DNA of 64,000 bases, taken from Candidatus Gastranaerophilales bacterium. GTDB lineage: Bacteria; Cyanobacteriota; Vampirovibrionia; Gastranaerophilales; Gastranaerophilaceae. Both the position numbers and the translations under genes were made by a program. Location: contig CALUQO010000001.1 in NCBI GenBank assembly GCA_944322935.1, forward strand, positions 43,934 to 107,933, in the 5' to 3' direction. Shown one piece after another: positions 1 to 64,000 of the stretch; the stretch's first letter is position 1, and every line of letters starts with the position of its first letter. The notes under the pieces are model-generated. The model did no database searches and was not told where the DNA came from. It saw only the letters and a program-made list of their open reading frames with translations.

Positions 1-170
1 GCTATTGTCAAAATATTCGGTACAAGGTCGTGACGTTTTTTTAGTTGAACGTCAATTCCGGACAGGGCTTCTCTTACAGAGTTTTTGTTTCTGATAACAC
101 TTGCGTACAGCCCGTATAAAAACACTGCCGGCACGCCTATAACAACTAAAATAACTATCAGTTCTATCAT
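1..170 (-). CDS. lemA: LemA family protein, N-terminal part (gene runs off the window start)
   Basis: Not in the ORF track because it is partial. Minus-strand ATG at 170-168 is preceded by GGAG. Translation MIELIVILVVIGVPAVFLYGLYASVIRNKNSVREALSGIDVQLKKRHDLVPNILTIA shows one TM helix plus the IDVQLK(R/K)RxDL(I/V)PN motif typical of LemA. Confidence 0.7.
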   Translation of the reverse strand, partial: MIELIVILVVIGVPAVFLYGLYASVIRNKNSVREALSGIDVQLKKRHDLVPNILTI

Positions 171-307
171 ATAAATCTCCTTTTGTTAAACTGCAATCAT
201 AATATCATATTTTTTTCTATGCATTATCATCTATTTAAATTAATACCCATTTTGTGTGGCAAAATAACATAAATAGAGAAAAATTTAACAAATATTTACA
301 ATAAAAC

Positions 308-766
308 TTACAGTTGTATTGAGTTTAATTTATTCATTATGTATGCAAAAAGGCCAAAAATCAGAACAATTTCCGTTATAATTCCTGCCATTGCCCATTT
401 TCTCTGGACGTAGTGCATTTCGTCAATATCTTTCCATTCATTATTGTCCCAAGCCCAATCGTTGCCTTTTATGCCGCAAATTATTGACAACACTGATGTC
501 AATATAAAACCGATACCCGGCACCAGCGCCAGTATAATCCATACAACAGATACAGCTGTCGCATTGTGATAAAAGCCCCATACAGGCGTAAGCAGGCATG
601 CGCCCCAGTTAAAACCTGCCGTAGTTTTGGGGAATGCCTGCCCCTTTACTTTGTATCTGTTTTCCTGCTTTAGTTTTTCTTTGTCGTAGAAAAACTGCAA
701 ATCCGGTGTTTGTTCCCGCTTTTCATTTGCGTTTGTTATACGGGGTTTGTATCTGTCATCAGACAT
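308..766 (-). CDS. small integral membrane protein (DUF2628-like)
   Basis: 152-aa ORF. The motif FNWGACLLTPVWGFYHNA followed by 2-3 TM helices resembles DUF2628-type small membrane proteins. The family assignment is tentative. Confidence 0.55.
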   Translation of the reverse strand: MSDDRYKPRITNANEKREQTPDLQFFYDKEKLKQENRYKVKGQAFPKTTAGFNWGACLLTPVWGFYHNATAVSVVWIILALVPGIGFILTSVLSIICGIKGNDWAWDNNEWKDIDEMHYVQRKWAMAGIITEIVLIFGLFAYIMNKLNSIQL

Positions 767-885
767 CGGTTAAACCTTTATTTCAGTTTCAATTTTAATA
801 GTATAACACTATTTTTGCTGAATAGTCTATTTCGTGTAATTAAAATATCTGTAGCATACACATACGGCGAAGCCAGGTTCAAACC

Positions 886-1941
886 TTATATTCTCAAATT
901 GGTTTCTGCATCAAAAAATAAAAAGTCGTTTGTGTTAAAGTGTAGTGTAATATCTTTGTCAAACGGTTTTTGGGTGTCCACTTTTGCGGCACATTTTTCG
1001 TTGTTTATATTAAAGTATACAATTTTTTCACTACCCAGCATTTCCGATATATAAACCGGTACTTTAAATTCATAATTGGCGTTTATAACGTCCATTTTTT
1101 CAGGCCTTATTCCGACAATTACCTTCTCTTTGCCTTGTAGAATTTCTTTTTGTTTGTCGGAAAGTGAAATTTCATACTCATTAAATTTAATATTGCCGTT
1201 GTTAACCTGAACTTTAATAAAATTCATTGACGGTGAGCCTAAAAAACCGCCTACAAAAGTATTTGCAGGATTGTAGTATATTTCTTCAGGCTTATCAGCC
1301 TGTTGAATAATTCCTTTATCCAGAACAACAATTCTGTCCCCCATAGTAAGCGCTTCTGTCTGGTCATGTGTTACATAAATAAATGTTGTTTGCAGCTTTT
1401 CATGCAGCTTTTTAATTTCGGAGCGCATTTGCACCCTTAACTTGGCATCAAGGTTTGATAAAGGCTCATCCATTAAAAAAACTTTCGGATTTCTTACAAT
1501 TGCACGACCTAAAGCCACCCTCTGGCGCTGTCCGCCTGAAAGTTGTTTGGGTTTACGGTCTAAATATTCCGTAAGATTAAGAATTTCAGCAGCTTCTTTA
1601 ACTTTTTTATCTATCTCATCTTTTTTTAAGTTTCTCATTTTTAGAGGAAATGCAATATTATCATACACACTCATATGCGGATAAAGTGCATAGCTTTGGA
1701 ATACAAACGCAATATCACGGTCTTTGGGGTGTACGTTATTTACGCATTTGCCGTCAATAAATATTTCTCCGTCCGTAATATCTTCCAAGCCGGCAATCAT
1801 TCTCAAAATTGTAGACTTTCCGCAGCCTGACGACCCGACAAGTACAAGAAACTCTTTGTCCTTAATATCAAGAGATATATTGTCAATTATTGTTTTTTTA
1901 TCGTACTTTTTGACTACATTTTTGAGGGTTACATCAGCCAT
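886..1941 (-). CDS. ABC transporter ATP-binding protein, sugar-importer type (MsmX/UgpC/MalK-like)
   Basis: Walker [11 protein letters not shown]-loop, signature [14 protein letters not shown], Walker [13 protein letters not shown]-loop THD, and a C-terminal MalK-type regulatory extension. No permease gene is adjacent. Confidence 0.92.
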
Positions 1942-1956
1942 AAAAAACTCCGTATG

Positions 1957-3105
1957 CTATAAATTTATTTTTTCTGCCGGTATTATAAAAGTAAATACAC
2001 ACCCTTGTGACGGCTCGGCTTCAACAAAAATTCTGCCCTTTAAAATTCTTACAAGCATATATACAATGCCCATTTCAAGACTTTTGGCCACATTTTTTTT
2101 AGCAATATATTTATCTATATTGGCATAAGGGTCAAAAATATTTTTTAACTCAGCCTCGGAAATCCCCTTACTGGAGTCTGTTATTTGAATCATAATATAG
2201 CTTTGAGCAGGCAGGCTCTTTGATACGGTTATGCCTGCAGCCTCAAGACAATCGTCATCAGGGTGAGAAACAGCAAGCTGTATTGCGCCTGATTCCGTTC
2301 TTTCCAACGCATTATCCAAAAGCGTCTCCAGAACTTTTTTCAGAGCATTTTCGTCAGAATAAAGAGTTCGTTTGGTCAGGCTGTTGAGATTAAAGTTTAA
2401 AATAATTTTTTTCTTATCGGCATTTTCTTTGTATTTGTTGAACATATTTGTCATCATTGTGACAAAATCAAAGTTTTTGAATTCGTAATCATACATGCCG
2501 GATTCTAATTTTGAATACTCAAGAATACCGGTGATAAGTTCAAGCAGCTGGACAGAATTTTTGTTAATTATCTTTAAATACTTTTGCTGTTTTTCATTTA
2601 CGTCACCTCCGAGCCCTTCGAGTATAGCTTCGGAAAAACCGTTGATTGAGTGCAGCGGCGAGGTTATTTCATTCGATACCTTTGTCAAAAAAGTGCTTCT
2701 GTTTTTATTGAGTTTTGTAATGTATTCATGTTCAAACATGAGTTTGTTGAGCATTTTTTTGTTATTTGTTACATCTCTTACGGAAATAATTATTTTGTCT
2801 TCTCCGTCATCGTATTGCGAGGCTCTTATTTCCACAAAAATTTCCGTATCTTTTTGCAATTTTAATTTTACTATTGCGGAATCGTTCGATTTTGTAAGGT
2901 TATTGACAAGGTTAAAACCGCCGTCAAATATGTCGATTAGCTCAAGATTAAACAGCTCGTCACTGGATATGTCCAATATATTAAGCAGGTTTTCATTTGC
3001 ATACAAAAGTTCGCCTGACGCTGAAACAACAAGTATTGCATCAGGATAATAACTTAAAATATTTTTTTCTTTTTTGGGTTTAAAAAACCAAGATAAAATG
3101 TTCAT
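1957..3105 (-). CDS. PAS-domain histidine-kinase-like protein with degenerate catalytic motifs
   Basis: It has an N-terminal PAS-like region, a DHp-like segment FLTKVSNEITSPLHSINGF and an HATPase-like C-terminus (N-box LLDNALERT). The canonical H-box His position is Asn, and the G1/G2 boxes read DSSKG / SLEMGI. Confidence 0.8.
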   Translation of the reverse strand: MNILSWFFKPKKEKNILSYYPDAILVVSASGELLYANENLLNILDISSDELFNLELIDIFDGGFNLVNNLTKSNDSAIVKLKLQKDTEIFVEIRASQYDDGEDKIIISVRDVTNNKKMLNKLMFEHEYITKLNKNRSTFLTKVSNEITSPLHSINGFSEAILEGLGGDVNEKQQKYLKIINKNSVQLLELITGILEYSKLESGMYDYEFKNFDFVTMMTNMFNKYKENADKKKIILNFNLNSLTKRTLYSDENALKKVLETLLDNALERTESGAIQLAVSHPDDDCLEAAGITVSKSLPAQSYIMIQITDSSKGISEAELKNIFDPYANIDKYIAKKNVAKSLEMGIVYMLVRILKGRIFVEAEPSQGCVFTFIIPAEKINL

Positions 3106-3287
3106 AAGTATAAAAAATCCCCTTAGTTCATAATCCTTTGACCATATTTAAATCTTTACCGGAATAATCTATATACTAACATAATATGAGCTGTGAACCA
3201 AAGTAAATTTTTTATGCAAAATATCAACTAAAATTTGTATTAATAAGCAATTGTTGAAAATGCTATAATTATCCTTATAAGGAATTT

Positions 3288-5372
3288 ATGGACATGAGTA
3301 ACAATTTTGACTACAAAGAATTTGCAAAAAGCCTGGAAACTCAATGTGTTGAGCTTATTCCCGCTGAATTTTGCACACAGGATAAAGACTACATAATTCA
3401 AAAAGTGTATGATTTTTCTTTGATGGCAGGTGAAGCCTTGTGCAATGACGACGTTTTGAACATTGACGCTCAATCAAAAGTGCTTATTGCACAAATGATT
3501 GCTGAATGGGCTTTTCATAAATCATGCGACCTCATCAGGGCAAATATTCCGGCACGATATCGTGATGAAATTTTGCAAAAAATCGCATTTGCGGTTTTTG
3601 AAGTCGCAAAACAAGGTTTTACCCAAAAAGTTCCTCAGAGGGACATTCTTAACTTAGCTGAATATCACGTTAATAAAACCTACAAAGAATGTATAGAAGA
3701 CCTGACTAAAAGACACATTATCAGCCAAACTGATGCGCAAAACGCCCTGTCTTTATCAAACATTGATGAAATGGCGGCAAAAGAATCGGCTTCCCGAAAG
3801 CGCAAAAGCTTTATAACAGTTTGTTCGGATCTCTTTTTCGGCATAAAAGTTAAAATAAAAAATACGGCAGAAAAACTTAAGGAATCTGCTGCTGCTTATT
3901 TTTCAAATATATTTACCTGGATAATAATATCCTTTGCCATAGCGTTAGGTCTGCTGTTTTATTTCAAACCCGCTCAAAATATATTGGATGAAATTACAAA
4001 ATTCGGTCTTAGCAGCGCAATAGCAATTGCTGCTTTTTTAATAATATTCAACACCTTTGTTGATTCAGAAAGAAAATTTTATAAAAAAATAAATATAATT
4101 GCAGGCGGAATTTGTGCAATAGTAGCTTTTGCATTGTTGAGTGTATCCATTTACGGAATTTTTGCGGGCTGCAATTTTTACGTTCCCTGTTGGCTAACAA
4201 TAACAATAAGCGTGTTCTTGGGAATTTATTCCTTCAAAATTCTAATTGCTGTTGATATTCAAACACAGCTGGAACAGCTGGAGCAAATACGTCAAAAAAT
4301 GCAATATATGTCAGCCCCTAATGTCATGTATGAAAGCCTCGGTGTTGATGTTATGGAAATTCAAATAGGCGCAGGGCTTTTGCCTGTTGCAGACCCTGAT
4401 GCCGGCGGACAGTTACCTGCCAAAAATGCAGCGCTAAGACAACGCCTCACTGATGAACTCGGGTATATTCTGCCATCAATAAGGATTCGTGATTTTGCAC
4501 AGCTGGACGCCAATGAATACTCGATTATTATAAGAGGCAGCGAAGCAGCTTCCGGCTTTGTGTATCCGGACAGATATATGGTGCTTGCACGGGAATGGGA
4601 AACAAAATGTAATACAATTCCGGAAGATGCAATAATTTCAGCCGCTCCGGAAGATAAATCCCCCTGTTACTGGCTGAGGGAACAAGATTTAAAAAACGTA
4701 AAAAACATCACCGCAACAAAACCCGCAGATGTAATAATAAACCATTTGAAAAAAATAGCAATAGAAAACGTTGACAGTATATTAACAACTGCCGATGTAC
4801 TTAAATACCTTGAACTTGCTATTTATGACGAACAAATTACACTGGTGCAAAGCTTGCGCGACAGGCTGCCGGTGGAAGATATAAGAAAAATATTCGTAAA
4901 CCTTATCAGAGAAGAAGTGTCAATAAAAGACGTTATGTTTATTGTTGACAGACTGAACGATTTTGCCAGATTCTCAAAATCTCCGGATGTTCTCTCCGAA
5001 CAATTAAGAGGTGTTATGGCACGCAAAATTTGTCTAAAAAACTGCGACAGGGACAAAGTGCTTTACTCTGTAACGATTTGCGAAAAGTATGAAAAAATAC
5101 TCTTAAAAAGCATTGAAGAAAGACAACAGTATATCACTTTCAACCTTAGTACCGATTTTAAATTTGAACTTATAGAAAATACGGGAAACGCAATGCTAAA
5201 AGCACACCAAATTGTCGGAAAACAACCGGTGATTCTCTGTCCGTCAAAAATCAGACTACCGCTATTCAGACTCTTAAAAGACTATATTCCTGCGGCAGTT
5301 GTTATCTCTTATGAGGAAATTGTTTCCGATATAAAAACTGAAACAGTAGGAGAAATTAAGGAAAATATATAA
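3288..5372 (+). CDS. membrane protein with FlhA/SctV-type C-terminal cytoplasmic domain and a non-FHIPEP N-terminus
   Basis: aa ~350-694 match the FlhA cytoplasmic domain by eye along its length: LGVDVMEIQIGAGLLPVADPDAGGQL, LGYILPSIRIRD, YSIIIRGSEAASG, VSIKDVMFIVDRL, PVILCPSKIRLPLFRLL. aa 1-205 are soluble with no recognizable family, and aa ~206-321 contain about 4 TM helices. The conserved FHIPEP TM core motifs are not visible. Confidence 0.8.
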   Translation: MDMSNNFDYKEFAKSLETQCVELIPAEFCTQDKDYIIQKVYDFSLMAGEALCNDDVLNIDAQSKVLIAQMIAEWAFHKSCDLIRANIPARYRDEILQKIAFAVFEVAKQGFTQKVPQRDILNLAEYHVNKTYKECIEDLTKRHIISQTDAQNALSLSNIDEMAAKESASRKRKSFITVCSDLFFGIKVKIKNTAEKLKESAAAYFSNIFTWIIISFAIALGLLFYFKPAQNILDEITKFGLSSAIAIAAFLIIFNTFVDSERKFYKKINIIAGGICAIVAFALLSVSIYGIFAGCNFYVPCWLTITISVFLGIYSFKILIAVDIQTQLEQLEQIRQKMQYMSAPNVMYESLGVDVMEIQIGAGLLPVADPDAGGQLPAKNAALRQRLTDELGYILPSIRIRDFAQLDANEYSIIIRGSEAASGFVYPDRYMVLAREWETKCNTIPEDAIISAAPEDKSPCYWLREQDLKNVKNITATKPADVIINHLKKIAIENVDSILTTADVLKYLELAIYDEQITLVQSLRDRLPVEDIRKIFVNLIREEVSIKDVMFIVDRLNDFARFSKSPDVLSEQLRGVMARKICLKNCDRDKVLYSVTICEKYEKILLKSIEERQQYITFNLSTDFKFELIENTGNAMLKAHQIVGKQPVILCPSKIRLPLFRLLKDYIPAAVVISYEEIVSDIKTETVGEIKENI

Positions 5373-5467
5373 ATATAAATGGCAAAAAAATTTTTCTTTA
5401 TTTCTTATATAATTGTAATTGCAAATGCAAAGGCAAATGTAAGCCGAAATGTATAATAAAGCCTGCC

Positions 5468-6196
5468 ATGAAAATTAATAATACAATACAGCGCAGAACT
5501 TATTACACTCGAAGTAATTGTAATAAATCATCTTCAAACAAAAATTTCAAAGGACGTATGTTAACCGGCCCAAAATTGTCACGGCTTGGTTCTGTGTCTT
5601 TTTTAACTTCTTTAGCCGGACAGGGGGTTGCTTTCTGCACAGGCAGCTTCACTGTTGCATTGGGTTCTGCCTGTTTAAGCGGCATCGGTATTTTAGCGGA
5701 AACGCTTGGTATGTTTGTCAAAAACGGAGAGCTGCTCAAACTGAAAAAACATATTGATTGGGTAAAATCAAAAAATATTGAAGAGGCTGCAAATTTTGCT
5801 CAACAGAATTTTAAAATAAGAAATTTTAAAGTGAATGACCTTGATACCGCAAACTGGATAAACGAAGGTTTGACAAAAATAAGTAATAAATTTCAAGGAA
5901 AAACATATATGCCCAGAGAAATTAAACTGGAACCTCTGGATTGGTGCGAATATAATCCTGATAACGGCGGGGTGGGTGCTTTATATGACCGTGCGGCAGA
6001 TGGCATAACATTTAACCAAAATGCATATAAGGGGATTGACAAAAGGTTAAAAAACTATTTGCAGACTACATCTCTGTTTGAAGATGATTTTATATCTGTT
6101 CCGGGGACGGAAAATATTGATAATATTTACGATGTGCTGGAAAAGTATAAAACAAATCCTTCTTTACTTACAAATCCTGAAAAATTATCACTGTGA
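5468..6196 (+). CDS. hypothetical membrane-associated protein; 5' portion of a gene interrupted by an in-frame TGA
   Basis: 242-aa ORF. It has an N-terminal polar leader MKINNTIQ...NFKG, then a hydrophobic Gly/Ala-rich segment. It ends at TGA 6194-6196, in the same frame as the next ORF with no other stop between them. Confidence 0.6.
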   Translation: MKINNTIQRRTYYTRSNCNKSSSNKNFKGRMLTGPKLSRLGSVSFLTSLAGQGVAFCTGSFTVALGSACLSGIGILAETLGMFVKNGELLKLKKHIDWVKSKNIEEAANFAQQNFKIRNFKVNDLDTANWINEGLTKISNKFQGKTYMPREIKLEPLDWCEYNPDNGGVGALYDRAADGITFNQNAYKGIDKRLKNYLQTTSLFEDDFISVPGTENIDNIYDVLEKYKTNPSLLTNPEKLSL

Positions 6197-6253
6197 TCAT
6201 CTCTGACAAGAAGATTCGACATATACTACCAGATTGAAACACAGCCTGAAAAA

Positions 6254-6589
6254 GTGTTGGATTATTTAAAACAATGCCTTTCGGAAAATAAACCGGACAG
6301 CCATATGTACGGTAATATTAATTACAACAAATTCGATTACCTGTTTCATGAAATGGGGCATATGATAGATTTTAAAACACAAACCCCGTATTTCGAAATT
6401 AAAAATAAAATCAAAAATTCCAAAGTTTTTGAAAAACAGATAGATTCTATGGTAATCCCTCAAAATGCGGCAAAAAATAAAAGTGAATTTATTGCGGAAA
6501 TTACGTCGGGTCAATTAAACGGTGATACTTATCCGGATGTAATAATGAAACTGTTTAACAAAGTTTGTAATATCAAAATTCCGCAATAA
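6254..6589 (+). CDS. HExxH zinc-metallopeptidase-like fragment; 3' portion of the interrupted gene
   Basis: Contains LFHEMGHMIDF (HExxH). It is in the same frame as 5468..6196, and the only in-frame start is a GTG with no convincing RBS. Confidence 0.5.
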   Translation: MLDYLKQCLSENKPDSHMYGNINYNKFDYLFHEMGHMIDFKTQTPYFEIKNKIKNSKVFEKQIDSMVIPQNAAKNKSEFIAEITSGQLNGDTYPDVIMKLFNKVCNIKIPQ

Positions 6590-6705
6590 AAACACTAAGT
6601 TACATTTCTTAATATTTTTTTTGTGTTTTAGCAATTATTCAGAATATATATTTTTTATATATTTAAGAGAGTATATAAAAATTAAAGAGGAGTGTACAAA
6701 AGTTT

Positions 6706-7482
6706 ATGGGTGACCTTTTTGGCGATTACAAAATTACTTTGCCTGATTTTTCACTTGTAGCACCGAGAGATGCGACTTATGTTCGTACGGATTTTATAAC
6801 ACAGGCTCAGGCGGAAATTTTAGCGGACTCAATTAACAGGCGCAAACAAGAGGTTGAGCAAAGCAAAAAAGAAGAAGCGGCAATCCGTCAAAAATATGAA
6901 ACAGTTTCTAATATGATAAAGAATGATAAGGCTGCTCCAAAGAACCTGGATGTGGACAAAATGACGGATATGATTATGAATGCAGCTAATGAAACAGGGG
7001 TTGACCCTATAATTATAGCAAGCATTGCAAAGCAGGAAACTCATTACAACCAGAATGTTCCTACAGGCAACGGCAGCGGAATTATGCAGTTGACTTCAAT
7101 ATCCATAAAAGATATGTATCAGCGTCCTAATGTATATGATCCGCAAATGAAGCAGCTGATGAAAAAATATGGCAGTCTGGAAAAGATTTTTGCAGCAAAG
7201 AAAAAAGACCCTTCTTTGAACCTTGGAAACTTCGGAGAAATGCTCTATAAATACGGCGACTGGGAAAAACTCAGAAATGCGATGAGAAAAGATTCGCAGT
7301 TGAATATAACGCTTGGCGCATATCTTTTTAAGGCTAAATTGAATGCAGCAGACGGAGATGTTCATAAGGCTCTTGTAAATTATAACGGAAGCTCGCGTAA
7401 GCTTGCTTATGCAAAATCTGTTATGGGCTTTATTGATGAAGTCAACGCCCAACAGAAAAAGAGCATAAATTCTGTTGCATAA
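6706..7482 (+). CDS. lytic transglycosylase (SLT domain) without a recognizable signal peptide
   Basis: SLT motifs IIASIAKQETHYNQ (catalytic Glu), GSGIMQLT and a downstream Y..YNGS. RBS AGAGGAG lies upstream of the ATG. The N-terminus MGDLFGDYKITLPDF has no hydrophobic h-region. Confidence 0.85.
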   Translation: MGDLFGDYKITLPDFSLVAPRDATYVRTDFITQAQAEILADSINRRKQEVEQSKKEEAAIRQKYETVSNMIKNDKAAPKNLDVDKMTDMIMNAANETGVDPIIIASIAKQETHYNQNVPTGNGSGIMQLTSISIKDMYQRPNVYDPQMKQLMKKYGSLEKIFAAKKKDPSLNLGNFGEMLYKYGDWEKLRNAMRKDSQLNITLGAYLFKAKLNAADGDVHKALVNYNGSSRKLAYAKSVMGFIDEVNAQQKKSINSVA

Positions 7483-7949
7483 TTTGTCGTAATTCAATAC
7501 GGCTTATGCTTGCTCTTGATATTACGGCAAAAGCAATGGGTTCTGCTTCAACATAAATTGCTGGCTATGCTTTGTTTCAGGCATAGAATAAGCTTCTGTT
7601 CCGGAAACGTTAGTGTTTCGGAATTGTTAGTTGCGTGCTGAGAATCTTTTTTATGCATAGATTGTGGAAGCTTTATGAGAGGCAGCGTCTGCAAACACTT
7701 CTCATTGTTGCAATTCAAGTTATACTTCTTATGTTATTTTGAGTAATCTCTAAGCATCAGGGCAGTTGACGTCGGTTCACTGTTTAATATAACAATATTT
7801 TTTAAGTGTAACGGGTGAAGAATTTTTAATATATAGAATTTATTCTCAAATTGCAAAAGATATTTTGCACAGGCAAGTTTAATAATCCGTCGGGCAATTT
7901 AATTTGCATAATTTCTTATTAAAATACCATTGCTACAGATTAAGGAGAT

Positions 7950-8267
7950 ATGAATATGCCGCAATTTAACAACTCATGCAATGTGCAGCGTTGTGATAAA
8001 AAATTGACAAAAGAAGAACTTATTCGCGGAATCCGTTTTAACATTGCTGCAGAATACGAGGCAATACAGCTTTATGAACAGATTAAGGAATCTACGGACA
8101 ACGAACTTGTACACAAGGTTTTAACTGATATTGCAAATGAGGAAAAAGAACATGCCGGCGAACTTTTTAAACTGCTCATCACTCTTGACCCTCAGGAAGC
8201 AAAATACTATGCCGAAGGTGCTCATGAGGTGGAAGATATGATGAAAGACAAAAAAGAACCGAAATAA
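7950..8267 (+). CDS. ferritin-like / rubrerythrin-family small protein (EncFtn-like fold)
   Basis: AAEYEAIQLYEQI ... IANEEKEHAGELFKLL gives an ExxH-type di-iron motif pair. A strong AAGGAG RBS is present. Confidence 0.75.
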   Translation: MNMPQFNNSCNVQRCDKKLTKEELIRGIRFNIAAEYEAIQLYEQIKESTDNELVHKVLTDIANEEKEHAGELFKLLITLDPQEAKYYAEGAHEVEDMMKDKKEPK

Positions 8268-8279
8268 AAGGAGATTTTT

Positions 8280-8558
8280 ATGAGTCAGGTAGAAAAAACA
8301 AAAGAAAATTTGGAAATGTGCAATTGTTTAAAATGTCCTTCATACACAACTTCGTGCAAAATTAAAGAAGTGCCGCATAACCTTGTGGATATGTTAAAGG
8401 GCATAGAAAACGTTGACGGGCTTGAAAATCTGTTTTGTGCTTATACAAAAAGCAGATGCATAGACGAAGATAAAGGCTGCCTTTGCAATGTTTGCAGAGT
8501 CCATGACAAATACGATCTTGAAGAAGGTCATTACTGCATAACGGAAGGCGGTTATTAA
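8280..8558 (+). CDS. Cys-rich small protein (DUF2769-like)
   Basis: 92 aa with CNCLKCPSY...C...C...C.C..C...C spacing. The AAGGAG RBS lies 12 nt after the upstream stop. The family call is tentative. Confidence 0.65.
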   Translation: MSQVEKTKENLEMCNCLKCPSYTTSCKIKEVPHNLVDMLKGIENVDGLENLFCAYTKSRCIDEDKGCLCNVCRVHDKYDLEEGHYCITEGGY

Positions 8559-8676
8559 AAGTATTGTAAAGTCTTATCAGTCCCCCGATGCTCTACGCTA
8601 TATGGGGGATTGATATTGCGGTTGCCGGTAAAGGACTTTATAATAAATATGTATTTACATAATTTATGAGGTCTTA

Positions 8677-9117
8677 ATGGATATATTTAATGCTTGGCAG
8701 CTCTGGTGTATAGCGGGGGTTGTGTTTTTTATTATAGAAATGTTTACGCCGGTGATGTTCTTTTTTAATCTTGCACTTGCGTGTTTTATAGCTGCAATAT
8801 GTGCTGCTTGCGGGATTTTGCCAATTGTTCAGGTAATAATTTTTGCGGTATTCTCCGTAATATTTTTAATCTGGCTCAGACCCGTGCTTGTAAAATATAA
8901 AAACAAACCCGAAAACGAAACCGTAGATATGTATGTCGGCAAAGCTGCAAAAGTTTTAAAAACAGTTACAAAAGACGGCGGACGTATTTATATTTTTGAT
9001 GAAGAATGGCCGGCTGTATCTCTTAACGAAAATGACGTGTTCAATGAAGGTGAATTCGTTATTATTGAAAAAACAGAAAACATGCTTATGTATGTTAAAG
9101 GAAAGAATGCCGGTTAA
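8677..9117 (+). CDS. NfeD family membrane protein
   Basis: Two to three N-terminal TM helices plus a C-terminal OB-like segment (VGKAAKVLKTV...GRIYIFDEEWPAVS...FVIIEK). It sits immediately upstream of SPFH genes, which is the classic NfeD-SPFH pairing. Confidence 0.85.
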   Translation: MDIFNAWQLWCIAGVVFFIIEMFTPVMFFFNLALACFIAAICAACGILPIVQVIIFAVFSVIFLIWLRPVLVKYKNKPENETVDMYVGKAAKVLKTVTKDGGRIYIFDEEWPAVSLNENDVFNEGEFVIIEKTENMLMYVKGKNAG

Positions 9118-9638
9118 TGTGTATAGTTTTTGTCGAAAAAAATGAAGAAATAATTGTGGAAAAATTCGGAAAATTCCACAGGAAACTAACCGAAGGTGTT
9201 CATTTTTTGCTGCCTTTTGTGGAAAAAGTCAGAGGACTGCAGGATCCTGCAAATCCTAAAAAATTTATTAATAACGGCAAAATTAAAACACCCGAAGAGA
9301 TTTTTTATTTTCCGAAAGACGACAGGATTTTCTTTGCAAAAGATAAGTCCCAATTGCAGATGAGGGCTGAAATTACATATAGGATTGAAGATTCATATAA
9401 AGCCGTATATGAGGTGGATTATTTGTTTGATGCAATTAATCAGCTTTGTGCCGGTATTATACAAAGCAGGCTTTTAGATGCACCGGACGGGGTTGAGCAG
9501 ATAGAATATCTTCACAAACTTACCCAAAATGTGATAGAAACTGCAAATGAATATTCTCAAAAATGGGGGGTAAAAATTTTAAAATTTGAACTCAAACAAA
9601 TTACTGACACTAACGGAGTAAGACAAAATTTTGGATAA
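9117..9638 (+). CDS. short SPFH/band-7 domain protein lacking a TM anchor
   Basis: IVEKFGKFHRKLTEGVHFLLPFVEKV matches the SPFH N-terminal core. The start overlaps the nfeD stop (TAATG). Confidence 0.7.
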   Translation: MCIVFVEKNEEIIVEKFGKFHRKLTEGVHFLLPFVEKVRGLQDPANPKKFINNGKIKTPEEIFYFPKDDRIFFAKDKSQLQMRAEITYRIEDSYKAVYEVDYLFDAINQLCAGIIQSRLLDAPDGVEQIEYLHKLTQNVIETANEYSQKWGVKILKFELKQITDTNGVRQNFG

Positions 9639-9672
9639 GTAATAAGTATAAGTAAAAAGAAAAGGAGAGAAA

Positions 9673-10686
9673 ATGGGAATTTTACTAATTGTATTACTGG
9701 TATTGATAGTATGCTATTTCCTTGCGGGTATCAAAATTATTCAACAGGAAGAAGCAATGATTATTGAAAGACTCGGGGCTTTTGAAAAAGTTCTTTATGC
9801 GGGATTTCATTTGATTATACCGTTTTTTGAATATCCCCGTAAGATTCAATGGAAAGATACACAAAAAACTCCGGACGGAAGAACATACTCTTTCTATTCG
9901 GAAAAAACTGTTATTGACCTTCGTGAATCCGTAATGGACATCCCAAGACAAAACGTAATCACAAAAGATAACGTGTCAATTTCAATTAACGCTTTGATTT
10001 ACTTCCAGATTATGGATGCAAAAAGCGTTGTTTACCGCATTCAAAACCTGCCCGAAGCAATCGAAAAACTTACTCTCACAACAATGAGAAACGTAATCGG
10101 TGATATGGTGCTTGATGAGACACTTTCTTCCCGTGATACAATCAACGCCAAATTGAGAGAAACGCTTGATGAAGCCTCCAATAAATGGGGCGTAAAAGTT
10201 AACAGAATCGAGCTGCAGGAAATTACTCCGCCTGCTGATGTTCAAGCTTCAATGGAAAAACAGGTTAAAGCAGAAAGAGAAAAACGTGCTGCTATCTATG
10301 AAGCAGAAGGTTTGAAACAGGCTGCAATCTTAAAAGCAGAAGGTGAAAAAACCGCTGCAATCAACAAAGCGGAAGGTCAAAAACAATCAGCAATTCTTGA
10401 AGCCGAAGGTGAAAAAGAAGCTGCAAGACTTATTGCGGAAGGTCAGGCTGCAGCAAGAGTAAAACAGGCAGAAGCTGAAGCTACCGCAATCGGCAAAACA
10501 ATCGAAGCTATACAAGACCACGGTCAGCCGGATAAATACCTTATTGCAGTAAGATATCTGGATACTTTAAAAGAAATGGTGGAAGGCGAAAACAACAAAG
10601 TTGTTTATATGCCTTATGAAGCAACAGGTATATTAAGCTCTGTTGACGGTATTAAACAAATGCTTGACGGTGCTAAAGTTCAATAA
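9673..10686 (+). CDS. SPFH/stomatin-like protein (QmcA/HflK-C superfamily)
   Basis: N-terminal TM, SPFH core (IIERLGAFEKVLYAGFHLIIPFF, ITKDNV, NRIELQEI) and a C-terminal AEG-rich coiled-coil repeat. A GGAGAG RBS is present. Confidence 0.9.
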   Translation: MGILLIVLLVLIVCYFLAGIKIIQQEEAMIIERLGAFEKVLYAGFHLIIPFFEYPRKIQWKDTQKTPDGRTYSFYSEKTVIDLRESVMDIPRQNVITKDNVSISINALIYFQIMDAKSVVYRIQNLPEAIEKLTLTTMRNVIGDMVLDETLSSRDTINAKLRETLDEASNKWGVKVNRIELQEITPPADVQASMEKQVKAEREKRAAIYEAEGLKQAAILKAEGEKTAAINKAEGQKQSAILEAEGEKEAARLIAEGQAAARVKQAEAEATAIGKTIEAIQDHGQPDKYLIAVRYLDTLKEMVEGENNKVVYMPYEATGILSSVDGIKQMLDGAKVQ

Positions 10687-10708
10687 ATAAAATAAAAAAA
10701 CAACTGAA

Positions 10709-10746
10709 AAGCCTGCTTAAAAATTAATTTTAAGCAGGCTTTTTGT
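10709..10746 (+). terminator. rho-independent terminator after the SPFH operon
   Basis: GCCTGCTTAAAA / TTTTAAGCAGGC perfect stem followed by a T-run. Confidence 0.85.
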
Positions 10747-10825
10747 TAACAAAATTTACAAAAAGTCAATTTTTTTGTTGTAAATGTTTTTATAAAAATA
10801 TATAGGGATAACGGGGAGATTATTA

Positions 10826-11644
10826 ATGTTTAATTCTGTATCTTATTCAAAGGAAGCACAAAACTATTATGAATCAACGTATGCTTCTACACCAATTAAC
10901 AGCGATAATAAAGTTGCACGCTCTATAAAAAAAGGCGACAATTTATGGAATATTGCGAAGGAGCATCTTAAAAAAGAAGATGCATCAAACGCCGAAATTT
11001 TGGATATGATGTATAAAATAGCCAAACTTAACAACAAAAGCTCTATTGAAGCTGCTAACAATCTTGATGTTAATGAAATAATTTATCTGCCAGGGAAAAA
11101 TAAGCCGTCAAGCTCTAATAACCCTGTCGAAAATGCGTTTGATGTTTCGCAAAAAATTAATGATATCATTGTTCCTAAGGGCGATGCAACATATAACCAG
11201 AAAGCGCTATATCGTTTGCAGAATATAAAAAATATTCCGCAGGATTTGTATAAAGAACATGCGCAGGCTGGGGTCGGCTATTGGGACAAAACTCTGAGCG
11301 ACAAAAATAACAAATTTGTAATATCAAAATCAACTTCGTATTCTCCAGTTATTTATACAGGATTGTCTGTTATAAAGAAAGAAAATAACAATCCGTACGG
11401 CAAAACCGAAGGGCAAATGTATATAGAAGTTGATAAACAAGGACAGGTAAAAGATATTTGCTTTGAAGTACCGGGAGTAAATATTTCAGATACGAGTTTT
11501 GATTATCAACTTGACAGGGACGGTAACTTATACAAGCATACAGGATTTTTTGACAGGTATGAAAAAATAGGTCAGCTTCCGGCAGAGCAGTATCAAAACT
11601 TAATTAATCAAGCGCAGGAATATTTTGACAATAATGTCAAATAA
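10826..11644 (+). CDS. LysM-domain protein, no signal peptide
   Basis: IKKGDNLWNIAKEHL...IYLPG is LysM-like. The rest is unassigned. A GGGGAG RBS is present. Confidence 0.65.
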   Translation: MFNSVSYSKEAQNYYESTYASTPINSDNKVARSIKKGDNLWNIAKEHLKKEDASNAEILDMMYKIAKLNNKSSIEAANNLDVNEIIYLPGKNKPSSSNNPVENAFDVSQKINDIIVPKGDATYNQKALYRLQNIKNIPQDLYKEHAQAGVGYWDKTLSDKNNKFVISKSTSYSPVIYTGLSVIKKENNNPYGKTEGQMYIEVDKQGQVKDICFEVPGVNISDTSFDYQLDRDGNLYKHTGFFDRYEKIGQLPAEQYQNLINQAQEYFDNNVK

Positions 11645-11703
11645 TTCGTTGCGTAAACAAAGTAAGCTGATTATCTTACTAAAACAGATAAATACTTCAA
11701 AAT

Positions 11704-12354
11704 CTATTTGTATGCCAAAATAATTGTTGTAAGCTCATCAATGCTGTCAACAATTATTTTGGCATCATGTTCTTTAAGAAAAATTTTATCTTTGTACCCC
11801 CAGCTTACGCTTATACAAGGGATACCTGCATTTTTTGCCGTTTGTACATCAACCTCAGAATCACCGACATACAAACAGCTGTTTGTACAATCAAGTTTTT
11901 GTACAATATTTAACACACCGTCCGGGCAGGGTTTTTTTCTTATACCGGTGCACTCCCCGTTAGCAATTTTTATTAAATCTCCAAAATAACGGATACACAA
12001 TTCTTTTACAGCAGAATCAAATTTGTTGGACACAACAGCACAGGTTATACCGTTTTGGTTTAACGTTTTAAGCATTTCAACAATTCCATCATATGGGCGT
12101 GTTTTTTCATACATTGTTTTTGAATAATGTTCTTTAAATATTTTCAGACAAGCCTCAAAATTAGCGTTAGCCTCTCCTTCCGGTATTGCCCGTTCAATGA
12201 GTTTGCGCACACCGTCTCCGACAAAATTTCTTATGTCATTAATATCATATTGTTTGTATCCGAAATATGATAAAGCGTAATTTGTGCTTTCCGTAAGATT
12301 TTCCAGTGTGTAAAGAAGGGTGCCGTCTAAATCAAAGATTACAGCTTTTATCAT
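11704..12354 (-). CDS. HAD-superfamily phosphatase (phosphoglycolate phosphatase-like)
   Basis: MIKAVIFDLDGTL (motif I), VVSNK (motif II), VGDSEVDVQTAKNAG (motif III/IV). Start moved to the ATG at 12354, which forms an ATGA overlap with the upstream stop. The track ORF extends 29 codons further upstream without support. Confidence 0.85.
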   Translation of the reverse strand: MIKAVIFDLDGTLLYTLENLTESTNYALSYFGYKQYDINDIRNFVGDGVRKLIERAIPEGEANANFEACLKIFKEHYSKTMYEKTRPYDGIVEMLKTLNQNGITCAVVSNKFDSAVKELCIRYFGDLIKIANGECTGIRKKPCPDGVLNIVQKLDCTNSCLYVGDSEVDVQTAKNAGIPCISVSWGYKDKIFLKEHDAKIIVDSIDELTTIILAYK

Positions 12355-13211
12355 TCCTGCCCCTTTTCTTTGAGTTTTCTGTATGCCTGAGAGTTTATCT
12401 CGCCTCCGACAAGCATCATCAAAGATGAATAATACAGCCATACCATAAGCATTACAAATGCACCGATTGAACCGTAAACCCTGTTATATGTATGCAGGTT
12501 GTTAATGTAAACTGAAAAACACCATGAGCCGAACAACCAGCAAAAGCAGAAAAACAAAGTCCCAGGCAGTGCTGCCTTGCTTTTTAGTTTATCAGATCCT
12601 TCCCATGCGGGCAGAAGAAAATAGTTTAAATATGCGGTTAAATATAATGCCATAAAAGCAAAAAACCACCGGCCAATCATAAACACCGCAATAAAAAGTG
12701 TAGACAGGTTAACAAAATTAAGTACAAACTGCAAAATCACTTTGCCGAATATAACCATGTTTATGATAATAAACAGAAAAAATATGTTAACAAATACCAT
12801 CAATACGGATATTGTCCTTGTTACGACAAGATTTCTGTGTTCCTCTATTCCAAGAGCTCGATTCATACCCTTGATTATACAAAATATAGCGTTTGATGAT
12901 AAAAACACTGTTATTATAAAACCGAAAACAGCAACTATCCCCCCGTGCTGAAAAATAAGGACTTCATTTAATACTTCTTTTATCAGGTTAACCGAATCTG
13001 TCGGGGCAACGGAATCTAAAAAATGGATAATCGGCATAAATTGCGAGCGTTTGCCAAGCAGCGTAAAAAAGGACATCATAAACAGCATAAACGGAAATAT
13101 TCCGATAGCAAACCAAAAACCCATTTCTGCCGCCATACCCATAAAATCATCAATGATAATACGGTTTATCAGATTTTTTAAATAGTTAAATGTCTTTTGT
13201 AAGAAGTCCAT
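12351..13211 (-). CDS. YihY/BrkB family membrane protein
   Basis: About 6 TM helices, conserved ...YNRVYGSIGAFVMLMVWLYYSSLMMLVGGEINS C-terminal signature. Confidence 0.8.
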   Translation of the reverse strand: MDFLQKTFNYLKNLINRIIIDDFMGMAAEMGFWFAIGIFPFMLFMMSFFTLLGKRSQFMPIIHFLDSVAPTDSVNLIKEVLNEVLIFQHGGIVAVFGFIITVFLSSNAIFCIIKGMNRALGIEEHRNLVVTRTISVLMVFVNIFFLFIIINMVIFGKVILQFVLNFVNLSTLFIAVFMIGRWFFAFMALYLTAYLNYFLLPAWEGSDKLKSKAALPGTLFFCFCWLFGSWCFSVYINNLHTYNRVYGSIGAFVMLMVWLYYSSLMMLVGGEINSQAYRKLKEKGQE

Positions 13212-13216
13212 TTACG

Positions 13217-14188
13217 TTATCCCAAAACTTTTCTGATTTCTTCAACAAGTTTGTTTTTCGCTATATTTAGAGGTTTGCGTATTGTGCATCCAGCAGCAAA
13301 AGTGTGACCGCCGCCGCCAAATACCTGAGCAACAACGCTTACATCTGCAGTTTTACTTCTCAGGCTTACCTTAGACGTATTTTCATCCACCTCTTTAATA
13401 ACATAAGATACTTCTGTTGTATTTATACGGCGTAATTCCTCTACTAAGCCTTCCGTGTAATCGTTTGTTGCATGGAATTTTTCCATATCTTTGTTTGTAA
13501 TACAAATTCCTGCAATTTTGTTATTGTCGCTAAATTCCGCGTTAATCATGCAATTTGCGTGAAGCAGTACCATATTTCTCGGCTTTGATTCATAGCAATA
13601 TCGTGAAATTGTAGCGGGTTCTGCGCCAAGCTGTATTAACTCAGCTGCTTTTTGAAGTGTCTGTGCTGTAGTATTTTCGTACCTGAATCCGCCGGTATCC
13701 GTTAATATTGCAGCGAATAATGCCCACGCTGTATTTTTATCCGTTTTCAACGCAAGTGCTTTAAAAATATCAAACAGAACTTCGCCGCAGCTGCAAGCGT
13801 CTCCGCGTACAAAGTTTATTGTGCCGAAATTTGTATTTGTTTTGTGGTGGTCAATATTCATCCGTATATTTGTTTTTTCAAATAACGGAAGAGAATCTCC
13901 CATCCTGTCTTTTGCCGCAATATCGACAGATATAGCCAAATCATACTGTATTGTGCTCACCTCTGCGGACTTTTTGGCGCGTTCAATAAAAGGGATAAAT
14001 TTATAAATCTCAGGAATAATGCCGTTGTATACCATATCAACATCATCTTGAGAAAACCCGAAATTGTTTAAAATAATCCCATATAATGCACTCATCGAAC
14101 CCAGTGTATCTCCGTCGGGATTTACATGGGAAATAATCAATATCTTTTTGGCATTTTGTATGGTTGTTTTAAATAATTCATAATCCAT
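13217..14188 (-). CDS. nrnA: DHH/DHHA1 phosphoesterase (NrnA-like oligoribonuclease / pAp phosphatase)
   Basis: HVNPDGDTLGS, DHHKTN and GGGH motifs. Start placed at the ATG (MDYELF...) rather than the upstream TTG used by the track. Confidence 0.85.
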   Translation of the reverse strand: MDYELFKTTIQNAKKILIISHVNPDGDTLGSMSALYGIILNNFGFSQDDVDMVYNGIIPEIYKFIPFIERAKKSAEVSTIQYDLAISVDIAAKDRMGDSLPLFEKTNIRMNIDHHKTNTNFGTINFVRGDACSCGEVLFDIFKALALKTDKNTAWALFAAILTDTGGFRYENTTAQTLQKAAELIQLGAEPATISRYCYESKPRNMVLLHANCMINAEFSDNNKIAGICITNKDMEKFHATNDYTEGLVEELRRINTTEVSYVIKEVDENTSKVSLRSKTADVSVVAQVFGGGGHTFAAGCTIRKPLNIAKNKLVEEIRKVLG

Positions 14189-14466
14189 AGAAGTATTATA
14201 ATATAAAATTTGCAAGTTGTCTGATAAATTTGACCGTTGTTGTTACAACAGTCTGAAGGAGCCCTTCTTTTTTTTGTATACAAATCACGCAGAACCTGTT
14301 TTTCTTAATAGCATAATAAGAAAACGACCTATAGCAGAGTGAAAATTCGCCTAATTCCTTGTAAGCATTACGTAAAAAGTTCGCACTTTATCTCGAACTA
14401 TTGCGGACAAGATTAAGAAAAGCTTAAATTTTTACGTATAAGTTTCGGACTTGATATAATAAAGGT

Positions 14467-15474
14467 ATGGAAAAAATAGAAGTTAATTTTAAAAAAATTG
14501 TAGAAAAACTTGATTCTCCTGTTCTTGCTGTTGATGATGACAACAAAATAGTCTATGCAAACACCGGATTTTGCTCTTTGTTCAATACAAACTGCGAATT
14601 GATAACGGGCAAAAATCTGTATGACTTTTTGCCTGAGGACAAAGATACTGTTGTGATTAAAAATTATACGTATAAGATAACAAAATACGATGATGAGTAT
14701 TATTCTTACTATTATTTGAGTGTTGCGGACAGTCAAATGGAAAAGATATACTCGGATTTTATTTCAACGGTAAGCCATGAATTAAGAACACCGCTTACGA
14801 GTATAAGAGGCTTTGCCGATACAATGCTAATGTCTTATGACAAGCTTGATAAAGCACAGATACAAAAGTTTTTGACGATAATAAAGGAGCAGTCTAACAG
14901 GCTTATAAAACTGGTGGAAAATCTTTTATCCGTTTCAAAAATTCAGGTTCAACACAGCAATCTTGTGTTCAAATCAGTTAACGCAAAATCAGTGATAGAA
15001 CAGGTTGCGTATATATTAAAAAATCAGTATCCGACGCATCCGTTTGAAATTCAGTGCGCTTCTTATGTGCCGAATATCCTCGTTGATGAAAGCAAATTCC
15101 AGCAGATAATGATTAACCTGATGGATAATGCTGCAAAGTATTCTTATGAAAAAGGTGCGGTAATCGTAGAAATTGCTGATTCGCAAAAAGAAAATTTCGT
15201 CAGCATAAAGGTAAAAGATCACGGAGTAGGTATTGAGCCTGAAAATATGGGGCGCATTTTTGAAAAATTTACAAGGATAGAAAACCATCTGACTAGAAAA
15301 ACGCAGGGCAGCGGTCTGGGGCTTTATATAGTAAAAGATTTGATTGAAAAAATGGGTGGACAAATATTTGTTGAAAGTTCAACAGAACTGCCAAAAAGCG
15401 GCTCTGTATTTGAAATTCTGCTGCCTGTTGCGTCATACACAAACCAGAGTAAGAAAAGATTGGAGGACAGATAA
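14467..15474 (+). CDS. cytoplasmic PAS sensor histidine kinase
   Basis: Canonical H-box SHELRTPLTSIRGF, N-box MDNAAKYS, G1 DHGVGI, G2 GSGLGL. No TM helices. Confidence 0.9.
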   Translation: MEKIEVNFKKIVEKLDSPVLAVDDDNKIVYANTGFCSLFNTNCELITGKNLYDFLPEDKDTVVIKNYTYKITKYDDEYYSYYYLSVADSQMEKIYSDFISTVSHELRTPLTSIRGFADTMLMSYDKLDKAQIQKFLTIIKEQSNRLIKLVENLLSVSKIQVQHSNLVFKSVNAKSVIEQVAYILKNQYPTHPFEIQCASYVPNILVDESKFQQIMINLMDNAAKYSYEKGAVIVEIADSQKENFVSIKVKDHGVGIEPENMGRIFEKFTRIENHLTRKTQGSGLGLYIVKDLIEKMGGQIFVESSTELPKSGSVFEILLPVASYTNQSKKRLEDR

Positions 15475-16796
15475 TGTTATCCAAACTCGTTTTGATTATT
15501 GATAAAAGAAAAGAATTACCGGCAAAATACAAAAAACTCGTTGAAAATAACGGTGTAAGTGCTGTTTTAACTGAAAATTTTGAAGAAGGACTTGAAATTT
15601 TAACAAGCTATGAACCGGATATGATACTTGTGTCAGACAGTCTGGAAACTCCGCTTGCAGACAATGTAAAAAAACTAAGAATGTTAGGTTATCCTGCAAG
15701 ACCTTGTATTATAGCAGTTTCTAAATCGGATGACCTGAAAGATAAACTCTCTGTTTTAGATGCAGGTGCCGACGATTTTTTTAGTGAACCTATTGAATCC
15801 GAAGAATTTAAAGCAAGAATAAACGCCCATTTAAGACGACATTTTGAAAGCATGCTGGATGATGTTACACGTCTGCCTGATACCAAATTTTCTTTAAAAA
15901 CGTTAAAAAGAACCATTATCGAAAATGAAAAATGGGCAGGCATGCTTGTTCGAATAAATGAGTTTGAAGCTTACAAAGAAATATACGGAGAACTTGCGGC
16001 AGATAAAATGCTGCAGACTTATACGGCTATAATCAGTTCTGCGCTTGACGAACAAGATTTCTTCGGAGAACTTTCTCAGGGTGAGTTTTTAATTTTAACT
16101 AACCCGCTTAAAGCGGAACATATTGCATCTTTTCTTGTGTATGCATTTGAAGCTATAGTAAAAAAGTTTTACAGCGAAGAAGATGCAAAATGCGGGTATA
16201 TAACTCTTTACGGTGATGATAACGCAGGAAAACGCGTGAATCTTGTTTCCACAAGTATTGGTATTATCTCAAGCGAATATCAGACATACATTAGTGTAAA
16301 TTCCGCATTAAATGCTCTTTATGCTACCTGCAAACTTGCTCAGTATTCAACATCCGGAACCGACTCTTCATACCTTGTTGAAAGAACAAAACTTAGTGCA
16401 GATAATGCCGTTCTGCACAAGGAATATAACAATAAAGTACTCGTTGTAGAACCTGATGAAGCATTGAACTACCTTTTAAAAACCACTGCTCAAATGCAAG
16501 GATACGAAGTAGCATCGGCGCAGGATTATACTATTGCACAAAATCTTATTAAAACTTTTGATCCCGCTCTTATTGTGCTTGATGCGGGTGATGCTGATAC
16601 GCTTAAAGGGCTTGAGCTTTGCAAAAAACTTAAAAAGGATAAAAAGTTTAAAGACAAAAAAATAATACTCTCAACAATAATTCATGATAAGAAAATGGCG
16701 CTTAATGCCGGAGCAGATTTGTATTTGCCAAAGCCATACGAGCTTTTGGGAATATTCAACTGGATTGAGCAGATGATAAAAGAGTTTAACTATTGA
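15474..16796 (+). CDS. response regulator, REC - degenerate GGDEF-like - REC architecture
   Basis: The start overlaps the kinase stop (TAATG). REC1 lacks the conserved Lys (FFSEP) and has DK instead of DD. The central domain reads ELSQGEFLIL where RxGGDEF is expected. REC2 has LIVLDAG, ILST and LPKPY. Confidence 0.75.
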   Translation: MLSKLVLIIDKRKELPAKYKKLVENNGVSAVLTENFEEGLEILTSYEPDMILVSDSLETPLADNVKKLRMLGYPARPCIIAVSKSDDLKDKLSVLDAGADDFFSEPIESEEFKARINAHLRRHFESMLDDVTRLPDTKFSLKTLKRTIIENEKWAGMLVRINEFEAYKEIYGELAADKMLQTYTAIISSALDEQDFFGELSQGEFLILTNPLKAEHIASFLVYAFEAIVKKFYSEEDAKCGYITLYGDDNAGKRVNLVSTSIGIISSEYQTYISVNSALNALYATCKLAQYSTSGTDSSYLVERTKLSADNAVLHKEYNNKVLVVEPDEALNYLLKTTAQMQGYEVASAQDYTIAQNLIKTFDPALIVLDAGDADTLKGLELCKKLKKDKKFKDKKIILSTIIHDKKMALNAGADLYLPKPYELLGIFNWIEQMIKEFNY

Positions 16797-17527
16797 TGAG
16801 CTGCCGTAATTGCTTTTTTAAACTCTTCCACATCCTCTTTGGTATCAATGCCGATTGGTTTTATATTCACTATTGAAGTAATTATCCTCATGCCGGATTG
16901 CAAAGCACGCAGCTGCTCTAAGCTTTCGGCTTTTTCCAGCATTGTTTGATTTAGAGAAGTCATTTTAAACAAAGCCTCTCTTTTATAACCGTAAAGTCCT
17001 ATGTGACCGTAGAAAACAGCTTCGCCAATATTTCTTTCGTAAGGAATTTTTGAACGTGAAAAATAAAGAGCAAAGTTGTTGTTGTCAATAACACATTTCA
17101 CAAGATTCGGATTTTCAACTTCATCTTTATCTGTTATAACTCTTAAAAGTGTTGCGATATCAGCATCTTTACCGGATTTTAGCGCGGTTATAACCCCATC
17201 TATGGCTTCGGGGGTAATCATAGGTTCATCGCCCTGAAGATTAACAATGTATTCAAAGTCTTCATGGCGTGAGGCTACTTCTGCAATTCTGTCGGAACCG
17301 CATTTGTGGTCTGCTCTTGTCATTTCTGCGTTGCCGCCAAAGGATTTTACAGAATTGTAAATTTTTTCATGGTCTGTTGCAACAATCACAGTGTCTGCCT
17401 GTTTTACGGCTGATGCCTTCTCGTAAACCCATTGGATAATAGGCTTTCCGTCAACTTCGATTAACGGTTTTGCGTGGAGTCTTGTTGATGCATATCTTGA
17501 AGGTATGATGATTGCTGTTTTTGTCAT
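16790..17527 (-). CDS. kdsB: 3-deoxy-manno-octulosonate cytidylyltransferase (CMP-KDO synthetase)
   Basis: IIPSRYASTRLHAKPL, NLQGDEP and HIGLYGY motifs. Length is 245 aa. Confidence 0.93.
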   Translation of the reverse strand: MTKTAIIIPSRYASTRLHAKPLIEVDGKPIIQWVYEKASAVKQADTVIVATDHEKIYNSVKSFGGNAEMTRADHKCGSDRIAEVASRHEDFEYIVNLQGDEPMITPEAIDGVITALKSGKDADIATLLRVITDKDEVENPNLVKCVIDNNNFALYFSRSKIPYERNIGEAVFYGHIGLYGYKREALFKMTSLNQTMLEKAESLEQLRALQSGMRIITSIVNIKPIGIDTKEDVEEFKKAITAAHQ

Positions 17528-17599
17528 TATTTTTACTCTTTCGTATTTTCTTTTTAATTCTGATATAATTATATTACAAAACAGAGGGAGCGGTTAACG

Positions 17600-18682
17600 T
17601 TGGCAATTTTTTCGGATAACGATAATATTCAAAAAACATTAAAAATTGAACGTGATAAAAAAAACGAAAACCTTGAGTCTAAAGAAATAGGCTATGATAG
17701 GGCTTTTGAAAATAACATACGTCCGCAGACTCTTGAAGAGTACATAGGACAAACCGCACTGAAAAGTACTTTAAAAATTTCGATTGAGGCTGCTCAAAAA
17801 AGAAATAAACAAATAGACCACATGCTGTTTTACGGCCCCCCGGGACTTGGTAAAACAACGCTTGCTTCTGTTATAGCTAACGAGTTAAAAACCAAAATTA
17901 AAATCACTTCTGCCCCTGCTCTGGAGCGTCCGAGAGATATTATCGGTATACTGATGTCTTTAAAAAACGGCGAAATTCTTTTTATAGATGAAATTCACCG
18001 CTTAAACAAGGTTACGGAAGAAATCTTGTATCCGGCTATGGAAGATTTTTTTCTTGATATGACAACAGGCAAGGCGCAAACCGTAAAAACTCTGAGAGTT
18101 CCTCTGCCGAAATTTACGCTTATCGGTGCCACAACAAAAGCCGGAGCATTGTCGGGTCCTCTTCGTGACAGGTTCGGGATAATACACAGGCTGCAGTTTT
18201 ATACAATTGATGAGCTTGCGCAGGTAATATCAAGAACAGCAAAAATTTTAGAAATTGATATAGATGAAGAAGGTGCAAAAACTATCGCAAGCCGCTCAAG
18301 AGGCACTCCGAGAATTGCAAACAGGCTGGTGAAAAGGGTTGCGGATTATGCTCTTGTAAAAGCTGACGCCAAAATTACAAAACCCGTTGCGATAGAAGCG
18401 CTTAACAATCTGCACATTGATGAAAGCGGTCTGGATTCAACCGACAGAGAGATGATGAAGCTTATTATCGAAAAATACGACGGCGGCCCCGTCGGGCTGG
18501 AAACTATTGCCGCTGCACTTGGTGAGGATTCAAGAACAATCGAAGATGTTTATGAACCGTACCTTTTGCAGGAAGGTTTTATACAAAGAACCCCCAGAGG
18601 CAGAAGAGTTTCTCCGGAAGGTTACAGAATGCTTGGATACAAATTACCCTCAAACCCTTCGGGACAACAGAGTTTGTTTTGA
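17600..18682 (+). CDS. ruvB: Holliday junction branch-migration helicase RuvB
   Basis: [11 protein letters not shown], Walker [10 protein letters not shown], Walker [14 protein letters not shown], sensor [10 protein letters not shown] and a C-terminal winged helix. TTG start 9 nt after GGGAG. Confidence 0.95.
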
Positions 18683-18808
18683 ATTTTTTTGGTTTGACGT
18701 ATATTTTTTGAAATTATCTTTGTAACAAAATTTAAACAAATATAAAAATTTGTTTCCATTCTTTACTACAAAAGTGGTAATATTTAATAAAAAAAGGGAA
18801 AAAGATTT

Positions 18809-19357
18809 ATGAAAGTTACTGCTGTCTCTGCGAATGGACAAAATCGCATTAATTGTGCTGGAAAAAATCAGAAGAATAATCCGGCTTTTGAGGGTGTTTA
18901 TGTTAAAGGTCTAAAACAACAGGATATTTTGAACCTGTATGAAGACGGGCCAGGCATTTGGAGAATGATAAAAAACGTTACTCCTTATTTAAAAGAAAAA
19001 TTTCCGATGTTTCATACGGTTATTCAGGTAGGCAGAAATTATTTCCGTGATATTAATGTTTCATTTATCAGAAACAAAGCAATGGATCATGAGCTGAAAA
19101 ATTATATTGTTAACAAAAACAGCTCAACGTTCCAATTACCGGATTATATTGTAGATTCTTTCAGGTACGGAAGTGATGATTTTGCCGGATTTTTGGACGG
19201 AAAAAATTACACACCTATGCTAAAAATGCAATACGGAAAACTTGGTGAAGCGGATGCAACAAACCGTTTTATGAGATTTATACGCACAAACAATCAGGAC
19301 TCGGTCATAAGATATATGTATGAAAACGAGGGTTCAACAATAACAAATAACATATAG
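18809..19357 (+). CDS. hypothetical protein carrying the N-terminal M-K-V...PAFEG leader
   Basis: 182-aa ORF. Leader is MKVTAVSANGQNRINCAGKNQKNNPAFEG. No TM helix or Sec signal. Distantly similar layout to the next ORF (GP....I.PYL). Confidence 0.6.
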   Translation: MKVTAVSANGQNRINCAGKNQKNNPAFEGVYVKGLKQQDILNLYEDGPGIWRMIKNVTPYLKEKFPMFHTVIQVGRNYFRDINVSFIRNKAMDHELKNYIVNKNSSTFQLPDYIVDSFRYGSDDFAGFLDGKNYTPMLKMQYGKLGEADATNRFMRFIRTNNQDSVIRYMYENEGSTITNNI

Positions 19358-19387
19358 ATAACAGTAAATGGTCTGAGGTAAAAAATA

Positions 19388-20089
19388 ATGAAAATAAATT
19401 CAATAAATAACAGTCTGACAGTTCATAACTCCCGCAAAAATAACAACAAACATAAACCTGCTTTTGGGGCTAAGGTACAGTACTTTGATGTTGTAAAAGA
19501 TGTTGTTTCCAATGAATTAATAGACATAACCAAGGGCCCGCTAAAAACATTAACGGATAGAATCATACCTTATTTGCAAAGGCTGGATGATGACAATTTG
19601 ATAATAACAATCAGCGGTACCCAAAAAAAACCAGGGTTTCTGGATCTTTTTAAAAGCAAACCCGATCAGGGGCTTAAATTTGATTTAAATTATTTTGACG
19701 CAAAAAGATTCTATAATAAATTTATGTCCGATGCAGAACTGCCAAAATTTTTGGATCCTGAATATTTAAAAGGTTTCAAAAGAAAAGACGAAGTGCTTAT
19801 GAATACACTTACGGAAACCATCGGTGTCGGGAAAATATACAGGCCCGACAAAGGCGAAACTCCGGAACAATTTATTGGTGAGGTTATACCCAAAATACAA
19901 GAACATCTGAGAATTATGCCCAAACTCATAACAGAGGGCAGAGCTGATATAAAATACGATACAAAATTTCAACACTTTGTACAAAACGGTCAGATTGACC
20001 CGACTCAAAGAAGACCCTGGAATCTTTACAGGGGGATTGAATTTGATTATCCCAAAATAGAGTTTACGGACATGAAACAAGTTGTGTGA
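19388..20089 (+). CDS. hypothetical protein carrying the N-terminal M-K-I...PAFGA leader
   Basis: 233-aa ORF. Leader is MKINSINNSLTVHNSRKNNNKHKPAFGA. A GAGG RBS is present. Confidence 0.6.
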   Translation: MKINSINNSLTVHNSRKNNNKHKPAFGAKVQYFDVVKDVVSNELIDITKGPLKTLTDRIIPYLQRLDDDNLIITISGTQKKPGFLDLFKSKPDQGLKFDLNYFDAKRFYNKFMSDAELPKFLDPEYLKGFKRKDEVLMNTLTETIGVGKIYRPDKGETPEQFIGEVIPKIQEHLRIMPKLITEGRADIKYDTKFQHFVQNGQIDPTQRRPWNLYRGIEFDYPKIEFTDMKQVV

Positions 20090-20100
20090 TTTTAAATTTG

Positions 20101-20146
20101 CAAAACTGTCGTTAAGAAATAAAAAGTCTGACGGCAGTTTTGTTTG
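20101..20146. terminator. hairpin between convergent genes (probable bidirectional terminator)
   Basis: AAACTGTCGT ... ACGGCAGTTT forms a 10-bp stem (one G-U pair), flanked by A-run/T-run. Confidence 0.6.
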
Positions 20147-20151
20147 ATAAT

Positions 20152-20466
20152 TTATTTTACGAGTGCTTTGGCTATTTTATAAAAATCTTTCATTCTTTCG
20201 GGATTATTTTCTAGAATGTTTTCAATTTCCGCCTTTAAATCTTCTGTTGTGTTATGATGCTCAAACTGAAAAACATCACTAAAATCTGCATCAAGTACAA
20301 TTAAAATTTTTTCAAGAGTAGATATTAACGGATAATTTCTGCCTGTGACAATATTACTTAGAGTGGTCGGCTCTACACCAATGATTTCGGCAAGTTTTTC
20401 CTGACTGATATTTTTTTGCTTTATTAATTCTTTTATACGTTTACCAAGCAGCTTTTTTTTATCCAT
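20152..20466 (-). CDS. XRE-family helix-turn-helix transcriptional regulator
   Basis: LGKRIKELIKQKNISQEKLAEIIGVEPTTLSNIVTGRNYP is a typical HTH_3 domain. Confidence 0.85.
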   Translation of the reverse strand: MDKKKLLGKRIKELIKQKNISQEKLAEIIGVEPTTLSNIVTGRNYPLISTLEKILIVLDADFSDVFQFEHHNTTEDLKAEIENILENNPERMKDFYKIAKALVK

Positions 20467-20710
20467 ATTTTCAACTTTCAGTTTGCTACCTTTTTAATCG
20501 TACAAAATAAAACAAAACGCCGACATAAAATTATACTGACTTTGCAGCCGAGAAATCAGTATAAATATAAAAACATACCAAAATCTCCCGCGTATGCAAA
20601 ATTTATTCAAACTTCACATGTTGCTAAACCCTACGCACAAAAACTTTTAAGTCTCTCTGTTTTGTTGCACACAAAAATCACAATCGCAGCGTCAGAAGCG
20701 GGTTTGATTT

Positions 20711-22138
20711 TTACATATAATACGCAACTAGCTGGCACAAACGAATTATTTTATCCGCAAAAAGAGAAATCAGCACTGAGGCCACTGCACAAGCATACAG
20801 AATATACTTTGAGGATATCAGTCTTGTATCCGTCACAATTTCTGTTTCTATACGTCTGAACATCGCTCTGATTATACGCCAGTATGCGTATATCATAATT
20901 ACTGACGAAACAAGTGCCGCCAGCAAAAACGGAAGGAACACAAATCCGGAACGAGCTACTGCAGAAAAAACATACAACTTAGCAACAAAACCACACGTAG
21001 GAGCTACCCCTGCAAGTGCGATAAGTATTATTGTAAACGCTATTACATAATACGGTCTGTGATACAATATCCCCTTCAAGTCGTCCAGTTTTTCAAGCTT
21101 TGCAGAGTTATACAGCAATATGATTGCCGCCCAGGCTCCTATATTTACGAACATATAACAAAACAAATAAAACAATACACTCGACAAACTGTAAACAGAA
21201 AACACGCATAATCCCAAAAGCATTATACCGGATTGAACACTCATTGAATAGGCCATGAGACGTTTGAGGTTTTCCTGCCTTATTGCGGACAAAGAGCCAA
21301 AAAGTATTGTTAACACAGCAATAAACGCCAGTACTATTTTCATTGTAAAAGTATAAGTCAAAAAAGTCATAAGTATTCTGGACAAAGCCCCAAAACATGC
21401 CAGCACCGGAATACAAGACATATATGCGCCGATAGGATAATTCGCCCCCTCAAACGTATCGGGCAGCCAGCTTGAAAAAGGCACAAGCCCCAGTTTAAAC
21501 AGCATGGTACAAATCATCAGTATCAATGCAAAGGTGAGCAGTATTTGAGAAGGGTTCTGGCTGAAACACAGGCTGACCTTTGCATAATCCAGCTGTGCGC
21601 ACATTCCGTATATAATCGACAGTCCCATCAAAAAGAAAGACGAAACCACTGCCCCCTGCACAAGGTATCCGAAGGTAAGCTGTTTTGCGTTAGGGCTTTT
21701 GTTCAAAGCCAAAAGCAGATAACAGCTCAGTCCCAGTGCCTCGAGCGCAACAAAAAGAGACACAAAATTAACCGAGCTGACAGCACACATTGCAAAAAGC
21801 AGACCCGACAAAAATACACAGAAATACTCGGACGCCCTATCACGCTTTTCCCGTATCATATTGCGTGAAAGCAGAACCAGAAAGAAACCGCTGCTTAAAA
21901 TGAGTATTTTAAAAAACACTGTATAAATGTTTGTTAAAAACATATTGTCAAACGCAAACACCTCGGGATCTATCTGTAAATATATTGTGGAGCCTATGGC
22001 CAGCACAATTCCAAGAAGCGTTGTCCATTTTGATATACGATAAACCGACATCCCTGCAAATAAGGAGAACACAAGATTTATAACGACGAATATCAGTATA
22101 ATAAATTCGGGCAAATATGCGGCTACAAGTTCTGACAT
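20711..22138 (-). CDS. nuoN: NuoN/NdhB-like antiporter-type subunit (divergent)
   Basis: About 14 TM helices. FVALEALGLSCYLLLAL and LFKLGLVPFSSWLPD motifs. Start set at ATG 22138 (RBS GAGAGG) rather than the upstream GTG. Confidence 0.8.
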   Translation of the reverse strand: MSELVAAYLPEFIILIFVVINLVFSLFAGMSVYRISKWTTLLGIVLAIGSTIYLQIDPEVFAFDNMFLTNIYTVFFKILILSSGFFLVLLSRNMIREKRDRASEYFCVFLSGLLFAMCAVSSVNFVSLFVALEALGLSCYLLLALNKSPNAKQLTFGYLVQGAVVSSFFLMGLSIIYGMCAQLDYAKVSLCFSQNPSQILLTFALILMICTMLFKLGLVPFSSWLPDTFEGANYPIGAYMSCIPVLACFGALSRILMTFLTYTFTMKIVLAFIAVLTILFGSLSAIRQENLKRLMAYSMSVQSGIMLLGLCVFSVYSLSSVLFYLFCYMFVNIGAWAAIILLYNSAKLEKLDDLKGILYHRPYYVIAFTIILIALAGVAPTCGFVAKLYVFSAVARSGFVFLPFLLAALVSSVIMIYAYWRIIRAMFRRIETEIVTDTRLISSKYILYACAVASVLISLFADKIIRLCQLVAYYM

Positions 22139-22163
22139 TATTCCTCTCACACCTATAGAATTT

Positions 22164-23687
22164 TCACACCTGAAGTATATCCAAAATTATACTGGAAACA
22201 GACTGATAAATTTGAATTATACTCATCGGATTTATACCAAAATACACAATCACAAGACACAAGGCGCTAAGTACGCTTGTTTCCTGAGGAGAAAGATCCT
22301 TAACCCCTTTCCATTGTTCCAAAAGCACAGAACAAAATACTTTATAGAAGAAATATAGAATATACCCAGCAGACACCATCATTGCCACAAGCCCTATTGC
22401 TGCACTGATTTTGACAAGCAGCTGCTGATCAAGGTTGGATAACATTGCGCCTGCAAGCACCATTAATTTTGGTGTAAACATCATCAAGAACGGTATTCCT
22501 ATCGCGGCAAAGCAGATTATAAGCGCCAGATACATACACTTTGGCATAACCTGTCCCAAACCGCCAAGAGCTGTTATATAAGTGGTTTTGGTTCTAAACT
22601 CTACGCTTGAAATCACCACAAAAAGCGCAGCGTACACAACAGCACACGCTATTGTCATGAACACAGCACCGTTAAATCCTGTTTGGTTTAATGCTGCAAG
22701 ACCCAGCATAACAAAGCCTGTCGCTGCAACATTAGAATACGATACCATTTTTTTTACACCTGCCTGAATAACGGATAAAGCCCCGCAATAAATGATATTA
22801 AGCAGTCCCCATACCATTAAAACAGGTGCAAAGAGTTTGAATATTTCTGGAAATACCTGCATATTAAAGCGAATCAGCCCGTAAACACCCGTTGCACTTA
22901 ACATAGCGGCAAGCAATATATTTACAGGTGCTGCAGACTTGCTCTGTATATCAGGATACCAATTGTGAAAAGGTACAAGAGGTATCCTCACAACAAAGCC
23001 TATGAGAAAGTTTACAAACACCATTACCTGAAACCACATCGGATAAATCTTTTCATCCATGTTAAGTGATTCGATGTTTGCTGTCAGCACATTACTTACT
23101 GCAAAATTGTAATAATACAAAATCAACATACCAAAAAACAGGAACATATTGGCAACAAAAGAAGAGAGCGTAAATTTTATCGCAGCTCCTCTTGCCTCTG
23201 AGTTCCCCCACTGAGAAACAAGAAAATAAACAGGTACAAGCAAAAGTTCCCAGAAAACAAAGAACAAAAACATATCCTTAGCGCAGAATATGCCAAGAAC
23301 AGCGGATTCCAGCAAAAACACCATTGAATAATAGAGTTTATGTTTTGTTCTTATGTGCATTTTACTCATAAACAGTGCAATTAATACAATAAACGTTGTT
23401 AGTACAGACAACAGCAAGGTCATCCCGTCAACAGCAAACTTTGCGCTGATACCAAGTGTCTTAAGCCAGCTCATACCAAAAAACGTAAGCTCTTTTTCAA
23501 AAGACATTCCGTACATACTTGCATCAAAAAACAGCAAAAACAAAAGGGAATATACAAAATGCAGACCGGCAAACCACTTTGCAAAACGTCTTATTCTAAC
23601 CTGATGGTTAGGAAACACAGGCAGCATTATCAATATTGCCGCTATAACAGGAAGAAATATTAACCATATTAAAGATAAAAAATTCAT
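22164..23687 (-). CDS. nuoM: NuoM/NdhD-like antiporter-type subunit (divergent)
   Basis: FFVFWELLLVPVYFLVSQWG and IPLVPFHNWYPD motifs. AAGGGG RBS. Confidence 0.85.
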   Translation of the reverse strand: MNFLSLIWLIFLPVIAAILIMLPVFPNHQVRIRRFAKWFAGLHFVYSLLFLLFFDASMYGMSFEKELTFFGMSWLKTLGISAKFAVDGMTLLLSVLTTFIVLIALFMSKMHIRTKHKLYYSMVFLLESAVLGIFCAKDMFLFFVFWELLLVPVYFLVSQWGNSEARGAAIKFTLSSFVANMFLFFGMLILYYYNFAVSNVLTANIESLNMDEKIYPMWFQVMVFVNFLIGFVVRIPLVPFHNWYPDIQSKSAAPVNILLAAMLSATGVYGLIRFNMQVFPEIFKLFAPVLMVWGLLNIIYCGALSVIQAGVKKMVSYSNVAATGFVMLGLAALNQTGFNGAVFMTIACAVVYAALFVVISSVEFRTKTTYITALGGLGQVMPKCMYLALIICFAAIGIPFLMMFTPKLMVLAGAMLSNLDQQLLVKISAAIGLVAMMVSAGYILYFFYKVFCSVLLEQWKGVKDLSPQETSVLSALCLVIVYFGINPMSIIQIYQSVSSIILDILQV

Positions 23688-23703
23688 CTATAAAACCCCT
23701 TAA

Positions 23704-24861
23704 TTAGCCCTTTATAAGTAAAACATAAAATATCAAAACAAATGTAAGTATTGCTACAAGCCCAAGCAGCGAGTATATTAAATACGACTGAAAATTGCCG
23801 CCCTGGAAGCGTCCGCTTACATAAGACAGCGCCCTAAAAAGCAATGCAACCAAATTTATAAATGTTTCAACAACATATTTTTCTATCCAACCCGCAACAC
23901 GACAAAGCGGAATAAAAAACCTGTTGGCTATACCAAAAGACACAAATATAAAAATAAGAACAGGAATAGTCCACCAGAAATTCTTGGATAGCTCAAAAAA
24001 GAACGGGTTTAGCCTGATAAACAAAAACACACCTACAAGCGCAAAAAGGCTGTTTTGATACAGAATTATTTTTGAAGTGTCAGTTTTATTACTGGATTCA
24101 AACGTTATATAAATAAATGCCTGCATAAATTTCATTATCACTACAAACATAAGCAGCGAGCAGAAAAATACAAAAACAGGTTCGGCCATAAGCGAATGGA
24201 TACTTCCCGCAATATTGCCAATATTCGAATAAGCAAGAGCAGATAATCCGGAAAGCTCATTATACACAACGGAAAAATACATTGTGACAAGAACATCCAA
24301 AAGTAATATTAAATCACCGACTCTGTTAAAGATGTAAGATTTTATTGCAGCTTTAGACTCTGCTCTGTTTTCAAAATCAAAATTTATCAAAAGGTAGCTT
24401 GCAACCCCAGCAACTTCGCAGAACAAATATGTCTGGAACAGATTAGAGCTGATAAATATACCATTCAAACCAAGGGCAAAAAAGTTTATATACAAAAGCA
24501 AACGTGAAAAATCATTATGCTCCCTAAGCTTGAAAAACGCAAAATTCTGTATAAAAAATGCCGCCACGTTAGTAAGTAAAACAAAGCTTACAGCTGTTTT
24601 ATCTATGTATGTTCCCATATAAAGACTGATATTTTCAAGCGATATCCATTGAAAATTTTGGGTTAATGACAGATTTTTCATTACAGAAAAATCAAACACC
24701 GCAGCAGAAAATATCATACATATAAATGCAGATATTATACTTATTGAAAAAATTGTTGCCTTATCAATTCTGTTAGAAATAAGACGATTAAACCCTATTA
24801 TCAAACATATAATAAGAGGCAGAAAAACAACAAGATTTATGTTATCCGTAAAAAACTCCAT
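23704..24861 (-). CDS. nuoL: NuoL-like subunit, short (385 aa) and divergent
   Basis: The N-terminal half matches NuoL (CEVAGVASYLLINF....AAIKSYIFNRVGD). The extreme C-terminus matches the NuoL tail (RFQGGNFQSYLIYSLLG). About 230 aa of the usual central region are absent. Confidence 0.7.
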   Translation of the reverse strand: MEFFTDNINLVVFLPLIICLIIGFNRLISNRIDKATIFSISIISAFICMIFSAAVFDFSVMKNLSLTQNFQWISLENISLYMGTYIDKTAVSFVLLTNVAAFFIQNFAFFKLREHNDFSRLLLYINFFALGLNGIFISSNLFQTYLFCEVAGVASYLLINFDFENRAESKAAIKSYIFNRVGDLILLLDVLVTMYFSVVYNELSGLSALAYSNIGNIAGSIHSLMAEPVFVFFCSLLMFVVIMKFMQAFIYITFESSNKTDTSKIILYQNSLFALVGVFLFIRLNPFFFELSKNFWWTIPVLIFIFVSFGIANRFFIPLCRVAGWIEKYVVETFINLVALLFRALSYVSGRFQGGNFQSYLIYSLLGLVAILTFVLIFYVLLIKG

Positions 24862-25187
24862 TAATTCTCCTTATCTTTAATTTTTTCAGCATCAAGATAC
24901 TCGTTTGCCTGATAAATTTTATACAAAATTACAAGCGCAATGATTGTTTGTATTACAGCGAGAATAAGCACAAAAACGCTTATCATATTGGCATTTTCCA
25001 TACTTCTGTCGCAATAATAGCCGAATGCGGCAAAATTTATCACTGAGGAAACCGACATTATAAAAAGCGACATTACCGTCCTTAACATGTTACGGGAAAT
25101 CAAAACTCCCAACAATCCTGTCAAAAACAATATCAAAGACAAAATTAAAAAATGAGCAAGACCTATATTAAGCAATGAATTTATCAT
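24861..25187 (-). CDS. nuoK: NuoK/NdhE-like subunit (divergent)
   Basis: 108 aa with 3 TM helices. HFLILSLILFLTGLLGVLISRNML matches the NuoK N-terminus. Both ends are translationally coupled (TAATG and ATGA overlaps). Confidence 0.8.
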   Translation of the reverse strand: MINSLLNIGLAHFLILSLILFLTGLLGVLISRNMLRTVMSLFIMSVSSVINFAAFGYYCDRSMENANMISVFVLILAVIQTIIALVILYKIYQANEYLDAEKIKDKEN

Positions 25188-25717
25188 AACTTATTTTCCT
25201 CCTGCTCTTTAGGCTGCTCCACAGAAAGCGAATTATCCAAAAAGACTCTCAAAACGACTGCCGACACCAGCACAAACACCCCGACCAGACTCAATGGATA
25301 AAGGTAATGCCTGAAATTCACCGTGTCAAAAGATTTTTCTACTACCGCATTGAAAAAAGAATAAAGCGAGCTGTCAAATTCCTGAAAGAAATACAATACA
25401 AACAATCCGCCGAATAACAGGACAAACACACTGCTTACAAGTATTTTGGAAAAAGGTGCAAGCCCCAATCTTAAATTTATTCGTCCTATTTTTTTTATCA
25501 AAAGGAAAATATACACAGACAAAAACAATCCGCAAAGTATAAACTGAAACACCGAAAGATAAACAGAGTTTAAGTATAAATATATAAGGCTAGAAAAACA
25601 CACAAACAAAAATAAAGATATCGCAGACAGATACATCATTGGTGCAAATATTATCCCAAATGCAGAGCAGATGATTCCAAAAAACAGAAAATAAAAATAT
25701 ATCAAATTTGTAACCAC
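25184..25717 (-). CDS. nuoJ: NuoJ/NdhG-like subunit (divergent)
   Basis: 177 aa with about 5 TM helices, in the position and order expected for nuoJ upstream of nuoK. GTG start 6 nt after AGGAG. Sequence similarity to NuoJ is weak, so the call relies partly on gene order. Confidence 0.6.
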   Translation of the reverse strand: MVTNLIYFYFLFFGIICSAFGIIFAPMMYLSAISLFLFVCFSSLIYLYLNSVYLSVFQFILCGLFLSVYIFLLIKKIGRINLRLGLAPFSKILVSSVFVLLFGGLFVLYFFQEFDSSLYSFFNAVVEKSFDTVNFRHYLYPLSLVGVFVLVSAVVLRVFLDNSLSVEQPKEQEENKL

Positions 25718-25810
25718 TCTGCACTCCTGTAATGTGTGTCTTTTTTATTTATACCACATATTGATGATGTTATAATTAGAATGTTGTGAATTATTAAGTT
25801 CAATTTTTAT

Positions 25811-26506
25811 ATGAAAAAAAATATTTTTATTATAACAATGCTTTTATGTTTTCTGTTGTGTTATTATACGCCGAAAACAAACGCAGAAACAGCGGAGCCC
25901 TTAAAAAATGAACCCCTTGCAAATTCTTACTGCGCAAAAGGCGACAAAATCCTTGATTACTATGAAAAACTTTCAGACAAAACAGACTCGAATAAATATC
26001 TGATTGCTGCTAAGTATTATTATTATCAGGCGGCAAGGGTTGATATTTCAAATCAGAATTCCTTTGTCGGAATGGCAAGAATTTCTCTTTATCAGGGAAA
26101 AACCAAAGATGCAAAAAATGCGCTTATGATTGCGCTAAATGTTAACGAAAAGAATCCCAAAGTAAGCTTTTATCTTGGCGAGGCATTTTTTATGGAGCAA
26201 GAGTACTTTCAGGCTATAGATTTTTATACCTGGGCGTATTCGAACGGATACCAAAAAGATTTCAAAACAAATTACAAACTCGGGGTATGTTACGAAAAAT
26301 TAAATGATATAGAAAAAGCAAAATATCATTATCAAAAAGCAATAAATGCAAGACCCAATGACGCGGAAGTAAAACAACGTCTGCAGAGTTTAATGACAAC
26401 AGAGGCAGAATACCAAAATACAAATACTAAAGATATTCTGTATCCGCCTAAGGATTATGCAATAGACAAAAGTGATATGGAAAAACTTAATATGCCGAAT
26501 TTGTAA
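25811..26506 (+). CDS. secreted TPR-repeat protein
   Basis: Signal peptide MKKNIFIITMLLCFLLCYYTPKTNA, followed by several TPR-like repeats (AKYYYYQAARVD, FYLGEAFFMEQEYFQAIDFY, YKLGVCYEKLNDIEKAKYHYQKAI). Confidence 0.8.
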   Translation: MKKNIFIITMLLCFLLCYYTPKTNAETAEPLKNEPLANSYCAKGDKILDYYEKLSDKTDSNKYLIAAKYYYYQAARVDISNQNSFVGMARISLYQGKTKDAKNALMIALNVNEKNPKVSFYLGEAFFMEQEYFQAIDFYTWAYSNGYQKDFKTNYKLGVCYEKLNDIEKAKYHYQKAINARPNDAEVKQRLQSLMTTEAEYQNTNTKDILYPPKDYAIDKSDMEKLNMPNL

Positions 26507-26630
26507 TATCTTTCTTATAGTCAACAGCCACCACAGAATAATTATCACGCAACAAAGTGCAACACCTTATACAGGGCAAAACTGCGGGATGTCCTTTTTG
26601 CATACAAAAATGATGGTTCACTCTGACAAA

Positions 26631-27539
26631 CTATTTTGTCTTTGATATTTTTTCTTCTCTTTTTTCAAGAGTCTCTTCAAACTGAGCCATTGCCTCCATT
26701 CCCACCAGCTGTTCAAGAGCGGAGCGTTTTGATAAAAAATCAGAACGCAGCTTGCTTTGTTTGTTTAATGCCTCTCTGTAAAAAACATCCAGCATTATTA
26801 TCTGAGAATCCGAAAGCCCTTTTGTGTCGCTAAAATCCTTTCTCCTTTTTGCAACAAGCAAATCAGAACGCTGTAAGGCTTGACGCGAGGTCATGTAATC
26901 AAAATAATAAAATATAATTTTTCGCTGAAGTTCTTCAATCTTTCTGATTAACACAACCATATCTGCATCGTTAACTTTAGAAAATTTGTAGTTTAAATCC
27001 TTGTCATCCACAGACAAAGATCCCAGCACACTGCTGCCCATGATAGACGAAATTGCGGCAATCGGATTGCCTATACCTATACCGGCAAGACTACCCACTG
27101 TGGATATCGGCTGAATGATTTTTTTTACAATGCTTTCGTCAGGCTTGTCTTCATCGGGATTAGAAAGTTTGTAGACAATAAATTTAACAGTCTGGCTGTT
27201 TTGTGCTGCTCCTATCCACAAAAGTTGGATATCCGCCAGCATATCGGCTGATTCCAGCTCGGCATCGTCGCTGATTTCTTTTGCAATTTTTTTAAGACTC
27301 AAATCAGCATAAGTGATATTTTTTATTGCCTCTGCTTCTTTATCAAGTTTTGCGTCCTTTGCCTTTATTTCTTTATTTGCTTCAGAAACCTTGTATTTGT
27401 TTTCAGGTGCGGAACCTACACCCAGACGATAAGCAGGAGGCAGGGGCTCGGTTATTTCTTCAACGGAAATTGCGTAACAGGTCTGCAGTGTAAAAGCCGC
27501 AGCAAGCAAAACGGGAAAAAGTTTATTTTTTATCATCAT
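26631..27539 (-). CDS. secreted coiled-coil protein, paralog of the upstream gene
   Basis: Start placed at MMIKNKLFPVLLAAAFTLQTCYA (signal peptide) just after AAGGGGG. The second ATG at 27536 is equally possible. The C-terminal helical repeats weakly resemble outer-membrane-efflux (TolC-type) repeats. Confidence 0.65.
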   Translation of the reverse strand: MMIKNKLFPVLLAAAFTLQTCYAISVEEITEPLPPAYRLGVGSAPENKYKVSEANKEIKAKDAKLDKEAEAIKNITYADLSLKKIAKEISDDAELESADMLADIQLLWIGAAQNSQTVKFIVYKLSNPDEDKPDESIVKKIIQPISTVGSLAGIGIGNPIAAISSIMGSSVLGSLSVDDKDLNYKFSKVNDADMVVLIRKIEELQRKIIFYYFDYMTSRQALQRSDLLVAKRRKDFSDTKGLSDSQIIMLDVFYREALNKQSKLRSDFLSKRSALEQLVGMEAMAQFEETLEKREEKISKTK

Positions 27540-28407
27540 TTCCCCCTTTGCCTTTTTGATTATTACTTTTTGCATTGTCGCTTGAGCCAAAGAGCTCATT
27601 TTTAAAAGCATATTGATACAAATTCAAATTTTGTACTGTCTTTTTTCCGGCAAGCCGTTCCAAATCCATCTGGTATCTGCGGACTTCTCTTATTTGTTCA
27701 AATTCCTGAAACAATAAATCATCATATTGTGCACCCGAAACAAGCATTTCCATTTTATCCGCAGGGTTGCCGCTTTGCGCTTTTTTCAGGGCTGTTGAGT
27801 AGTTTTTGTTATACAAAACCAGACGCTGCCTTGTATCTTTTACCTGACTCAGTGCCATTTTATAGTTGTAATACGAATTTATTATCTGATCCTGCAAAGA
27901 TTCAATCATTCCCGCAAGTTCAATAAGTTCCGTATCAGTAAGCGGAACTTCTTTAGGGTTATTTACTTTGGCAAGATAGTTATTAGCAAGCCTTCCCGTT
28001 GCATAAGAGGCTGACTGCACCATATAATTGGCACCAAAAAGTGCAGGAACAAAAGAAGCTCCGTTAATCAGTGCCGCCGCTGATTTTGCCAGCAGTGAAG
28101 AGTGATATCTCTGTTGTTCCGGCGGTATTGATAATTTTTTCATTGCGAATTTTATAAGACTGTTGTTTTCAACCGTAGCTTCCCAGAGCATTTCAATATC
28201 TTCAATGTCTTTTTTTTGCTGCATGTCAGCAATACTCTTAAGAGCTTCTTCTTTGTCCACGGTCAGCTCTTTTGTCTCTTTTTTGACCTTAGGTGTGTAT
28301 TCAACCTTGTGTTTGTCTACGTTATCCAGTCCTATTTCATCGGCAAAAGAACAAGGAATGCACACCAGACTCGCCAGAACTATTAAACTCGCAATCAATT
28401 TTTTCAT
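27523..28407 (-). CDS. secreted coiled-coil protein, paralog of the downstream gene
   Basis: Signal peptide MKKLIASLIVLASLVCIPCSFA. It shares the layout (KF..KKLS.P, a Gly/Ala-rich patch, a C-terminal helical repeat) with 26631..27539. Confidence 0.7.
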   Translation of the reverse strand: MKKLIASLIVLASLVCIPCSFADEIGLDNVDKHKVEYTPKVKKETKELTVDKEEALKSIADMQQKKDIEDIEMLWEATVENNSLIKFAMKKLSIPPEQQRYHSSLLAKSAAALINGASFVPALFGANYMVQSASYATGRLANNYLAKVNNPKEVPLTDTELIELAGMIESLQDQIINSYYNYKMALSQVKDTRQRLVLYNKNYSTALKKAQSGNPADKMEMLVSGAQYDDLLFQEFEQIREVRRYQMDLERLAGKKTVQNLNLYQYAFKNELFGSSDNAKSNNQKGKGGNDDKK

Positions 28408-28493
28408 ATAATATATTTTATAGCATATAAATTATACGGAAGAAATTTAGTGCAAAGTATTGTAAAATAATTATGCATCTTTGGAGAAAATTT

Positions 28494-29285
28494 ATGGAAA
28501 ATATACTAAAAGAAATAGCAAACCAGTATTCAAAGCTTGATTGCGTTTATGCTGTTGTACAGTCAGGCTCAAGAACCTCCGGACAGGGCGATGAAATGTC
28601 CGATTACGATATTTATGTTTATTCCGATATGGAAATACCGCTAGATTTTAGAACAGAGCTGGCAAAGGTATACTCCAATAATTACGAAATCAACAATCAG
28701 TATTTTGAAACCGGTGATGAATGGATATTGAAAGACGGAAACGGTTTTGATTTCATGTTCCGTTCAAAGAGCTGGATTCAAGACTGTATAGAAAATGTTT
28801 ACGTGAAACATTATGCATCAAATGGCTATACTACCTGCTTTTTACACAACGTTGCAACATCAAAAATTCTATATGATAAAAACAACTGGTTCAAAAATCT
28901 TCAGGTTAAAATAAGCTGCGGGTATCCAAAAGAATTGCGTGACAATATTATTAAAAGGAATATGATGCTTTTAAAGGATAAAAAAAGCGCATCATATCTT
29001 GAACAGATTAAACTGGCCGTAAAAAGAAACGACCCTGTCAGCATAAATCACAGGATAACAGTTTTTCTGGCTTCGTACTTTGATGTGCTGTTTGCTGCAA
29101 ACGAGATATTTCACCCCGGAGAAAAAAGACTCATCAAATACGCAAAACAGCATTGCAAATCTTTGCCGCAAGATTTTGAAAAAGATTTAACAGAACTTTT
29201 TAAAGCGGAGAACGACGGGAAAATATTAATTTTGGAAAACATGATTGAAAGACTAAGAAAAATATTACCCGACTTAAACTCTTAA
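28494..29285 (+). CDS. nucleotidyltransferase-domain protein (Pol-beta superfamily, DUF4037-like)
   Basis: GSRTSGQGDEMSDYDIYVY matches the GS-x-G...D.D minimal NTase motif. Start set at ATG 28494, 7 nt after GGAG. Confidence 0.75.
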   Translation: MENILKEIANQYSKLDCVYAVVQSGSRTSGQGDEMSDYDIYVYSDMEIPLDFRTELAKVYSNNYEINNQYFETGDEWILKDGNGFDFMFRSKSWIQDCIENVYVKHYASNGYTTCFLHNVATSKILYDKNNWFKNLQVKISCGYPKELRDNIIKRNMMLLKDKKSASYLEQIKLAVKRNDPVSINHRITVFLASYFDVLFAANEIFHPGEKRLIKYAKQHCKSLPQDFEKDLTELFKAENDGKILILENMIERLRKILPDLNS

Positions 29286-29351
29286 CGTCTGATATAATCT
29301 TTTTTAAGCCTTAATATAATGTTTAAGCGTAGCGATTAAGGAGATAAAAAA

Positions 29352-29894
29352 ATGGATGAAAACGCGCAAAACAATCAAAATCAACCTGAAAACAAATGCG
29401 GCTGCAAAACAGAACACTGGATAAAATTTGCTCTTGTTATTTTTGTGTTATTTATTGCCTGTTACTTAGCTGTGTATTATGTACTTGACCAGATGCGCCA
29501 TGCTTTTTATGCGCCGCCTATGCCAATGCACAATATAGACAGAATAATTAACGAACAGGAAAAAATGTTTGATTCTATGGGAGCAATGCCTATGCATAAC
29601 AGCGCATTAATGCATATGAAAACACCCGTAGAAACGTTTAAAGACGATTCACAAAATGCATACAAAATGATTATTGACCTGAAACCCTTTAATAACAGCC
29701 CAAACAATGTAAGCATTGATGTGCAAAAAAACAAGGTAAGCATAAACGGGCTGGGTGAAAAATCCGGAAAACATTCAGACAGGGTATACTCATTTTCGCA
29801 GAGCTTTGTTCTGCCGGAAGATATTGATACGGAAAATGTGGTCAAGAAACAGTCAGGGCATAAATATATAATAACTATGCCGATAGATGATTAA
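29352..29894 (+). CDS. membrane-anchored Hsp20/alpha-crystallin-like protein with Met/His-rich motifs
   Basis: TM helix WIKFALVIFVLFIACYLAVYYVL. Repeated PMPMHN / AMPMHNSALMHM motifs. The C-terminal ACD-like segment is YKMIIDLKPF...VSIDVQKNKVSING...FSQSFVLPEDID...KYIITMP. AAGGAG RBS. Confidence 0.65.
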   Translation: MDENAQNNQNQPENKCGCKTEHWIKFALVIFVLFIACYLAVYYVLDQMRHAFYAPPMPMHNIDRIINEQEKMFDSMGAMPMHNSALMHMKTPVETFKDDSQNAYKMIIDLKPFNNSPNNVSIDVQKNKVSINGLGEKSGKHSDRVYSFSQSFVLPEDIDTENVVKKQSGHKYIITMPIDD

Positions 29895-30128
29895 AATAAG
29901 TATTCTGCCTGGACGGGTACATCACTTTACCCAAACCAAATATAACACGGTGCAAAACCTTTTACCACGTTTATCGTGGCGTGTAAGCATGTATGTTGCG
30001 AATTTTACGATTATTCCGCTTATTCTTAGTGAGATTTTGTTTATGATTCCGCCCGAATAGTATCTTTACTATTTGTCATGTTTTTAAGAAAATAAGATTG
30101 TACGGATGATACAAAAAAGAGGTGTATT

Positions 30129-31334
30129 ATGAAAAAATCTATTCACGATTTAGGCGACATCAAAGGTAAAAGAGCTCTCGTACGTGTTGATGTAAACGTT
30201 CCTATGGACGAAAACAAAAACATCACTGATGACACAAGAATCAGAGCAATATTGCCGACATTACAATTTTTAAAAGATAAAGGTGCAAAAATTATCCTTA
30301 TGGCTCACCTTGGCAGACCGAAAGGAGAATGGAAACCTGCAGAATTTTCTCTGGAACCTGTTGCAAAATATATGTCTAAACTTTTGGGTGAAGACGTATT
30401 GTTTGTTAAATCTCCGGTAGGTGAAGGCGCAGACAAGGAACTCGAGGCATTAAAAGACGGTCAGGTTGCACTATTGGAAAACATACGTTTCTACAAAGCA
30501 GAAGAAGCAAAAGATGACGATATGACTTTTGCAAACGAACTGGCTAAACTTGGTGACTTCTATGTTAACGATGCATTCGGCGCTGCTCACAGGAACCACA
30601 CTTCAACGGCAAAACTTGCTAAAGTGTTAAAACCTGCTGTTTCAGGCTTGTTAATGGAAAAAGAAATCAGATGCCTGTCACAGGCTCTTGATAATCCTGT
30701 AAGACCTTTTACTGCTGTTGTAGGCGGTGCAAAAGTTTCTTCTAAAATCGGTGTTTTGGAAAACTTAATCGATAAAGTGGACAACCTGATAATAGGCGGC
30801 GGTATGGCTTATACTTTTGTAAAAGCTAACGGCGGCAAAATTGGTAACTCTATTTGCGAAGATGACCAGATGAATGTTGCTAAAGCTATTGAAAAGAAAG
30901 CTGCTGACAAGGGTGTTAAAATCGTTATGGCTACTGATGTTCTTGCTACGGATGATTTTTCCGGTAACGGCACCAACAAAATCACACCTATTGACCAAAT
31001 CCCTGACGGTTTTGAAGGTGTTGATGCAGGCCCCGAATCCGTTAAAAAATTCTCGGAAGTTATTGAAAATTCAAAAACAATCTTGATGAATGGCCCTGTA
31101 GGTGCTTTTGAAACAGCAGCTTTCTCTAACGGTACAAAAGCTGTATTGGAAGCGATCGTTGCCGCAACCAAAAACGGTGCTGTTTCAGTTATTGGCGGCG
31201 GTGATTCTGTTTCTGCTGCTAAACAGTTCTGCAAAGCAGAAGATTTTACTCACGTTTCAACAGGCGGAGGTGCTTCTCTTGAATTTATCGAAGGTAAAGT
31301 GCTCCCCGGTGTTGATGCATTGGATAACAAGTAA
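30129..31334 (+). CDS. pgk: phosphoglycerate kinase
   Basis: Full-length match to Pgk hallmarks: RVDVNVPMD, DTRIRA, HLGRPKG, NDAFGAAHR, GGAKVSSKI, GGGMAYTF, GGGDS. Confidence 0.97.
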   Translation: MKKSIHDLGDIKGKRALVRVDVNVPMDENKNITDDTRIRAILPTLQFLKDKGAKIILMAHLGRPKGEWKPAEFSLEPVAKYMSKLLGEDVLFVKSPVGEGADKELEALKDGQVALLENIRFYKAEEAKDDDMTFANELAKLGDFYVNDAFGAAHRNHTSTAKLAKVLKPAVSGLLMEKEIRCLSQALDNPVRPFTAVVGGAKVSSKIGVLENLIDKVDNLIIGGGMAYTFVKANGGKIGNSICEDDQMNVAKAIEKKAADKGVKIVMATDVLATDDFSGNGTNKITPIDQIPDGFEGVDAGPESVKKFSEVIENSKTILMNGPVGAFETAAFSNGTKAVLEAIVAATKNGAVSVIGGGDSVSAAKQFCKAEDFTHVSTGGGASLEFIEGKVLPGVDALDNK

Positions 31335-31353
31335 TTAAAATATTTGTTAATAC

Positions 31354-31392
31354 AAAAACCCCTTAGTTGATTAAAAACTAAGGGGTTTTTTA
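31354..31392 (+). terminator. rho-independent terminator after pgk
   Basis: CCCCTTAGTT / AACTAAGGGG perfect 10-bp stem followed by TTTTTT. Confidence 0.9.
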
Positions 31393-31507
31393 TTGTAGAG
31401 TTATTCTCAAACAAGAATACACAAAACCGGTTAATTATACACAAGCTTATTACACTGCAATATCTAAAAAAACAACAGGTGTCAGTATATAGCTTTGCAT
31501 ATTTATT

Positions 31508-32185
31508 TTATTCTTTAACTACCCTCGCCTGAAAACCTGCGGCTGAAATTTCTTTTGCCACGGCTTCTGCTTTGTGGGCGTTTGCATAAGAACCTGCCTG
31601 AAGCACATAACTTCCGTTAACCTCTTTTACGAAAGGACTTACGGATATATTCGTGTTCATAAGTCTGTTTTGTGCCTGTATTGCCTGCTCTATTGTTGGA
31701 TAAGACCCGACAAATACTTTGGACATTTTGAATTCATCAGTCTGTGAGCGAGAGCTTTGCACCGGTACGGGCGGGGCCGGAGAGGTAGTTTGTTGGGGAG
31801 CAACATACTCAATAGGGGCAAGTGCACCCGGTTCCGTTGTTTCGTCAGAAGTCTGTGTTTCTGCTTCTCTGACTTTTTCTTCCTCTTGATTTTGGTCTTG
31901 ATTATCCGTTGTTTTATATTCTATTTCTTCGGATTGTCCGTCGTCTCTTTTGGAAACACCCGGCATGTTGTCTTCCATTTGAATCCATCTTAAACGATCA
32001 TCTATAGGCTGCTTAACCTCGCTGTCCGTGTCATCCTGCTGCATTGTGTTCTCTTCACCGCCGCCGATTTCCACGTCAACATCGGGAGACATGCTTTTTA
32101 TAAAATAAGTTATTACAATAAGTGAAACCAGAAAAGTTACAACAAATAGTGCTATGGTTTGCTTAATTTTACTTGAGTTTGCCAT
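31508..32185 (-). CDS. SPOR-domain membrane protein
   Basis: N-terminal TM helix, an acidic low-complexity linker, and a C-terminal SPOR-like domain (VFVGSYPTIEQAIQAQNRL...YVLQAGSYANAHKAEAVAKEISAAGFQARVV). Confidence 0.8.
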   Translation of the reverse strand: MANSSKIKQTIALFVVTFLVSLIVITYFIKSMSPDVDVEIGGGEENTMQQDDTDSEVKQPIDDRLRWIQMEDNMPGVSKRDDGQSEEIEYKTTDNQDQNQEEEKVREAETQTSDETTEPGALAPIEYVAPQQTTSPAPPVPVQSSRSQTDEFKMSKVFVGSYPTIEQAIQAQNRLMNTNISVSPFVKEVNGSYVLQAGSYANAHKAEAVAKEISAAGFQARVVKE

Positions 32186-32190
32186 AAATT

Positions 32191-32766
32191 TTATACTCCC
32201 CTGACTTTACATACTGCGTCTGAAATTTCTGAGTTTTCTTCAATATATCGTTTCATGACATTTTTGGCAAATTCTTCAACTTCCGTAATACCCAAATCGG
32301 TTGTTAAGCCGCAGGCATCTACGGGCGCACCCGACGGGTCGATGTTTAACCCCGTATGAATAAGGCCGGAGGTTGTTGATTTTGTGGCAATTGAAACAGA
32401 CAGCTTTTTGTTAACACCGCCTATTTTTACGAAAATATCGTCGCCGCTGCGTGTTATTTCAAATTTATTGCCGAGAATTTTTCGCAGTTCTTCAATAATA
32501 ATACATATTAAAAATCGTTGTCTTAAAACACATTCAGGCAGAGTGATGCCGAATTGTTCAATGATAAAGCTTACCATTTTTTTGCTGTATATCGGAGAAT
32601 TTGATATAACATCTTCGATATCTACCATTTCCGTGATTTTTACATCCATCTCACCTGTAAACGCAACAATTGCATCCCCTAATATATGGAAATTTTTATA
32701 AATCCAATGAGGTGATAACTGGCTGCCTATGTATTTTATTTCTTTATCAATAAATAGTGATTTCAT
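32191..32766 (-). CDS. conserved hypothetical protein, possibly DUF366 family
   Basis: 191-aa ORF tightly packed between queC and the SPOR gene. The N-terminus (SPHWIYKNFHILGDAIVAFTGEMDV) resembles my recollection of DUF366. The family call is uncertain. Confidence 0.5.
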   Translation of the reverse strand: MKSLFIDKEIKYIGSQLSPHWIYKNFHILGDAIVAFTGEMDVKITEMVDIEDVISNSPIYSKKMVSFIIEQFGITLPECVLRQRFLICIIIEELRKILGNKFEITRSGDDIFVKIGGVNKKLSVSIATKSTTSGLIHTGLNIDPSGAPVDACGLTTDLGITEVEEFAKNVMKRYIEENSEISDAVCKVRGV

Positions 32767-32779
32767 GTTTTAACCTGTA

Positions 32780-33478
32780 TTAACTAAAAAGTTCTTTTAT
32801 TATTGTATCACAGCCATTGTTTTCCAATGCTCTTTTTAAACGGCTGCAGGATTCACACTTGCCGCAATGTCCTTTTACGGAATTATAGCAGCTGTTTATA
32901 AATTTTAACGGAACTTCAAGCTCCAAAGCTTTTTTTATAATTTCGTTCTTATTATAGTTAATCAATGGCGCAATTACTTTTATATCTTTATTTGTTGACG
33001 TTTTTAGAACCTCATTCATATCTTCAATAAATTTTTTTGAGTTATCGGAAAAAGTAGCTGCTTCTTCTTTGTTGGCTCCGATAACAATATAATCATACCC
33101 GTGAGAATCGGCAAATGATGCTGCAATGTTTATGAACAGTCCGTTTCTGTTTGGCACCCATACGTTTTTCATGCTTTCTGTTGTAATTTTTTCATTATCC
33201 AGAGATGTTTCAGCTACATCAGGTACAATATCCGCCGATACAAGCGCGGTATTTGTTATATCCTTAAGCCAATCAAGTTTTATGCATTTGTGAGGTATTT
33301 TATAAAATGCCGCAAGATTTTTAGAGGAAGTGTACTCTTTTTCAAATGCCTTTTGTCCGTAGTCGAAAGTCAAAGCAAGTTCAAAATAAATTTCTCTTGT
33401 TTGTGCAACAGCAATTGATACAGCTGAATCCAAACCTCCCGAAAGTAATATTACGGCTTTGTTTTTGCTGTTAGTCAT
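32780..33478 (-). CDS. queC: 7-cyano-7-deazaguanine synthase
   Basis: PP-loop AVILLSGGLDSAV, VPNRN and the C-terminal zinc cluster CGKCESCSRLKRA. Confidence 0.93.
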   Translation of the reverse strand: MTNSKNKAVILLSGGLDSAVSIAVAQTREIYFELALTFDYGQKAFEKEYTSSKNLAAFYKIPHKCIKLDWLKDITNTALVSADIVPDVAETSLDNEKITTESMKNVWVPNRNGLFINIAASFADSHGYDYIVIGANKEEAATFSDNSKKFIEDMNEVLKTSTNKDIKVIAPLINYNKNEIIKKALELEVPLKFINSCYNSVKGHCGKCESCSRLKRALENNGCDTIIKELFS

Positions 33479-34415
33479 CTTGTTCTTCTCTCAGTATAGT
33501 TTCTGCTTCTTCTTTGCATATATCACAATATTGTGCGCTGTTTATAATTCTGTTCAATTCCTCTTCGCCCAGAATATTGTAAAGCGCAATTACTGCATTT
33601 CGCTTAACCTCATCATCTCTGTCAGTGAGCATGCCTCTGATTAGGTCAACAGCTTCTTGGGTATCATAGTCCATAAGTGCTTCAATTGTATTTATGCGCA
33701 CCTGCGGGTTTTCGTCATTTAGAGATTTTTTCAGAACTTTAAAAGCTCTGTCATCGCTGGGACTCAAGCGGCAAAGAGCCTCTACTGCCTTTTCTTTAAG
33801 GTAGGTAAATTTATCCATAATTCCTGTTTTTGTTTCAAGAATTTTTACAAGTGAGTCAACAGCCCTCATATCACCGATAAGTCCGAGAGCAGTAGCTGCG
33901 GATTCCCTAACATATACGGATTTTTCCGATTCATCAGAAGCTACACTCATAAGCGATGTAACAGCGTATCTGTCGCCGAGACGGCCGAGCGCATCCGCAC
34001 AGCTAAGCCTCACTTTGTAGTTTTCGTCTTTGTCATTTAAACAATACATAAGCGCGTGCACAGAAGAATGGTCTTTGAGATTGGAAATCGCCTTTGCGCA
34101 GAGCACACGCACATTTGTATAGTAGTCTTTGTTGTAATCAGCGTGCGGGGTATGCTCTTTCATCAGCAAAAGCTCTGTCAATGGCGCAAGCGAAGAAGAA
34201 TCCCTGTATTTGTCCAGTTGTCTTATTAACCAGCAAAGAACATCGCAACGATATTCTATTTTTAAAAAGTAATTGAATATTGCTATTAATTCGATTTCTG
34301 AAAATTTTTTTTTAAGATTTTCGAGGCAATTTATCGTCTGAGCGTCTTCAGTATCCTGTGCTATCAAACACTCAGAAGCAACTATGTTAAAATCAATGCT
34401 TTTATTCTCAGACAT
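33471..34415 (-). CDS. HEAT-repeat (PBS-lyase type) protein
   Basis: Repeated VR..AA.ALG.IGD..AV..L units. It overlaps the queC start by 8 nt. Confidence 0.8.
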   Translation of the reverse strand: MSENKSIDFNIVASECLIAQDTEDAQTINCLENLKKKFSEIELIAIFNYFLKIEYRCDVLCWLIRQLDKYRDSSSLAPLTELLLMKEHTPHADYNKDYYTNVRVLCAKAISNLKDHSSVHALMYCLNDKDENYKVRLSCADALGRLGDRYAVTSLMSVASDESEKSVYVRESAATALGLIGDMRAVDSLVKILETKTGIMDKFTYLKEKAVEALCRLSPSDDRAFKVLKKSLNDENPQVRINTIEALMDYDTQEAVDLIRGMLTDRDDEVKRNAVIALYNILGEEELNRIINSAQYCDICKEEAETILREEQDD

Positions 34416-34527
34416 ATCCCCGTTGTTAAACCTTTTTGTTACTGATATTTATATACAAAAAACAAAAAGATATCAACTGTTTCTGGCATGGAAAATAACA
34501 TAACAGGTCTGCAAACTTTTGCGTTAA

Positions 34528-35142
34528 TTATTTTTCAATAACAAATATAGCTTCTTCACACAAAAGGTTTGTCAAAATTCTGTTGAAAGGGTTCTTGCTG
34601 ATTTTACCCCGTTTTATATAAATAGACTTTGAAATTCTTATGTCATGTTCTTTGCAAAAGTCAAAAAAGTCTTCGATTGTTAAAAGGTGTATGTTTGGAG
34701 TGTCATACCAGTTAAACGGGAGCATTTTGGATTTTGGCATACGTCCTTTGAAAAAAAGATAAAACCGCACACGCCAGTAACCAAAATTAGGAAAACTTAC
34801 CACATTTTTTTTGCCGGCACGCAGCATTTCTTCAATTACAAAGTCGGGTTTTTCGGTTGACTGTAAGGTTTGATTCAAAATTACATAGTCAAATTCTTTA
34901 TCCGTAAATTCTTTAAGCCCCTCGTCAATATCGCCCTGTATAACGGAAAGGCCTTTTTGTATACTTTCTATAACATTATTCTGGTTTATATCAATGCCAA
35001 TGCCGCTGCAATGCCTTTTTGTCGTAAGCATTTTCAAAAGCTCACCGTTTCCGCAGCCCAAATCCAGTACTTTAGAGTGTTCTTCAATCATGCCGGCTAT
35101 TACGGCATAGTTTAAGTGCAAGGATTCTGACGGGTTAAACAT
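34528..35142 (-). CDS. metW: methionine biosynthesis protein MetW (SAM-methyltransferase fold)
   Basis: [12 protein letters not shown] motif, ~200 aa, immediately downstream of metX. Start at ATG 35142, 6 nt after AAGGAG, overlapping the metX stop by 8 nt. Confidence 0.88.
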
Positions 35143-36295
35143 TTTCTTCTCCTTTCGCAAGGAAACTTTTTATAATTTTTGTCTGCGTTTCAAATTCGAG
35201 CAAAAATGCATCATGCCCGCAGGGAGACTCTATTTCACAAAAAGATACGTCTTTGCCTGCCTGTATAAGTGCATGTACGATTTCTTTCGACTGTTCGGTC
35301 GGAAACAGCCAGTCCGAGGTAAACGACATCACAAGAAAGCGAGCATTAGTCTTTTTAAAAGCAGCTTCTAAAGAGCCGTGTTTTTGTGCCATATCAAAGT
35401 AATCTACTGCCTTTGTTATATACAGATAACTGTTTGCGTCAAATCTGTCCACAAAAGTACGGCCCTGATGCTCAAGATAGCTTTCTACCTGAAAATCAAT
35501 ATTGAAGTCAAAATTTGGCCTGTTACTGTACTGAAAACGTCTGCCGAATTTTTTATGCATCGATTCTTCACAAAGATAGGTAATATGTCCAATCATACGT
35601 GCAATAGCCAGCCCTTTTTCCGGCTGTTTTTCTTTGTCATAATAGTCTCCGTTGTTAAAATACGGGTCAGACAATATAGCGTTGCGCCCCACTGCATTAA
35701 AAGCTATTCCCTGAGCACTAAGCCTGCTTGTGGAGGCAATTATTATTACATCTTTTACCATGTCAGCATTTGCTATAGACCATTCAAGAGCCTGCATTCC
35801 GCCCATTGAACCGCCGGCAACAATGAGTTTTTTTACCCCCAGGAATTCAACAAGTTTTTTTTGCACTTTAACAGCGTCTTCAATTGTTATTACGGGAAAA
35901 CTTAAACCGTACGGTCTACCTGTTTCAGGGTTTATGGAGCAAGGCCCTGTCGTACCGGAACAGCCGCCGAGCATGTTTGAAGAGATAACAAAATATTTGT
36001 CAGTGTCAAAAGCTTTTCCGGGACCAACCATATCCTCCCACCAGCCCGGTTTTTTATCTTTTTCATCATGGTAGCCTGCTGCGTGAGCATCACCCGTAAG
36101 TGCGTGTAAAAGCAAAATGGCATTATCCGCTTTTTCATTCAGAGTTCCGTATGTTTCGTAAGCAACATGTATTGGACCGAATTCTACGTTTGATTCCAGA
36201 AGAATTTTATCTGAGATATTAAAAAATTTAGTTTGTGTTAAGCCTACGGATTTTACTTCCTTTTGCAATGTTTTTGCTCCATCAATATTAAACAA
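35135..36295 (-). CDS. metX: homoserine O-acetyltransferase
   Basis: Alpha/beta-hydrolase fold with [21 protein letters not shown] (nucleophile elbow), SFTSDWLFP and GHDAFL, all typical of MetX. Confidence 0.95.
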
Positions 36296-36359
36296 TCATA
36301 GCATATTTAATATCTTTTGGAATATGCGGATTATGCGGAAAGCAAATTTGTTTTTGTAT

Positions 36360-38330
36360 TTAACGTAATTCTTTTAGTTTTTCTTCATAGGTTGTTTTAT
36401 TATAATTTATCCTTGAGGCAATTATAGGATGCCGGTATTCTGTTTTGTTAATTGAACGCGCATCCACAATCGGAGACGGTGGCATAATAAACCATTTGTA
36501 TAAAGCAGTGGACATCCTTCTGAAAAATTTGTTTAACCATTCAAGTTTTTTGTCTATGCTAAGTTCCTCACCATGTTCTTTAAGGTGTTTTTCGTATAAA
36601 AATTCTGCCCGCATCATGTCTGTTATTGTTTGCTGCAAGTTTTCCACGCGCCATATTACCTCGTCTAAAAATTCATATGGCATAAGCGCCTCTTCCGCAA
36701 GCAATGGTTTGCCTGTTTTAGGGTTTATTGCAAGTTCGGCTCCCGGACGTTTTGCAATAATGGTCTCAGGTATGGCATTTTTTTGTTCTCTGTTTTTGTT
36801 GAGCCATTTTGCAAGTGCAAAAAGTTTTGTTTTGGAAACATCTGCCAAAGGAGCAAATCCGCCAGACATATCCCCGTTTATGGTCGCATAACCCATATAA
36901 AGCTCTGATTTATCCGACGTTGCTATCGGCAAACAGGATTGAAACTCATTAGCAATCCCCCACAGTATCAGGGCTCTTGAGCGCGCCTGTATATTGTCAT
37001 TGGTAAAACACTCACTGTAGCGGCAGTTCCATTTACTTTCCACAGCGCTAAAAGTTTCATCAAACTTTGCACGCGTTGAGTCATACATATCTTTTATCGA
37101 AACTTCCGCAAAGTTTATACCGAGGTTTTGCGCAAGTTCGCGCGCATCGCTTTTGCTTTCAGCGCTTGTTATTTTAGACGGCATACTTATACCGAAAACG
37201 TTTTCAGCTCCTATTGCATCTGCCAGTAATACGGCGCTGACTGTAGAATCCAACCCGCCCGACAGTCCCAGCACCGCTCTTTTGAAACCTGTCTTTTTAA
37301 AATAGTCACGAATTGTTTGTACTATAGTAAGATATGTACGCTCTAAGTCCGGTTCATGATCCAGCGTAAAAGCTTTTTGGGAATTGAGCGTTTTTTCAAG
37401 CCCGTCCGGCAGAGGGTATATTTTCCCTCCTTCTGACGGTGATACGATAAAAAACTGCTCCTGATATGATTTTGCCATAGCGCACAGCCTGCCGTTTTGG
37501 TCATAAACTCTTGAAGCACCTTCAAAAGATAACCCCTCGTTTGAGCCGACCTGATTTACATATATAATAGGGGTTGCGTGTTTTTTTGCAGCAAAAGCAA
37601 GCATATTGTGCTTTAATTGTTCTTTTTTGGCTCTTGTAATTGAAGAAGAACAGTTAACAATATAGTCGGGGTGCTGTTCTTTGATAACAGTTTCCACAGG
37701 GTCAACGCCGTATAAATTTTTGTCAAAAAAGTCAAAATCATTCCAACCGTCTTCACAAACTATTATGCCCGCTTTGTTTTGCCCTATTGTTGTAATCCTT
37801 TGCTCGCTATTAACAGGTGCCGGTTCAAAATGTCTGTAGTCATTAAATTCCGCATAATTTGGCAGCAGAGTTTTTCTTATAATACGTTCTATTTTTCCTT
37901 CTGACAAAACAGCAATTGAATTAAAATATTTTTTGCCCCCTTTTGTTTTGTTAAATTCCGCAAAACCCATTATAACTTTTGTTTTACCGGTTGTTTTTGC
38001 GGCGAGCGCTTTTAACCATTCAATGTTTTCTTCTACTATAATCGGAAACCTGTCAATAAAATCTCCGATAGGGTATCCTATTAAATACATTTCAGGAAAC
38101 ACAACGGCATCGAGATTCAGTCTTTGTGCCCATTTTATCCACTTAAATGCTTTTATTGCATTGCTTTTTACATCACCCGAGGTCGGATTTATCTGAGCCA
38201 ATGCTATTGCATCTTTTGGAATATATTTTTGTATTTGTATGGCAAGACTCTGTTTTTCGTTTTCTGTTAAATTATCTTCAAGCAAGTCTTTATCAAGTGT
38301 ATCGGTTAGTGCATAAATGTTTTCATCCAT
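36360..38330 (-). CDS. nadE: glutamine-dependent NAD+ synthetase (CN-hydrolase + NAD synthase domains)
   Basis: N-terminal nitrilase-type domain (FPEMYLIGYP, IVCED) and a C-terminal PP-loop domain (LGLSGGLDSTV, ATSDKSELYMGYATINGD). 656 aa. Confidence 0.95.
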   Translation of the reverse strand: MDENIYALTDTLDKDLLEDNLTENEKQSLAIQIQKYIPKDAIALAQINPTSGDVKSNAIKAFKWIKWAQRLNLDAVVFPEMYLIGYPIGDFIDRFPIIVEENIEWLKALAAKTTGKTKVIMGFAEFNKTKGGKKYFNSIAVLSEGKIERIIRKTLLPNYAEFNDYRHFEPAPVNSEQRITTIGQNKAGIIVCEDGWNDFDFFDKNLYGVDPVETVIKEQHPDYIVNCSSSITRAKKEQLKHNMLAFAAKKHATPIIYVNQVGSNEGLSFEGASRVYDQNGRLCAMAKSYQEQFFIVSPSEGGKIYPLPDGLEKTLNSQKAFTLDHEPDLERTYLTIVQTIRDYFKKTGFKRAVLGLSGGLDSTVSAVLLADAIGAENVFGISMPSKITSAESKSDARELAQNLGINFAEVSIKDMYDSTRAKFDETFSAVESKWNCRYSECFTNDNIQARSRALILWGIANEFQSCLPIATSDKSELYMGYATINGDMSGGFAPLADVSKTKLFALAKWLNKNREQKNAIPETIIAKRPGAELAINPKTGKPLLAEEALMPYEFLDEVIWRVENLQQTITDMMRAEFLYEKHLKEHGEELSIDKKLEWLNKFFRRMSTALYKWFIMPPSPIVDARSINKTEYRHPIIASRINYNKTTYEEKLKELR

Positions 38331-38491
38331 AATAAAACTTTCTTAAATGTTAAATACTCCCTCGTCTATCTAATTTTAACAAAAAAATAACCGATAGTTC
38401 CGTTTTGACATGTTACGTACTTTTTATACACCCACCCCAAAAAACTGAATCAGCAGCACTTTTTTAAGATAAAAGCATTATTATTTGTAAC

Positions 38492-38518
38492 ATCATAGCC
38501 GACTTTTGTAAGGACTCC
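38492..38518. repeat. left terminal inverted repeat
   Basis: See the island feature (38492..39277). It is followed by the hairpin CGTAAAGGTAGAC-TAAA-GTCTACCCTACG. Confidence 0.7.
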
Positions 38519-38840
38519 ACAAGCATGATTAAGCGTAAAGGTAGACTAAAGTCTACCCTACGATACTGTATTCCATCAGGGCTTTGCCCCAGTTCACTAT
38601 TAAAAGAACAAGCGTATTTGCAATATCATAATGAAGTCGTGAAGCCATTTTGCACGTTTCGCCACAGCTCAACGGCAAAAGAAGGCAACCCCCTACGGCT
38701 CACAAAGTGAGCCGTTATTGTGTATTGCCGCACGCGGAAATGGAAATAAATAACAACCTTTACCGCGCAAGCGGTCTGCGGCTCTGCCGCTGGAACTGAT
38801 TACAGACTCTTGGTATTTACGCACAAAATTTTCGTTAAGC

Positions 38841-38935
38841 AAGGACTCCGTTCAAAAGTTGACTAAATGTCAAGTTTTGAATGGAGGTATGCAAAGTCAG
38901 AAGCGAAGCTTCTGTGAGCAGTAAAATAATTAAAT
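38841..38935 (+). repeat. internal two-hairpin module, copy A
   Basis: AAGGACTCCGTTCAAAAGTTGAC-TAAAT-GTCAAGTTTTGAATGGAGG...GTCAGAAGC-GAA-GCTTCTG..GCAGTAAAATAATTAAA. Confidence 0.65.
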
Positions 38936-39048
38936 TTTGAAGATAAATACTTTAGAGTCTGTTTTGATTGCGTATTTTTCTTTCTTTGCTTGAGTCGTAG
39001 GCAAGCCGAAGGCGAGCCTTACGAATCAGGATGCCCTTGGGTATGGTT

Positions 39049-39150
39049 CGTTTTTAATTTTTATACTGCACGCAGATACTTCGTATCTGACTTAGCCTGC
39101 CTCTATTCAAAATGATACTTAATCATTTTGAACAGAGTTCTTGCAAAAAA
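39049..39150 (-). repeat. internal two-hairpin module, copy B (inverted)
   Basis: The reverse complement reads AAGAACTCTGTTCAAAATGAT-TAAGT-ATCATTTTGAATAGAGG...GTCAGATAC-GAA-GTATCTG..GCAGTATAAAAATTAAA. It is colinear with copy A, and the stem differences between the copies are compensatory. Confidence 0.65.
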
Positions 39151-39250
39151 GAAAGAAAATGAACATAAGAAAATAAAACGTATTTTACGCAACAAACAAA
39201 AGCAGATTCATCCATTGTTCATCGTAAAGGTAGACTATAATCGTGCTCGC

Positions 39251-39277
39251 GGAGTCCTGACAAAGGTCGGCAATGAT
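39251..39277. repeat. right terminal inverted repeat
   Basis: Its reverse complement matches 38492..38518 at 24/27 positions. Confidence 0.7.
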
Positions 39278-39282
39278 ATTTT

Positions 39283-39423
39283 TTAAAGATTACATTTTTG
39301 AGCCATTTTATCCGCTTTATCAATTTTGTAAAGAATAATATCGATTTGTTCTTTTAGCCCTTCGAGCAGCGCTCTTAATTCAAATTTAAAACTGTAAGCA
39401 CCGGGCCAGAAATATTTGTCCAT
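39283..39423 (-). CDS. small hypothetical protein (46 aa)
   Basis: ATG at 39423 lies 9 nt after AAGGAG. Translation is MDKYFWPGAYSFKFELRALLEGLKEQIDIILYKIDKADKMAQKCNL. The longer track ORF (to 39474) has no RBS. Confidence 0.4.
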   Translation of the reverse strand: MDKYFWPGAYSFKFELRALLEGLKEQIDIILYKIDKADKMAQKCNL

Positions 39424-39619
39424 AAAATTATACTCCTTCTTTTTTTGTTCATTTTTCTTATCGGCAATTTGCATTCAAAACTTTAATAATTAGTTATTTA
39501 TGTTAAGAAAGATTAATAAAAATTCTATTTAATATTAATATCCTTTGAGCTAAAATATTTGTGTAAATTTTGGGGTATTGCTTTAACAGCCCTGCCAAAC
39601 AAAAGAAAAGGAATGTATT

Positions 39620-40441
39620 ATGTGGGATTATACAGATAAAGTAATGGATCACTATAAAAACCCGAGAAATGTCGGAGAAATAGAAAACCCTTCAGCCATT
39701 GGCGAAGCAGGCTCACTTGTCTGCGGCGATGCGCTGAAATTATATTTAAAAGTAGATGACAAAGGTGTTATTACAGACGCAAAGTTCCAGACCTTCGGCT
39801 GCGGTTCTGCCGTTGCATCGTCAAGCGTTTTAACAGAAATGATTAAGGGTATGACGATTGATGAGGCTTCTAAAATAACAAACCAGCAGATAGCCGATGC
39901 ACTGGGCGGTCTGCCGCCTCAAAAGATGCACTGTTCGGTTATGGGGCATGAGGCGCTTGAATCCGCTATTGCAAACTACAAGGGTGAGGATGCGGCAATG
40001 CACTGTGATGAAAAAATCATCTGCAAATGCTATCACGTAACGGAAAATGTTATACGTGAAGCAATCGAACAGAACAACCTCACAGACCTTGAAGATGTAA
40101 TGAATTACACAAAAGCCGGCGGTGCCTGCGGGCAATGCCATGTGGCCGTGCAAAAAATCATTGACGAATTTAAAAACAAAAAAGAAAAAGTCGACATAAA
40201 AAATATGTCCGTCACACAGCTTGTTTTAAAAATCAACAACGTTATAGAAAAATATATCTCAAACGAACTGAGAAAAGACGGCGGAGATATTGAACTTATT
40301 GACGTAAAAGATAACAAGGTCTATGTTTCTCTCAAAGGAATGTGCAAATCCTGCAAGTTTTCTTCAAACACCTTAAAAAACTTTGTGGAAGCTTCGCTAA
40401 AAGAACACATTTCACCTGATATTGAAGTTGTGGAGGTTTAA
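39620..40441 (+). CDS. nifU: NifU-type Fe-S cluster scaffold (IscU-like N domain, BFD-like [2Fe-2S] middle, NifU C domain)
   Basis: YKNPRNVG, GDALKLYL, FQTFGCGSAVASSS, HCSVMG; the central CKCYHV...CGQC; C-terminal DGGDIELIDV and CKSC. Confidence 0.93.
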   Translation: MWDYTDKVMDHYKNPRNVGEIENPSAIGEAGSLVCGDALKLYLKVDDKGVITDAKFQTFGCGSAVASSSVLTEMIKGMTIDEASKITNQQIADALGGLPPQKMHCSVMGHEALESAIANYKGEDAAMHCDEKIICKCYHVTENVIREAIEQNNLTDLEDVMNYTKAGGACGQCHVAVQKIIDEFKNKKEKVDIKNMSVTQLVLKINNVIEKYISNELRKDGGDIELIDVKDNKVYVSLKGMCKSCKFSSNTLKNFVEASLKEHISPDIEVVEV

Positions 40442-40443
40442 TC

Positions 40444-41655
40444 ATGCCTGAAAATAATACACACAAAGTTGTCTATCTTGACAACAACGCAACCACCATG
40501 GTTGACCCTAAAGTATTCGAAGCAATGAAACCGTATTTTTGTGAATTATACGGAAACCCTTCGAGCATGCACACTTTCGGCGGTCAGGTTCACAAGGCTG
40601 TCGATAAAGCGCGCGAACAGGTAAAAGACTTTCTCGGAGCAGCAGACGCAAAAGAAATTATCTTTACGGCCTCCGGTTCAGAAGGCGATAACATGGCCAT
40701 AAGAGGTGTTTTAGAAGCAAACAAGAGTAAAAAACACATCATAACAACAAAAATCGAACATCCGGCCGTATTAAACGTATACAAATATCTTGAAAAACAG
40801 GGATATGAAGTTACCTACCTTGATGTGGACTCTCAGGGCAATCTGGATTTGAACCAGCTGAGCAATTCGATAACCGATGATACAGCGCTTGTCAGCATTA
40901 TGTATGCAAACAACGAAACAGGCGTAATTCTGCCCGTTGAAAGAGCGGCCAAAATAGTTAAACAAAAGAATCCTAAAATAAAATTCCATGTTGATGCTGT
41001 ACAGGCTGCAGGAAAAATCCCGCTGGATGTAAAAAACAGCGACATAGATTTGCTGACCATAGCAGGGCATAAAATACACGCCCCTAAAGGTATAGGCGCA
41101 TTGTACGTTAAAACGGGGACTTTGCTTCCGGCGTTCATCATAGGCGGACATCAAGAACGCGGAAAACGTGCCGGCACGGAGAATGTTCCATATATTGTGG
41201 GGCTCGGTCTTGCCTGTGAAATAGCGAAAAACTCGCTCAATTATGAAATGACAGAGGTAAAACGTCTGAGAGATAAGCTTGAGCAGGGTATTTTAAAACG
41301 TATATACAATGCAAAAGTCAACGGCTCAACCTCTAACAGGGTGCCTAATACGACAAATATAGGATTCCAGTACATCGAAGGCGAGCTGATACTTTTACAT
41401 TTGAGCGATTTAGGCATCTGTGCAAGCTCCGGAAGCGCCTGCACCTCGGGCAGCCTTGAGCCGAGCCATGTTCTAAAATCAATGGGCGTACCGTTCGAAT
41501 CACTTCACGGAAGTATACGTTTCAGCCTGAGCAGGTTCACGACAGAAGAAGAAATAGACTATGTTCTTGATGTTCTGCCGGATGTAATCAAAAAGCTCAA
41601 TCATATTTCACCATACCAGAGAGAGTTAAAAGAGCTGGAACAAAGCCACAAATAG
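40444..41655 (+). CDS. nifS: cysteine desulfurase NifS
   Basis: YLDNNATT, PLP-lysine IAGHKIHAPKGIG, RAGTENV and the active-site loop SSGSACTSG. Confidence 0.95.
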   Translation: MPENNTHKVVYLDNNATTMVDPKVFEAMKPYFCELYGNPSSMHTFGGQVHKAVDKAREQVKDFLGAADAKEIIFTASGSEGDNMAIRGVLEANKSKKHIITTKIEHPAVLNVYKYLEKQGYEVTYLDVDSQGNLDLNQLSNSITDDTALVSIMYANNETGVILPVERAAKIVKQKNPKIKFHVDAVQAAGKIPLDVKNSDIDLLTIAGHKIHAPKGIGALYVKTGTLLPAFIIGGHQERGKRAGTENVPYIVGLGLACEIAKNSLNYEMTEVKRLRDKLEQGILKRIYNAKVNGSTSNRVPNTTNIGFQYIEGELILLHLSDLGICASSGSACTSGSLEPSHVLKSMGVPFESLHGSIRFSLSRFTTEEEIDYVLDVLPDVIKKLNHISPYQRELKELEQSHK

Positions 41656-41863
41656 CAGTTTTTTCGGAGTTATAAAAAAGCTCCGGCAGCAGATGATTCT
41701 TAGAGCTGCATCAGCAGCGGCCGCGGGGCAGACATTGGTCTGCGCCTTTGAATGTTACTAATGTCCGGCATATCTTTGCAACAACAATGAATATACTGAT
41801 TTAATCAATATTAAAAAAGAGGGTTTAGCCCCTCTTTGTTTAATATATTTTAGTAAATGCCGG

Positions 41864-42022
41864 TTATACCAAACCTAACATTTTTTTGTACCAGCTGAAA
41901 GTTTCAAGTTCAAGTCCGTTAAATGTTGTTTTCAAGCATTGTCTTTTCAGATAGCATTCGAATTCATCATTAAATTTGGATTTAACCTTTTTTTCTTCCT
42001 TTGATGCAGTTTTTGTGGACAT
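41864..42022 (-). CDS. small hypothetical protein (52 aa), below the ORF-track size cutoff
   Basis: ATG at 42022 lies 8 nt after AAGGAGG. Translation is MSTKTASKEEKKVKSKFNDEFECYLKRQCLKTTFNGLELETFSWYKKMLGLV. It is followed by a hairpin/T-run at about 41814-41842. Confidence 0.5.
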   Translation of the reverse strand: MSTKTASKEEKKVKSKFNDEFECYLKRQCLKTTFNGLELETFSWYKKMLGLV

Positions 42023-42235
42023 AATTGGCCTCCTTTTTGGATTTTGGGATTAAATAAACACAATATATATAAATCAAACCTAGACCTATGAATTTTATTA
42101 TAGCATACTTTTGCAATGTTTGTCATTAAATTTACTATAAATGTAAAAGTTGTAAAGGTAAATTTTTGCTAAAAATCAAGCTGTTTTTAAGTTTTGTATC
42201 GTTACACATCTTAACATTTAGTGTACTAATAACAA

Positions 42236-42940
42236 TTATTGCAAAACCGCTCTTGCAATTTTTCCCGGCGGATGCAGTCTGTCGCCGGAAGGCAAGTCTC
42301 CGTATTTTTCTTTCATACGAGCTATAAGGCGTTTTTTGTCGGGGTCGGGGTCAAAAAACAGTTTTTCGTATATGCTGACTCCGTCCGCAACAATAGGTGC
42401 AGTTGAGTTGGAAAAAACTTTTCCGTACTTCTTTATAAAAGCACGATGTGCAACTGCATTCATCCCCAAAAAGTTTAACTCCTCCTGGACAGAACTTTGA
42501 CCGTCCTTATCTTTAGCGTGTCCTGCCTCGTGCAAAATAGCCTCGCCTATCGCCAGCATAACAGCGAAATCTTTTGTATTTTGGTATTTTTTATTTATCA
42601 TTATTGCGTTGCGGTCAAAACTATACTGTGCGTGCACCCCTTTTTCATATGGTTTTGCAAAATGCAGACGGATGTTTTCTTTTTCTATAAAATCAACACA
42701 CTCTCTGCCCGATTTAAAAGGAAGTTTGATTCCGATTGATTCCATATATTTTATATCTTCAGGGGCAAACGTCAGTTCATTTATTTCGGACAACGCTGTT
42801 GTTAACACATTATCACGCACCCAGGGCAAGTCTTTTTGAAAATCTATTTCCTTGGGTTTTAATGCATTTTGCTGCGGTTTCCAATTGTATTTTGTTACAA
42901 AAGAGGATATATTTGCATATACAGGCGAAATGGGAACCAT
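42236..42940 (-). CDS. HExxH zinc-metallopeptidase-like protein
   Basis: AILHEAGHAKD motif. No Sec signal. The N-terminus is polar (MVPISPVYANISSF...IDFQK). Confidence 0.65.
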   Translation of the reverse strand: MVPISPVYANISSFVTKYNWKPQQNALKPKEIDFQKDLPWVRDNVLTTALSEINELTFAPEDIKYMESIGIKLPFKSGRECVDFIEKENIRLHFAKPYEKGVHAQYSFDRNAIMINKKYQNTKDFAVMLAIGEAILHEAGHAKDKDGQSSVQEELNFLGMNAVAHRAFIKKYGKVFSNSTAPIVADGVSIYEKLFFDPDPDKKRLIARMKEKYGDLPSGDRLHPPGKIARAVLQ

Positions 42941-42966
42941 AAAACCTACTCTTTATTTTTAAAAAT

Positions 42967-44184
42967 TTAGTTTTTATCATCAAAAGAAATCGTGTAATCA
43001 GGACTTACAGCCAGCCATCTGAAAGATTCCTGCTCATCATTTTCAGGCAGGTCAACAACAAATGTGCCGCCGTATCTTCCTCTTGAAAAATTGACAATAC
43101 CCTGTTTTGCAAGATTTTGCAAGGCTTTCCGTATTGTGTTTGAAGAAACATCAAACTGCTTTGCTAAATCATCCATGGAAGGAAGTTTGTCCCCTATATC
43201 ATAATTGGAAGAAATGAATTTTTTTATTTCATTTTCAATTTTTTGATAACTATAAAACGCTGCTTCCGCTGCTGAAGCGAATATTGATGTTTCGTTAAGA
43301 GGCTGCATGATATTTTGCGTGGAGTCATTGCCGGGAATTTTTATTATTGTTGTACCGTAACGTCCGCGCCGTGCCAGCAGATAGCCCTCATCAATAAGCG
43401 TTTTCATTGCATCGTGAACTGTTTTTATGCTTACTTTTAGAATCTCGGATAATTCTTGATGCGCCGGCAGTCTGTCGCCAATTTTATAATTTGTTCGTAT
43501 GTAGTCTTTTATTTCCTGCTCAACCTTGTATACAAGGGTATCTGCTGTTATTTCCTCCGCTTCATTGTGCAGAACCGACTCTTCTTCTTCGGAAAATTCT
43601 GGATATTTTTTTAATATCCAGTTAGAATCGTTTGAACGGAATGCTTTAGCAGCTATAACGCCCTGTGCCGCAAGAAAATCCAGTGCAAGTCTTATTGTAT
43701 TTGTTGAATTTCCTATTTCTGCAGCTAGAAAACGGGCAGAGGGAAGAGAATCGCCTAAAGCAAGATTGTTGTCAACGATATACTTTTTTATTTGGGTGAT
43801 TACTTTTTCTCTTTTTGAAGAGGCCTTTCGTATAATAGGATTAGAGGCACTTTCGCCCCTGATAATAGTACCGATGCGTTGTTTAGATTCCAGCAGTCCT
43901 GCATCTTCCACGCATCTTACCGCATTTTGTACAGTACCGACACTTACCCCCAAATAATATGCAAGATCCTGTTTTTTAGGCAGCAGTGAGTTAGGCCGGA
44001 TTCCGCCTTTTTGTATACCAGATACAATCCAATCGGTCAACCATTTTTTTATTATGGAATCTTTTGATTCAAATGTATTTTTAAAATCAGGAATCTCTTT
44101 TGGAAGCTGGTTAATTTCTATGCGATGGAGTTCTGATTTTTCTAATTTTTCAAATGTAATTTCTGATGCAGATTTGCCTGCCAT
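42967..44184 (-). CDS. protein composed of four tandem GntR-type winged-HTH domains
   Basis: Four copies of the GntR pattern (..G..LPS...LA...GVS..T...A...L...G.......G.G.FV) at aa ~43-108, 127-191, 217-282 and 311-377. No effector-binding domain. Confidence 0.8.
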   Translation of the reverse strand: MAGKSASEITFEKLEKSELHRIEINQLPKEIPDFKNTFESKDSIIKKWLTDWIVSGIQKGGIRPNSLLPKKQDLAYYLGVSVGTVQNAVRCVEDAGLLESKQRIGTIIRGESASNPIIRKASSKREKVITQIKKYIVDNNLALGDSLPSARFLAAEIGNSTNTIRLALDFLAAQGVIAAKAFRSNDSNWILKKYPEFSEEEESVLHNEAEEITADTLVYKVEQEIKDYIRTNYKIGDRLPAHQELSEILKVSIKTVHDAMKTLIDEGYLLARRGRYGTTIIKIPGNDSTQNIMQPLNETSIFASAAEAAFYSYQKIENEIKKFISSNYDIGDKLPSMDDLAKQFDVSSNTIRKALQNLAKQGIVNFSRGRYGGTFVVDLPENDEQESFRWLAVSPDYTISFDDKN

Positions 44185-44400
44185 TTTGAGGAACCTCCAA
44201 GTTTATACACCTTAGTAATGCTGTACTCACACAATTATAATTGCTTATTATACCATATAACTAAAAAAACAACAGATATTTTTTTGTTAATTTTTTATGA
44301 ATTGTAAAGTAATTCTTAACAAAAATAAAAAATTAAGCAATTTTCGGTTAAAAAAATTTTTTTTATAATTGGGAATATTATTTTTGAGGAGAAAAACTAT

Positions 44401-44985
44401 ATGTCAGCTATTAACGGTGACACCATCACCATCCAAAACGGCCAGACACTGAGCCAAATTGCGGAAGAATACGGAGTTTCCGTGGCAGCAATTCAAGCGG
44501 CCAACAACTTAAAAGGGACAAATATCATTGCTGGAACAGAACTTATAATACCCTTTCCCGAGCCGGAATTCAGCAATGATTACACAAACAACAAACTGGA
44601 TAAATATAAATTTTCTAAAAAAGAAATAAAAGAAAATTCAGAATATTCGGAAGAAAAAATTGCACTGGCAAATTCAACAAACAAAAAACTAAAAGATCAG
44701 GTTGCCAGACTGACAGTTAATAAAAAATCGGGTTATGTTCAAATTAATTTAAAGCAGGATATTACTGCAGATGAGCTAAAAGAACTATACAACATTCCCG
44801 ACGGAATTTTAAAACATTACAATGATTTGGAATTCGAATGGAAAGATACGGGTGACGAAGCAGGGCACCAGTACAAAGATTGGGGCAATCCAACTTTTTA
44901 CAGAGGAGAATCCGTAATTGTTCCGCCGAGCAGTTTTGAATATCTCGGCTTTTTCCGAGAAACATGGGAAGCATTAACACGCTGA
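44401..44985 (+). CDS. LysM-domain protein, no signal peptide
   Basis: ITIQNGQTLSQIAEEYGVSVAAIQAANNLKGTNIIAGTELIIP is a canonical LysM domain at the extreme N-terminus. GAGGAG RBS. Confidence 0.75.
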   Translation: MSAINGDTITIQNGQTLSQIAEEYGVSVAAIQAANNLKGTNIIAGTELIIPFPEPEFSNDYTNNKLDKYKFSKKEIKENSEYSEEKIALANSTNKKLKDQVARLTVNKKSGYVQINLKQDITADELKELYNIPDGILKHYNDLEFEWKDTGDEAGHQYKDWGNPTFYRGESVIVPPSSFEYLGFFRETWEALTR

Positions 44986-45146
44986 GAATGCATATTTTCA
45001 GATAACTAAAACCTAACAAGGGCGTAGCAGAATTGGCTGCATAGGGAGACAATCCCTATCGCCCCTGAGGTTTTAAGGCAAAAAGCAGAAAAATGCCGGA
45101 GCATAACTCCGACATTTTATCTGCTGGTCTTAAAATAATGCTGGTG

Positions 45147-45488
45147 TTAATCCCCAGGCGGCTGATACCACTGGAGAACATCCGGATAAATGCAATTATC
45201 GTTCAGTTTTCTGCCCGAGAAGAATATTGCATTAAGCTCGGATTTTTGTTTGCCTTCAAGGTTTTCAAAATACTGATCCTGTCGGATGAGCACTGCAATT
45301 TCTCTTTCGGCGTTAAGATTGTCGTTAGAAAGCTGGGATTCCAAAAATTCTATACGTTCTTTAATCTCACGTCTGGCTGACCTGATTGCGTCCATCACTT
45401 CGTCAGCATTGTTCAATGTCTGTTTTACTTGATTTTCTACTAGTTTCAACATAAAATAACCTAAATTGTCTGGATACGGTACACTCAT
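45147..45488 (-). CDS. hypothetical protein
   Basis: 113-aa ORF with a helical/coiled-coil character and a G-rich RBS. No recognizable family. Confidence 0.5.
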   Translation of the reverse strand: MSVPYPDNLGYFMLKLVENQVKQTLNNADEVMDAIRSARREIKERIEFLESQLSNDNLNAEREIAVLIRQDQYFENLEGKQKSELNAIFFSGRKLNDNCIYPDVLQWYQPPGD

Positions 45489-45891
45489 ATAAACTATCCT
45501 ACCCCTTTTTTCTATACTGCATGAATCACACTTATATAAAGTATTTTTTTATATTGAAATTTCAAAAAGAATGTTATTTTGTTACAAAACTTAAAAAAAA
45601 TGAGGTGAAATTTATATCATTGGGAGAATTTTGTGCAGGTATTGTTCTTCAAAAAGCAGAAATATATATCTTTTTGGGGATAAGAAAATTTTATTTTTAA
45701 TTGTAAAGTTTTCGTCATATATTTTACTGTCAAAACTGTTTAAAGTTCCTGTTGATTCTTAAATATGCTTGTGGTTTGATTAAATTAACGAGAGCCCTGC
45801 GGAATAATCCTCTCGCAAAGGGTCTTATGGCTGAAAGACCGCCAAAGGGCAAAAGTAATAAGAACTTTAAAAACAGGAGAATAGGCCAAAA

Positions 45892-46278
45892 ATGGTTAAA
45901 ATAAGATTAAAAAGACTGGGATATAAAAAGAACCCTATTTTTAGAATTGTTGTTATAAACGATTTACAAAAAAGAGAAGGCAGACCCATCTGCGAATTAG
46001 GACATTACAATCCTAAGACAAAAGAAATGAAATTGGACAAAGCTACTGCTTTGGAATGGATTTCTAAAGGTGCTCAACCGTCTGAAACAGTTCAATACCT
46101 TATCAACAATTGCAATGAAGACGGTACATTGAACTATACACAAAAAACAGAAAAGAAACTTTCCAAAAAAGCATTAGCTAAATTGGAAGCTGAAAAAGAA
46201 GCAAAAGCTCAGGCTGAAGCAGCTGCTGCAGAAGCTGCAGCACAGGAAGCCGAAGCCCCTGCAGAAGCTGAAGCTTAA
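45892..46278 (+). CDS. rpsP: 30S ribosomal protein S16 with Ala/Glu-rich C-terminal extension
   Basis: MVKIRLKRLGYKKNPIFRIVV...GHYNP...WISKGAQPS is canonical S16. The tail KLEAEKEAKAQAEAAAAEAAAQEAEAPAEAEA is low complexity. Confidence 0.95.
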   Translation: MVKIRLKRLGYKKNPIFRIVVINDLQKREGRPICELGHYNPKTKEMKLDKATALEWISKGAQPSETVQYLINNCNEDGTLNYTQKTEKKLSKKALAKLEAEKEAKAQAEAAAAEAAAQEAEAPAEAEA

Positions 46279-46312
46279 AAATAAATTTAACAGGGGAAAA
46301 GAACACTTATTA

Positions 46313-46345
46313 AGCCGCTTTGAAAACAAGGCGGTTTTTCTTTTG
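46313..46345 (+). terminator. rho-independent terminator after rpsP
   Basis: CCGCTTT / AAGGCGG stem (one G-U pair) followed by TTTTTCTTTTGTTTT. Confidence 0.75.
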
Positions 46346-46534
46346 TTTTGGTATACAACGATTAATGTTATACATTCCCAATATTTGAGTTAGACTCTGG
46401 TCATACTTGATATGTACATTCAAAAACGTAATCGACTAGTAAGATATATTAATTATGTTTTTAAGGGGAACACTTCAATAACGCTATGTTAGTTGCGACA
46501 AAATCTTCTCCCTGGGCTGCTTACAAAATAGTAA

Positions 46535-46570
46535 TAAAAAAAACGGCTCAGTTTTAGACAAAGCCGTTGT
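46535..46570 (-). terminator. rho-independent terminator after the AAA+ gene
   Basis: On the minus strand, an ACGGCT...AGCCGT stem is followed by a run of 8 T. Confidence 0.7.
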
Positions 46571-46593
46571 TTTGATGTGGATTAGTGTAGGAG

Positions 46594-48234
46594 TTAGCCC
46601 ATAGCCGCTACCTGCGGCTCTTCATTAAGCTTTTGCTGTTTTATTTCCGTATATTTTGACGCCGAAGTATCAGTATCTTTTGCAGTAAAGCCGATAGGAC
46701 GTCTTTTGGTTTTACCCGATGCTTTAAGATTTTGAGCAAGGTGTTTTTCCAGACCTTTTTCAAAATCCTGCGATGTTAAAACAAGATTTTTAATATCGTT
46801 TGTATCGAAGGTGCCCTGCTCAATTTTGTCAAAAACCCCCAATCTGTCGTATGCGATATCATACGCATTATCTATTACCTGATTTGTATCTGAACCTGTT
46901 AACTTGTTTTCATACAGCTTTTTGGCAAAATTATTTATATTGAATTTTTTCTCAACATTAACTTTTTTCAGCTGTTTGGAAAAAATATCTTTTATTCCTT
47001 CAAAATCCGGTACGGGTATTTCAATTTGTTTACCAAGCCTGCCTGCTCTCAGCACAGCATCGTCAAGGAGCTCCGGTCTGTTTGTTGTTGAGATTACAAA
47101 CACCTGATCGTTATTTTTTTCCAGATCACTGATTAATGCCAATATCTGATTAAGTTCATCAGCAGCGTATGGTTGCAGTGCGCTTCTTGTTTTGAAAACA
47201 GCATCACACTCATCGATAAGCAGAATGCTTGGCTGATTGTCAACAGCTTCTTTGAACAAGTTCCTCCAGTTGGCCTCGGTTTGTCCGACAAGCCCTCCTC
47301 TTAAAGAACCGGCGTTAATTTCATAATAATTGGCTCCCGCATCGTTTGCCAGAGCTTTGGCAACAAAAGTTTTACCTGTTCCCGGCGGGCCGTATAGAAT
47401 AATACCGTGGTTAACCTTTCTGTTTAAGAATGCCTCCGGCTTTTTTATCGGGTAAAGTATATTCTTTTTTAATTCTTTTACCACGCTATCCATACCTCCT
47501 ACATCAGCAAGTCCGAATTTGGCAGCCTGAACATCATCAAGAAAAATATTTTTAAAAGTTCTTTTATTTACGTTAACAATAGAGGGCTGAACAAATTCAG
47601 TAAAGTTGTACGGCTCGCTGAATTCGGCACGCATAAAGCTCAAATTTTCTTTAGATCTTTCTTTTACACTGAAGTGGAATTTGTTATTCAAATTAACAGT
47701 GGCTTCTGGCGTAATCCATACACCTGCTTTTTTACCAACAGCATAATTTTTCCCCTCAAGATTTGTTACAAGGATGGGAGCATTCCCCAGATTAATAAGC
47801 TCCGGCGCAACATCGCTGCGTGAGATAGCTATAGCCTCTGGGATTTTTTCTTCCGGCAGAAAAAATACTCTTTTTATAACCCTGTTAAATGCATCAATCG
47901 ATTCATTTAAAAATTTATTTGCCGTCTTTTTATTCTTAGCCGCAACTATTAAATCATTTGTATCTATGATTTCAACAAGCGAAGCAAGTCTTTCTTCAAA
48001 AGGAATACTCTTTATCACGGACGGAAGAACCTTACCGACCTGCTGCACGCCTTTGAATGAAATTTCATCACTTTTGGGTTTTACAAGCAGTCTGTTGTAG
48101 TGAATATCTGCAAGTTGAACGTTAGGAGCATTTTCCTGCTGCTTTTCCAGAGTTACGTCTTGGTTTTTGTTTGTATTATAAATTTTTTTGTATGTTTCGG
48201 GTGTAATGTAAGGCTTGATTGCTGAAATTTGCAT
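46594..48234 (-). CDS. soluble classical-clade AAA+ ATPase with a novel N-terminal region and polar leader
   Basis: Walker A GPPGTGKTF, Walker B LLIDECDAVF, sensor-1 TTNRP and arginine-finger region DDAVLRAGRL. One AAA module, no protease domain, no TM helix. The leader MQISAIKPY...ISFKG is at the N-terminus. Confidence 0.85.
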   Translation of the reverse strand: MQISAIKPYITPETYKKIYNTNKNQDVTLEKQQENAPNVQLADIHYNRLLVKPKSDEISFKGVQQVGKVLPSVIKSIPFEERLASLVEIIDTNDLIVAAKNKKTANKFLNESIDAFNRVIKRVFFLPEEKIPEAIAISRSDVAPELINLGNAPILVTNLEGKNYAVGKKAGVWITPEATVNLNNKFHFSVKERSKENLSFMRAEFSEPYNFTEFVQPSIVNVNKRTFKNIFLDDVQAAKFGLADVGGMDSVVKELKKNILYPIKKPEAFLNRKVNHGIILYGPPGTGKTFVAKALANDAGANYYEINAGSLRGGLVGQTEANWRNLFKEAVDNQPSILLIDECDAVFKTRSALQPYAADELNQILALISDLEKNNDQVFVISTTNRPELLDDAVLRAGRLGKQIEIPVPDFEGIKDIFSKQLKKVNVEKKFNINNFAKKLYENKLTGSDTNQVIDNAYDIAYDRLGVFDKIEQGTFDTNDIKNLVLTSQDFEKGLEKHLAQNLKASGKTKRRPIGFTAKDTDTSASKYTEIKQQKLNEEPQVAAMG

Positions 48235-48281
48235 AGATAATAGTTCTCCCTTTAAATAATTATTTATGTATTAATAACCTC

Positions 48282-48317
48282 AAAAAAAACCGCTTATCAA
48301 GATTTTGATTAGCGGTT
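48282..48317 (-). terminator. rho-independent terminator after plsC
   Basis: On the minus strand, an AACCGCT...AGCGGTT stem is followed by TTTTTTTT. Confidence 0.7.
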
Positions 48318-48633
48318 GTATTTAATAATAAGTGTGATTTGTACAACAATTTAAATCAAAACCGCATACGCAAACATTCGTTTGGAAAAACGCACACAAT
48401 GTACAATTTCGGATTTTAGCGTATGCCAGAACATATAGACTCCTTTGAATCAATTTATTACTTTGGTAGTAGTTGTTTGTTATTTTATAGACTACACTTT
48501 GTTTTAAATTTCGTCAATACCTTTACGGCTAAAGAAAAAATAAAGGTATACAATAAACAGTTGTATACCTTTATATAAATTGTGTTTTTGACACTTTTTG
48601 TTTTTTTATTTTTGCTTTACATTAGTTAACAAA

Positions 48634-49326
48634 CTATGCTTCCGCGAATTCTTGCTGATCTTGAACCTCATTGTTTTCTGTTTCTGTCTCAACATATTGA
48701 TAGTGACACATGGATGCAACCTGTTGGCCCCATTGTTTTATAATTTCGTCCTGAGAAAGCTCGCAGGAAATAGGTTTGCCTATCTGCACAATAATTTTAC
48801 CTTTAAACGGTATCCAGTTATATTGTTCACAGCCTATTATAGAAATCGGCAATATATCCCATTTAGCAGCTTTCGCAACTACCGCAAAACCTTTGTTGAT
48901 TTTTTCAATGGTATGGTTTCTTCTGATTCCGCCCTGCGGAAATATTCCCAAAAGCCAGTTTGTTTTAGTGAGTTCTTTAACTGTTTTTATTGTTGAAACT
49001 TCCAGTTTTTGCCTGTTTACGGCAAACGCTCCGAGCCAATCTATGTTAAGAGTAAAAAAGCCGAAGTTTTCAAACAGTTCTTTTTTTGCCATATAAGCAA
49101 TAGGTTTTCTTACAGCTATCGACACAAGAAACGGATCAAGGTAGGATATATGGTTTGCTGCACATATAAATTTTCCGCTTTTCGGAATATTTTCTCTGCC
49201 ACGGATTTCAAACCTGTAAAAAAACCAAAATATCGGTATGGCTATAAATATACACCATAAGGCCTGAAACAACATTCTGAAAGTATTATATTCGTAAGCA
49301 TATCTTCTTGCATAATTCCTAGACAT
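48634..49326 (-). CDS. plsC: 1-acyl-sn-glycerol-3-phosphate acyltransferase
   Basis: HX4D motif ANHISYLDP, FPQGGIRR, and an N-terminal TM helix. Confidence 0.85.
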   Translation of the reverse strand: MSRNYARRYAYEYNTFRMLFQALWCIFIAIPIFWFFYRFEIRGRENIPKSGKFICAANHISYLDPFLVSIAVRKPIAYMAKKELFENFGFFTLNIDWLGAFAVNRQKLEVSTIKTVKELTKTNWLLGIFPQGGIRRNHTIEKINKGFAVVAKAAKWDILPISIIGCEQYNWIPFKGKIIVQIGKPISCELSQDEIIKQWGQQVASMCHYQYVETETENNEVQDQQEFAEA

Positions 49327-49350
49327 TAAAGCTCCTTCAATTACTTCAAA

Positions 49351-49989
49351 CTATTCTAAGACGTACTCTTTTCCTGTCATACTTGAAATTGCGTCGCACC
49401 ATTGCCGCATCATATCATCTATATTGTCACTGTATGGTATTACTTTACCTATTTTTACAGTTAATTTTGGGCTGAATGGCCATTTAGGTTTTTGATCAGT
49501 TCCAATAATCGCTACCGGTAAAATACCCGTTTTGGTTGCTTTGGCAAAAGAAGCAAAGCCTTTTGTTATCTTTTCCACTTTTTGGCTGGAATCCCTTGTT
49601 CCCTGCGGGAATAACCCCAGCATCCATTTTGTGTTTTTTATATTCAAAGCTGTTTTAATTGTAGAAACTTCTACCTTGTCACGTCTTACGGCAAACGCAC
49701 CACAAAAATCCATAAGAGTTCTTGAGAAAAATTTTTCAAACAATTCTTCCTTGGCCATAAAAGCTATAGGCAAATTAAGTGCAAGCGGCAGTAAAAAAGG
49801 ATCACGGCCGGAGATGTGATTTGCCGCCACAATAAATTTATCATTTCTCGGAATATTTTCTCTTCCTTCTACAGAATAATCATACATTAATCTTATAAAA
49901 CTGCCAAAGCACAGATGGCAGGTAATCCATTGAAAAATTGTACGAAATTTATTGTAGGTTTTTGCATCTCTCTTAGAAAATGTGCTCAT
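49351..49989 (-). CDS. plsC: 1-acyl-sn-glycerol-3-phosphate acyltransferase, tandem paralog
   Basis: ANHISGRDP and FPQGTRD. It is colinear with the neighbouring paralog. Confidence 0.85.
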   Translation of the reverse strand: MSTFSKRDAKTYNKFRTIFQWITCHLCFGSFIRLMYDYSVEGRENIPRNDKFIVAANHISGRDPFLLPLALNLPIAFMAKEELFEKFFSRTLMDFCGAFAVRRDKVEVSTIKTALNIKNTKWMLGLFPQGTRDSSQKVEKITKGFASFAKATKTGILPVAIIGTDQKPKWPFSPKLTVKIGKVIPYSDNIDDMMRQWCDAISSMTGKEYVLE

Positions 49990-50307
49990 TTAAATGCCTT
50001 AAACTTTCCTTTTTATACAGAATTATCCCTAATCTGATATAAAAATATTTTAACAGAAAATATTTTAAAAAACCAATTAGCCTGCCGGGTAAATTTAATA
50101 AGTATACATACAAGCTATTGTGATTGAAACATTTTTCAGGTTGTATTTGTTGAGTAAACAGGGGATATTTTTTTATTTATGATGTGCGTTTTTGACGTTG
50201 ACCGTGTGATGCTTAAAAGACATCCCGACATTAAAATGCAGTCATTGCTGTATATGTTACGCAATTCGATGACAAAAATAATTTTTTCTTAACATAAATA
50301 ATAAAAT

Positions 50308-50372
50308 CCTGCCTTTGTAAGAACTCCGTGTAAAAGGTGCCAGATGCAGGGCCGGCAGACTTTAGTCGACCA
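50308..50372. repeat. possible solo copy of the island terminal repeat
   Basis: CCTTTGTAAGAACTCCGTG ... GGCAGACTTTAGTCGACC resembles the left terminus of the 38.5-kb island (CTTTTGTAAGGACTCCACA ... GGTAGACTAAAGTCTACC). Confidence 0.3.
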
Positions 50373-50401
50373 TTAACACTATTTCGTGTTATTCTATAAA
50401 T

Positions 50402-50914
50402 ATGATTGAACTTTTGATTTTATACAGCTTAAAAAATCGTGAACGCACAGTTTATTCCCTGCGTTCAGATATTATAGAAAAATTCGGCTACTTTACAAAA
50501 CCGAGCATAGGAACGATTTACCCCGCGCTCAAACGTCTGCTCAAAGCCAATATAGTGACTATGAGAAACGACTACTCGCAGGGAGGAAAAAAATCGACCT
50601 ATTACGGACTCGCAATGCATTGGACAAAAAAATTCCATGACCTGTTTTTTACCCCGCTGAGTGAAAACCCTACACAGTTTTTTACAGAGGTGCAATCCCG
50701 CATTGCTGTCCTGTCATTGCTGGATGAAGAGCTTAAACAAACTTTTATTGATGATATTTCTATTAAAATGGAATCCTTTCTGCTGGATTTGCAAAACGCG
50801 CTTGAGGACGAGTATATTACCTATGACCAATACCAGCTTGCGCTTTTGAAAAAAAACATACAGGACGTAGAAAACTTTAAAACACTTATCAGCACTCTAG
50901 GGGGGAAAAGCTGA
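50402..50914 (+). CDS. PadR-family transcriptional regulator
   Basis: LLILYSLKNRERTVYSLRSDIIEKFGYFTKPSIGTIYPALKRLLKANIV matches the PadR winged-helix. Confidence 0.8.
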   Translation: MIELLILYSLKNRERTVYSLRSDIIEKFGYFTKPSIGTIYPALKRLLKANIVTMRNDYSQGGKKSTYYGLAMHWTKKFHDLFFTPLSENPTQFFTEVQSRIAVLSLLDEELKQTFIDDISIKMESFLLDLQNALEDEYITYDQYQLALLKKNIQDVENFKTLISTLGGKS

Positions 50915-52200
50915 TGGCTGCTGTTATATCAGAAGTTCTTAATGACTCCATCGCGCAGGAGCTGGGTTTTCAAAAAGGAGATAAAATCCTTTCTATTAAC
51001 GGTGAAAAACCGCAGGATATGATTGACTACCGCTATATGATGTGCAGAGAAGATACTGAAATAGAACTCGAACGCACAAACGGTGATATAGAAATTTTTG
51101 AAATAGAAAAAGATTTTGATGATGACCTCGGGGTTGTGTTTGAATCAGCAGTATTCGACAGAATAAAACCCTGCACAAACCATTGTATTTTCTGCTTTGT
51201 TGACCAGCAGCCAAAAGGGCTTAGAGAATCTTTATACATAAAAGACGATGATTACAGGCTCTCTTATTTACAGGGAACCTATGTCACACTGACAAACCTT
51301 ACCCCAAAAGACAGAGAACGCATTGAAAACCTTCATCTTGGGCCTTTGTACGTGTCAGTCCATACAACAAATCCGACGCTCAGAGTAAAAATGCTTTCTA
51401 ATCCCAAAGCAGCCAATATTATTGAAGATTTAAAATGGCTGAAAGAATCGAGTATTCCTATCCATGCCCAGATTGTACTGTGCCCCGGATACAATGACGG
51501 AGCAGAACTGGAGCGGACATTTAACGATTTTGAAAAATTCAAATCGATTATTGAATCAGTTGCGATAGTACCTGTCGGAATTACCAGATTCCACAAAAAC
51601 AATCTGCAAACCCTGACAAAAGAAAACGCGCTGCACGTGATTAAGCAGGTAGAAAACTTCAACACAAAAGTAAAAAAACATCTTGCTATGGCGAGTGATG
51701 AATTTTTCTTAAAAGCGGATTACCCTATCCCTGACAAAAAGTATTACGGAAGCTTTTCCCAGCTGGAAGACGGAGTCGGAGCGTTAAGGCTGTTGATGGA
51801 TGATTTTGAAAAAAGGAAGAAAAAACTTCCCTCAAAGTTAAAAACGCCACTCGAGCTGACCTTTGCAGTGGCTCAAAGTTCTGTAAAAATTTTCAAAGAC
51901 ATAATAAAAACCTTAAACAGTGTAGAAAACTGTCATTGTGAAATTGCAGAGCTTAAAAACGGATTTTTTGGGGATAACGTAACTGTTGCAGGCCTTATTA
52001 CGGGACAGGATTTAATAAATCAGTTAAAAGAAAAAAATATCAAAACACTTGTACTCCCTTCTATAATGCTCAGGCCTTTCAGTAATGATTTTCTGGACAA
52101 CATTACAGTTGAGCAGGTTCAACAGGAGCTATCGTGCAAGGTTATTGTGATAAAAGATATTTATTCGACAAATGAAATATTCGCTCTGTTAAATCCTTGA
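50914..52200 (+). CDS. PDZ-domain radical-SAM-like protein (DUF512 / TIGR03279 cyanobacterial-type family)
   Basis: N-terminal PDZ-like segment (GFQKGDKILSINGEKP), the CX3CX2C motif CTNHCIFC, and a DUF512-like C-terminus. The start overlaps the padR stop (TGATG). Confidence 0.8.
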   Translation: MAAVISEVLNDSIAQELGFQKGDKILSINGEKPQDMIDYRYMMCREDTEIELERTNGDIEIFEIEKDFDDDLGVVFESAVFDRIKPCTNHCIFCFVDQQPKGLRESLYIKDDDYRLSYLQGTYVTLTNLTPKDRERIENLHLGPLYVSVHTTNPTLRVKMLSNPKAANIIEDLKWLKESSIPIHAQIVLCPGYNDGAELERTFNDFEKFKSIIESVAIVPVGITRFHKNNLQTLTKENALHVIKQVENFNTKVKKHLAMASDEFFLKADYPIPDKKYYGSFSQLEDGVGALRLLMDDFEKRKKKLPSKLKTPLELTFAVAQSSVKIFKDIIKTLNSVENCHCEIAELKNGFFGDNVTVAGLITGQDLINQLKEKNIKTLVLPSIMLRPFSNDFLDNITVEQVQQELSCKVIVIKDIYSTNEIFALLNP

Positions 52201-52285
52201 GCCAGCTCTCTTGCCGGATAAGACTTTATCGAAACATTTTTTTGTGGTAAATTACATGTTTTAGCGCATACTGCCTGCGTACACT

Positions 52286-53137
52286 GTGTCATCATTAATC
52301 TTATTTCCCGTTGTTTTACAATATTTAAAAAAATCAAAAATTTTGGCAAAAAATTTTGTTCACATGTTTTGTACAATTATGATTAGACTACGTATTGATA
52401 AAGCAGCAACATTCTTACCGATTTCCCTATCAAAGGGTACGTTGGGCCAGCGTTTGCAAAAAGCAAAAGAACTGAATTTGCAATTTTATGACAATTTGCA
52501 GGATGAATTTGTAAAAAGGGAAATAAAGCCGTCCGCATTCAAACGCGTGTTGCAGGAAACTTCCGGTGCAAAGATAGGGCTTGATATTTTGGAGGCAGAC
52601 ACAGCCAAAGGCAGCCAATCAACCATGAATGCCCGTATAATGTCAAATGCAAAAATCAAAGGGTTTGCATTTTACCTTCCGATTAATTTTTTCACCGGAA
52701 AAATTCCTAAAAATGCACAATTTTCTTTTCTTCCGGAAACTCAAAAGTTTTTTAATTTAATACTAAACCCCAAGTTTTTAACCAGAGAGGTAGCGCTCAA
52801 CAATAAGAATCCATATCAGTTGAAAGAGGCCCACGAGTTTTATTCCAAAAATATGGAAGGCTTAAGCGTTTTAAAAAAAGAGGATTTACATAAATTTTTG
52901 CAGAACAAAAAAAATGAAGAAAAAATCAATATTTTGCAATATTTAAGATACTCTCTTTTTAATGAAAAAACTGTCAAGCAGGCAGCGCATGATATAGATA
53001 AACATATAGAAAAAGCAGAACACTTAAAATTTGCCAACAAAAATTATGATTTGGCACCCTGCAGTTACGACGAAAAACTTGCAATGCTGAATGAAACTCT
53101 TACAAAAACCCTAAAAGAAGCAAGAATAAAAAAATAA
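52286..53137 (+). CDS. hypothetical protein (start uncertain)
   Basis: Long ORF with no recognizable family. Internal ATGs at 52364 and 52379 are alternative starts, and none has a good RBS. Confidence 0.5.
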   Translation: MSSLILFPVVLQYLKKSKILAKNFVHMFCTIMIRLRIDKAATFLPISLSKGTLGQRLQKAKELNLQFYDNLQDEFVKREIKPSAFKRVLQETSGAKIGLDILEADTAKGSQSTMNARIMSNAKIKGFAFYLPINFFTGKIPKNAQFSFLPETQKFFNLILNPKFLTREVALNNKNPYQLKEAHEFYSKNMEGLSVLKKEDLHKFLQNKKNEEKINILQYLRYSLFNEKTVKQAAHDIDKHIEKAEHLKFANKNYDLAPCSYDEKLAMLNETLTKTLKEARIKK

Positions 53138-53243
53138 GCACCTTTTACCGGAAACTCAGCAGCTTGGTGATATGAAAACATGTCCGTTTTTGTGTTTTTT
53201 ACCATGTAGTTGCGGACATAAACAGAGTTGTTTTTAAAAAACT

Positions 53244-54362
53244 TTACCCCAAATTTACAAGCGACATGTATTTTCCGCCGTTGGTTTGTTTCACATATCC
53301 TTTTAATTCAAGATTCATTAATATAACAGTTAGCACTCCGTAATCTATACCGGTGCGCGAGACAATAGAATCCACTGTCATTTCGTCAACAGCAATAAAC
53401 TCAAGCACTGTTTTTTCCTGTTCTGTCAACTCAAGTTTTTCAAAAGCACATTCTTTTTTGTCAGCTTGTACTGTTTCTATCTGCCACTCAAGTGCGTCTA
53501 AAATATCCTGCGCTCTTGTCACAACAGCAGCCCCATTTTTTATAAGCTTGTATATACCCTCGGTGTTCGGGTTTGTTAGCAGACCTGGCATGCACATTAA
53601 TTCTCTGTTTTGTTCAAGACACAAATTTGCGCTGATTAATGCACCGCTTTTGATGGCAGCTTCTGCAACAAGTGTTCCTCTTGATAAGCCTGTAACTATT
53701 CTGTTTCTGTGCGGAAAACGCCACGGCAAAGGGTCAAACGTCGGCCAGTATTCACTAAAAATAACACCCCGTTCATTTTCTATTTTATCGTAAAGGTATT
53801 TATTTTGTTTCGGGTATACAAAGTCAAAACCGCTTGCTATTACTCCAATTGTTGCCAGATTGTTTTTGATTGCCGCCTGATGCGCGCAGGTATCTATACC
53901 TATTGCAAGCCCTGACACAATGCATATATCAGTATTAAAAAATTCATCTATGATTTTTGTTAATACGGTTTTCGCCGCCTCACTGGCCTTGCGCGAGCCA
54001 ACTACCGCAAGAGTCCTGTTAAAATTGCACCTTGATAAATCACCCTTATAAAAAAGTGTCATTGGCGGATTGTGTATTTGTTTAAGCAAATACGGGTATT
54101 GAGCATCCGTATAGTTGATAAACTTTAAATTTTTATTTTTTATGTATTCCAAACACTCATCCGGGTTTGTCGATTTTCTTGCTTCAAGAAAATCATTTAT
54201 CTGACTTTTAGTCAAATTTTCTACCTTATAAAGCTCATCTGCACCGGCACACCAGGCAGATTTTATTGAGCCGAAGTGCTCAAATAGTGTTTTTATAAAA
54301 ACGCTGCCGATTTTTTCTATAGAAGCAAAAGCCAGCCAGTATTTAGAATCTTCTTGTGTCAT
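53244..54362 (-). CDS. dprA: DNA processing protein DprA (Smf)
   Basis: Rossmann-like core VVGSRKAS, SGLAIGIDTCAHQAA, GVIASG and VVEA..KSGALISA, plus a C-terminal winged-helix (DprA_WH). Confidence 0.92.
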   Translation of the reverse strand: MTQEDSKYWLAFASIEKIGSVFIKTLFEHFGSIKSAWCAGADELYKVENLTKSQINDFLEARKSTNPDECLEYIKNKNLKFINYTDAQYPYLLKQIHNPPMTLFYKGDLSRCNFNRTLAVVGSRKASEAAKTVLTKIIDEFFNTDICIVSGLAIGIDTCAHQAAIKNNLATIGVIASGFDFVYPKQNKYLYDKIENERGVIFSEYWPTFDPLPWRFPHRNRIVTGLSRGTLVAEAAIKSGALISANLCLEQNRELMCMPGLLTNPNTEGIYKLIKNGAAVVTRAQDILDALEWQIETVQADKKECAFEKLELTEQEKTVLEFIAVDEMTVDSIVSRTGIDYGVLTVILMNLELKGYVKQTNGGKYMSLVNLG

Positions 54363-55981
54363 TATAAATTTTCTCTAAAAGAATTCAGGTCTATAATTTT
54401 GTTTACCTCCTGCGGAACATAATACGGGCAAGAGTTCCACAAGATTGTATCCATCGGCACATCGGTTTCTTTTTGTACAACCAGTCTGTTGCAGTATCCT
54501 TTGACCATATTTGTTGAACCATCCATTTTTAAATTAAAATAACCGCAGGACTGGCAAATTTTTATTCTGAAACCATGCTCGTTCAACTTATTCGATACTT
54601 CCTGTATTGCGTCGAGCATACGTATCTGTGATGATGAAGAGTATTTTTTCTTTTTAAATCGAAAAACAGCCTTAACAAGCCCGCTTTCCGATATTAAATC
54701 GAGTTTGCATTTTAAATTGTTTTTGCCGTCTGTAACCATAACATCAACTGTTGAAATTTCACGCTCTTCTTCAGGTTTTTTATGTGTAATTTTATTAACA
54801 AGAAGGCTTACAAGCGGTATGTGCATAAATATTTTCAGCAGCGAATAAATCGGGTAAACAAGAATATAACCGATATTTTGTTTTCCGATTTTTGAGGTAA
54901 ACAACGATACCAGAAATGCGGCGGTAAGTATAAAAGCAAAACCGAAAATCAGGTTAAAGTTAATTAATCCCGCAAGCAAAGCGGAAAGGCTGAATACTTT
55001 TGACTCTATATTAATAGTGTAAGATGATGTAAAGCTCAAAAGTCCGAAATATATAATCATAAGCAGCCAGAAATTCGGAGCAAGAATATTTATCAAAAAT
55101 TCTCCGAGTTTTGGTGTCGATTTTATTATCAAAGGCAGACAGTTCCATACCAATGAAAATTTAAATGATACGGCCTGTTTTCTGCATTTGTAATTGTCTA
55201 TTGATGTATAAGTTTTTATAAGCGGGCAGAATTTTGGTATAAAACCATTGCGCACCAGCAGTGTTGTATATTTCAGCTCGCTGTTGATATCTTTAAAGTC
55301 AACGCATTGAATTTTTTCAAGTACATTTTTTTTGATAACAAATATATCGGAATCAACTATGCTTGCCAGCCCCATTAAAGACCTTGAGCAGTTGAAAATT
55401 CTGTCAACATAAGAACGGTATGTTGTTCTTATTCCGTTAAGCAGGCATTTGCGCCGCACAATATAATCGGTGGAGCCGATTACAATATTTTCTCCGTGCA
55501 GGTTGGAATTTACGGAAGAAATAAAGTTTTCGTCAATATATCTGTCTGCACTCAAGAATAAAAAGGCATCAATATTTTGATAGGATAACAATCCTTCCAA
55601 AAGCCAGGATACGGATTCATCTTTTCCGACTGGGGCAATATCTCCGACACGCCATATTTTTGCACCGCCTATAAATTCAAGAATGTTAGATGAATTATCG
55701 GTGCAATGATCCAGAATAATGTGGATTTGGTAATTTTCCTTAGGATAATTCTGTTTATTCAATGCCTCTAAAAGTGGAACAATCGTAGATTCATTATTTC
55801 TTGCATAAATAACAACAACAATATTGTGAGGTTGTGCTGCCGCATTGTATTTCTGTTTCAACAAAAATCTTTTTGATTTTGTACTGTAAAAAACACAAAC
55901 AGCATAATATACTGAATAAACGGCAACATACAAAAATAATGCAGCAAGTAAAAATATTAATATAGTCATATATTTCCTCAT
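54362..55981 (-). CDS. membrane glycosyltransferase family 2 with a Cys-rich C-terminal domain
   Basis: N-terminal TM helix, GT-A core (VVVIYARNNESTIVPLLEAL..Q.YP, ILDHCTD), several TM helices, and a C-terminal CQSCGYF...GYC...WNSCPYY. Confidence 0.8.
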   Translation of the reverse strand: MRKYMTILIFLLAALFLYVAVYSVYYAVCVFYSTKSKRFLLKQKYNAAAQPHNIVVVIYARNNESTIVPLLEALNKQNYPKENYQIHIILDHCTDNSSNILEFIGGAKIWRVGDIAPVGKDESVSWLLEGLLSYQNIDAFLFLSADRYIDENFISSVNSNLHGENIVIGSTDYIVRRKCLLNGIRTTYRSYVDRIFNCSRSLMGLASIVDSDIFVIKKNVLEKIQCVDFKDINSELKYTTLLVRNGFIPKFCPLIKTYTSIDNYKCRKQAVSFKFSLVWNCLPLIIKSTPKLGEFLINILAPNFWLLMIIYFGLLSFTSSYTINIESKVFSLSALLAGLINFNLIFGFAFILTAAFLVSLFTSKIGKQNIGYILVYPIYSLLKIFMHIPLVSLLVNKITHKKPEEEREISTVDVMVTDGKNNLKCKLDLISESGLVKAVFRFKKKKYSSSSQIRMLDAIQEVSNKLNEHGFRIKICQSCGYFNLKMDGSTNMVKGYCNRLVVQKETDVPMDTILWNSCPYYVPQEVNKIIDLNSFRENL

Positions 55982-56218
55982 TATCAGAGCTTTTATGGGG
56001 TGATTGTCGACAATTGGGGCAGCTCTGCTGTACCTGCTTATTTTATAAAAAAAATGTTTAAAAATCCAGTCCCGACCCCAAAACTCCTACATGAGTATGA
56101 AATTAAAACAGCTATGCAACAATTCTAAAGCGTTTCTTAATAAATTGTAAACATCTTTGTCATGATTTTATATTTTATATATAATTTAGATAATCAATTA
56201 AAAGAAAAGGTTACTAAA

Positions 56219-56932
56219 ATGGCAGAAAATAAACTTCCATCAGGTGTTGGTAAAAAAATAGTTCAGGCACTTAAAAAACAAGCGGAAATTGAAATACAAC
56301 CCGTACCGGACAAGAAAGAAAATATTGTTTCACTCGAGGATGAAGCAACTATTCAGCCGGAAATATATGACAATGTTGCAAGTGATAATGTCAGCCTGGA
56401 CGATGAATTTTCTGATTTTTCAATGAATGATAATTCAGAGATAAATACCCTGCCTGACATGGAACTGTCTTTGGATTCCTCATCAAATGACAGTTTTGAT
56501 GATACTTTCCCGACTACACCTAAGATTAATTTTGAAGAAACGGATACGCATATGTTTGAAGAAAAAGAAGCCTTTCCACCTACCCAAAAGCTGAACATGA
56601 CTCAGCCGCAAAACAATTATTCAATGCCGGCTAATGTTGCTGTACTTAAAAGACTTATAATGCAGCTTCCGCAAGGAGTTTCCAAACAGACCGGTGCGCA
56701 AATTATACGTCAGACAATGGAAGCACTGGGAATTTCAATGAACAGTGTATTAAAAGAAGCTCAACAGGGGCAAGACAGCATAACAGCAAGTGCAAAAGCT
56801 TGTATGTCCACAATTGCTGAATACAGAAATCATATCAAAAATCTTGAAAAACAGGTACAGGATTACAAAAAGCAGGCTGTTGCTCTCAACGATCTTATCA
56901 GCTTGTTTGTTATGACTGACAAACACAACTAA
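56219..56932 (+). CDS. hypothetical acidic protein
   Basis: Start chosen at MAENKLPSG. The central region is Asp/Glu/Ser-rich and disordered, and the C-terminal ~90 aa are helical. The track ORF starts at 56162. Confidence 0.55.
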   Translation: MAENKLPSGVGKKIVQALKKQAEIEIQPVPDKKENIVSLEDEATIQPEIYDNVASDNVSLDDEFSDFSMNDNSEINTLPDMELSLDSSSNDSFDDTFPTTPKINFEETDTHMFEEKEAFPPTQKLNMTQPQNNYSMPANVAVLKRLIMQLPQGVSKQTGAQIIRQTMEALGISMNSVLKEAQQGQDSITASAKACMSTIAEYRNHIKNLEKQVQDYKKQAVALNDLISLFVMTDKHN

Positions 56933-56954
56933 AAATTGAAACTATGACAATAAA

Positions 56955-56986
56955 AAAGGTTAAAGCTTTCGGCTTTGGCCTTTTTT
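56955..56986 (+). terminator. rho-independent terminator
   Basis: AAAGGTTAAAGC-TTTCG-GCTTTGGCCTTT forms a 12-bp stem (two G-U pairs) running into TTTTTT. Confidence 0.75.
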
Positions 56987-57183
56987 ATTGTAAACTTTTT
57001 GTTCGCAATGCGGCGTGGTATGCTGAATGTCTATTTTATAATGGAAACAGGCATGTTTTTTTATATGGACGTATTGTTAAAAACGTGCCAAGGATTTGTA
57101 TATGTGACAATATGTTAAAGCCAAGCTAAAATCCCAAAAATAAACTATATGAAAATTATTTTATTCGGGCTAAAATAAAATTA

Positions 57184-58191
57184 ATGGATAGAATTTCGAT
57201 AATAGTACCTGTATATAATGTAGAAAATTATTTAGATGTTTGTTTGAACACAATACTTATGCAAACATTTAAAAATCTTGAAGTCATTTGTGTAAACGAC
57301 GGCTCAACGGATTCCAGCGGAATTATTCTTGAGAAATACGCAAAATTTGATGACCGCATAAAAGTGATACATCAGGAAAATCAGGGCCTTTCCGGTGCAA
57401 GAAATACCGGCATTGAAGCAGCCACGGGCAAATATATCATGTTTGTGGATTCCGATGATTATATCTCTCCTTTAATGGTGGAGAATTTACACAAAAATAT
57501 TGTAGAAAATGAAAGCGATTTTGTTTTTTGCAATCTGTGTTTGATAAAATCAGACTCAAATATCCCTGAAATCTGGGATTTTTTGAACAAAGAAAAGTTT
57601 TTTAAATATGTCACAAAAAATTATTTTTGTGAAGAAGACATGCCCCCTGAATTGTATTTTGACATGCATGTAAGTGCTTATGCAAAGTTGTACAGATACG
57701 ATTTTGTGAAGGATTTTCGTTTTCCGCGCGGATTGATTTTTGAGGATGTGCCGTATTTCGCACAGTGTTATCTGGCGGCTAAAAGGATATCATATGATTT
57801 TAATCCTTATTATTTTTACAGGGTGTTAAGAGAAGGTTCTATCATTTACAGTGCGGATCGCAGATTTACTGATATTTTTGAAATACAGCAGATAAGAAAC
57901 GGGGTTTTCAGAAAATACGGAAAGTATGAAAAGTACAAAACTGCTATTATGTCCGTACAAATCAAAGATTTGATTCAGAAAATATCCGTCACTCAGGGTG
58001 AAACACAAAAACAAATGTTTGAACTGTTAAAAATGCATTACGGGGACAGAGATTATTCCATGTTTAATATGGAACAGTTGAGAAAAGAAAAGACATTCCA
58101 GTTTTTGAGAATGATTGTAAATTTAAATTATGAAGATTTTAAAAAGGTTATGGAAACACTGAAACAAATGGGGAGCAGGGCTAATGCTTAA
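57184..58191 (+). CDS. glycosyltransferase family 2
   Basis: ISIIVPVYNVENYLDVCLNTILMQTF, VNDGSTD, GLSGARNTG and FVDSDD. Confidence 0.9.
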   Translation: MDRISIIVPVYNVENYLDVCLNTILMQTFKNLEVICVNDGSTDSSGIILEKYAKFDDRIKVIHQENQGLSGARNTGIEAATGKYIMFVDSDDYISPLMVENLHKNIVENESDFVFCNLCLIKSDSNIPEIWDFLNKEKFFKYVTKNYFCEEDMPPELYFDMHVSAYAKLYRYDFVKDFRFPRGLIFEDVPYFAQCYLAAKRISYDFNPYYFYRVLREGSIIYSADRRFTDIFEIQQIRNGVFRKYGKYEKYKTAIMSVQIKDLIQKISVTQGETQKQMFELLKMHYGDRDYSMFNMEQLRKEKTFQFLRMIVNLNYEDFKKVMETLKQMGSRANA

Positions 58192-59179
58192 AATTTCCGT
58201 GATTATACCTGTTTACAACTGCGAAAAGTATCTGCAGCAATGTCTGGATTCCGTTATTTTGCAAACCTATGAAAATCTTGAAATAATTTGCGTAAACGAC
58301 GGTTCCAAGGACAAGTCGCTGAAAATCCTGCAAAAGTACGCCAAAAATGACAGCAGAATAAAAATTATTACACAAACTAATCAGGGGCAAAGCGCAGCAA
58401 GAAATGCAGGCTTAAAGCAAGCAACAGGAGATTACATTTCCTTCGTTGATGCGGATGACTGGATATCTCTTTCGCTTTATCAAAAATTTGTCAACAGATT
58501 AAAGAAAATCAACCGCGATGTTGATATTTTTCTTTTTAATGCTTGCAATTACACTGATAAACCAAAATCAATTTATTTATCCAAATTTTTTGAGATAACG
58601 GAATGGAAAAATTTTCAATACACAAACTTTCTGCACAGGTTCGATGATTGCATGAACCCGTTCAGCGGTAACATGTCCGCTGTTAACAAAATATTCAGAA
58701 AGAGCTTTCTCACTGACAATAATATAGAATTTTGTCAGGGATTAATATTTGAGGATCAGCTTTTTTATCTTCAATCGTTTATAAAGGCTAAATCTATTCT
58801 TATAAGTGATGACCCGATGTATATGTATCGCAGGCAGAATTACTCTTCCACAATGAATTCTCTCGGGGACAAGGTTTTTGATATATTTAAAATAATAAAC
58901 AAAATGGAGTCTTTTTTGCTTAAAACAAATAATTACGAAGATTACAAATATGCTTTTTTTCAGCATAAATATATACAGTATTCCTTTTTGTTTTTTGAAA
59001 CCCCCTATTTTAAAAAGGAAAGGTTTTATGACGAGATGAAAGCCCGTCTTTTGATGACAAAAGAAGAAAAATTAAAAAAAGAGGTCTGCAAAAAACTTGT
59101 CGGCTACGATATATACGAGAGTATTCTTGACCTTGATTGGCGGGGTTTTTATAAAAAATATAAGGACATGAGGGTGTAA
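58184..59179 (+). CDS. glycosyltransferase family 2, tandem paralog
   Basis: ISVIIPVYNCEKYLQQCLDSVILQTY, VNDGSKD, GQSAARNAG and FVDADD. It overlaps the upstream gene by 8 nt. Confidence 0.9.
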   Translation: MLKISVIIPVYNCEKYLQQCLDSVILQTYENLEIICVNDGSKDKSLKILQKYAKNDSRIKIITQTNQGQSAARNAGLKQATGDYISFVDADDWISLSLYQKFVNRLKKINRDVDIFLFNACNYTDKPKSIYLSKFFEITEWKNFQYTNFLHRFDDCMNPFSGNMSAVNKIFRKSFLTDNNIEFCQGLIFEDQLFYLQSFIKAKSILISDDPMYMYRRQNYSSTMNSLGDKVFDIFKIINKMESFLLKTNNYEDYKYAFFQHKYIQYSFLFFETPYFKKERFYDEMKARLLMTKEEKLKKEVCKKLVGYDIYESILDLDWRGFYKKYKDMRV

Positions 59180-59305
59180 TTTGTCAGAATACGACCGGTA
59201 AGCGTTTTTAATCTTACTCTCAGACCGTAGGCAATTCAATGCGGAATCGGGGCAGTTGGCTATATGAAATATTCTAAAAAAACAAATTCCTGTTAAAATA
59301 AACTT

Positions 59306-60235
59306 ATGAAAGAGCTAGAGTATCTGAATATTATAAATAAAACTCTCGGCGACGCTTCTTTTCTGGGTGATGACTGTGCATACTTAAAAGAATTTGACCT
59401 TTGCATAACGCAAGATTCACTCATAGAAGGAGTGCACTTTTTGCTTGAAACAACAGACGCATACACGTTGGCCCAAAAAGCTGTAAATGTTAACCTTTCC
59501 GACCTTGCTGCGGCGGGTGCAAAGCCTCTTTATATAACAATTTCTTTGTCCTTTCCTCAAAGTATTGATAATTCTTTTATTGAAAATTTTTATAAAGGTA
59601 TCGAAACGGCTGTTTCAAAATACGGGGTTAAAGTAGCGGGCGGCGACCTCACCGGTGCTGATAAATTTTTTATTTCAATTTGTGCAATTGGTAAAAAATA
59701 CAACAATGTTAATGTCTCAAGACGAAATGCAAAAGCAGGTGATATAATTGTGCTTACAGGCCCGCACGGCAGCAGCGCGGGCGGTTTAAAACTGCTTTTA
59801 CAAGGAAAAAAAGAGCCTAAAACTCTTATAAACAAACATCTTTTGCCTTCTGCAAGGGTAGAAGAAAGCGAGCTGATTATGCAATGCGCCTTTGAATGCA
59901 AATTAAAAAATATTGCAATGACGGATTCCTCGGACGGTCTTGGCGATGCTTTGTACAAGTTATCAACTGGCTGCGGATATCTTTTTGACATAGACTTTGA
60001 ATCAATCCCTGCGGATGAGGAGCTTAAACAAACATTTCCGGACGAATGGAAAGAGCTGCTTATGTGGGGCGGTGAAGATTTTGAACTCGTTTTTTGTATT
60101 GATAAATTCGCATTTGAAAAATTGGACAAAACAAAATTCTTTAAAATCGGCACTGTGTCAAACAAACCCATTACAAAAGAAATAGCGCAAAAGATTGAGC
60201 AAAAATTTGAAAATAAAATTTTTAAGCACTTTTAA
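59306..60235 (+). CDS. thiL: thiamine-monophosphate kinase
   Basis: AIR-synthase-related fold with LGDDCAYL, NLSDLAAAGAKP, AGGDLTG and TDSSDGLGDAL. Confidence 0.85.
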   Translation: MKELEYLNIINKTLGDASFLGDDCAYLKEFDLCITQDSLIEGVHFLLETTDAYTLAQKAVNVNLSDLAAAGAKPLYITISLSFPQSIDNSFIENFYKGIETAVSKYGVKVAGGDLTGADKFFISICAIGKKYNNVNVSRRNAKAGDIIVLTGPHGSSAGGLKLLLQGKKEPKTLINKHLLPSARVEESELIMQCAFECKLKNIAMTDSSDGLGDALYKLSTGCGYLFDIDFESIPADEELKQTFPDEWKELLMWGGEDFELVFCIDKFAFEKLDKTKFFKIGTVSNKPITKEIAQKIEQKFENKIFKHF

Positions 60236-60247
60236 AGGATAAGAATA

Positions 60248-60907
60248 ATGAAATTTTCGGTAGTTATTACAGCAGGCGGTAGTTCCGCAAGATACGGAAA
60301 AAACAAACTCCTTGAAAAGATTAACAATAAAGAGGTTATACTTCACTCAATAGAAGCATTTTTGCCGTTTTATCCGGCTGAAATTGTTGTTTCCTCTTCA
60401 AAGGATTTTGAACCGGTATTAATACAACTTTTAAAAGAAAACAACATGCCGGACGTAAAAGTCGTTTTGGGCGGTTCAACAAGACAGGCATCTGTTTTTA
60501 ATGCATTAAAGGCCTGTGATAATGCGGACATTGTTGCAATACATGATGCGGCAAGGCCGCTTATTAAAAAAGAAGATATTGAAAAATGTCTTACAAAAGC
60601 TCTGGAAACCAAAGCAGCAATAGTAGGTGTCAGAGCTGTAGATACAATAAAAAAAACCGATGAAAATAATAAAATAACCCAAACGCCTGACAGAAAAACG
60701 CTCTGGTATGTGCAAACCCCGCAGATTTTTGATTACAATCTTATACTGCAGGCACATAAACAATTTGAAGGGCAAGGCTTTTCTGATGATGCAGGACTTG
60801 TTGAGGCACTTGGAAAACCTGTTTATATTAGTGAAGGCAGCTATTCAAATATAAAAATCACAACAAAAAAAGATATTTACCTTGCGCAAATGCTGTATGA
60901 AGCTTGA
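60248..60907 (+). CDS. ispD: 2-C-methyl-D-erythritol 4-phosphate cytidylyltransferase
   Basis: VVITAGGSSARYG..NKL, GGSTRQASV, IHDAARP, VQTPQIF, and about 220 aa. Confidence 0.9.
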   Translation: MKFSVVITAGGSSARYGKNKLLEKINNKEVILHSIEAFLPFYPAEIVVSSSKDFEPVLIQLLKENNMPDVKVVLGGSTRQASVFNALKACDNADIVAIHDAARPLIKKEDIEKCLTKALETKAAIVGVRAVDTIKKTDENNKITQTPDRKTLWYVQTPQIFDYNLILQAHKQFEGQGFSDDAGLVEALGKPVYISEGSYSNIKITTKKDIYLAQMLYEA

Positions 60908-61005
60908 GTACGTAAAAAATATATATGTGCCATATGCGTAACAAATATATTGAAATACTGTCAGTCAGCTTTAATTAATCGGTAGTCAATTACATCGCTG
61001 CGTGG

Positions 61006-63315
61006 TTATGCAAGCGAGCCTCTTGTGTAATCAGGCATGCTTGCCTGTTTCATATCCTCTTTAAATATTTTCATTGCTTGCTTAATATTATGGCTGAGTT
61101 TTTCAAATTCTTTTTGTTTGTTGTTTTGTTTAACCCAGTTGTCAAACATTTTTTCGAATTTTTCGCCCGTAATTATATCTGCATTTGCCAGAGGGCCGGT
61201 TGTGATTTTATCAATATATTCTTTTATAAAAGGTTCCGTAAACTCGGTAATCATATTTGCAATTTCCATACCTGTATTGGAATAACGGATGATGTCGTTT
61301 TTGATATCCGGTTTGAACAATTCAAAAGTAACACCGTTTGTATCACAGCCGATGTACTTTGTTTTAGAACCAAGACCCCATTCGGTTGTTGCCTGTAAAA
61401 TCAAGTCGGTGCAATTTTTGAGGTCGCTGGACACACCGTCAGTGTGACAGTCAAACAGACATTCCTCCACACTGTAACCGCCGTAGTTTACGGCAAGCCT
61501 GCTCAGCAGAGATTCTACGGTAATTCTGTTGTTGTCTGTTGGTTTCATCATTGTCAAACCTGCCGCATCACCCCTTGATTCGTTAACAATAAAGTCAAGC
61601 GCCTGCATTGGCTGTTTTGATTTTTGTGCTTCGTCTTTGAATACATTATTTAATACAATCTGGTTTATTGCATGGCCTGCTTCGTGTGCACGCGTTTTTT
61701 GCAGTTCATAGTCGGATTTTTCGCTGTCGTTTTTTATGCCTACAATAGCTTCCAGCTTGGCTTCCTGTATATCTTTAGCGGTTATGTAGGGCAATTGTCT
61801 GTCTTTGTATAGAGTTTTTCTGTAAGAACGTTTTATAACGTCAGCAAGTTCTGCGCCGGACATACCTGCGGAAGATTTTGCCAGTTCATCAAGCAGCTTA
61901 TTTTTTTCCGTGTCATTTTTAAACGGCTTATCTTTTGCATTAATTGCCAAAATTTCACGTCTTGCTTTTTCGCTGAACCTCGGGTCGTCAATTTTGAACT
62001 CCATATCGATACGCCCCTTGCGAAAAGCATTGTCAAACAGGTCACGTCTGTTTGTTGCAAATATGGTTATAACTTTTATATCGTTTTCTTCTTTAGACTG
62101 CACCCCATCCAATTCCCCGAGCAGTGCGTTTAAGGTTGCATCGCCTTCTCTGTTGGAAGACGCACCTCTTTTGCCTGCAATGGCATCTGCCTCGTCTATA
62201 AAGACTATTGCTGTTTTTGTTTCGCTTGCGCGTGCAAGCTTGCGGGCTTGTGCATAAAGCTCACGCACATTTTTGGCACCGGCTCCTACATAAATTTCGT
62301 TAAAGCTGCTGCCGTTAGTACTAATCAAAGGCACGCCGGCTTCTCCTGCAATTGCGGTAGCAAGAAGAGTTTTTCCGGTTCCCGGAGGGCCGAATAAGAT
62401 AATACCGCCAGGTTTGTCAGCATTTTTTACTTTAGGATTATTCAATATGTTCAGCAGTTCTTCCTGAATCTGTTTTTTTACATTGAACATACCGCCGACG
62501 TCGGAAAATCTGGTCTTTACGTGAGAATAAACTTTGAAATTTGATTTTGTTTTTTCTTTTGTTTCCTCGTCGGAGAGACGGGCTTTATCATTTTTTTTGT
62601 TTGTATTTTTAAGTGCATTCTGATATTTACCTGCAATTATCGGATTATCAAGCTCAAATTGAGCTCTTTCCGCTTCAAACTCCTGAGCAACCTGAGGATA
62701 GCCGGATTCTCTAAGCTCTTCAACAATATCAGTGTTAATCCCAAAGGTGTTTTTAGGCTGCATGTAATAAAATTCAGCCTGCTGTTCAGGTTTTAGTGTT
62801 TTGACGAGTGAAAAAATCTTGTGTGTTGTTAACAGAGTTTTGTCGTAATTAACAGACATAATCAGCGGCCCGTTCATTCTGTTTTTATCAGGAACGAGAA
62901 ACTTGAATTTTGTTGTATCATCCGTGTCTTCCGCTATATCAAGCAAGCTATTTGCTATATGTAATTTCCCTTCAACAAGAGCCATACTGAAAGGGGATTC
63001 CGGTGTTCCGTTGCGCGAGAGTAAAAAATGAGAAATAACAGTGTCGTTTTGATTATTTAAATCGTTGAAAAATGATTTTGCATCAAAGCCGTAATTTTTG
63101 ACCAGATTTTGTTTGTTTACATCAATATCGCTGTCTATAAGTTTTAGAAAATCTCTATAAAATTCCTCGGCTATATATCTGTCATTTATTCTTTTTCCGG
63201 TAAACGACGGGGACAAATATTCTTTATTCTCCCGTGCATATGGCCGTGAAATATATTGGCTTTTAGGCATTCCTCTGTTATTGGAATAGCTGCGGCTAAT
63301 GTATGTAACTTTCAT
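61006..63315 (-). CDS. FtsH-like AAA+ / M41 metalloprotease without transmembrane helices, with a novel N-terminal region and polar leader
   Basis: FSDVGG, Walker A GPPGTGKTL, Walker B VFIDEADAI, SRH ATNRRDLFDNAFRKGRID, and zinc site HEAGHAI with downstream YGGYSVEE. The first ~280 aa have no hydrophobic helix. The leader is MKVTYISRSY...SPSFTG. Confidence 0.85.
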   Translation of the reverse strand: MKVTYISRSYSNNRGMPKSQYISRPYARENKEYLSPSFTGKRINDRYIAEEFYRDFLKLIDSDIDVNKQNLVKNYGFDAKSFFNDLNNQNDTVISHFLLSRNGTPESPFSMALVEGKLHIANSLLDIAEDTDDTTKFKFLVPDKNRMNGPLIMSVNYDKTLLTTHKIFSLVKTLKPEQQAEFYYMQPKNTFGINTDIVEELRESGYPQVAQEFEAERAQFELDNPIIAGKYQNALKNTNKKNDKARLSDEETKEKTKSNFKVYSHVKTRFSDVGGMFNVKKQIQEELLNILNNPKVKNADKPGGIILFGPPGTGKTLLATAIAGEAGVPLISTNGSSFNEIYVGAGAKNVRELYAQARKLARASETKTAIVFIDEADAIAGKRGASSNREGDATLNALLGELDGVQSKEENDIKVITIFATNRRDLFDNAFRKGRIDMEFKIDDPRFSEKARREILAINAKDKPFKNDTEKNKLLDELAKSSAGMSGAELADVIKRSYRKTLYKDRQLPYITAKDIQEAKLEAIVGIKNDSEKSDYELQKTRAHEAGHAINQIVLNNVFKDEAQKSKQPMQALDFIVNESRGDAAGLTMMKPTDNNRITVESLLSRLAVNYGGYSVEECLFDCHTDGVSSDLKNCTDLILQATTEWGLGSKTKYIGCDTNGVTFELFKPDIKNDIIRYSNTGMEIANMITEFTEPFIKEYIDKITTGPLANADIITGEKFEKMFDNWVKQNNKQKEFEKLSHNIKQAMKIFKEDMKQASMPDYTRGSLA

Positions 63316-63421
63316 TATAAATAATCCTTAACACAATACTCTCTCAATAACCATTAAACAATCAAGCATGGGTTTTTTTGCTAATTTGTTAAGGAATATT
63401 AAGATAAATGTTACAATTGTA

Positions 63422-63652
63422 TTATAAATTTTGTGTCTCAGCAATGTTATCAGTGCCTATTTTTTGTAACAATTCTATGTATGCATTGTAACAGGGGCCG
63501 TGAGCAGGCATATACTCTTGCAATGTTTGCGCTTGAGGCTGTTTTGCGTGCAGAAAGATGCACAATGCTTTACCACAAAAATCTTCGGAGCCGGTTAAAC
63601 TATTTTCTTTTAACATGTAAATCTTACCGAACGAGGGTAAAAATGTCGTCAT
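63422..63652 (-). CDS. hypothetical small protein (weak call)
   Basis: 76-aa ORF downstream of the MFS gene on the same strand. An overlapping 89-aa plus-strand ORF is equally unconvincing. No family recognized. Confidence 0.3.
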   Translation of the reverse strand: MTTFLPSFGKIYMLKENSLTGSEDFCGKALCIFLHAKQPQAQTLQEYMPAHGPCYNAYIELLQKIGTDNIAETQNL

Positions 63653-63793
63653 TCAAGTATTTGCAAAAATTTTTGCTGTTAAAATTCAAGGCTGCCGGTT
63701 AAGATGGGCGGCAATAAAAAGCTGTTTTGCAGACCTTATTCTGGTGTTGTTTGTAATCTTTGGGTACAATACTGTTGAATATCCGCGCAGCCG

Positions 63794-64000
63794 TTATTTT
63801 TTAACGGAATCACGTTTAGGCACCTTAAGCAGGAACCCGAACGGAATCAAAATAAACGCAATCAGCGCAAACATCTCAAACACATCCACGTATGACATAA
63901 GCCTTGCCTGAGAAAGCATTTGTCTGTACAATAGCCCGCCTGCCTTGTGCGTTGCGTAATTTGATGCAAATTGCATAAAGTTTCCCGCCATGGAATGCAG
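63794..64000 (-). CDS. MFS transporter (EmrB/QacA-like), C-terminal end; gene runs off the window end
   Basis: The frame is open to the window end. The final TM helix and tail (YVDVFEMFALIAFILIPFGFLLKVPKR) look like the C-terminus of 14-TM drug-efflux MFS proteins. Confidence 0.6.
   Translation of the reverse strand: MHSMAGNFMQFASNYATHKAGGLLYRQMLSQARLMSYVDVFEMFALIAFILIPFGFLLKVPKRDSVKK

What the first reader, a model, noticed from the sequence alone, without database searches (positions are those of the whole stretch)
38492..39277. About 790-bp noncoding island bounded by long imperfect inverted repeats
The interval between nadE and nifU is about 1.29 kb, against a typical spacer of under 150 nt. 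Within it, 38492-38518 and the reverse complement of 39251-39277 match at 24/27 positions, and similarity continues about 60 nt inward, with an 18-nt hairpin insertion on the left side. The interior has no credible ORF and has elevated GC. It is packed with perfect hairpins: ACGGCTCAC-AAA-GTGAGCCGT at 38695-38715, ACCGC-GCAA-GCGGT (a GNRA loop) at 38762-38775, CAGAAGC-GAA-GCTTCTG, and CAGATAC-TTC-GTATCTG. The architecture fits a non-autonomous mobile element (MITE-like) or a large structured RNA locus. I cannot match it to RNase P, tmRNA, SRP, 6S or group II intron signatures.
Basis: seen in the sequence. Interest (0 to 1): 0.62.

Follow-up and report, generated by a model that had tools for sequence, protein, structure and literature searches.

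The report
Mosaic island of hairpin repeat modules
The 790-base "island" is neither one jumping element nor one large RNA: it is a patchwork of at least eight short, hairpin-forming repeats that litter the gene spacers of this chicken-gut relative of cyanobacteria, an ordinary kind of selfish DNA whose families appear undescribed.

Summary
The inverted repeat, the hairpins and the lack of a credible ORF are all real and beyond chance. The organism is a Candidatus Gastranaerophilales (gut Melainabacteria) MAG from chicken gut. The repeated DNA spans 38435-39280. It is a BIME-like mosaic of independent modules, each present 5-30 times in this genome and in most species of the genus.

- **The "terminal inverted repeats"** are two inverted copies of a ~70-nt unit (B+C) that also occurs alone elsewhere. 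They are not transposon ends, and there is no target-site duplication.
- **R1** is a ~105-nt three-helix element (38590-38694). It is a discrete insertion into a host module that has at least 10 empty paralogues. It shows strong compensatory change and occurs in 24 of 28 genus genomes at 2-115 copies.
- **THE** is a ~95-nt two-hairpin element (38838-38934 on +, 39048-39147 on -). Its linkers are conserved and its stems are hypervariable. It varies from 0 to 3 copies at an orthologous spacer in sister species.

Nothing matches Rfam, Pfam or phage records. A RAYT transposase exists in the genome, but its own flanking REPs belong to a different family and it is intact in only 8 of 28 genomes, so the mobilising enzyme is unresolved. 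I found no usable RNA evidence.

Verdict: a new variant of a known kind, of modest interest.

The parts
38435..38498 (.). Module A: an AT-rich leader that co-occurs with module B at 7 other loci at 75-79% identity.
   Evidence: the repeat coverage begins at 38435, and the hits span 38435-38517/38533.
38499..38567 (+). It holds the THE-type 5' leader CCGACYTTTGTAAGGACTCC, the left arm of hairpin 1, and the small hairpin C (GGTAGAC-TAAA-GTCTACC, 38539-38556).
   Evidence: B occurs alone at C8 (two sites), C20, C40, C70 and C65. B and C occur together at C12:60517-60581.
38565..38589 (+). 5' half of host module M1 (..TTCCATCAGGGCTnnGCCCC).
   Evidence: at least 10 uninterrupted M1 paralogues read GCCCCGAACCCCCTACGG.
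38590..38694 (+). R1: a ~105-nt three-helix structured repeat running from GTTCACTATT to GAAGGCAA, inserted into M1.
   Evidence: The covariance-model match is at C1:82523-82627. In 37 distinct sequences, 99.5% of cells pair and 9 of 20 pairs show compensatory change. Paralogues skip exactly 38591-38686.
38687..38718 (+). 3' half of M1, with hairpin E (ACGGCTCAC-AAA-GTGAGCCGT, 38695-38715).
   Evidence: Paralogues show the loop in both orientations and the compensatory stem variant GGCTTAC/GTAAGCC.
38719..38837 (+). Modules F and G, with the hairpins ACCGC-GCAA-GCGGT (38762-38775) and GCGGC-TCT-GCCGC.
   Evidence: copies on C12, C43, C16, C8, C14, C5, C20, C4 and C65. The composite D-E-F-G recurs on C26, C27 and C73.
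38838..38934 (+). THE, the two-hairpin element, in H orientation: GCAAGGACTCC, hairpin 1, GGAGGYAKGCWAAGY, hairpin 2, YGWGCMGTAWAA.
   Evidence: (I1). In C26 this stretch is replaced by 12 nt.
38934..39012 (.). A 79-nt segment lying in the spacer of the THE doublet. It is absent from the otherwise equivalent doublets on C7, C10 and C27.
   Evidence: those three subjects skip 38934-39012 with only 2 nt in its place.
39013..39047 (.). The basic spacer of the THE inverted doublet.
39048..39147 (-). The second THE copy (module J), inverted relative to 38838-38934. This is the most abundant module, with about 25-32 copies.
   Evidence: All 8 inverted THE doublets in the genome are arranged '+ then -'.
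39143..39221 (.). Module K: an AT-rich module. Its arm AAAGAAAGAAAA (39148-39159) pairs with 38976-38987.
   Evidence: (I18), with 13 or more copies. In C26 a 24-nt filler replaces 38988-39142.
39222..39280 (-). The right arm of the inverted repeat: an inverted partial copy of unit B+C that lacks 18 nt (one arm plus the loop of hairpin C).
   Evidence: (I2, D1, I22).

Best explanation
The island is a composite cluster of small, non-coding, hairpin-forming interspersed repeats. It is analogous to the bacterial interspersed mosaic elements (BIMEs, or REP clusters) of enterobacteria. It lies downstream of a small conserved ORF and upstream of nadE.

Shown here:
- It consists of at least eight separable modules: A, B+C, M1 with hairpin E, R1, F/G, two inverted THE copies, and K. 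Each recurs independently in this genome and in most species of the genus, almost only between genes.
- The island was built by nesting and juxtaposition. R1 sits inside M1, a 79-nt piece sits inside a THE doublet, and the outer 'inverted repeat' is an inverted doublet of unit B+C.
- Larger composites have themselves been duplicated.
- R1 and THE keep defined secondary structures through compensatory changes.
- THE varies from 0 to 3 copies at an orthologous spacer in sister species.

Inferred:
- The modules are selfish DNA that spreads as folded single strands. I put a hairpin-recognising enzyme acting in trans, a RAYT-type HUH tyrosine transposase or one not yet identified, at about 40%.
- Homologous or illegitimate recombination between copies and tandem duplication then shuffle the modules into mosaics and make such islands breakpoints of synteny and of assembly.
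- No host function is required, although read-through transcripts would carry the hairpins.
For: Copy number and spread:
- 113 matches of island pieces in the own genome, in both orientations and in varying combinations.
- Transitive closure of the repeats gives about 183 clusters and about 31 kb (1.3% of the genome). 37 of 152 contig ends lie in them. 99.6% of these bases lie outside long ORFs.
- 24 of the 25 genus genomes searched (the own genome included) hold island modules, and there are few matches outside the genus.

R1:
- It occurs in 24 of 28 genus genomes at 2-115 copies, and patchily in 6 of 33 genera of the order sample.
- Covariation: 99.5% of cells pair, 9 of 20 pairs show compensatory change, and 0 of 500 shuffles reach the observed score.
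- Filled and empty paralogues exist. At least 10 M1 copies lack exactly 38591-38686.

THE:
- Linkers are conserved and stems are hypervariable. For hairpin 2 plus the outer helix, 99.3% of cells pair and 5 of 10 pairs show compensatory change.
- The H-orientation strand is more stable in 15 of 16 copies, with 26 G-U pairs against 7.
- All 8 inverted doublets share the same polarity.
- The orthologous ssb-rpsR spacer holds 0 copies (G019, G008), 1 (G018), 2 (G009) and 3 in tandem (G002).

The inverted-repeat arms are a separate module:
- B occurs alone at 6 or more loci, A+B occur together at 7, and B+C together at C12.

The island marks a synteny breakpoint:
- Contig L031, with an identical NifU, has a different neighbour and different repeats beyond the small ORF.
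- nadE has a different upstream neighbour in most species, and only 6 of 27 carry repeats there.

Enzyme:
- A RAYT is present (NF047646, 131 bits), flanked by inverted GTAG REPs. The whole cassette replaces the 9-nt loop of a module-type hairpin, so hairpin loops are used as insertion sites.
Against: - No mobilising enzyme is tied to the island modules. The RAYT's own flanking REP (GTAGGTTGGGG..CCCCAAC, about 14 copies) is a different sequence family.
- The RAYT is intact in only 8 of 28 genus genomes, with remnants in 6 more. Six genomes with 10 or more R1 copies have no full Y1_Tnp.
- R1 lies near only 1 of 12 RAYT loci.
- The link between R1 load and RAYT presence is weak: median 14 against 4, p = 0.046, not corrected for phylogeny.
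- No TnpB is present.
- No clean target-site rule or duplication could be derived. All 8 filled M1::R1 copies probably descend from one insertion event.
- Strong conservation of unpaired nucleotides, and a recurrent A-C mismatch on one strand (a G-U pair on the other) in THE, would also fit an RNA-level function.
- The filled/empty comparisons are between paralogues or between species about 80% identical in NadE, not between strains.
Confidence: 0.75

Rival explanations
1. The island is a single non-autonomous transposon (MITE) bounded by about 43-60-nt terminal inverted repeats.
For: - A significant inverted repeat sits at both ends.
- The DNA is non-coding and multi-copy.
Against: - There is no target-site duplication. 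The flanks read ..TTATTTGTAAC and ATTTTTTAAAG...
- The arms occur alone elsewhere, and the left arm is internal to the larger repeat A+B.
- No other locus has the same two ends around the same interior. The best other copy, on C73, shares only 38627-39183 and then diverges.
- The interior is itself made of independent repeats.
Confidence: 0.04
2. The modules, especially R1 and THE, are functional RNAs such as cis-acting or small regulatory RNAs, RNA-protein scaffolds or guides. On this reading the island is a cluster of such RNA genes, and repetition is secondary.
For: - Strong covariation, with highly conserved unpaired nucleotides in R1.
- THE folds better on one strand, with recurrent G-U pairs across unrelated stem sequences.
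- The 52-nt R1 core is 98% identical across species.
- In sister species THE lies sense-oriented inside the ssb-rpsR operon spacer.
- A chicken-gut metatranscriptome holds one low-depth contig of a paralogous island.
Against: - No Rfam match.
- Copy number per genome ranges from 0 to 115 and the taxonomic distribution is patchy. That pattern suits mobile DNA, not a housekeeping RNA.
- There is no orientation bias relative to neighbouring genes: THE is 10 sense to 5 antisense, and R1 is 5 to 7.
- The islands occur in divergent, tandem and convergent spacers alike.
- The island as a whole folds equally well on both strands.
- There is no sound transcription evidence. The runs labelled 'RNA?' contain 117-kb contigs, so they are probably DNA. 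The real metatranscriptome has a depth of only 2-4, and DNA carry-over cannot be excluded.
Confidence: 0.13
3. The modules are cassettes of a site-specific recombination system (att-like or integron-like serial integration at short conserved junctions), not transposons.
For: - Short junction motifs recur between modules: CCGACC, and GGCAA|ATCCGC.
- A tandem array on C8:55565-55836 has units each ending in AAAATCCGC.
- The THE tandem units in G002, G009 and G018 each carry a copy of the flanking ~17-33-nt sequence ..TTAAGTYAGTCCGGGC, which is present once in the empty site.
Against: - I identified no dedicated recombinase next to the islands. Contigs flanked by repeats carry ordinary genes.
- The cassettes carry no ORFs.
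- Tandem duplication by slippage or unequal crossing-over explains the arrays equally well.
Confidence: 0.06
4. The island is a decayed protein-coding gene or a remnant of a prophage or insertion sequence.
For: The spacer is unusually long, and the GC content of its left half is close to that of coding DNA.
Against: - No ORF exceeds 61 aa and there is no Pfam hit above cut-off.
- No phage or viral-contig match.
- Length variation among copies is not in multiples of three.
- The sequence is fully accounted for by repeat modules.
Confidence: 0.02

Closest known systems
BIMEs (REP clusters), REPINs and their RAYT transposases. Sources: E. coli and Pseudomonas literature, cited from my own knowledge; the GTAG/CGTC-tagged REP survey of Di Nocera et al. 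2013 (PMC3733652).
   Same: - Short extragenic palindromic units combined with other motifs into variable mosaic clusters.
- Frequent inverted doublets that can fold into larger hairpins.
- Several families per genome.
- A RAYT gene flanked by inverted GTAG REPs exists in this genome.
   Different: - The island's units are longer (70-125 nt) and contain two or three helices. Their linkers are conserved and their stems hypervariable, unlike 20-40-nt single palindromes.
- No consistent GTAG or CGTC tag in the canonical position.
- The RAYT's flanking REP is a different family.
- The RAYT is intact in only 8 of 28 genomes that share the modules.
Bacterial MITE-like elements: Correia/NEMIS of Neisseria, BOX and RUP of Streptococcus pneumoniae, ERIC/IRU of enterobacteria, Nezha of cyanobacteria (from my own knowledge).
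   Same: - Small, non-autonomous, intergenic, structured and multi-copy.
- Insertion-polymorphic between relatives.
- BOX elements are likewise modular (boxA, boxB, boxC).
   Different: - Individual modules here have no terminal inverted repeats and no detectable target-site duplication.
- The island-level inverted repeat is a doublet of a module, not a pair of transposon ends.
- No IS-type transposase partner was found.
IS200/IS605-derived palindrome-associated elements (PATEs), from my own knowledge.
   Same: - Hairpin-defined units without terminal inverted repeats or target-site duplications.
- Strand-asymmetric folding, as seen for THE.
- Dependence on a Y1 HUH enzyme is plausible.
   Different: - The only Y1 enzyme is a RAYT.
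- No TnpB.
- No defined left-end and right-end pair or target tetranucleotide could be established.
   Same: A long, hairpin-dense, GC-enriched stretch in an AT-rich spacer.
   Different: - No Rfam match at gathering or permissive thresholds.
- Multi-copy and modular.
- Both strands fold equally well.

Membership tests
MITE (single non-autonomous DNA transposon) | Terminal inverted repeats that define the ends of the mobile unit | tested here: not met
   An inverted repeat is present. However, its arms are copies of an independent unit that occurs alone at 6 or more loci, and the left arm is embedded in the larger repeat A+B at 7 loci.
MITE (single non-autonomous DNA transposon) | Target-site duplication flanking the element | tested here: not met
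   The flanks of 38489-39280 share no direct repeat. None is seen around R1 or THE copies either.
MITE (single non-autonomous DNA transposon) | Multiple full-length copies of the same unit | tested here: not met
   There is only a 557-bp, 96% identical copy of the interior, cut by the end of contig C73. All other matches are partial modules.
REP / BIME | Extragenic, palindromic, multi-copy units arranged in mosaic clusters with alternating orientation | tested here: met
   99.6% of the repeat bases lie outside long ORFs, and 8 inverted THE doublets are present.
REP / BIME | A 20-40-nt palindrome carrying an unpaired GTAG or CGTC tag at one end (PMC3733652) | tested here: inconclusive
   Hairpin C has GTAG inside its stem. 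Hairpin E has CTAC on its 5' side, which is the opposite geometry. Module I contains GTAGGCAAGCC. THE and R1 have no such tag. The RAYT-flanking REP does have the canonical 5' GTAG.
REP / RAYT system (REPIN) | A cognate RAYT flanked by the same repeat family and co-occurring with it | tested here: not met
   The RAYT is flanked by a different REP family. It is intact in 8 of 28 genomes, against R1 in 24 of 28. R1 lies near 1 of 12 RAYT loci. The association with copy number is weak (p = 0.046).
IS200/IS605 PATE | An IS200/IS605 TnpA (and often TnpB) in the genome, with matching left-end and right-end hairpins | tested here: not met
   The only Y1_Tnp hit is the RAYT. PF07282 is absent.
Any Rfam RNA family | A covariance-model score at or above the gathering threshold | tested here: not met
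   There are no hits in the whole window at gathering thresholds. In E-value mode only sub-threshold chance hits appear.

The most novel reading that the evidence does not exclude
R1 and THE may not be mere selfish DNA. They could be a new class of structured element that acts as RNA or as folded single-stranded DNA. Features pointing that way are the conserved loops and linkers, a recurrent G-U pair on one strand, and the fixed polarity of the doublets. Two possibilities follow. One is a hairpin-loop-targeting mobile element that uses an enzyme other than a RAYT. The other is a modular non-coding RNA family with a host or anti-phage role. Either would make Gastranaerophilales a tractable system for a new mobility or RNA mechanism.
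Probability: 0.15. Interest if true: 0.7.

Novelty: new variant of a known kind. Interest (0 to 1): 0.36.

Why it matters
- **Annotation:** a long 'orphan' spacer that looked like an RNA gene or a MITE is explained as a repeat mosaic. The same modules account for about 1.3% of the genome and about a quarter of its contig ends, so they limit MAG assembly and mark synteny breakpoints in gut Melainabacteria.
- **Biology:** the module families R1, THE and M1 have well-supported folds, matched no Rfam family, and no paper turned up in my two literature searches on Melainabacteria or Gastranaerophilales repeats. They spread in a lineage where the only HUH transposase candidate is often lost, which raises the question of what moves them.
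- **Limits:** REP-, BIME- and MITE-like mosaics are a familiar feature of bacterial genomes, and other notes of this scan describe similar mosaic hairpin repeats in related genomes. The surprise is therefore limited.

Tried and rejected
- **Rfam:** gathering-threshold and permissive scans gave nothing credible.
- **TnpB / omega-RNA idea for R1:** no PF07282 hit in the genome.
- **RAYT as the cognate mobiliser:** different flanking REPs, patchy presence and no proximity, so this stays unresolved and unsupported.
- **Phage origin:** no match in the phage records or in the viral contigs.
- **Wider sampling:** a JGI metagenome pattern scan for R1 found a single contig.
- **A transposase on small repeat-flanked contigs or next to R1 copies:** only ordinary genes were found.
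- **Orientation bias relative to genes:** none.
- **RNA evidence:**
  - The runs labelled 'METAGENOMIC RNA-Seq' contain 83-118-kb contigs, so I treated them as DNA.
  - Two true metatranscriptomes gave only scraps at a depth of 2-4.
- **Empty site at the orthologous nadE-nifU spacer:** the adjacency is not conserved even in the closest available contigs, so no direct empty site for the whole island exists.
- **Decayed gene:** no Pfam signal in any island ORF.
- **A correction on the way:** I first misread the orientation of the genome-search loci and redid the analysis.
Full report
**Context**

The window comes from a 2.3-Mb, 76-contig MAG. Its NifU is 89-100% identical to those of genome records most of which are titled Candidatus Gastranaerophilales, and its DNA is found in chicken-gut metagenomes. 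The finding lies between nadE (36360-38330, minus strand) and nifU (39620-40441, plus strand). The gap is not entirely non-coding. A 46-aa ORF at 39283-39423 (minus strand, MDKYFWPGAYSFKFEL...) is conserved in contigs L031 and L032 with many synonymous differences. The repeat island ends three bases from its stop codon.

**Observation check**

- The repeat finder recovers the terminal inverted repeat at 38489-38531 / 39238-39280, 43 nt at 84%. It also finds a second, internal inverted repeat at 38875-38934 / 39053-39112, 60 nt at 80%.
- The outer repeat exceeds all of 100 dinucleotide shuffles, scoring 36/43 against a maximum of 32.
- Both strands of 38489-39280 fold with z-scores of -11.0 and -13.6.
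- GC is 0.396, against 0.24-0.28 in the unique parts of the spacer and 0.371 genome-wide.
- No ORF exceeds 61 aa and none has a Pfam match above cut-off.
- Rfam gives nothing at gathering thresholds in the whole window, and only chance-level hits in permissive mode.

**It is repeated, but piecewise**

A search of the organism's own genome with the island gives 113 matches. Apart from one 557-bp, 96% identical copy on contig C73 (island 38627-39183, cut by the contig end), the matches are pieces of 30-310 nt. They occur in both orientations and in different orders, clustered in about 20 other intergenic islands. Coverage shows that repeated DNA runs from 38435 to 39280. Everything else in the spacer is unique.

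Iterative closure of the repeat network gives about 183 clusters and about 31 kb. 37 of the 152 contig ends lie in the network, and only 0.4% of it lies inside ORFs of 150 aa or more, against 80% of the genome.

The start and end points of the matches define these modules:

| Module | Window coordinates |
|---|---|
| A | 38435-38498 |
| B | 38499-38533 |
| C | 38533-38567 |
| D (M1 plus R1 plus hairpin E) | 38565-38718 |
| F/G | to 38837 |
| H | 38838-38934 |
| I | 38932-39053 |
| J | 39048-39147 |
| K | 39143-39221 |
| Inverted copy of B | 39239-39270 |

**The 'terminal inverted repeats'**

- Module B occurs alone at C8 (two sites), C20, C40, C70 and C65. There it is the 5' leader plus the first hairpin arm of a two-hairpin element.
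- A+B occur together at 7 loci.
- B+C occur together at C12:60517-60581.
- The flanks show no target-site duplication.

The inverted repeat is therefore an inverted doublet of a repeat unit, not the two ends of one transposon.

**R1**

Inside module D, a stretch of about 105 nt (38590-38694, GTTCACTATT ... GAAGGCAA) is conserved across at least four diverged subfamilies in this genome. Its three helices are maintained by compensatory changes.

- In the first alignment, RNAalifold finds 15 pairs, 4 of them with double substitutions.
- In 37 distinct copies from the genus, 99.5% of cells pair, 9 of 20 pairs show double changes, and no shuffle or slid register comes close. That alignment was fitted to the model, which biases the count towards the structure.
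- A covariance model finds R1 in 24 of 28 genus genomes at 2-115 copies. In a sample of 81 genomes of the order it appears in only 6 of 33 genera, including a genome with 26 copies of an 81-nt variant.
- R1 is a discrete insertion. At least 10 paralogues of the host module M1 read ...GGGCTnnGCCCCGAACCCCCTACGGCTCAC... with a single base where the island has 38591-38686.
- The eight filled M1::R1 copies are 92-98% identical. They probably stem from one insertion followed by spread of the composite.

**THE**

Modules H and J, and the loci where B occurs alone, belong to one family. In H orientation the element reads: leader CCGACCTTTGTAAGGACTCC, hairpin 1, GGAGGCAGGCTAAG, hairpin 2, CGTGCCGTATAA.AATTAA.

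- The linkers and loops are conserved, while the stems differ completely between subfamilies yet stay complementary.
- For hairpin 2 plus a 3-bp outer helix, 99.3% of cells pair and 5 of 10 pairs show double changes.
- The H-orientation strand is more stable in 15 of 16 copies, by 5.8 kcal/mol on average, and carries 26 G-U pairs against 7. An A-C mismatch on the J strand recurs at the base of hairpin 1 in unrelated stem sequences. The fold is therefore strand-specific, as expected for RNA or for single-stranded DNA.
- All eight inverted THE doublets in the genome are arranged '+ then -'. The island's H/J pair is one of them.
- On C7, C10 and C27 the doublet spacer is 79 nt shorter. They skip 38934-39012 with 2 nt in its place.
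- On C26 the H core and 38988-39142 are replaced by 12-nt and 24-nt fillers.

**Variation between species**

nadE's upstream neighbour differs among the 27 species that have the gene, and only 6 carry repeats there. In G016 the modules K, J and R1 are present in a different order.

Where ssb-rpsR precedes nadE, the ssb-rpsR spacer holds a variable number of THE copies:

| Genome | THE copies in the ssb-rpsR spacer |
|---|---|
| G019, G008 | 0 |
| G018 | 1 |
| G009 | 2 |
| G002 | 3, in tandem, 122-nt period |

Each unit carries a copy of a flanking sequence (..TTAAGTYAGTCCGGGC) that occurs once in the empty site. This shows gain, loss or amplification at an orthologous site. It does not separate transposition from site-specific integration or unequal crossing-over.

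Contig L031, which has a 100% identical NifU and the same small ORF, has a different upstream neighbour of nifU (a 180-aa ORF where the window has nadE) and different repeats beyond the ORF. The island therefore coincides with a rearrangement breakpoint.

**Which enzyme moves the modules?**

- The genome has one Y1 HUH protein, at C7:23625-24155. NCBIfam classifies it as a REP-associated tyrosine transposase, at 131 bits against a cut-off of 80.
- It is flanked by inverted GTAG-tagged REPs (TTTGTAGGTTGGGG-TTTCTA-CCCCAAC, about 14 copies). This matches the canonical arrangement described in PMC3733652.
- The REP-RAYT-REP cassette replaces the 9-nt loop of a module-type hairpin whose intact twin lies 100 nt away, next to tRNA-Phe.
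- However, these REPs are not the island's modules, and R1 lies near only 1 of 12 RAYT loci.
- In the genus the RAYT is intact in 8 of 28 genomes and a remnant in 6 more, whereas R1 is in 24 of 28.
- R1 load is somewhat higher where a full RAYT exists: median 14 against 4, Mann-Whitney p = 0.046, uncorrected for phylogeny. Six genomes with 10 or more copies lack one.
- No TnpB is present, and no transposase was seen on repeat-flanked contigs.

The mobiliser is unresolved.

**RNA or DNA?**

- I found no orientation bias relative to neighbouring genes: THE is 10 sense to 5 antisense, and R1 is 5 to 7. The islands occur in divergent, tandem and convergent spacers.
- The runs labelled 'RNA?' have contigs above 80 kb and are probably DNA.
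- A true chicken-gut metatranscriptome contains one 214-nt contig of the C26-type paralogue at a depth of 2.6, which proves little.
- No phage or viral-contig relatives were found.

**Conclusion**

The island is a mosaic of small structured repeats that works like a BIME. It fails the defining tests for a MITE and for the REP/RAYT system in the strict sense. R1, THE and M1 matched no Rfam family and turned up in no paper in my two searches on Melainabacteria or Gastranaerophilales repeats. Earlier notes of this scan describe similar mosaics in related genomes. I used them as leads only.

I rate it a new variant of a known kind, of modest interest. There is a minority chance of about 15% that R1 or THE represent a new RNA or mobility mechanism.

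Noticed in passing
window 39283-39423 (minus strand): A 46-aa ORF (MDKYFWPGAYSFKFELRALLEGLKEQIDIILYKIDKADKMAQK...) lies divergent from nifU. It is conserved in L031 (identical protein) and in L032 (about 3 amino-acid changes among many synonymous ones). It has no Pfam or NCBIfam match. It is probably a real small protein linked to nifU/nifS.
   Followed up: partly
L111 (own genome, contig C7:22266-25628); key part C7:23480-24490: A RAYT gene (177 aa, NF047646) is flanked by inverted GTAG REPs. The whole cassette replaces the 9-nt loop ACTAAATGT of a hairpin (CTCTGCCGAGAAAAACAAG..CTTGTTTTYYGAGAGG). An intact twin of that hairpin lies next door. Both hairpins sit inside duplicated 3' halves of the adjacent tRNA-Phe gene.
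   Followed up: partly
own genome, contig C8:55565-55887: An R1 copy is followed by three tandem ~85-90-nt multi-hairpin units, each ending in AAAATCCGC. The same motif follows GGCAA at the 3' end of many R1 copies. This may be a junction or core motif for serial addition.
   Followed up: no
genus genome G024 (for example L124, L149): One species carries 115 R1 copies, against 0-32 in its relatives. It also has three RAYT loci, two of them identical pseudogenes with a TAG stop lying 5.5 kb apart.
   Followed up: no
L165, L166, L171, L172, L173 (the region upstream of nadE in G018, G009, G002, G019, G008): The ssb-rpsR intergenic spacer holds 0, 1, 2 or 3 sense-oriented THE copies depending on the species. 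G018 also has an 'empty shell' (GCAAGG-ATGTTATTAAAAAC-CCTTGC) that lacks the two hairpins.
   Followed up: partly
own genome, contig ends: 37 of 152 contig ends terminate in this repeat network. The true repeat content of the genome is therefore probably well above the 1.3% measured.
   Followed up: no
own genome, C12:33058, C19:30-90, C58:99 and 1794, C59:6852: Outside the RAYT locus, the GTAG REP is followed by a conserved ~30-nt tail (AAAAGTGTCCCAAAATAATCAAACCATCT). This suggests it is part of another, larger repeat.
   Followed up: no
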